Source of the DNA: an uncultured bacterium
Lineage (GTDB): Bacteria; Abyssobacteria; SURF-5
Length of the DNA stretch: 11,017 nt
Assembly (NCBI GenBank): GCA_964510165.1
Contig: CAZEBC010000135.1
Coordinates: forward strand, 1-11,017
Direction of reading: 5' to 3'
Position numbers and translations under genes: made by a program. The notes beneath the pieces were generated by a model. It was not told the DNA's origin. It saw only the letters and a list, made by a program, of their open reading frames with translations, and did not search any database. Shown piece after piece: positions 1 to 11,017 of this stretch. Positions within the stretch are counted from its first letter, which is position 1. Every line of letters begins with the position of its first letter.

Positions 1-102
1 TTCTCGATGTCCAAGAGAAACAATATTGACGGCGAGTTGGACCAGGCGATCTTAAGATTGTATATTTCTTCACCGGTCATGATCTCCGTATCTATCGTGC
101 GG

Positions 103-300
103 CCCGACGCCGACCTCGTCATCATCAGCGTCGAGATCAACCGCTGGCTATTGTGGCGCAAAGACCTCGATATCCCGAAACAGTTCGGCATCGAACAGGC
201 GCAGGGCGAAAACGACGGCCCCGGTGGCCTGTTCCACTCTATGCGGCAGATTCCGCCGATTGTCGAAATCTGCCGGGAGTTGCGAGACAGGGTTTCTTGA
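103..300 (+). pseudogene. Internal fragment of a family 4 glycoside hydrolase (NAD-dependent alpha-galactosidase/alpha-glucosidase type), lacking both ends
   Basis: Within ORF 7..300, the segment PDADLVIISVEINRWLLWRKDLDIPKQFGIEQAQGENDGPGGLFHSMRQIPPIVEICREL resembles the GH4 stretch ADFVI..IP.K.G..Q..GE..GPGGLF.ALR.IP...EI.R. The N-terminal GAGS NAD-binding motif and the downstream N..NP motif are absent. TGA stop at 298-300. Confidence 0.7.
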
Positions 301-348
301 CATAAAAACGGAGTTGTGCTAGATTAGCGCCGTTTTCCGTGTTATACT
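297..348 (+). promoter_or_regulatory. sigma70-type promoter(s) for lpdA
   Basis: TTGACA (297-302), 17-nt spacer, TAGATT (320-325) with extended TG at 317-318. A second extended -10, TGtTATACT, lies at 340-348. Confidence 0.7.
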
Positions 349-411
349 CGCCTTACATCGCGTATTCTCGCAAAAAGCACCCCAGATGCGGATTTCGGAG
401 AATCAAGGATC

Positions 412-1800
412 ATGGAAAAATTTCAGGTCGGTATAATTGGAGGGGGACCGGGCGGTTACGTGGCCGCCATAAGGGCTGCGCAACTCGGCGCACGAGTGGC
501 GCTGATTGAAAAAGATGAGGTCGGCGGCACGTGCCTGCTCAGGGGGTGTATCCCGACAAAGGCATTCCTCGCAACGGCTGACTTCCTGGCGAAGGCGCGC
601 GAGGCGGAACGGTTCGGCGTTGAGGTGGGACAAGCCGCCCTGAATTACGCCAAGGCGCTGGAGCGCAAGAACGCGATCGTGCAAAGACTCATCAAAGGGG
701 TTCACAGCCTGCTGAAAGCCCATAAGATCGAGTATGTTCAGGGTGAGGGAAAACTGTTGGGCGACCGCCGCATCGGCGTGACCCTGGCGCAGGGCCAGGC
801 CAAGGGCGAATGCGAGAACATAATTCTCGCCACCGGCTCAACCGAATCGAAACCCGAGATGTTCAAGATTGACGGCGTCAACGTAATAACCAGCCGAGAG
901 GCGCTCGACCTTAAGGACGTACCGGAATCAATACTCATCATTGGAGGCGGATACATCGGCTGCGAGTTTGCCAGCATGTTCAACGATTTCGGCAGCAAAG
1001 TCACTCTCGTCGAGATGCTACCTCAGATCGTTGCTACCGAAGAGAAAGAGGTGGCCCAAACCCTCAAGAGCCAGTTCAAGAAACGCGGCATCAATATCAT
1101 GACAAACGCCAAGATAGTGGGCATGGACGTGTCCGACGGCAAGGTGACCGCCACCCTCGAGTCGGGCGAGACAATCACCGTCCAAAAGGCGCTCGTCGCG
1201 GTGGGACGAAAGCCAGTGACTGAGGGCCTTGGCCTGGACCAGCTCGCCCTCGAGATAACCGAAAAAGGCGGAATCAAGGTCAATGAAAAAATGGAGACCA
1301 GCGTGCCCGGCGTCTATGCCATCGGCGACGTGCTCGGAACGGTGATGCTCGCTCATGTCGCGAGCACCCAGGGCAAAGTGGCTGTCGCCAATGCGCTCGG
1401 GGGAAATGAAAGGTTCTCGTACGATGCCATTCCCAACTGTATCTTCACAAGGCCTGAGATCGCGAGCGTCGGCATGAAGGAAGCCGAAGCAACCGAAGCC
1501 GGGCACGACGTCTCTACCGCCAAGTTCCAGTTCAGCGCCCTGGGGAAGGCCATGATCCTGGAGGACACGACCGGCTTCGTCAAAGTGGTTGCCGACAAGA
1601 AAACCGACAACGTGTTGGGCGTGAGCATGATTGGACCGGGCGTCACCGACATCATCCATGAGGTCGTTTTGGCGATACACGCCGGGATTACCGTGGAGCA
1701 GGTCGCCCGCATGATCCATGCACATCCGACATTGCCCGAAAGCATCCACGAGGCTATCGAAGGAATTCACAAACAGGCGATTCACACGATCAGCCGGTAG
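412..1800 (+). CDS. lpdA: Dihydrolipoamide dehydrogenase (E3)
   Basis: 462 aa. FAD motif GGGPGGYVAAIRAAQLG, redox disulfide GGTCLLRGCIPTK, NAD motif IGGGYIGCEFA, GVYAIGD, MLAHVA and C-terminal HAHPTLPE His-Glu dyad. GGAG/AAGGA upstream of the ATG. Confidence 0.96.
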   Translation: MEKFQVGIIGGGPGGYVAAIRAAQLGARVALIEKDEVGGTCLLRGCIPTKAFLATADFLAKAREAERFGVEVGQAALNYAKALERKNAIVQRLIKGVHSLLKAHKIEYVQGEGKLLGDRRIGVTLAQGQAKGECENIILATGSTESKPEMFKIDGVNVITSREALDLKDVPESILIIGGGYIGCEFASMFNDFGSKVTLVEMLPQIVATEEKEVAQTLKSQFKKRGINIMTNAKIVGMDVSDGKVTATLESGETITVQKALVAVGRKPVTEGLGLDQLALEITEKGGIKVNEKMETSVPGVYAIGDVLGTVMLAHVASTQGKVAVANALGGNERFSYDAIPNCIFTRPEIASVGMKEAEATEAGHDVSTAKFQFSALGKAMILEDTTGFVKVVADKKTDNVLGVSMIGPGVTDIIHEVVLAIHAGITVEQVARMIHAHPTLPESIHEAIEGIHKQAIHTISR

Positions 1801-1818
1801 CTCTTTATCCTGATTTCA

Positions 1819-1848
1819 TTGACGCGATTTATGCCGATATGGTAAGAT
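1819..1848 (+). promoter_or_regulatory. sigma70-type promoter for the polyprenyl synthase gene
   Basis: TTGACG (1819-1824), 18-nt spacer, TAAGAT (1843-1848) with extended TG at 1840-1841, in the gap after the lpdA stop. Confidence 0.55.
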
Positions 1849-1920
1849 AACTCGCTAGATTCCTGGCAAGAGAGACCCGTATTTGCAGTTTCAAACCAGC
1901 AGTAGATGCGGAGACAGTTC

Positions 1921-2916
1921 ATGCAGCTTTCTCAGGATTTGAGCCTTTCCAGTATCTATCAGCCCATCACGGACCATCTCGCAGCGGTGCGGAGTAACTT
2001 GATTCGAGCCCTCCGTGATGCGTTTGGCCTGATTAAAGGCATAGGCTTTGAGAAAACCGTCGTCGAGGGAAAACAGATACGCCCGGCCCTTGCGCTCCTG
2101 GCGGGGCTATCGATGGAACCGGGACAGGGAGCGAAACTGATTGGAGTGGCGGCCGCAAGCGAGATGGCGCACTTCGCCAGTCTGATCCACGACGACGTCG
2201 TTGACGGAGCCAAAACGCGGCGAGGAACCGAATCGGTCAACGCGCGCTGGCACGATAAGGTGGCGGTCCTCCTCGGTGATTACATCATATCGCAGGCGCT
2301 CTATATGCTAAGTGACTATCAAAATGCCGAGGTGATGCGCACCATGATGCGGGCCGTAAAGGATATGTCCGAAGGCGAACTTCGCCAGATCACCGCCAGT
2401 AGGGACGGCATTATCAGCGAAGACGATTACTTTAAAGTGATCCAACACAAGACAAGCTCCCTGATGGCGGCCGTCTGCAAGATGCCGACCCAAGTGTTGG
2501 ACGGTCCGCCAGAACTCTCCGAAGCGATGTACTCCTTCGGTTTCAATTTCGGGATGGCTTTCCAGATTGTGGATGACCTCCTCGACTTCGTCGCTGACGA
2601 GCAGCGCCTCGGCAAACCGATCCTCGGCGATATCCGCGAGGGAAAGGCGACCCTCCCGACAATCTATATGCTGAACAGGCTCGGCGCCAACCAGGCGTCT
2701 CGGGTCGGGAAAATTCTGGAAGAGCGCCAGTTGAGGGATGGCGACAAGGCATGGCTCCTCGAAACCGTCCGTAGTTCCGGCGCCACGGACTATTGCCAGG
2801 AGGTCGCCCGCGACTTCACAACCCGCGCCAAGACGGCGCTCGATATATGCCCAGACTCCGAGTACAAGAAATCAATGTTTGACCTCTGTGATTATGTGCT
2901 GGAGCGGGAACGCTAG
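1921..2916 (+). CDS. Long-chain trans-polyprenyl diphosphate synthase (IspB/HepT-like, quinone side chain)
   Basis: Motifs GKQIRP, first Asp-rich motif ASLIHDDVVD..RRG, AVLLGD, KTSSL, second motif FQIVDDLLD and GKP..DIREGK.TLP. Small Ala/Ser at -5/-4 before the first DDxxD indicates a long-chain product. ATG 1921 is preferred over 1906 because GGAG (1910-1913) sits 7 nt upstream. Confidence 0.93.
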   Translation: MQLSQDLSLSSIYQPITDHLAAVRSNLIRALRDAFGLIKGIGFEKTVVEGKQIRPALALLAGLSMEPGQGAKLIGVAAASEMAHFASLIHDDVVDGAKTRRGTESVNARWHDKVAVLLGDYIISQALYMLSDYQNAEVMRTMMRAVKDMSEGELRQITASRDGIISEDDYFKVIQHKTSSLMAAVCKMPTQVLDGPPELSEAMYSFGFNFGMAFQIVDDLLDFVADEQRLGKPILGDIREGKATLPTIYMLNRLGANQASRVGKILEERQLRDGDKAWLLETVRSSGATDYCQEVARDFTTRAKTALDICPDSEYKKSMFDLCDYVLERER

Positions 2917-3008
2917 ACCGGAGGTTGCGCGAAAACAACCAGCCACATGGCGCAATAGAGACATTTCACCCTTCCGATTTGCGGACAAGCTGAACCGAAA
3001 ATGCTTCT

Positions 3009-3021
3009 TAAGCAATTGATA
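3009..3021 (-). promoter_or_regulatory. IHF binding site
   Basis: Minus strand reads TATCAATTGCTTA, an exact match to WATCAANNNNTTR, about 40 bp upstream of a -24/-12 element. Confidence 0.55.
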
Positions 3022-3060
3022 AGCCATAAGTTGCGTCGGTTGGACACGAGACATCATCCA

Positions 3061-3077
3061 TTGGCAATTCCTTTGCT
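3061..3077 (+). promoter_or_regulatory. sigma54 (-24/-12) promoter
   Basis: TTGGCAATTCCTTTGCT: GG (3063-3064)-N10-GC (3075-3076), close to the consensus YTGGCACGNNNNTTGCW. Confidence 0.65.
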
Positions 3078-3224
3078 CTAACCAGTGTATATCCCGGACA
3101 CTCCTCCCAAGGTTTTCCCAGCCTCGCGCAGCAATGGAAAATTGTGCCGATAGAACAGATGAAAACGACATGGCATGGTGAACAACGGTTCCCTATAACC
3201 ACGTAACATTGCGGCTTCGGTGTG

Positions 3225-3233
3225 TGTTATAAT
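3225..3233 (+). promoter_or_regulatory. Extended -10 sigma70 promoter directly upstream of resB
   Basis: TGtTATAAT (perfect TATAAT at 3228-3233), just upstream of the GGAG RBS at 3245. No properly spaced -35. Confidence 0.55.
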
Positions 3234-3253
3234 AAATCGTGCTTGGAGACAAA

Positions 3254-5062
3254 ATGCTCAGAAAAATCTGGAACTTCTTCTGCTCTGTCAAACTTACCGT
3301 CGTGCTATTCGTGCTGATTCTCATTCCGTCCATCATCGGCACGCTCATCCAACAAAACGTCGACCCCCACAAATACGAGGAACTCTATGGACCGTTCTGG
3401 CACGGCATCTTCAAGTTCCTGGGTTTTTACGACGTCTATCACGACTGGCGCTTTATCATCCTCCTGGTGGCGCTCGGGCTGAATACGTTCGCGTGCACCG
3501 TGAATAGATTCAGGCCCAAATGGCGAATGGCGGGCATGCTGATGACCCATTTCGGCCTTCTGCTCATTCTGCTGGGAGGACTCGCGGGCGCAATATTCGG
3601 CGTCAAGGGAGATATGCGGATTCCCGAGGGACAAACCCTGGACACCATAGAGATACAAAGGGCCGCCAACAGCTCGACCAAACCTTTAGGCTTTCAGGTC
3701 AAGCTGATTGATTTCATCCTCGAGGAGCACGAAGAACCTATCCGCAAGCTGGTGGTCTCCAGTGTCAAGGCCAAGCGACAGGAACGCCACTCCATCAACG
3801 AAGGGAAAACGATTTCTGCCTTTAAACCAAGATGGGCCAAACCGGCGGCGCTGCTCGGAATCGAGGCTGAGCCGCAAGCCCTGATCCATATAAACAAAGT
3901 CATTCCGAATGCCGTTCCCAAGACCGTAATCACGGAAGGCCCCGAGCAGACCGGACTGGCCGCAGTGGAATTCCGGCTTGTCGGCGATACGGCGGAATCG
4001 GCTTTTGCCTTCTCGCAACTTGATCGCCCATATCTTTTCCCTGAAAAGAGCATCGCGGTCGCCTACCAGAAACTGCCGAGTCAAAACCTGATCGATACCC
4101 AAATCCGCCGGGCTGTCTCCCTGATGCGCCCGGTCAATGTTATTGAGCTCACCATTCCGGAGACCGGGGAGAAGAAAACCTATCCTGCCGAGGTCGGCTC
4201 CAAATCACGAGTCGAGGGGACGGACTATAACGTGGAAGTGCTCAGATACGTGCCGGATTTCCTCATCGATACTGCCACCGGCCAGGTTACCACGAGATCC
4301 CAACTCCCGAATAATCCGGCGGTACGAGTCAGAATAGACGGACCCGCCGGCCCTCAGGAGACGTGGCTGTTCGCGAAGTTCCCGACGATGCATGCCGCCG
4401 GAGAGGCGCCGCCCCTTTCGCCGGTCTATATACGCAGCGCCGGCCTCGGAAACATAAAGGATTATGTCGTGCTGTTCAAGCCTGACAACGCCGCTCCAGC
4501 GCTGGTCCACGTCGCCGATAGTAAGGTCGTCTCCAGGAAAGAGGTCGAAATCGGCAAGCCCGTCAAGATCGAAGGAAGAAATATCGAAATAGTCTTCGAG
4601 AAATTCATCGAGAATGCCAACGTGGTGACCGAACTCGTGAACGACCCCACTCGGCCGGGGGGACGGCCGGCTGTCGAGATCACGATCGAGGAGCGAGGCT
4701 CCTTTAAGCCTTATTACCTGTACGCTGACTCCATTGCCGATATCAACGGCTACAGAATGCTGTACCTGCAACAGCCAAGGCCGAGCGATTTCTACAGCAT
4801 TCTTCAAGTCATAGAAGACGGCCAGGTCGTCACCGAGAAAAAGATCGAGGTGAACAACCCGCTTCGCTACAGCGGCTACTCCTTCTACCAGGCATATTAC
4901 GACGATAGAGCGCTCAGTTGGAGCGGCCTCCAGGTTAAGAAGGACCCGGGCATACCGCTCGTATATGCGGGATTCGTAGTTCAGATTCTCGGAATGATCG
5001 TGATCTTTTACATAAATCCGCTGGTGCGAAAGGCTCGAAAATCCCAGCCCGCGCCGGCATAA
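3254..5062 (+). CDS. resB: Cytochrome c biogenesis protein ResB/CcsB (system II) with a large periplasmic domain
   Basis: N-terminus FFCSVKLTVVLF..SIIGTLIQQ, LGFYDVYH..RF, ACT..R, transmembrane His (THFGLLLILLGG), C-terminal IEVNNPLRYSGYSFYQ..Y and SGLQVKKDPG..LVYAGF plus TM helix. Adjacent to ccsA. ATG 3254 follows GGAG at 3245-3248 (track start is GTG 3239). Confidence 0.9.
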   Translation: MLRKIWNFFCSVKLTVVLFVLILIPSIIGTLIQQNVDPHKYEELYGPFWHGIFKFLGFYDVYHDWRFIILLVALGLNTFACTVNRFRPKWRMAGMLMTHFGLLLILLGGLAGAIFGVKGDMRIPEGQTLDTIEIQRAANSSTKPLGFQVKLIDFILEEHEEPIRKLVVSSVKAKRQERHSINEGKTISAFKPRWAKPAALLGIEAEPQALIHINKVIPNAVPKTVITEGPEQTGLAAVEFRLVGDTAESAFAFSQLDRPYLFPEKSIAVAYQKLPSQNLIDTQIRRAVSLMRPVNVIELTIPETGEKKTYPAEVGSKSRVEGTDYNVEVLRYVPDFLIDTATGQVTTRSQLPNNPAVRVRIDGPAGPQETWLFAKFPTMHAAGEAPPLSPVYIRSAGLGNIKDYVVLFKPDNAAPALVHVADSKVVSRKEVEIGKPVKIEGRNIEIVFEKFIENANVVTELVNDPTRPGGRPAVEITIEERGSFKPYYLYADSIADINGYRMLYLQQPRPSDFYSILQVIEDGQVVTEKKIEVNNPLRYSGYSFYQAYYDDRALSWSGLQVKKDPGIPLVYAGFVVQILGMIVIFYINPLVRKARKSQPAPA

Positions 5063-5072
5063 TGGGCAATCC

Positions 5073-5095
5073 GTAGGGGCGCACGGCATGCGCCC
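5073..5095 (+). repeat. GTAG-type REP-like palindrome
   Basis: GTAG + GGGCGCA-cggca-TGCGCCC, 10 nt after the resB stop. Confidence 0.6.
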
Positions 5096-5109
5096 ACAAC
5101 CGAAAAGAT

Positions 5110-5131
5110 GTAGCGCAGGCTTCCAGCCTGC
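5110..5131 (+). repeat. GTAG-type REP-like palindrome (second family)
   Basis: GTAGC + GCAGGCT-tcc-AGCCTGC. Confidence 0.6.
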
Positions 5132-5141
5132 AATCCGAGCG

Positions 5142-5174
5142 CCCTCTCCCAGCGTGAGAGGGTTGGGGTGAGGG
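5142..5174. repeat. CCCTCTC...GAGAGGG..GGGGTGAGGG palindromic intergenic repeat
   Basis: Hairpin CCCTCTC-ccagcgt-GAGAGGG followed by TTGGGGTGAGGG; resembles a widespread REP-like intergenic repeat class (from recall). Confidence 0.5.
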
Positions 5175-5229
5175 AAAAAGAACAACAAAAATTCACGAAT
5201 TCCCACGTGAGTAACGCAGGAGCATCTAA

Positions 5230-6066
5230 ATGAGCGCAACGCTGATAAACTTCTCTTTCGCAACCTTCGTGGTGGCCACTCTGGTCTATGCTGCCAACAA
5301 CTTCATCAGACGCGAGAAGCTGAGTAGGATACTTGGATATCTCGGAAGCCTCTCTCTGCTTGTCGGACTCGTTGTTATAACCGCCGCCATACTCATGCGC
5401 TGGCAAGAGGCCGACCGTCCGCCGTTCAGTAACATGTACGAATCACTCATCCTGTTTGCCTGGTCGATCGCCCTGATCTATCTGGCGTTGGAGCTCATAT
5501 ACAAAATACGCATCGCCGGCGCCCTCGCGGCAATCCTCGCCGTCACCGCCATCGCCGCCGCCTCCTTCTTCGACAGCACCATTGAGCCGCTCATGCCTGC
5601 CCTCCAAAGCAACTGGCTCTTCTACCATGTGCTCACCTGCTTCGTCGGCTACGCCGCGTTCGCCATATCGGCGGCTGCCAGCGTCGTATACCTCATTCTG
5701 AAGGTCAAAGGCAAAGCGCCCGCTCCAACGACCCAAGGCGGCGAGTTGATGCGCGTGCTCGAGTCCTTCAATTACGAATCCGTCCGGTTCGGCTTCCTTT
5801 TTCTTGGAGTCGGCATCATAACGGGCGCCGTCTGGGCAAACGAGTCGTGGGGCACCTATTGGAGTTGGGACCCCAAGGAAACCTGGTCGCTCATCACATG
5901 GATCATCTACGCCATAATGATCCATTTCAAGTACGTGTACGGCCGCTTCGGCGTCAAGGACATACACACCTTCAACGCAATCTGTTCACTCGTCGGCTTC
6001 CTCGCCGTCATCTTCACCTACTTCGGCGTCAACTTCGTGCTGACCGGCCTGCACTCCTACGCCTGA
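5230..6066 (+). CDS. ccsA: Cytochrome c biogenesis heme-handling membrane protein CcsA/ResC
   Basis: 278 aa, multi-TM. PFSNMYESL, PLMPALQSNWL.YHV, WWD domain GAVWANESWGTYWSWDPKETWSLITW, C-terminal GVNF.LTGLHSYA. AGGAG RBS. Confidence 0.96.
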   Translation: MSATLINFSFATFVVATLVYAANNFIRREKLSRILGYLGSLSLLVGLVVITAAILMRWQEADRPPFSNMYESLILFAWSIALIYLALELIYKIRIAGALAAILAVTAIAAASFFDSTIEPLMPALQSNWLFYHVLTCFVGYAAFAISAAASVVYLILKVKGKAPAPTTQGGELMRVLESFNYESVRFGFLFLGVGIITGAVWANESWGTYWSWDPKETWSLITWIIYAIMIHFKYVYGRFGVKDIHTFNAICSLVGFLAVIFTYFGVNFVLTGLHSYA

Positions 6067-6126
6067 CGCAATGCGCTTCACCTTGCCTCCGGCATCCATA
6101 GGAGTGAACTTCGTATTAGTCCAACG

Positions 6127-6187
6127 CCTGCCCAAGGCAGGAATCCAGCGGTAGGCGCGATTCGCGAACCGCCGCGGCAGCCTGCCG
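6127..6187 (+). repeat. Cluster of short palindromes including a degenerate GTAG REP
   Basis: CCTGCC-caa-GGCAGG-AATCCAG (6127-6148); GTAGgcGCGATTCGCGAAcCGCC (6151-6173); CGGCAG-c-CTGCCG (6175-6187). Confidence 0.45.
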
Positions 6188-6277
6188 AATACATCATTGA
6201 ATTTCCAAGGCCGCTTCCTGAGCCTCTTGACCGTCTTCCTCCCCATCTGGAACCGAGGGAACCACTCTTTGGCCATA

Positions 6278-6350
6278 TTCATGAATTATAGTCAGTTTAT
6301 GAACAACGTTAATTTTTCTCTTGACTTTTAGGCAAGCTTTCGTATACAGT
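6278..6350 (+). promoter_or_regulatory. Promoter of the four-gene operon with upstream palindromic operator candidate
   Basis: TTGACT (6321-6326) with TATACA (6343-6348, 16-nt spacer) or TACAGT (6345-6350, 18-nt spacer); AT-rich upstream. Imperfect inverted repeat TTCATGAATT-atagtc-AGTTTATGAA (6278-6303). Confidence 0.5.
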
Positions 6351-6507
6351 AGTCCCAGCGCTCACGCCTCCTATTCCGGCGCCAGTGATAGAAACGATCA
6401 CATGGCCGCCCGATTCGTGCAGCGCTTACGCCATAGGCCAGATGCTGGCTAATCGCCCCGTATGAAAACCTCTGCCGTATCCGAAACGGCCAGAAAGGAT
6501 GCCCGAT

Positions 6508-7635
6508 ATGCAAGCCTTCAAGGCGCTCGCTGAAGCCGCCGACACAAGGCACAACCGCTTCGTTCATGACTGGAAAGCACAAGGGAAAAAGGCCGTCGGC
6601 TACGTGTGCACGTACATGCCCGAGGAGATTCTCTTCGCCGCCGATATCCTCCCCTATCGCATTACCGGCAAAAGCGTTACGGACACCTCCCGCGCCGATT
6701 CCTACCTCACCCGGGTGAATTGCACATTTTCCCGATGTTGTCTCGAAGTCGGCATGAGCGGCGGATTCGACTTCCTGGATGGCGCGGCGTTCGTCAACGG
6801 CTGCGACCATATACGCCGGGCATACGACAACTGGAAAGCGCACGAAAGCGCGCTCCCGTTCATGTACATCCTCCCCGTCCCGCACGTCCTGAGCGACGAC
6901 GGCCTCCAATGGTACAAGGAGGAAGTTGTCAAGCTCAAGGAATCTGTCGAGGAGCATTTCGCCGTGACCATCACGGAGAAGAACCTGAAGGAAGCCATAA
7001 AGACATACAACGAAACCAGATCGCTCCTGAAACAGATGTACGATTTGAGGGCCGCTGACCAGCCCGCACTCACCGGCGCCGAGACGATGACCGTCCTGGC
7101 CGCCGCAAGCTCGATGCCCAAACCCCAATTTAACAAGCTCTTAAGACAACTGCTCGACGAGGCGCAGAAGAGAAAGAAAGCGCCGCCGCCAAAATTCCGC
7201 CTGCTCGTCGCCGGCAGCATGATGGACGAGCCGCAGTTCCTCGCCAACGTCGAGGAACTCGGGGCGACAGTCGTCGCCGACGCGCTCTGCTTCGGCGCGC
7301 GCAGTTTCTGGGACCTGACCGAGGAGAACGGCGACCCCTTCGACGCGCTCGTCCGGCGCTACTACTATCATGTGCCGTGCCCCCGCATGGCTGGCCAGTA
7401 CGGCAGACGACGGGCGTTCGTCATGGAGCAGGCCGAGCACGCCAATGTGGACGGCGCGATCCTCGAGCACATCAAGTTCTGCGATATCCACGGCACGGAC
7501 AACGCCCTGTTGAAGGGAGACCTTGAGAAGGCGGGCATCCCCGCAATCGAACTCGAGCGCCAATACGGGCCGCTCGCCGACGCGGGCAGAATCCGCACTC
7601 GTATTCAGGCATTCCTGGAAAGGATTCGGAGATAG
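6508..7635 (+). CDS. HAD/BCR-family Fe-S subunit (HgdB/BcrC/BzdN-like), six-Cys double-cubane-type pattern
   Basis: WKAQGKKAVGYVCTYMPEEIL.AA.ILPYR, ADSYL..NC.FSR, FLDG..FVNGCDHIRR, DALCFGAR, VPCPR, VDGAI...KFCD.HG, GRIRTRIQAFLE. ATG 6508 has AAAGGA 8 nt upstream (track start is 6499). Confidence 0.88.
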   Translation: MQAFKALAEAADTRHNRFVHDWKAQGKKAVGYVCTYMPEEILFAADILPYRITGKSVTDTSRADSYLTRVNCTFSRCCLEVGMSGGFDFLDGAAFVNGCDHIRRAYDNWKAHESALPFMYILPVPHVLSDDGLQWYKEEVVKLKESVEEHFAVTITEKNLKEAIKTYNETRSLLKQMYDLRAADQPALTGAETMTVLAAASSMPKPQFNKLLRQLLDEAQKRKKAPPPKFRLLVAGSMMDEPQFLANVEELGATVVADALCFGARSFWDLTEENGDPFDALVRRYYYHVPCPRMAGQYGRRRAFVMEQAEHANVDGAILEHIKFCDIHGTDNALLKGDLEKAGIPAIELERQYGPLADAGRIRTRIQAFLERIRR

Positions 7636-7638
7636 ACC

Positions 7639-8997
7639 ATGACTGAAACCAACGCGCTCCAACGAATGGTCGATGCCTTCACGCAAGGCTCCATGCTGCC
7701 GGAGGACCTGGACCTCGATTCGCCCGAGATGCAGGCCATCCTCGCCATGCTGCCCGAAGCCCGCAAAAACATGGTCCTCGCGATGGCGAAAGACCCCGAC
7801 GTGCGGAAAATGTCCGCCGTCTTCAACCGAAACCAGGGCAAGTTCTGGCAGAGCGTGCTCTCCGCCAAGGACCAAGGAAAGAAAATTGTATTTCTCCCAT
7901 TCAATTTCTCTCCCGAGATTTTCCACGCAATGGACATGGTGCCCGTCTGCGTCGAGGTGTTAACCACTATGGCGCTCACCCTCGAGGAGGGTGTCGAGCC
8001 GTACCTTGACCTCGCCGTCGAACGCGGCCTGCCCGACACGATGTGCTCGGCCCAGCGCGGCGTCGTCGGCCTGTTCGAGGCCGGCATCCTCGATAAGCCC
8101 GACCTCCTCGTCAACGGCGCGCTCGGCGGTTGCGACCCCAACTCGAAAGCCTTCGAGTATATGGCCGAGAAATTCGACATCCCAGTCCTCTATCTCGACC
8201 TGCCGTATTACCATGACAAGCGCGCAATCGGTTACTACGCGAAGGGCTTCCGCAAAGTGGTCGAGGCCCTCGAGGAAATTAATGGCCGAAAACTCGATCC
8301 CGACCGCCTTCGCGAGGTGGTCAACCAGACCAACAAGGCCACCGAACTCTTCATGGAGATCAACGAACTCAAACGGCACGTGCCGAACCCCGTTCCGAAT
8401 TACTACAACATCCATCATACCGGCACGAAGCTGATGATGGCCGGCACGCCCGACGCGGTCGACTACTACCAGACTGCATACGATATCAGCAAGCAGCGCC
8501 TCAAACAAGGCAAGCACGTGATGCCGGAGGAACGCATCCGCGTCTTCTTCATGTACACAGGCTACTATTTCGACAACTCCATCTTCTCATGGTTCCAGGA
8601 GGAGATGGGCGCCACATACGTGATGGACGTGTTGAATGCGTTCGATTTCAATCCCATCGTTGACACGACAAGCGTGGACACGATGCTCGACGGGCTGTCG
8701 GAAGTAATGTTCAACCTGCCGATGACGCGCCAACTCAAGGGCAGTTGGAACATGGACTCCAACTGGCTCCACGACACGCTCTATTACGCGCGCACCTACA
8801 AGGCCGACTGCTGCGTGTTCACCGGGCACACCGCCTGCAAGCAGGCCTGGGGCGTGTACCGGCTCGTCGCCGACGAGGTCAAGAAACAGCTTGGCATTCC
8901 TTCGCTCCGGCTCGAGGGCGACGGCTGGGATTCTCGCATCACCCCCATGTCCGTCATCAAGGAACAATTCGAGGAATTCTTCGCAACGATCTTATAG
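7639..8997 (+). CDS. HAD/BCR-family catalytic Fe-S subunit (HgdA/BcrB/BzdO-like)
   Basis: 452 aa. PEIFHAMD.VP..VE, GLPDTMCSAQRG, PDLLV....GCD..SK.FE, IPVLYLDLPY, GHTACKQ, LGIPSLRLEGD..DSR. Starts 3 nt after the upstream stop with GGAG RBS. Confidence 0.86.
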   Translation: MTETNALQRMVDAFTQGSMLPEDLDLDSPEMQAILAMLPEARKNMVLAMAKDPDVRKMSAVFNRNQGKFWQSVLSAKDQGKKIVFLPFNFSPEIFHAMDMVPVCVEVLTTMALTLEEGVEPYLDLAVERGLPDTMCSAQRGVVGLFEAGILDKPDLLVNGALGGCDPNSKAFEYMAEKFDIPVLYLDLPYYHDKRAIGYYAKGFRKVVEALEEINGRKLDPDRLREVVNQTNKATELFMEINELKRHVPNPVPNYYNIHHTGTKLMMAGTPDAVDYYQTAYDISKQRLKQGKHVMPEERIRVFFMYTGYYFDNSIFSWFQEEMGATYVMDVLNAFDFNPIVDTTSVDTMLDGLSEVMFNLPMTRQLKGSWNMDSNWLHDTLYYARTYKADCCVFTGHTACKQAWGVYRLVADEVKKQLGIPSLRLEGDGWDSRITPMSVIKEQFEEFFATIL

Positions 8998-9009
8998 GAT
9001 GATGCAATC

Positions 9010-9795
9010 ATGATTGTAGCTGGATGCGATGTAGGCTCATTGACCGCAGAAGCCGTCATCATGAACAACGGCACGATACTCGCCTCCGAGATCATCCGGG
9101 TCCGGCCCACGGCTGAGCAATCGGCCAGGGATGTGATGGACCGGGCGCTCTCGCGGCTCGGCATCTCGTACGGCGATATCAATTACTGCGTCAGCACGGG
9201 GTACGGTCGCGAGACGATCCCGTTCGCCAACGACAACATCAGCGAAATATCGTGCCACGGCCGCGGCGCCCAATGGCTGATCCCGTCGGTCCGAACTGTC
9301 ATAGACATCGGCGGGCAGGATTGCAAGGCGATACGAGTGGACGGCGGCGGGCTGCTCGAGGATTTCGTAATGAACGACAAATGCGCCGCCGGCACCGGGC
9401 GCTCGCTCGAACTCATGGCCGAGGCGCTCGGCGTTGACATCTCGGAACTCGGGCCGCTCTCGCTCCAGGCCTCAAGCCCCGTCGTTATCACCAATCAGTG
9501 CAGCATCTTCGCAGAAATGGAAATCCTTCATTACATGTGCGAGGAGAGGAGCATCTCCGACATCGCGGCAGGAATCAACGAGTCAATGGCCCGCCGGGTT
9601 AAGATGCTTGTGGGCAGAGTCGGCATCAAGAAAGAAGTCGGCATGACGGGCGGCGTTTCCAAAAATGTCGGCGTCGTCAAGTTCCTGGAGAAAATGCTCG
9701 GCGCGAATTTCGTCCAGTTCCCCGTGGACCCGCAGATCATAGGCGCGCTCGGCGCCGCCATCTTCGCCGGCGAAAAAGCAAGAAAGGTCGCTTGA
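9010..9795 (+). CDS. ASKHA-type [4Fe-4S] ATPase activator 1 (HgdC/BcrA/BzdQ-like)
   Basis: 261 aa. GCDVGSLT, STGYGR, EISCHGRG, VIDIGGQDCK, MNDKCAAGTGR (C125), QCSIFAE (C164), MTGGVSKN, PQIIGALGAA. Confidence 0.93.
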   Translation: MIVAGCDVGSLTAEAVIMNNGTILASEIIRVRPTAEQSARDVMDRALSRLGISYGDINYCVSTGYGRETIPFANDNISEISCHGRGAQWLIPSVRTVIDIGGQDCKAIRVDGGGLLEDFVMNDKCAAGTGRSLELMAEALGVDISELGPLSLQASSPVVITNQCSIFAEMEILHYMCEERSISDIAAGINESMARRVKMLVGRVGIKKEVGMTGGVSKNVGVVKFLEKMLGANFVQFPVDPQIIGALGAAIFAGEKARKVA

Positions 9796-9828
9796 CATTC
9801 GCGTAATTCGTTGAATTCGTGACATTCG
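9793..9828 (+). repeat. 4 x 9-bp imperfect tandem repeat (NNNNATTCG)
   Basis: tgacattcg / cgtaattcg / ttgaattcg / tgacattcg; ATTCG at 9797, 9806, 9815 and 9824; first and last units identical. Confidence 0.7.
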
Positions 9829-9862
9829 TCATCCAAATCTCTGATACGCCAAGGAGCTCATA

Positions 9863-10642
9863 ATGATCTACGCCGGATGTGATCTCGGCGCCGTCGCAGC
9901 AAAGCTGGCGCTCACTCAAGACGGTACCATCCTCGCCTGCGAGACGCTCGCGTATCGCAACCTCCCAAAACAAGCCTCCGCAAGCGTGCTGGAGGCGGCG
10001 CTCCGCAAAGCCGGAGTCAAGCGTGACGACATCGCCCATTGCGTCGCCACCGGTTTTGGAAGAAAGCGCGTGGACTACGCACAGGCGGACGTGCCTGAAG
10101 TGATGTGCCTCAGCCGCGCCATCCGACATCTCGCTCCCGCTGTCCGCACCGTCATCGACGTCGGCGGCCAGAGCATCCGCGCATTTAATCTCGGCGAGAA
10201 TGGAAAGATCACTGACTCCACAAACAACGAGAAGTGTGCCGCCGGAACCGGAAAATTCATCGAGGTGATGGCCAAGGCGCTCGAGTTACCGCTCGACCGG
10301 CTCGGCGAACTCGCGCTCGCCTCGAAAGAACCCGTCTCCATCACGAGCCAGTGCGGAGTGTTCGCCGAAAGCGAAGTGATTACCTATGTCAACAAGGGCA
10401 GGGACCGCGCCGACATCATCGCCGGCATCAACCGCTCCGTCGCCGGTAAGACGGCCTCGCTCGTGAGACGGATCAGCCTGACCGAAAAAGTCGCGCTCGT
10501 CGGCGGAGTCGCCAAAAACGCCGGAGTTGTCCGCGACCTCCAACAAGAGCTCGGCATACGCCTGGCCGCGCTCGAGGTTGACCCTCAGCTTGTGGCCGCG
10601 CTTGGCGCCGCCCTCCTCGCCAAGGACAAATCCACTCGGTGA
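9863..10642 (+). CDS. ASKHA-type [4Fe-4S] ATPase activator 2, divergent (BcrD/BzdP-like role)
   Basis: 259 aa. GCDLGAVAAK, ATGFGR, VIDVGGQSIR, NNEKCAAGTGK (C125), QCGVFAESEVI (C164), LVGGVAKN, PQLVAALGAA. AAGGAG RBS. Confidence 0.92.
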   Translation: MIYAGCDLGAVAAKLALTQDGTILACETLAYRNLPKQASASVLEAALRKAGVKRDDIAHCVATGFGRKRVDYAQADVPEVMCLSRAIRHLAPAVRTVIDVGGQSIRAFNLGENGKITDSTNNEKCAAGTGKFIEVMAKALELPLDRLGELALASKEPVSITSQCGVFAESEVITYVNKGRDRADIIAGINRSVAGKTASLVRRISLTEKVALVGGVAKNAGVVRDLQQELGIRLAALEVDPQLVAALGAALLAKDKSTR

Positions 10643-10691
10643 CCATTTGTGTCCTTCGTGGATAAATCTGTTCTCTTCTCGTCGCCGCGCT

Positions 10692-10717
10692 GTAGAGACG
10701 GCCCTCCGTGGCCGCCC
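10692..10717 (+). repeat. Degenerate GTAG-type REP-like palindrome
   Basis: GTAGagaCGGCC-ctccgt-GGCCGccc, about 50 nt after the last stop of the operon. Confidence 0.45.
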
Positions 10718-10738
10718 GAGTGCCCGCGCTAAAAATAA

Positions 10739-11017
10739 AGCTCCTCACAAGAATTTGTGGGTAGTTTTTCATCAGAATCCGAGGATTTAGTCAAGGATGA
10801 AACCCCGTAAGGGGCGGCCTGAAAGGCCGTCCTTGACGAAATCTCCGAGGATTCTGCTAACATTCTGAAAGGGAAGAAGGAAGAAATGGCGCAGAGACTT
10901 CCCAATTTGGCGAGAAGCTGGAACTGTCCTACCCGCTCAGAATACATAGACCAATACATTTCTTCCTTCTTCCTCAATAACCCTTTGATAATAAATAACT
11001 TACAAACCAAAAAAGGC
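10739..11017 (+). mobile_element. Probable terminal non-coding region of an insertion sequence (ISL3-like), continuing beyond the window
   Basis: AGCTCCTCACAAGAATTTGTGGGTAG resembles ISL3 terminal repeats as I recall them (GGYTCWTC...GTGG), preceded by an AT-rich 8-mer AAAAATAA. It is followed by nested inverted repeats, a TTGACG/TGcTAACAT promoter candidate, an IHF consensus and a drop in GC content. No transposase is visible in the window. Confidence 0.4.

Follow-up and report, generated by a model that had tools for sequence, protein, structure and literature searches.

A BzdNOPQ-like gene module with a predicted double-cubane [8Fe-9S] subunit in an uncultured bacterium

Four genes (positions 6499 to 10642) of the window, the whole 11,017-nucleotide stretch of DNA analysed here, appear to form a module of the BzdNOPQ kind, in which P0001 would be a double-cubane relay subunit, P0002 its catalytic partner and P0003 and P0004 the ATPase (Table 1). 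We put the probability of this reading at roughly three in four. The module is assigned to the BzdNOPQ style because P0002 keeps three invariant cysteines and a glutamate and because two different ATPase genes follow it. Judged from homology, P0001 most likely contains a double-cubane [8Fe-9S] cluster. As a non-catalytic BzdN-like subunit, it would carry this cluster as [4Fe-4S]-S-[4Fe-4S], with C75, C102 and C328 as ligands of the proximal cubane and C37, C264 and C294 as ligands of the distal one. P0003 and P0004 would pair into a heterodimeric ATPase, with a [4Fe-4S] cluster bridging the two, and ATP hydrolysis by this pair would drive electrons of low potential into the double cubane of P0001, to be stored there and relayed to a single [4Fe-4S] cluster in P0002, predicted to be bound by C136, C165 and C400 and to leave its fourth iron accessible to water or substrate beside E106. 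There the bound substrate, probably an acyl- or aryl-CoA thioester, would be reduced.

Table 1. Genes of the module and codons of the predicted cluster ligands in P0001, in window coordinates.
Feature	Coordinates	Strand	Assignment
P0001	6499..7635	+	BzdN-like accessory subunit (Pfam HGD-D), predicted [8Fe-9S] carrier
C37 codon	6607..6609	+	predicted distal sub-cluster ligand; equivalent to BzdN Cys36
C75 codon	6721..6723	+	predicted proximal sub-cluster ligand; equivalent to BzdN Cys73
C102 codon	6802..6804	+	predicted proximal ligand; equivalent to BzdN Cys100
C264 codon	7288..7290	+	predicted distal ligand in C.G.R motif; equivalent to BzdN Cys263
C294 codon	7378..7380	+	predicted distal ligand; equivalent to BzdN Cys293
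C328 codon	7480..7482	+	predicted proximal ligand; equivalent to BzdN Cys327
P0002	7639..8997	+	452 aa, catalytic-type subunit (HGD-D); C136, C165, C400 and E106
P0003	9010..9795	+	BcrAD/BadFG-type ATPase with GGQD motif, C125 and C164; Pfam E=4.6e-59
P0004	9863..10642	+	second ATPase, GGQS replacing GGQD, C125 and C164

Translation of the first gene yields a protein of 378 amino acids with eight cysteines. Six of them lie in the contexts that an earlier note on this DNA had quoted, namely, GYVCTYMPEE (C37), VNCTF (C75), NGCD (C102), DALCFG (C264), VPCP (C294) and KFCD (C328), and the codons of C37 and C328 coincide with the two ends of the region to which that note had been attached. The remaining two cysteines are C80 and C81. 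The true start of the gene is probably ATG 6508 instead of ATG 6499, since homologues are mostly 375 amino acids long, M4 is conserved in at least 90% of them, and AAAGGA sits 8 nt upstream of ATG 6508 but abuts ATG 6499; every residue number of P0001 would then drop by 3. The window has 2 promoter-like sites where 1.5 would be expected and 6 terminator-like sites where 5.3 would be, neither number being above chance.

The best solved relative of P0001 by sequence is BzdN (8s02_B, E=2.8e-56), a subunit of the BZD-type class I benzoyl-CoA reductase. BzdN is also the top PDB match of an AlphaFold2 model of P0001 (pLDDT 93.8), with a Foldseek TM of 0.93 and an rmsd of 1.8 A over 375 columns at 31% identity. 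The six cysteines of P0001 align one for one with the six BzdN cysteines listed in Table 1, which are the [8Fe-9S] ligands in the 2025 crystal structure of BzdNO (PMC11971306). Successive cysteines are separated by 37/26/161/29/33 residues in P0001 and by 36/26/162/29/33 in BzdN, the latter taken from the published ligand numbers. Because the model superposes on BzdN, the six cysteines of P0001 are predicted to converge as two triads. The same paper describes Arg53, Arg267, Arg290 and His330 as charged residues around the distal cubane of BzdN; R54, R268 and H331 of P0001 are the equivalents of Arg53, Arg267 and His330, and H291 stands at the position of Arg290.

The double-cubane cluster protein (DCCP) structures 6eno and 7yyl likewise have cysteines at the equivalents of C37, C264 and C294, in agreement with the DCCP alignment that the earlier note had proposed as a check. 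The DCCP motifs given there (G.FC...PEE and E.C.G.R) hold in the alignment, with FCvyvPEE and EtCiGeR in DCCP against VCtymPEE and AlCfGaR in P0001. The third DCCP ligand cysteine lies three columns past C102 in the ungapped profile alignment, while the pairwise alignment opens a 3-residue gap that brings it onto C102, consistent with spacers of x29 in DCCP and x26 in P0001. The suggested pairing of an [8Fe-9S] relay subunit with a three-cysteine, aqua-[4Fe-4S] catalytic subunit finds the same layout in the BzdNO crystal structure (PMC11971306). However, the published structure with this layout is that of a BZD-type enzyme and not of the methylbenzoyl-CoA reductase type named by the note. MbdN (9g87_B) keeps just the three proximal cysteines; the profile alignment places Gln at the position of C37, Phe at that of C264 and Ser at that of C294. 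Judged by its sequence, MbdN can therefore not bind a double cubane as BzdN does. HadC has Pro in the C37 column, with a cysteine three residues later, and Ala in the C264 column.

The translation of P0002 contains the three cysteines and the glutamate that the earlier note had listed for the partner subunit, as well as C104, C391 and C392. Across 69 compared sequences, C136, C165 and C400 are invariant (69/69) and E106 is kept in 66. E106 aligns with HadB Glu55 and with a Glu of MbdO, and C165 aligns with BzdO Cys128; the distance from E106 to C136 is 30 residues, as from Glu65 to Cys95 in BzdO, although the BzdO alignments did not extend to this region. The position of the catalytic His131 of BzdO is occupied by N168 in P0002 (Asn in 69/69) and by Phe in MbdO in the same profile alignment, and an Asp-x-Asn that never varies follows the second cluster cysteine of P0002, where BzdO has His. 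Of the two ATPases, P0003 matches HadI (4eht, E=4.6e-66) and MbdQ (E=2.7e-63). It is 42% identical to P0004, both have two cysteines aligned to those of HadI, and the GGQD/GGQS asymmetry between them is conserved. The gene order N-like, O-like, ATPase, ATPase is repeated at three loci (L001, L003 and L005), the flanks of which have nothing in common with the window beyond the four genes. According to their source records, the closest relatives belong to Candidatus Abyssubacteria, Hydrogenedentota, Planctomycetota and Deltaproteobacteria/Desulfobacterales. Neither a ferredoxin gene nor a gene of the benzoyl-CoA pathway lies in the window.

What kind of chemistry would such a module perform? P0001 might carry a double cubane and still serve a radical enzyme of the 2-hydroxyacyl-CoA dehydratase kind, or some other enzyme without reductive chemistry, in which ATP would only prime one recycled electron. 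HadB is indeed the best match of P0002 in both the profile search against the PDB (E=1.3e-22, compared with 1.1e-14 for BzdO and 3.7e-13 for MbdO) and Foldseek (TM 0.75-0.76, compared with 0.74-0.75 for BzdO and 0.72-0.73 for MbdO, all at 16-17% identity), but these gaps are small, and the two near-equal comparisons do not discriminate a reductase from a dehydratase. The residues near the cluster lean the same way as HadB, as P0002 reads C-K after its third cysteine like HadB, where BzdO has Glu381 and Gly382 after Cys380 (PMC11971306), and carries Asn in place of BzdO His131; the nearby genes, moreover, include no aromatic-pathway genes. On the side of the accessory subunit the likeness breaks down, with HadC having no cysteine at the C37 and C264 positions, and the two ATPase genes with their conserved GGQD/GGQS asymmetry correspond to the subunit make-up of BzdPQ and MbdPQ. 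Among the matches listed, each PDB entry of a solved dehydratase or of DCCP contains a single activator chain. Dehydratase and DCCP activators are homodimers. We therefore consider a dehydratase-like enzyme unlikely and infer reductase chemistry for the BzdNOPQ-like module.

The conservation of the cysteines bears on the cluster itself. A close set of 121 P0001 homologues (60-85% identity) leaves 69 of the 378 positions invariant, and all six cysteines are among them, each being Cys in 121/121. This includes C37, C264 and C294, whose conservation the earlier note had singled out as a test of its proposal. C80 and C81, in comparison, are Cys in 101/121 and 111/121. Around the distal cysteines, R54 is found in 121/121 of these homologues, R or K at 268 in 121/121 and H331 in 120/121. 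In a distant set, consisting of the 133 nearest full-length cluster representatives (29-63% identity, with a mean column identity of 33%), Cys occupies the positions of C75 in 133, C102 in 132 and C328 in 132, and those of C37 in 125, C264 in 122 and C294 in 122. The proximal triad is thus complete in 132/133 representatives and the full six-cysteine set in 117/133; the distal triad is complete in 117, reduced to two cysteines in 8 and to one in 2, and absent in 6. The six-cysteine pattern in P0001 exceeds chance.

R54 accompanies the distal cysteines, being present in 111/117 six-cysteine rows of the distant set versus 1/6 rows without any distal cysteine, but this co-variation is not significant after correction for relatedness (independent-pairs sign test, median p 0.5, on a FastTree of the 133 rows built with the trait columns removed). 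On the 133-row FastTree, the six-cysteine state needs at least 11 changes, or 7 when well-supported branches alone are counted, so that incomplete triads either have several origins or in part reflect errors of sequence and alignment.

The representatives with an incomplete distal triad (16/133), together with the N-like partners at loci L006 to L008, which have G, L and A at the C37, C264 and C294 positions, are what favours a single [4Fe-4S] cluster in P0001, as would be bound by HadC and MbdN, with C37, C264 and C294 serving as structural residues, as ligands of a separate unbridged cluster or as regulatory thiols. However, each of these three cysteines has its counterpart among the distal ligands of two double-cubane proteins whose structures were solved independently, none of them varies within the clade, and R54, R268 and H331 are retained beside them; we regard a single-cluster P0001 as highly improbable.

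At the level of families, both subunits score above the gathering cut-off (28.4 bits) of Pfam PF06050 HGD-D (P0001, 314.7 bits, E=1.4e-93; P0002, 195.5 bits, E=2.4e-57), and both stay below the cut-offs of all the narrower NCBIfam models considered. The top NCBIfam score of P0001 is to NF040772 double_cubane (202 bits; cut-off, 350), followed by TIGR03190, the BzdN equivalog (189.2; 453.8), NF052456 for HadC (169.4; 700) and TIGR02263 for BcrC of the Thauera type (129.2; 421.15). P0002 reaches 34.7 bits against TIGR03191 for BzdO (cut-off, 448.6), 69.3 against TIGR02260 for BcrB (486.55) and 59.5 against NF052455 for HadB (750). DCCP classes I and II share the 7-Cys motif CX19CX18-19CX29CX166-170CX32-34CX32C. 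This motif is absent in P0001, which has G57 instead of Cys 20 residues after C37 and spacers of 26, 161 and 29 where the motif has 29, 166-170 and 32-34. The link to DCCP drawn by the earlier note hence stands for the six aligned ligand cysteines and falls for family membership, given the score below 350 bits and the missing 7-Cys motif. That P0001 is itself a DCCP-type enzyme, with the double cubane as an active site reducing small molecules and P0002 as an accessory, would suit the top NCBIfam score and the six common ligand cysteines but is hardly credible, as the score lies far under the cut-off, the seventh cysteine is missing and the cysteine spacings differ, DCCP is a homodimer whereas a three-cysteine partner and two ATPases are encoded here, and BzdN is nearer by both sequence (194 vs 107 bits) and fold (TM 0.93 vs 0.88). 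Matches to P0001 in the plasmid collection are distant (at most 31.5% identity), YjiM included, and no BzdN reference is among them.

Does the BzdNOPQ-like module then belong to any characterized group? None of 130 distant representatives reached any curated cut-off in an NCBIfam scan at E<=1e-90, which left out P0001, P0102 and P0393, and 128 of them had no hit; P0334 (392 bits) and P0385 (429 bits) approach the BzdN cut-off of 453.8 bits yet stay under it. With 117/133 representatives having six cysteines and 0/130 of those scanned reaching a curated cut-off, a large unexplored group is supported. P0002 stands at about the same distance from BzdO, MbdO and HadB and has its invariant Asp-x-Asn, and on these grounds the module could belong to a distinct uncharacterized clade of heteromeric double-cubane enzymes, using ATP to drive very-low-potential chemistry on some substrate that is not benzoyl-CoA. 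This we offer tentatively, at somewhat less than even odds. The literature search found no paper linking Abyssubacteria with benzoyl-CoA.

The 2025 paper (PMC11971306) names DCCP and BzdN as the only proteins in which an [8Fe-9S] double cubane had been reported, and it presents BzdNO as the first enzyme with such a cluster to have a defined role in catabolism. The six-ligand signature is found here in another clade, which has a divergent catalytic partner of its own, and most of the nearest 133 representatives show it, with none of the 130 scanned falling into a curated family. Heteromeric double-cubane relay subunits may thus be common among uncultured anaerobes, acting on substrates yet to be found. 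Taken alone, the window is a matter of annotation: the cofactor of P0001 can be predicted with confidence, and the benzoyl-CoA reductase type credited with the cluster is corrected. Supplementary Figs 11 and 12 of PMC11971306 are family alignments and may already tell which benzoyl-CoA reductase types keep the six cysteines.

Among known systems, the BzdN/BzdO pair of Aromatoleum sp. CIB (8S02, 8S1T, 8S2R; PMC11971306) resembles the module in its six ligand cysteines at near-identical spacing, the equivalents of Arg53, Arg267 and His330, a partner with three cysteines and a Glu, and two small ATPase genes in the order N, O, ATPases. It differs in that P0001 is only 31% identical to BzdN, with His for Arg290, and P0002 only 16% identical to BzdO, with Asn for His131, and in that the window is without bzd pathway or ferredoxin genes. 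DCCP of Carboxydothermus hydrogenoformans (6ENO, 7YYL) and Escherichia coli YjiM (NF040772) have six cysteine ligands at positions homologous to those of P0001, and DCCP shares its fold (TM 0.88-0.89) and a dependence on an ASKHA-type ATPase. DCCP, however, is a homodimer that uses the double cubane as its active site and has a 7-Cys motif with longer spacers, whereas P0001 is without the seventh cysteine and about 24-26% identical. HadB/HadC, the (R)-2-hydroxyisocaproyl-CoA dehydratase (3O3M), belongs to the same family and fold, HadC reaching a TM of 0.90-0.91 to P0001 and HadB, the best match of P0002, aligning in Glu55 and all three cysteines; unlike P0001, HadC is without Cys in the C37 and C264 columns, and its cluster has been described in papers including PMC11971306 as a [4Fe-4S] cluster with an extra sulfur ligand. 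MbdN/MbdO, the 3-methylbenzoyl-CoA reductase of Thauera chlorobenzoica (9G87, 9GAI, entries for which the literature search found no paper), is a heterotetrameric ATP-dependent module, as predicted here, and keeps the three proximal cysteines and the MbdO Glu at the E106 column, but differs from P0001 at all three distal positions.

The BzdN-like subunit under study (P0001) is followed by a catalytic-type partner (P0002) and two ATPases (P0003 and P0004) in a four-gene operon with successive intergenic gaps of 3, 12, and 67 nt. The same-strand genes 5' of P0001 were assigned by Pfam to pyridine-nucleotide disulfide oxidoreductase, polyprenyl synthetase, ResB, and CcsA-type cytochrome c assembly protein families, with 432 nt between CcsA and P0001, and appear to have no relation to the operon. 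Downstream, a minus-strand open reading frame matched no Pfam or NCBIfam family. The true start of P0001 is probably the second ATG, at 6508 (M4), because its homologues are mostly 375 aa long and conserve M4 to at least 90%, and an AAAGGA lies 8 nt before 6508 yet abuts 6499; every residue number, counted here from the ATG at 6499, would then be lower by 3.

Positions of the features discussed (L prefixes mark related loci on other genome contigs; all other positions are in the window)
Feature	Position	Strand	Description
Upstream genes	1-6066	+	GH4 glycosidase fragment, Lpd-like flavoprotein, polyprenyl synthetase, ResB and CcsA (system II cytochrome c maturation)
P0001	6499-7635	+	378 aa; Pfam HGD-D (PF06050)
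C37 codon, P0001	6607-6609
C80-C81 pair, P0001	6736-6741		Five residues past ligand C75
C328 codon, P0001	7480-7482
P0002	7639-8997	+	452 aa; Pfam HGD-D (PF06050)
C165-K170, P0002	8131-8148		C-D-x-N-x-K, following the second cluster Cys
C391 to C400, P0002	8809-8838		C391 and H397 just N-terminal to the third cluster ligand, C400
P0003	9010-9795	+	261 aa; Pfam BcrAD_BadFG
GGQD, P0003	9310-9321		As in HadI and MbdQ
P0004	9863-10642	+	259 aa; Pfam BcrAD_BadFG
GGQS, P0004	10163-10174
Downstream ORF	10729-11016	-	95 aa, open-ended
Paralogous pair	L001:6024-8750		O-like and N-like genes
Paralogous pair	L003:12085-15236		O-like and N-like genes
N-like partners of L006-L008	6725-7882 each		Distal Cys replaced
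Fusion protein	L009:8921-10957		678 aa; six-Cys domain, then ATPase domain

The Cys residues of P0001 are C37, C75, C80, C81, C102, C264, C294, and C328. The earlier note had proposed a six-Cys [8Fe-9S] site, and the six motif contexts it gave are exact in the translated ORF; C80 and C81 were absent from its list. A phmmer search of PDB sequences matched five distinct sequences: BzdN of the BZD-type benzoyl-CoA reductase (8s02_B; E=2.8e-56, 194 bits), the dehydratase subunit HadC (3o3m_B; E=3.3e-36, 128 bits), the double-cubane cluster protein DCCP (7yyl / 6eno; E about 1e-29, 107 bits), and MbdN (9g87_B; E=9e-27, 97 bits), a subunit of the 3-methylbenzoyl-CoA reductase of Thauera chlorobenzoica. 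Counted along the alignment, Cys36/73/100/263/293/327 of BzdN lie opposite C37/C75/C102/C264/C294/C328, with spacers between successive Cys of 36/26/162/29/33 in BzdN versus 37/26/161/29/33 in P0001. According to Fuchs et al. 2025 (PMC11971306), these six BzdN thiolates carry a [4Fe-4S]-S-[4Fe-4S] cluster, and Arg53, Arg267, Arg290, and His330 surround its distal cubane; the aligned P0001 residues are R54, R268, H291, and H331. DCCP likewise places Cys opposite all six positions, including C37, C264, and C294, as the earlier note had expected. HadC, in contrast, has Pro opposite C37 (a Cys follows three residues on) and Ala opposite C264, and in the 121-sequence P0001-family profile against the PDB, MbdN retains the three proximal Cys (opposite C75, C102, and C328) and has Gln, Phe, and Ser at C37, C264, and C294, so that by sequence the methylbenzoyl-CoA reductase (MBR) type lacks the six-Cys site. 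A literature search for the MbdONPQ structure entries found no paper.

The AlphaFold2 model of P0001 (mean pLDDT 93.8, pTM 0.92) gave BzdN as the first Foldseek match in the PDB (TM 0.93, rmsd 1.8 A over 375 columns, 31% identity) and HadC as the second (TM 0.90-0.91), with DCCP (TM 0.86-0.89) and MbdN (TM 0.87) listed third and fourth. P0001 has the structural hallmarks of a BzdN-type double-cubane subunit. As a candidate equivalog of BzdN, DCCP, HadC, or BcrC, it fails all four curated NCBIfam cut-offs, and it departs from the seven-Cys DCCP motif, as worded in PMC7317905, in lacking the seventh Cys and in its shorter spacers. C80 and C81 occupy a position different from that seventh Cys.

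The homologue search returned 816 matches, and the sources of the best 120 of these (60-85% identity) include metagenome-assembled genomes of Candidatus Abyssubacteria/Abyssobacteria, Deltaproteobacteria, Desulfobacterales, and Planctomycetota. All 120 are generically annotated, for example as 'benzoyl-CoA reductase subunit C', '2-hydroxyacyl-CoA dehydratase', or 'bzd-type ... N subunit'. In their alignment with P0001 (A1, also used for the structure model), 69 of 378 positions are invariant, including all six Cys; C37, C264, and C294, whose conservation in close homologues the earlier note had made a test, are present in 121/121 sequences. Among 50%-identity cluster representatives, an exhaustive search retrieved 3,892 relatives at E<=1e-3, 709 of them reaching E<=1e-30; the P0001 clade is one representative (P0102, 63%), and all others are at most 43% identical. 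A distant alignment of P0001 with 132 of the best 150 representatives (340-420 aa; 18 fragments or fusions excluded) has a mean column identity of 33%. Its proximal triad is complete in 132/133 rows and all six Cys, hence the distal triad, in 117, the remaining rows having two (8), one (2), or no (6) distal Cys. None of 130 representatives reached any NCBIfam cut-off, with two coming near that of BzdN. C81 is Cys in 111/121 clade members and 56/133 distant rows; C80 is Cys in 101/121 and falls outside the six commonest residues of its column in the 133.

P0002 stands far from all characterised catalytic subunits: its NCBIfam scores are 35-69 bits versus cut-offs of 449-750, and Foldseek gives TM 0.72-0.76 at 16-17% identity alike for HadB, BzdO, and MbdO. 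Its top homologue among the best 120 of 146 matches (94% identity) is from a Candidatus Abyssubacteria metagenome-assembled genome. The Cys residues are C104, C136, C165, C391, C392, and C400, and E106, noted earlier together with C136, C165, and C400, is indeed present. Across P0002 and 68 near-full-length homologues (34-94% identity), C136, C165, D166, N168, K170, and C400 are invariant, as is the C-D-x-N-x-K motif as a whole, with F88 in 68/69, E106 in 66/69, C391 in 65/69, and H397 in 67/69. In profile alignments with the PDB, the cluster Cys of HadB and MbdO lie opposite C136, C165, and C400, Cys95 and Cys128 of BzdO opposite C136 and C165, and HadB Glu55 and an MbdO Glu opposite E106. 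BzdO, according to PMC11971306, binds its [4Fe-4S] cluster through Cys95, Cys128, and Cys380, with water or hydroxide as a further ligand beside Glu65 and His131; N168 occupies the place of His131, a proposed acid/base, where HadB has Val and MbdO Phe.

P0003 and P0004 share 42% identity, and each has HadI and MbdQ as top matches. Both carry Cys125 and Cys164 opposite HadI Cys, positions that in HgdC and HadI ligate the bridging [4Fe-4S] cluster. GGQD in the first ATPase gives way to GGQS in the second, not only in the window but also in L001, L003, and L005, and the conservation of this difference suggests that the pair may form a functionally asymmetric heterodimer.

Scanning genome contigs with P0002 yielded 13 loci. 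In L001-L005, an O-like gene 66-79% identical to P0002 has a six-Cys N-like gene directly upstream, and two ATPase genes follow in L001, L002, L003, and L005, whose contigs reach that far (that of L004 stops inside the O-like gene); flanking genes vary from locus to locus. L001 and L003 each hold a second, paralogous N-like gene, also six-Cys, in an O-like/N-like pair lying a few kb away from the orthologous operon, and the paralogous set of L003 includes one ATPase gene and, upstream, a PadR regulator. The O-like genes of L006-L008, one locus being titled Desulfonema limicola, are about 30% identical to P0002. In their N-like partners all three distal Cys have been lost, with G, L, and A in their place, and the residues matching R54 and R268 are Trp and Met, making these proteins a natural instance of the HadC/MbdN-like state. 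Fused forms also occur, in a 920-aa representative (P0318) whose residues 553-914 match P0001 and in the Lachnospiraceae protein of L009, which is similar to the fused 'class III' DCCPs that Jeoung et al. 2020 (PMC7317905) mention.

The most probable mechanism is that of BzdNOPQ, following its description in PMC11971306: ATP hydrolysis by the ATPase dimer would energise electrons, the [8Fe-9S] cluster of P0001 would accept and store at least two, and the three-Cys cluster of P0002 would pass them to a bound CoA ester. Two features, the asymmetric ATPase encoded by two genes and the predicted double cubane, speak more for a reductase than for a dehydratase; neither is proof, since MbdN shows that a reductase can do without the distal triad. 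The six-Cys finding is correct and its double-cubane interpretation is supported by homology; P0001 belongs to an uncharacterised clade, with the biology already published for a relative. That relative is of the BZD type and not, as the earlier note had it, of the methylbenzoyl-CoA reductase type, whose MbdN has no distal Cys.

Follow-up and report, generated by a model that had tools for sequence, protein, structure and literature searches.

A four-gene BCR/HAD-superfamily cassette encoding a pair of Fe-S subunits and two different ATPases: a candidate ATP-driven low-potential reductase

Introduction

Does the gene set at positions 6508 to 10642 encode a dehydratase or an ATP-driven reductase? 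The window, i.e., the whole 11,017-nt stretch of DNA analysed here, carries at this place four tightly spaced ORFs on the forward strand, two for HGD-D Fe-S subunits (beta and alpha) and two for BcrAD_BadFG ATPases (A1 and A2). The initial annotation favored a reductase-type complex and expected that automated annotation would call it a dehydratase. Public records do label the relatives "2-hydroxyacyl-CoA dehydratase".

Results and Discussion

Gene organization and surroundings

The Pfam scores of all four ORFs were far beyond chance (Table 1), and the intergenic gaps in the order beta, alpha, A1, A2 were 3, 12, and 67 nt. The proposed tight operon of two Fe-S subunits and two different ATPases of about 260 aa is therefore confirmed. 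Shine-Dalgarno-like motifs were found at every start, i.e., AAAGGA 8 nt 5' of the ATG at 6508, GGAG (7639), AGGA (9010), and AAGGAG (9863). An alternative ATG of beta at 6499 would give 378 aa. The start at 6508 is likelier because the ribosome-binding site overlaps 6499 and the 375-aa orthologues start at the aligned Met.

Table 1. Coordinates of the features of the cassette and its flanks
Feature	Position	Strand	Evidence
Beta-type Fe-S subunit, BzdN-like, 375 aa	6508..7635	+	Pfam HGD-D, E 1.4e-93
Alpha-type catalytic subunit (predicted), 452 aa	7639..8997	+	Pfam HGD-D, E 2.4e-57
ATPase A1, ASKHA-type electron activator subunit, 261 aa	9010..9795	+	Pfam BcrAD_BadFG, E 4.6e-59
ATPase A2, second, more divergent ATPase subunit, 259 aa	9863..10642	+	Pfam BcrAD_BadFG, E 3.6e-47
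Sigma-70-like promoter candidate, TTGACT-18-TACAGT	6321..6350	+	9/12 matches; in the gap 3' of ccsB
Terminator-like hairpin with T-rich tail	10744..10761	+	7-pair stem, then TAGTTTTTCA; 100 nt past the A2 stop

A non-coding gap of 432 nt (441 nt when counted to the preferred start at 6508) separates ccsB from the operon. The operon was suggested to have its own promoter, but the candidate in this gap is not significant: sigma-70-like sites were not above chance, with 3 in the scanned region versus 1.7 ± 1.4 in shuffles. The upstream regions of orthologous loci gave no alignment. Terminator-like sites were not enriched either (6 in the region versus 5.7 ± 2.3 in shuffles).

The upstream genes in the window are a GH4 fragment, lipoamide dehydrogenase, polyprenyl synthase, ResB, and CcsB. 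Among the 20 window ORFs of at least 60 aa that were scanned (12 + 8), there was no CoA ligase or transferase, ferredoxin, acyl-CoA dehydrogenase, ETF, or Dch/Had/Oah gene, as initially described.

Related loci

Comparison of gene neighbourhoods, proposed in the initial annotation, showed a conserved cassette without conserved pathway genes. The four genes were found in unchanged order in 4/4 complete related loci (L001, L002, L003, and L005); L004 was left out of this count, as its contig end falls inside alpha. These loci are from Abyssobacteria and Desulfobacterota-type genomes, and no flanking gene is common to them and the window, so the four genes are considered a conserved unit. The match lists of alpha and A2 apparently have at least 15 contigs in common, and similar uncharacterised gene sets are common.

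The five related loci have no ferredoxin, CoA ligase, or downstream pathway gene in common. However, an acyl-CoA dehydrogenase gene lies divergently upstream of the cassette in two of the five (L004 and L005), and the two products are orthologous, with 68.7% identity. The term "orphan" thus holds for the window, but not for these two loci. Because of this adjoining gene, the substrate is probably a CoA thioester (acyl-CoA).

Beta subunit

The top NCBIfam match of beta was the DCCP model with 202 bits, yet below its cut-off (350), followed by BzdN with 189 (454), HadC with 169 (700), and BcrC with 129 (421). Against PDB, the single sequence scored 194 bits with BzdN, 128 with HadC, 108 with DCCP, and 97 with MbdN, and a profile of 6 orthologues scored 221, 167, 130, and 119 bits, respectively. 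By these scores, BzdN is the nearest of the solved relatives.

Six Cys of beta, at positions 37, 75, 102, 264, 294, and 328 when counted from 6499, have a Cys counterpart in BzdN as well as in DCCP and are kept in 6/6 orthologues. In the same alignment, HadC has Cys at 4/6 and MbdN at 3/6 of these columns. The equivalents of BzdN Arg53, Arg267, and His330 are also kept, and Arg290 is replaced by His. BzdN and DCCP carry [8Fe-9S] on six Cys, whereas HAD has lost it (PMC11971306). Beta is accordingly predicted to hold an [8Fe-9S] double cubane on its six Cys.

The beta subunit could also belong to a DCCP-like enzyme that reduces a small, non-CoA molecule, with the double cubane as active site and alpha as a structural or electron-transfer partner. 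The top NCBIfam match, the six shared Cys columns, the window without any CoA-metabolism gene, and the Cys-Asp that follows the second ligand in both alpha and DCCP are in line with this. However, real DCCPs score 530-532 bits on the model, the beta profile is nearer to BzdN than to DCCP, and DCCP and its reductase are both homodimers (PMC9351452), whereas here two different Fe-S subunits and two ATPases are encoded. The adjoining acyl-CoA dehydrogenase and the invariance of the alpha Cys and Glu site described below, as would be expected of an active site, also speak against such an enzyme, and we consider it quite improbable.

Alpha subunit

The NCBIfam scores of alpha were 69 for BcrB (cut-off 487), 67 for DCCP (350), 59.5 for HadB (750), and 35 for BzdO (449), and a profile of 60 relatives scored 163 bits with HadB, 159.5 with BzdO, 124 with MbdO, and 117 with DCCP in PDB. 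The AlphaFold2 model (pLDDT 93.6) gave Foldseek TM(query) values of 0.73-0.75 to HadB, MbdO, DCCP, and BzdO alike; the top match was HadB (E 2e-17, TM(target) 0.83), and BzdO had E 2e-13 and TM(target) 0.78. Alpha is equally far from all four by sequence and fold, and it is no nearer to the reductases than to a dehydratase.

C136, C165, and C400 of alpha align with BzdO Cys95, Cys128, and Cys380, and E106 with Glu65. The three Cys are each kept in 78/78 family members and E106 in 76/78, and together they are predicted to form a [4Fe-4S] site with one open iron.

The surrounding residues are different. BzdO His131, Tyr97, Tyr298, and Gln274 correspond to Asn168, Ala138, Leu332, and Thr307, i.e., alpha lacks the His and the three thioester-binding residues of BzdO. 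Of six alignable active-site or thioester-binding residues, four are replaced and only Glu65 is kept; the equivalent of Trp46 is Phe in about half of the alpha family. The residue after the third Cys is Lys in alpha and HadB, and Glu381 in BzdO. Identity between alpha and BzdO was only 16% in the structural alignment. By these aligned residues, the substrate pocket differs from that of BzdO, and the substrate is very probably not benzoyl-CoA. Birch-type arene reduction, suggested as one activity of the enzyme, found no specific support here, since His131, Tyr97, Tyr298, and Gln274 are all replaced.

An ordinary BZD-type benzoyl-CoA reductase, i.e., an orthologue of BzdNOPQ, would have the same gene order of N-like, O-like, and two short ATPase genes, and BzdN is indeed the best solved relative of beta. 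However, this assignment is extremely unlikely with the pocket replacements, with no bzd pathway gene or ferredoxin nearby, and with scores of 189/454 (beta), 35/449 (alpha), and 211 and 160 against a cut-off of 380 (the two ATPases on the Bzd equivalogs).

A HAD-type radical dehydratase, or another redox-neutral ketyl-radical enzyme, has more in its favor. In such an enzyme the ATPase module would inject one electron, which would be reused in many turnovers, and the substrate would be a hydroxyacyl-CoA. HadB is narrowly the best solved relative of alpha and its top structural match, the two have in common the three-Cys site, the Glu (Glu55 in HadB, counted from the alignment), and the Cys-Lys pair, and relatives are so named in public records. 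However, HgdA and HgdB of Fusobacterium, a true HAD, reached 439 bits with the HadB model and 339 with the HadC model, respectively, compared with 59.5 for alpha and 169 for beta. Beta keeps the six Cys, of which HadC lacks two, and the ATPases are two conserved and differentiated proteins. In addition, no 2-hydroxyacid dehydrogenase or CoA transferase was found in the window or in L001-L005. A dehydratase is regarded as unlikely.

ATPase subunits

A1 and A2 are 42% identical. A1 scored 244 bits on TIGR00241, above the cut-off of 125. In PDB, the scores of A1 were HadI 226, MbdQ 217, HgdC 188, and MbdP 134 bits, and those of A2 were 198, 195.5, 176.5, and 124 bits, respectively. For both, HadI is the top-scoring solved protein; HAD has one activator gene, whose product is a homodimer. 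The BcrA model (432 positions) does not begin to match A1 and A2 until about position 224. The long N-terminal extension of Thauera-type BcrA is accordingly absent from both, as had been noted from the sequence.

Both proteins keep the two cluster Cys, and each has a fixed motif change: phosphate motif 1 of A1 has Glu in place of Lys, and in A2 the Asp that follows GGQ is replaced by Ser. Among the best 120 relatives of A1, both cluster-Cys motifs and GGQD were present in 120/120, and DxGSLxxE replaced the usual DxGSTxxK in 117/120. Among the best 120 relatives of A2, GGQS was found in 102, GGQD in none, and both Cys motifs in 105. Across five genomes the two proteins formed two separate clades (support 100/98 and 100/100), each a conserved orthologue group of its own. 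These clades are sisters in the tree, and both proteins are nearer to MbdQ and HadI than to MbdP; the pair therefore seems to have arisen by a duplication of its own and not to correspond to the P/Q pair of BCR. The motif asymmetry is consistent with A1 and A2 being non-equivalent protomers of one dimer, by analogy with MbdP/MbdQ, where MbdP has GGQT in place of the GGQS of A2.

Alternatively, whatever the reaction, A1 and A2 could each be the homodimeric activator of a different catalytic module, one of alpha-beta and the other of a paralogous pair elsewhere. [quoted passage not shown] However, the window and 4/4 complete loci each have A1 and A2 next to one alpha-beta pair, no second pair was found in the window, L002, or L005 within the sequence covered, and the second set of L003 carries its own single ATPase. 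With the fixed motif differences, which suit one dimer, separate homodimers seem very unlikely.

Class assignment and proposed mechanism

None of the four subunits reached the NCBIfam equivalog cut-offs for BCR, HAD, or DCCP. The enzyme is thus not an orthologue of a characterised one, and it is a BCR/HAD-superfamily member in which two Fe-S subunits are combined with two different ATPases, both as initially proposed; it was placed relative to the Bzd, Bcr, Mbd, and Thn proteins by HMM and PDB scores.

The reductase-type complex of the initial annotation is the likelier reading, on the basis of two distinct ATPases, a six-Cys beta, and no characterised orthologue. The four-gene, two-ATPase set, which had been taken as a mark of reductases, is a weak argument by itself, because it also occurs with a three-Cys beta (L006-L008 and a Rhizobium plasmid). 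Conversely, the second set of L003 and DCCP combine a six-Cys beta with only one ATPase. The two marks are separable, and neither is diagnostic alone.

We propose, with about even confidence, a low-potential reductase of BZD architecture that would be driven by ATP and would act on a non-benzoyl substrate. A1 and A2 would form a heterodimeric ASKHA ATPase with one [4Fe-4S] between the subunits, held by two Cys from each. This cluster would be reduced by a ferredoxin or flavodoxin encoded elsewhere, and ATP binding and hydrolysis would drive an electron uphill from it to beta, where the double cubane on the six Cys may act as a relay and perhaps as electron storage. From beta, the electron would reach the [4Fe-4S] of alpha on Cys136, 165, and 400, whose free iron would face the substrate pocket beside Glu106. 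The bound substrate would be reduced at this cluster, with Glu106 participating in proton transfer. The direction and stoichiometry of this electron flow are predicted, as is net reduction in place of dehydration.

Comparison with known systems

Like the window cassette, BzdNOPQ of CIB (PDB 8S02; PMC11971306) is a four-gene set that combines two HGD-D subunits with two short ATPases. The six Cys of BzdN for [8Fe-9S] and the three Cys and Glu of BzdO at aligned positions are further similarities. The differences are the four BzdO pocket replacements and Glu381 to Lys in alpha, the absence of bzd pathway and ferredoxin genes near the window cassette, and the hosts, since the named hosts of window relatives belong to strict-anaerobe lineages.

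The (R)-2-hydroxyisocaproyl-CoA dehydratase HadBC with HadI of Clostridioides difficile (PDB 3O3M, 4EHT) has the subunit that is, among solved relatives, marginally nearest to alpha. HAD catalyses redox-neutral dehydration with catalytic ATP (PMC11971306).

DCCP and DCCP-R of Carboxydothermus hydrogenoformans (PDB 6ENO, 7YYL), like E. coli YjiM/YjiL, share the six-Cys [8Fe-9S] signature with beta, and the system is an ATP-driven low-potential reductase, as is proposed for the window enzyme. Its known substrates are small molecules, not CoA esters (PMC11971306).

The 3-methylbenzoyl-CoA reductase MbdONQP of Thauera chlorobenzoica (PDB 9G87, 9GAI) is a heterotetramer with two different ATPases. 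MbdP, a protomer of this solved complex, lacks the Asp after GGQ like A2. Among solved proteins, MbdQ ranks second for A1 as well as for A2. By the scores above, the two window ATPases both resemble the Q-type subunit, so the pair is not orthologous to P/Q, and MbdN differs from beta in the Cys columns.

The Thn enzyme of sulfate-reducing Deltaproteobacteria is described as a Bzd-like four-gene ATP-dependent reductase, and the likeness to the window is by this description (PMC12016498). Its genes belong to a thn operon of 22 genes that also includes ferredoxin and beta-oxidation genes, a context that the window cassette does not have. The Thn enzyme is a precedent for such reductases acting in strict anaerobes on a non-benzoyl CoA ester.

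Organization of the cassette and its flanking DNA

The cassette consists of four ORFs, i.e., the Fe-S subunit genes β and α and the ATPase genes A1 and A2, and a Shine-Dalgarno-like motif was found ahead of every one of them. The set has the features of the BCR/HAD superfamily (benzoyl-CoA reductases and 2-hydroxyacyl-CoA dehydratases), i.e., adjoining genes for HGD-D-fold Fe-S subunits, which matched Pfam PF06050 at E 1.4e-93 (β) and 2.4e-57 (α), and ASKHA ATPases with two Cys per protomer. The initial annotation had described a four-gene operon with its own promoter. The four-ORF set was confirmed, but the promoter was not; the sigma-70-like match in the non-coding gap 5' of the operon (432 nt, or 441 nt to the preferred start of β) did not exceed shuffle expectation.

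Features of the window and of the related loci discussed in the text
Feature	Position	Strand	Description
Four-ORF operon	window 6508-10642	+	spacers 3, 12 and 67 nt
β	window 6508-7635	+	HGD-D protein, 375 aa (378 aa from alternative ATG at 6499)
α	window 7639-8997	+	HGD-D protein, 452 aa
A1	window 9010-9795	+	BcrAD_BadFG ATPase, 261 aa
A2	window 9863-10642	+	BcrAD_BadFG ATPase, 259 aa
Sigma-70-like match	window 6321-6350	+	9/12; sole + strand match in the gap
Terminator-like hairpin	window 10744-10761		3' of the operon
5'-open ORF	window 1-300		matches only positions 73-133 of the 183-position GH4 N-terminal domain
Head-to-tail repeat	window 9797-9829		in the A1-A2 spacer
Hairpin and inverted repeat	window 10773-10856 / 10872-10973		downstream of the operon
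Second catalytic pair	L001:6024-8750		Candidatus Abyssobacteria SURF_17
Second set	L003:13508-17675		Desulfobacteraceae MAG
Genes upstream of the cassette	L005:465-5810		
CoA mutase cluster	L006, L007, L008, about 800-16500		Desulfonema limicola and two Pseudomonadota-labelled MAGs
Activase, ATPase-β fusion, α	L014:7124-11315		Azoarcus sp. KH32C plasmid pAZKH
α, three-Cys β, two activases	L015:7634-13062		Rhizobium leguminosarum plasmid NZ_CP030763.1

The same-strand genes upstream of the operon encode a GH4 fragment, lipoamide dehydrogenase, polyprenyl diphosphate synthase, ResB and CcsB. As the initial annotation had stated, no CoA ligase/transferase, ferredoxin, acyl-CoA dehydrogenase or ETF gene was found among the 20 ORFs scanned in the window. 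The upstream regions of six loci, i.e., the window and five related loci (L001-L005), did not align and had two invariant columns. In the same six loci, no Rfam match was obtained at gathering thresholds.

Several other elements were observed. The 5'-open ORF stops 110 nt ahead of the lipoamide dehydrogenase gene and looks like a truncated glycoside-hydrolase remnant. In the A1-A2 spacer, a 9-nt unit (ATTCG plus four bases) is repeated head to tail, which gives three 15-nt copies that overlap at a step of 9 nt; this spacer lacks conservation and varies from 15 to 113 nt among the related loci. Downstream, a long imperfect hairpin has a fold z-score of -4.4 relative to shuffled sequences, and a perfect inverted repeat of 17 nt has its arms separated by 68 nt; this region 3' of the operon contained no ORF with a family match.

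Distribution and conservation of the cassette

The α search gave 146 relatives. About 94 cluster representatives were 53-94% identical, and identity then dropped to 44% and below. The cassette is compact and conserved, with about 80 full-length α orthologues that share at least 53% identity. Of 1.84 billion cluster representatives scanned, 1389 were α relatives at E ≤ 1e-3, and there the α family formed one 50% cluster whose next relative was 41% identical. In the ESM Atlas only generic HGD-D clusters were found, and no NCBIfam model matched at E ≤ 1e-45 the 115 highest-ranked full-length sequences among the best 150 α relatives. Where the sources gave names, the relatives were called '2-hydroxyacyl-CoA dehydratase', 'BcrC/BadD/HgdB' or hypothetical, which includes the dehydratase label that had been expected from automated annotation. 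The named hosts were Candidatus Abyssubacteria/Abyssobacteria, Hydrogenedentota, Deltaproteobacteria, Desulfobacteraceae and 'Proteobacteria' MAGs. No publication on the cassette family was found by keyword search of open-access text, and the Abyssubacteria genome paper had 0 occurrences of 'dehydratase', 'aromatic' or 'benzo'.

A genome scan with α gave 13 loci, five of which belong to the family (L001-L005, 66-79% identity). The order β, α, A1, A2 was kept in all four family loci that are not cut by a contig end. By tblastx of the flanks, and by tblastn of 12 small ORFs without assignment, the window and L001-L005 have no flanking gene in common; what is conserved as a unit is therefore the cassette. 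Co-location of α and A2 on many more contigs is suggested indirectly, since at least 15 contig sizes coincide in their match lists.

L004 and L005 each have an acyl-CoA dehydrogenase gene upstream in divergent orientation. Identity between the copies is 68.7%, and their best models, i.e., acryloyl-CoA reductase AcrC and cyclohexane-1-carbonyl-CoA dehydrogenase, were both below cut-off. Upstream of the L005 cassette there are also genes for a Zn-dependent alcohol dehydrogenase, an Rrf2 regulator and a GltD-like, NAD(P)-binding Fe-S flavoprotein that bears a dicluster ferredoxin domain. This flavoprotein was seen in L005 only and is a possible electron-donor system.

Catalytic subunits

The distance from CHARACTERISED enzymes was judged by NCBIfam equivalog cut-offs, and no cassette subunit reached one.

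NCBIfam scores of the cassette subunits (bits) and equivalog cut-offs; DCCP, double-cubane cluster protein
Model	Cut-off	β	α	A1	A2
BzdN	454	189			
BzdO	449		35		
BzdQ	380			211	160
BcrC	421	129			
BcrB	487		69		
HadC	700	169			
HadB	750		59.5		
DCCP (NF040772)	350	202	67		

The nearest solved relative of β is BzdN, a subunit of the benzoyl-CoA reductase BzdNOPQ. The scores against BzdN and HadC were 194 and 128 bits with the single sequence, and 221 and 167 bits with a six-orthologue profile. At all six columns that are Cys in both BzdN and DCCP, β has Cys as well, i.e., C37, C75, C102, C264, C294 and C328 (counted from 6499), and they are kept in 6/6 orthologues. MbdN of the 3-methylbenzoyl-CoA reductase has three of these columns; C37, C264 and C294 are those missing in single-cubane relatives. 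HadC has four, and β with its six thus differs from the single-cubane ([4Fe-5S]) subunit of HADs. BzdN Arg53, Arg267 and His330 have their equivalents in β, and in place of Arg290 there is His. According to PMC11971306, the six Cys of BzdN hold an [8Fe-9S] double cubane known before only from DCCP; section 12 of that paper describes its loss in HADs and the HAD cluster type, i.e., a single cubane ([4Fe-5S]). From the shared pattern, the six Cys of β are inferred to be cluster ligands, and β would be an N-type subunit of the BZD kind with a predicted double cubane.

The α subunit is equidistant from the characterised branches. Its profile scored 163 bits against HadB, 159.5 against BzdO, 124 against MbdO and 117 against DCCP. 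The AlphaFold2 model (pLDDT 93.6, pTM 0.93) matched the same four structures in Foldseek with TM(query) of 0.73-0.75 and 16-19% identity, and HadB was first by E-value. In a careful tree, the window α family was a 100/100 clade within an unnamed radiation. HgdA was the outermost α in this tree and in a quick joint tree too.

The active site of BzdO is described in PMC11971306. A [4Fe-4S]-OH2 cluster is held by Cys95, Cys128 and Cys380 beside Glu65 and His131, and the thioester oxygen is bound by Tyr97, Tyr298 and Gln274 (section 9). In α, C136, C165 and C400 align with the three ligands, and E106 with Glu65 (HadB Glu55 by count in the alignment). Among full-length family members, the three Cys were found in 78/78 and E106 in 76/78. 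The acid/base partner His131 is replaced by Asn168 (Asn in 77/78 members), and none of the three thioester residues is kept (Tyr97 to Ala138, Tyr298 to Leu332, Gln274 to Thr307). Glu381 is replaced by Lys401, as in HadB. Because these BzdO residues are replaced, the α pocket is not a benzoyl-CoA pocket. A plain benzoyl-CoA reductase would agree with the BzdN-like β; with this pocket it is extremely improbable. Protein searches of a plasmid collection with β and A1 returned no record annotated as benzoyl-CoA reductase.

ATPase subunits

A1 and A2 are 42% identical, and both exceeded the TIGR00241 cut-off of 125 bits, with scores of 244 and 209. [quoted passage not shown] Across five genomes, A1 and A2 formed separate clades (support 100/98 and 100/100). 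These were sisters (94/93) among the 20 ATPases sampled, which contained no BCR ATPase, and the A2 stem was longer. Judged by PDB scores, both resemble MbdQ and HadI more closely than MbdP, so the pair looks like a duplication of its own.

The two types also differ at fixed positions. GGQD was found in all 120 best A1-type relatives, and DxGSLxxE in 117 of them, where HadI, HgdC, MbdQ and MbdP have DxGSTxxK. Among the 120 best A2-type relatives, 102 have GGQS, none has GGQD, eight have another residue, and the pattern was not found in ten. In MbdP, a protomer of a heterotetrameric reductase whose structure is solved, GGQT stands where the A2 type has GGQS. At the sequence level these differences are complementary, and A1 and A2 would form a putative dimer of two different ATPase subunits, which is a BZD feature.

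Related sets of the superfamily

In L001, a second catalytic pair follows 1.5 kb behind the cassette, without ATPase genes to go with it. The pair comprises α' (446 aa) and β' (376 aa), the latter with all six Cys. The pair was the nearest paralogue among the loci in the quick joint tree, where it appeared as sister of the window family. After 14 metagenomic representatives were added, it was not a strict sister of α. One ATPase module may serve two catalytic modules in this locus. The pair also keeps alive an alternative to the heterodimer, i.e., that A1 and A2 are two homodimers serving two modules. Beside the complementary differences of A1 and A2, two homodimers are regarded as very unlikely, and a heterodimer is preferred.

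Directly after the cassette in L003, a separate PadR-regulated set was found, i.e., a six-Cys β (371 aa), α (402 aa), a single ATPase (260 aa) and a 142-aa ORF without family match. L006-L008 share a conserved uncharacterised cluster with large and small CoA mutase subunits, MeaB, a U32/UbiU-like protein, a geranylgeranyl-reductase-like flavoprotein, two ATPases (one degenerate), a three-Cys β and α. In L008, caprolactamase/acetophenone-carboxylase-like subunits and a PaaK-like CoA ligase follow. Unnamed BCR/HAD sets with two ATPase domains each were also found in cultured hosts. The Rhizobium set includes a solute-binding protein, and the Azoarcus fusion protein (685 aa) has six Cys; the latter set lies near an AraC regulator, a YfhL ferredoxin, an acyl-CoA dehydrogenase and an AMP-binding protein.

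These sets combine the features of the cassette differently. A six-Cys β occurs with one ATPase in L003, two ATPases occur with a three-Cys β in L006-L008 and Rhizobium, and in Azoarcus a six-Cys β is fused to one of two ATPase domains. DCCP-R, the reductase of six-Cys DCCP, is described as a homodimer in PMC9351452. Such cases show that heteromeric ATPase modules arose more than once or twice, i.e., several times, and that unnamed sets of this kind are common. The cassette would therefore be no surprise to a specialist, as many such sets exist (three others were seen here). As an unknown it is real, conserved and amenable to experiment, but there are many like it in a superfamily whose uncharted diversity is already expected by specialists.

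Functional reading of the cassette

Few biological routes lead to potentials near -1 V, and ATP-driven electron activation is among them. To our knowledge, only three of its reaction types are understood so far in the superfamily, i.e., arene reduction, 2-hydroxyacyl-CoA dehydration and the small-molecule reductions of DCCP. The cassette joins a BzdN-like six-Cys (predicted double-cubane) subunit to a catalytic subunit outside all characterised branches. Identification of the substrate would add a reaction type and help to annotate a large unnamed clade.

The initial annotation had proposed an ATP-driven reductase. The six-Cys β and the two ATPases point to BZD architecture, as that proposal implied, but neither feature is diagnostic, as the mixed sets and the homodimeric DCCP-R show. 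From the sequences, the chance that the cassette encodes an ATP-driven reductase, with a CoA ester as the probable substrate, is put at about even.

A HAD-like redox-neutral radical enzyme would suit the public names of the relatives and the Lys401 shared with HadB, and it is considered unlikely. In place of the single activator of HADs, two differentiated ATPase genes were found in the window and in 4/4 complete related loci. Fusobacterium HgdA and HgdB, whose genes sit in a glutamate-fermentation context, scored 439 and 339 bits on the HadB and HadC models; from this context and the literature we take them to be true HADs. A small-molecule reductase of the DCCP type would agree with the six Cys of β and is very unlikely. 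On NF040772, the true DCCPs of E. coli (YjiM) and Acetoanaerobium scored 532 and 530 bits. In the DCCP plan, a single gene encodes the homodimeric catalytic component and another single gene the reductase, and the cassette has two different Fe-S subunits and two ATPases. Because HgdA/HgdB and the true DCCPs score far higher, the window enzyme lies well outside both clades.

For the reductase, a joint reading is put forward as possible but rather doubtful. The cassette would represent a fourth functional BCR/HAD branch, i.e., an ATP-spending, double-cubane-fed reductase with an independently evolved heterodimeric ATPase, acting on a non-aromatic or unusual CoA thioester. One candidate substrate would be an acyl-CoA that is alicyclic or unactivated in some other way and that has a link to the acyl-CoA dehydrogenase encoded nearby. 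A single ATPase module might work with more than one pair of catalytic subunits, as suggested by the additional pair in L001 that lacks ATPase genes. The hosts would be energy-limited, strictly anaerobic subsurface groups (Abyssubacteria, Desulfobacterota-type), in which ATP-consuming reductions are thought to be disfavoured. ATP spent on reduction is energetically costly in the host lineages (compare PMC5736913).

Comparison with known reductases

The only reference sequences found for a tree were HAD (Fusobacterium hgdCAB) and DCCP (E. coli yjiM, Acetoanaerobium), so the placement relative to BCRs such as BzdNOPQ, BcrCBAD and MbdONQP rests on HMM, PDB and Foldseek scores. All BZD scores fell below the equivalog cut-offs. 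The cassette thus departs from BZD-type class I reductases in sequence and pocket; it is built like one of them and would work like one. A precedent is ThnBCDE of sulfate reducers, which PMC12016498 describes as a Bzd-like reductase that depends on ATP and acts on a CoA ester other than benzoyl-CoA.
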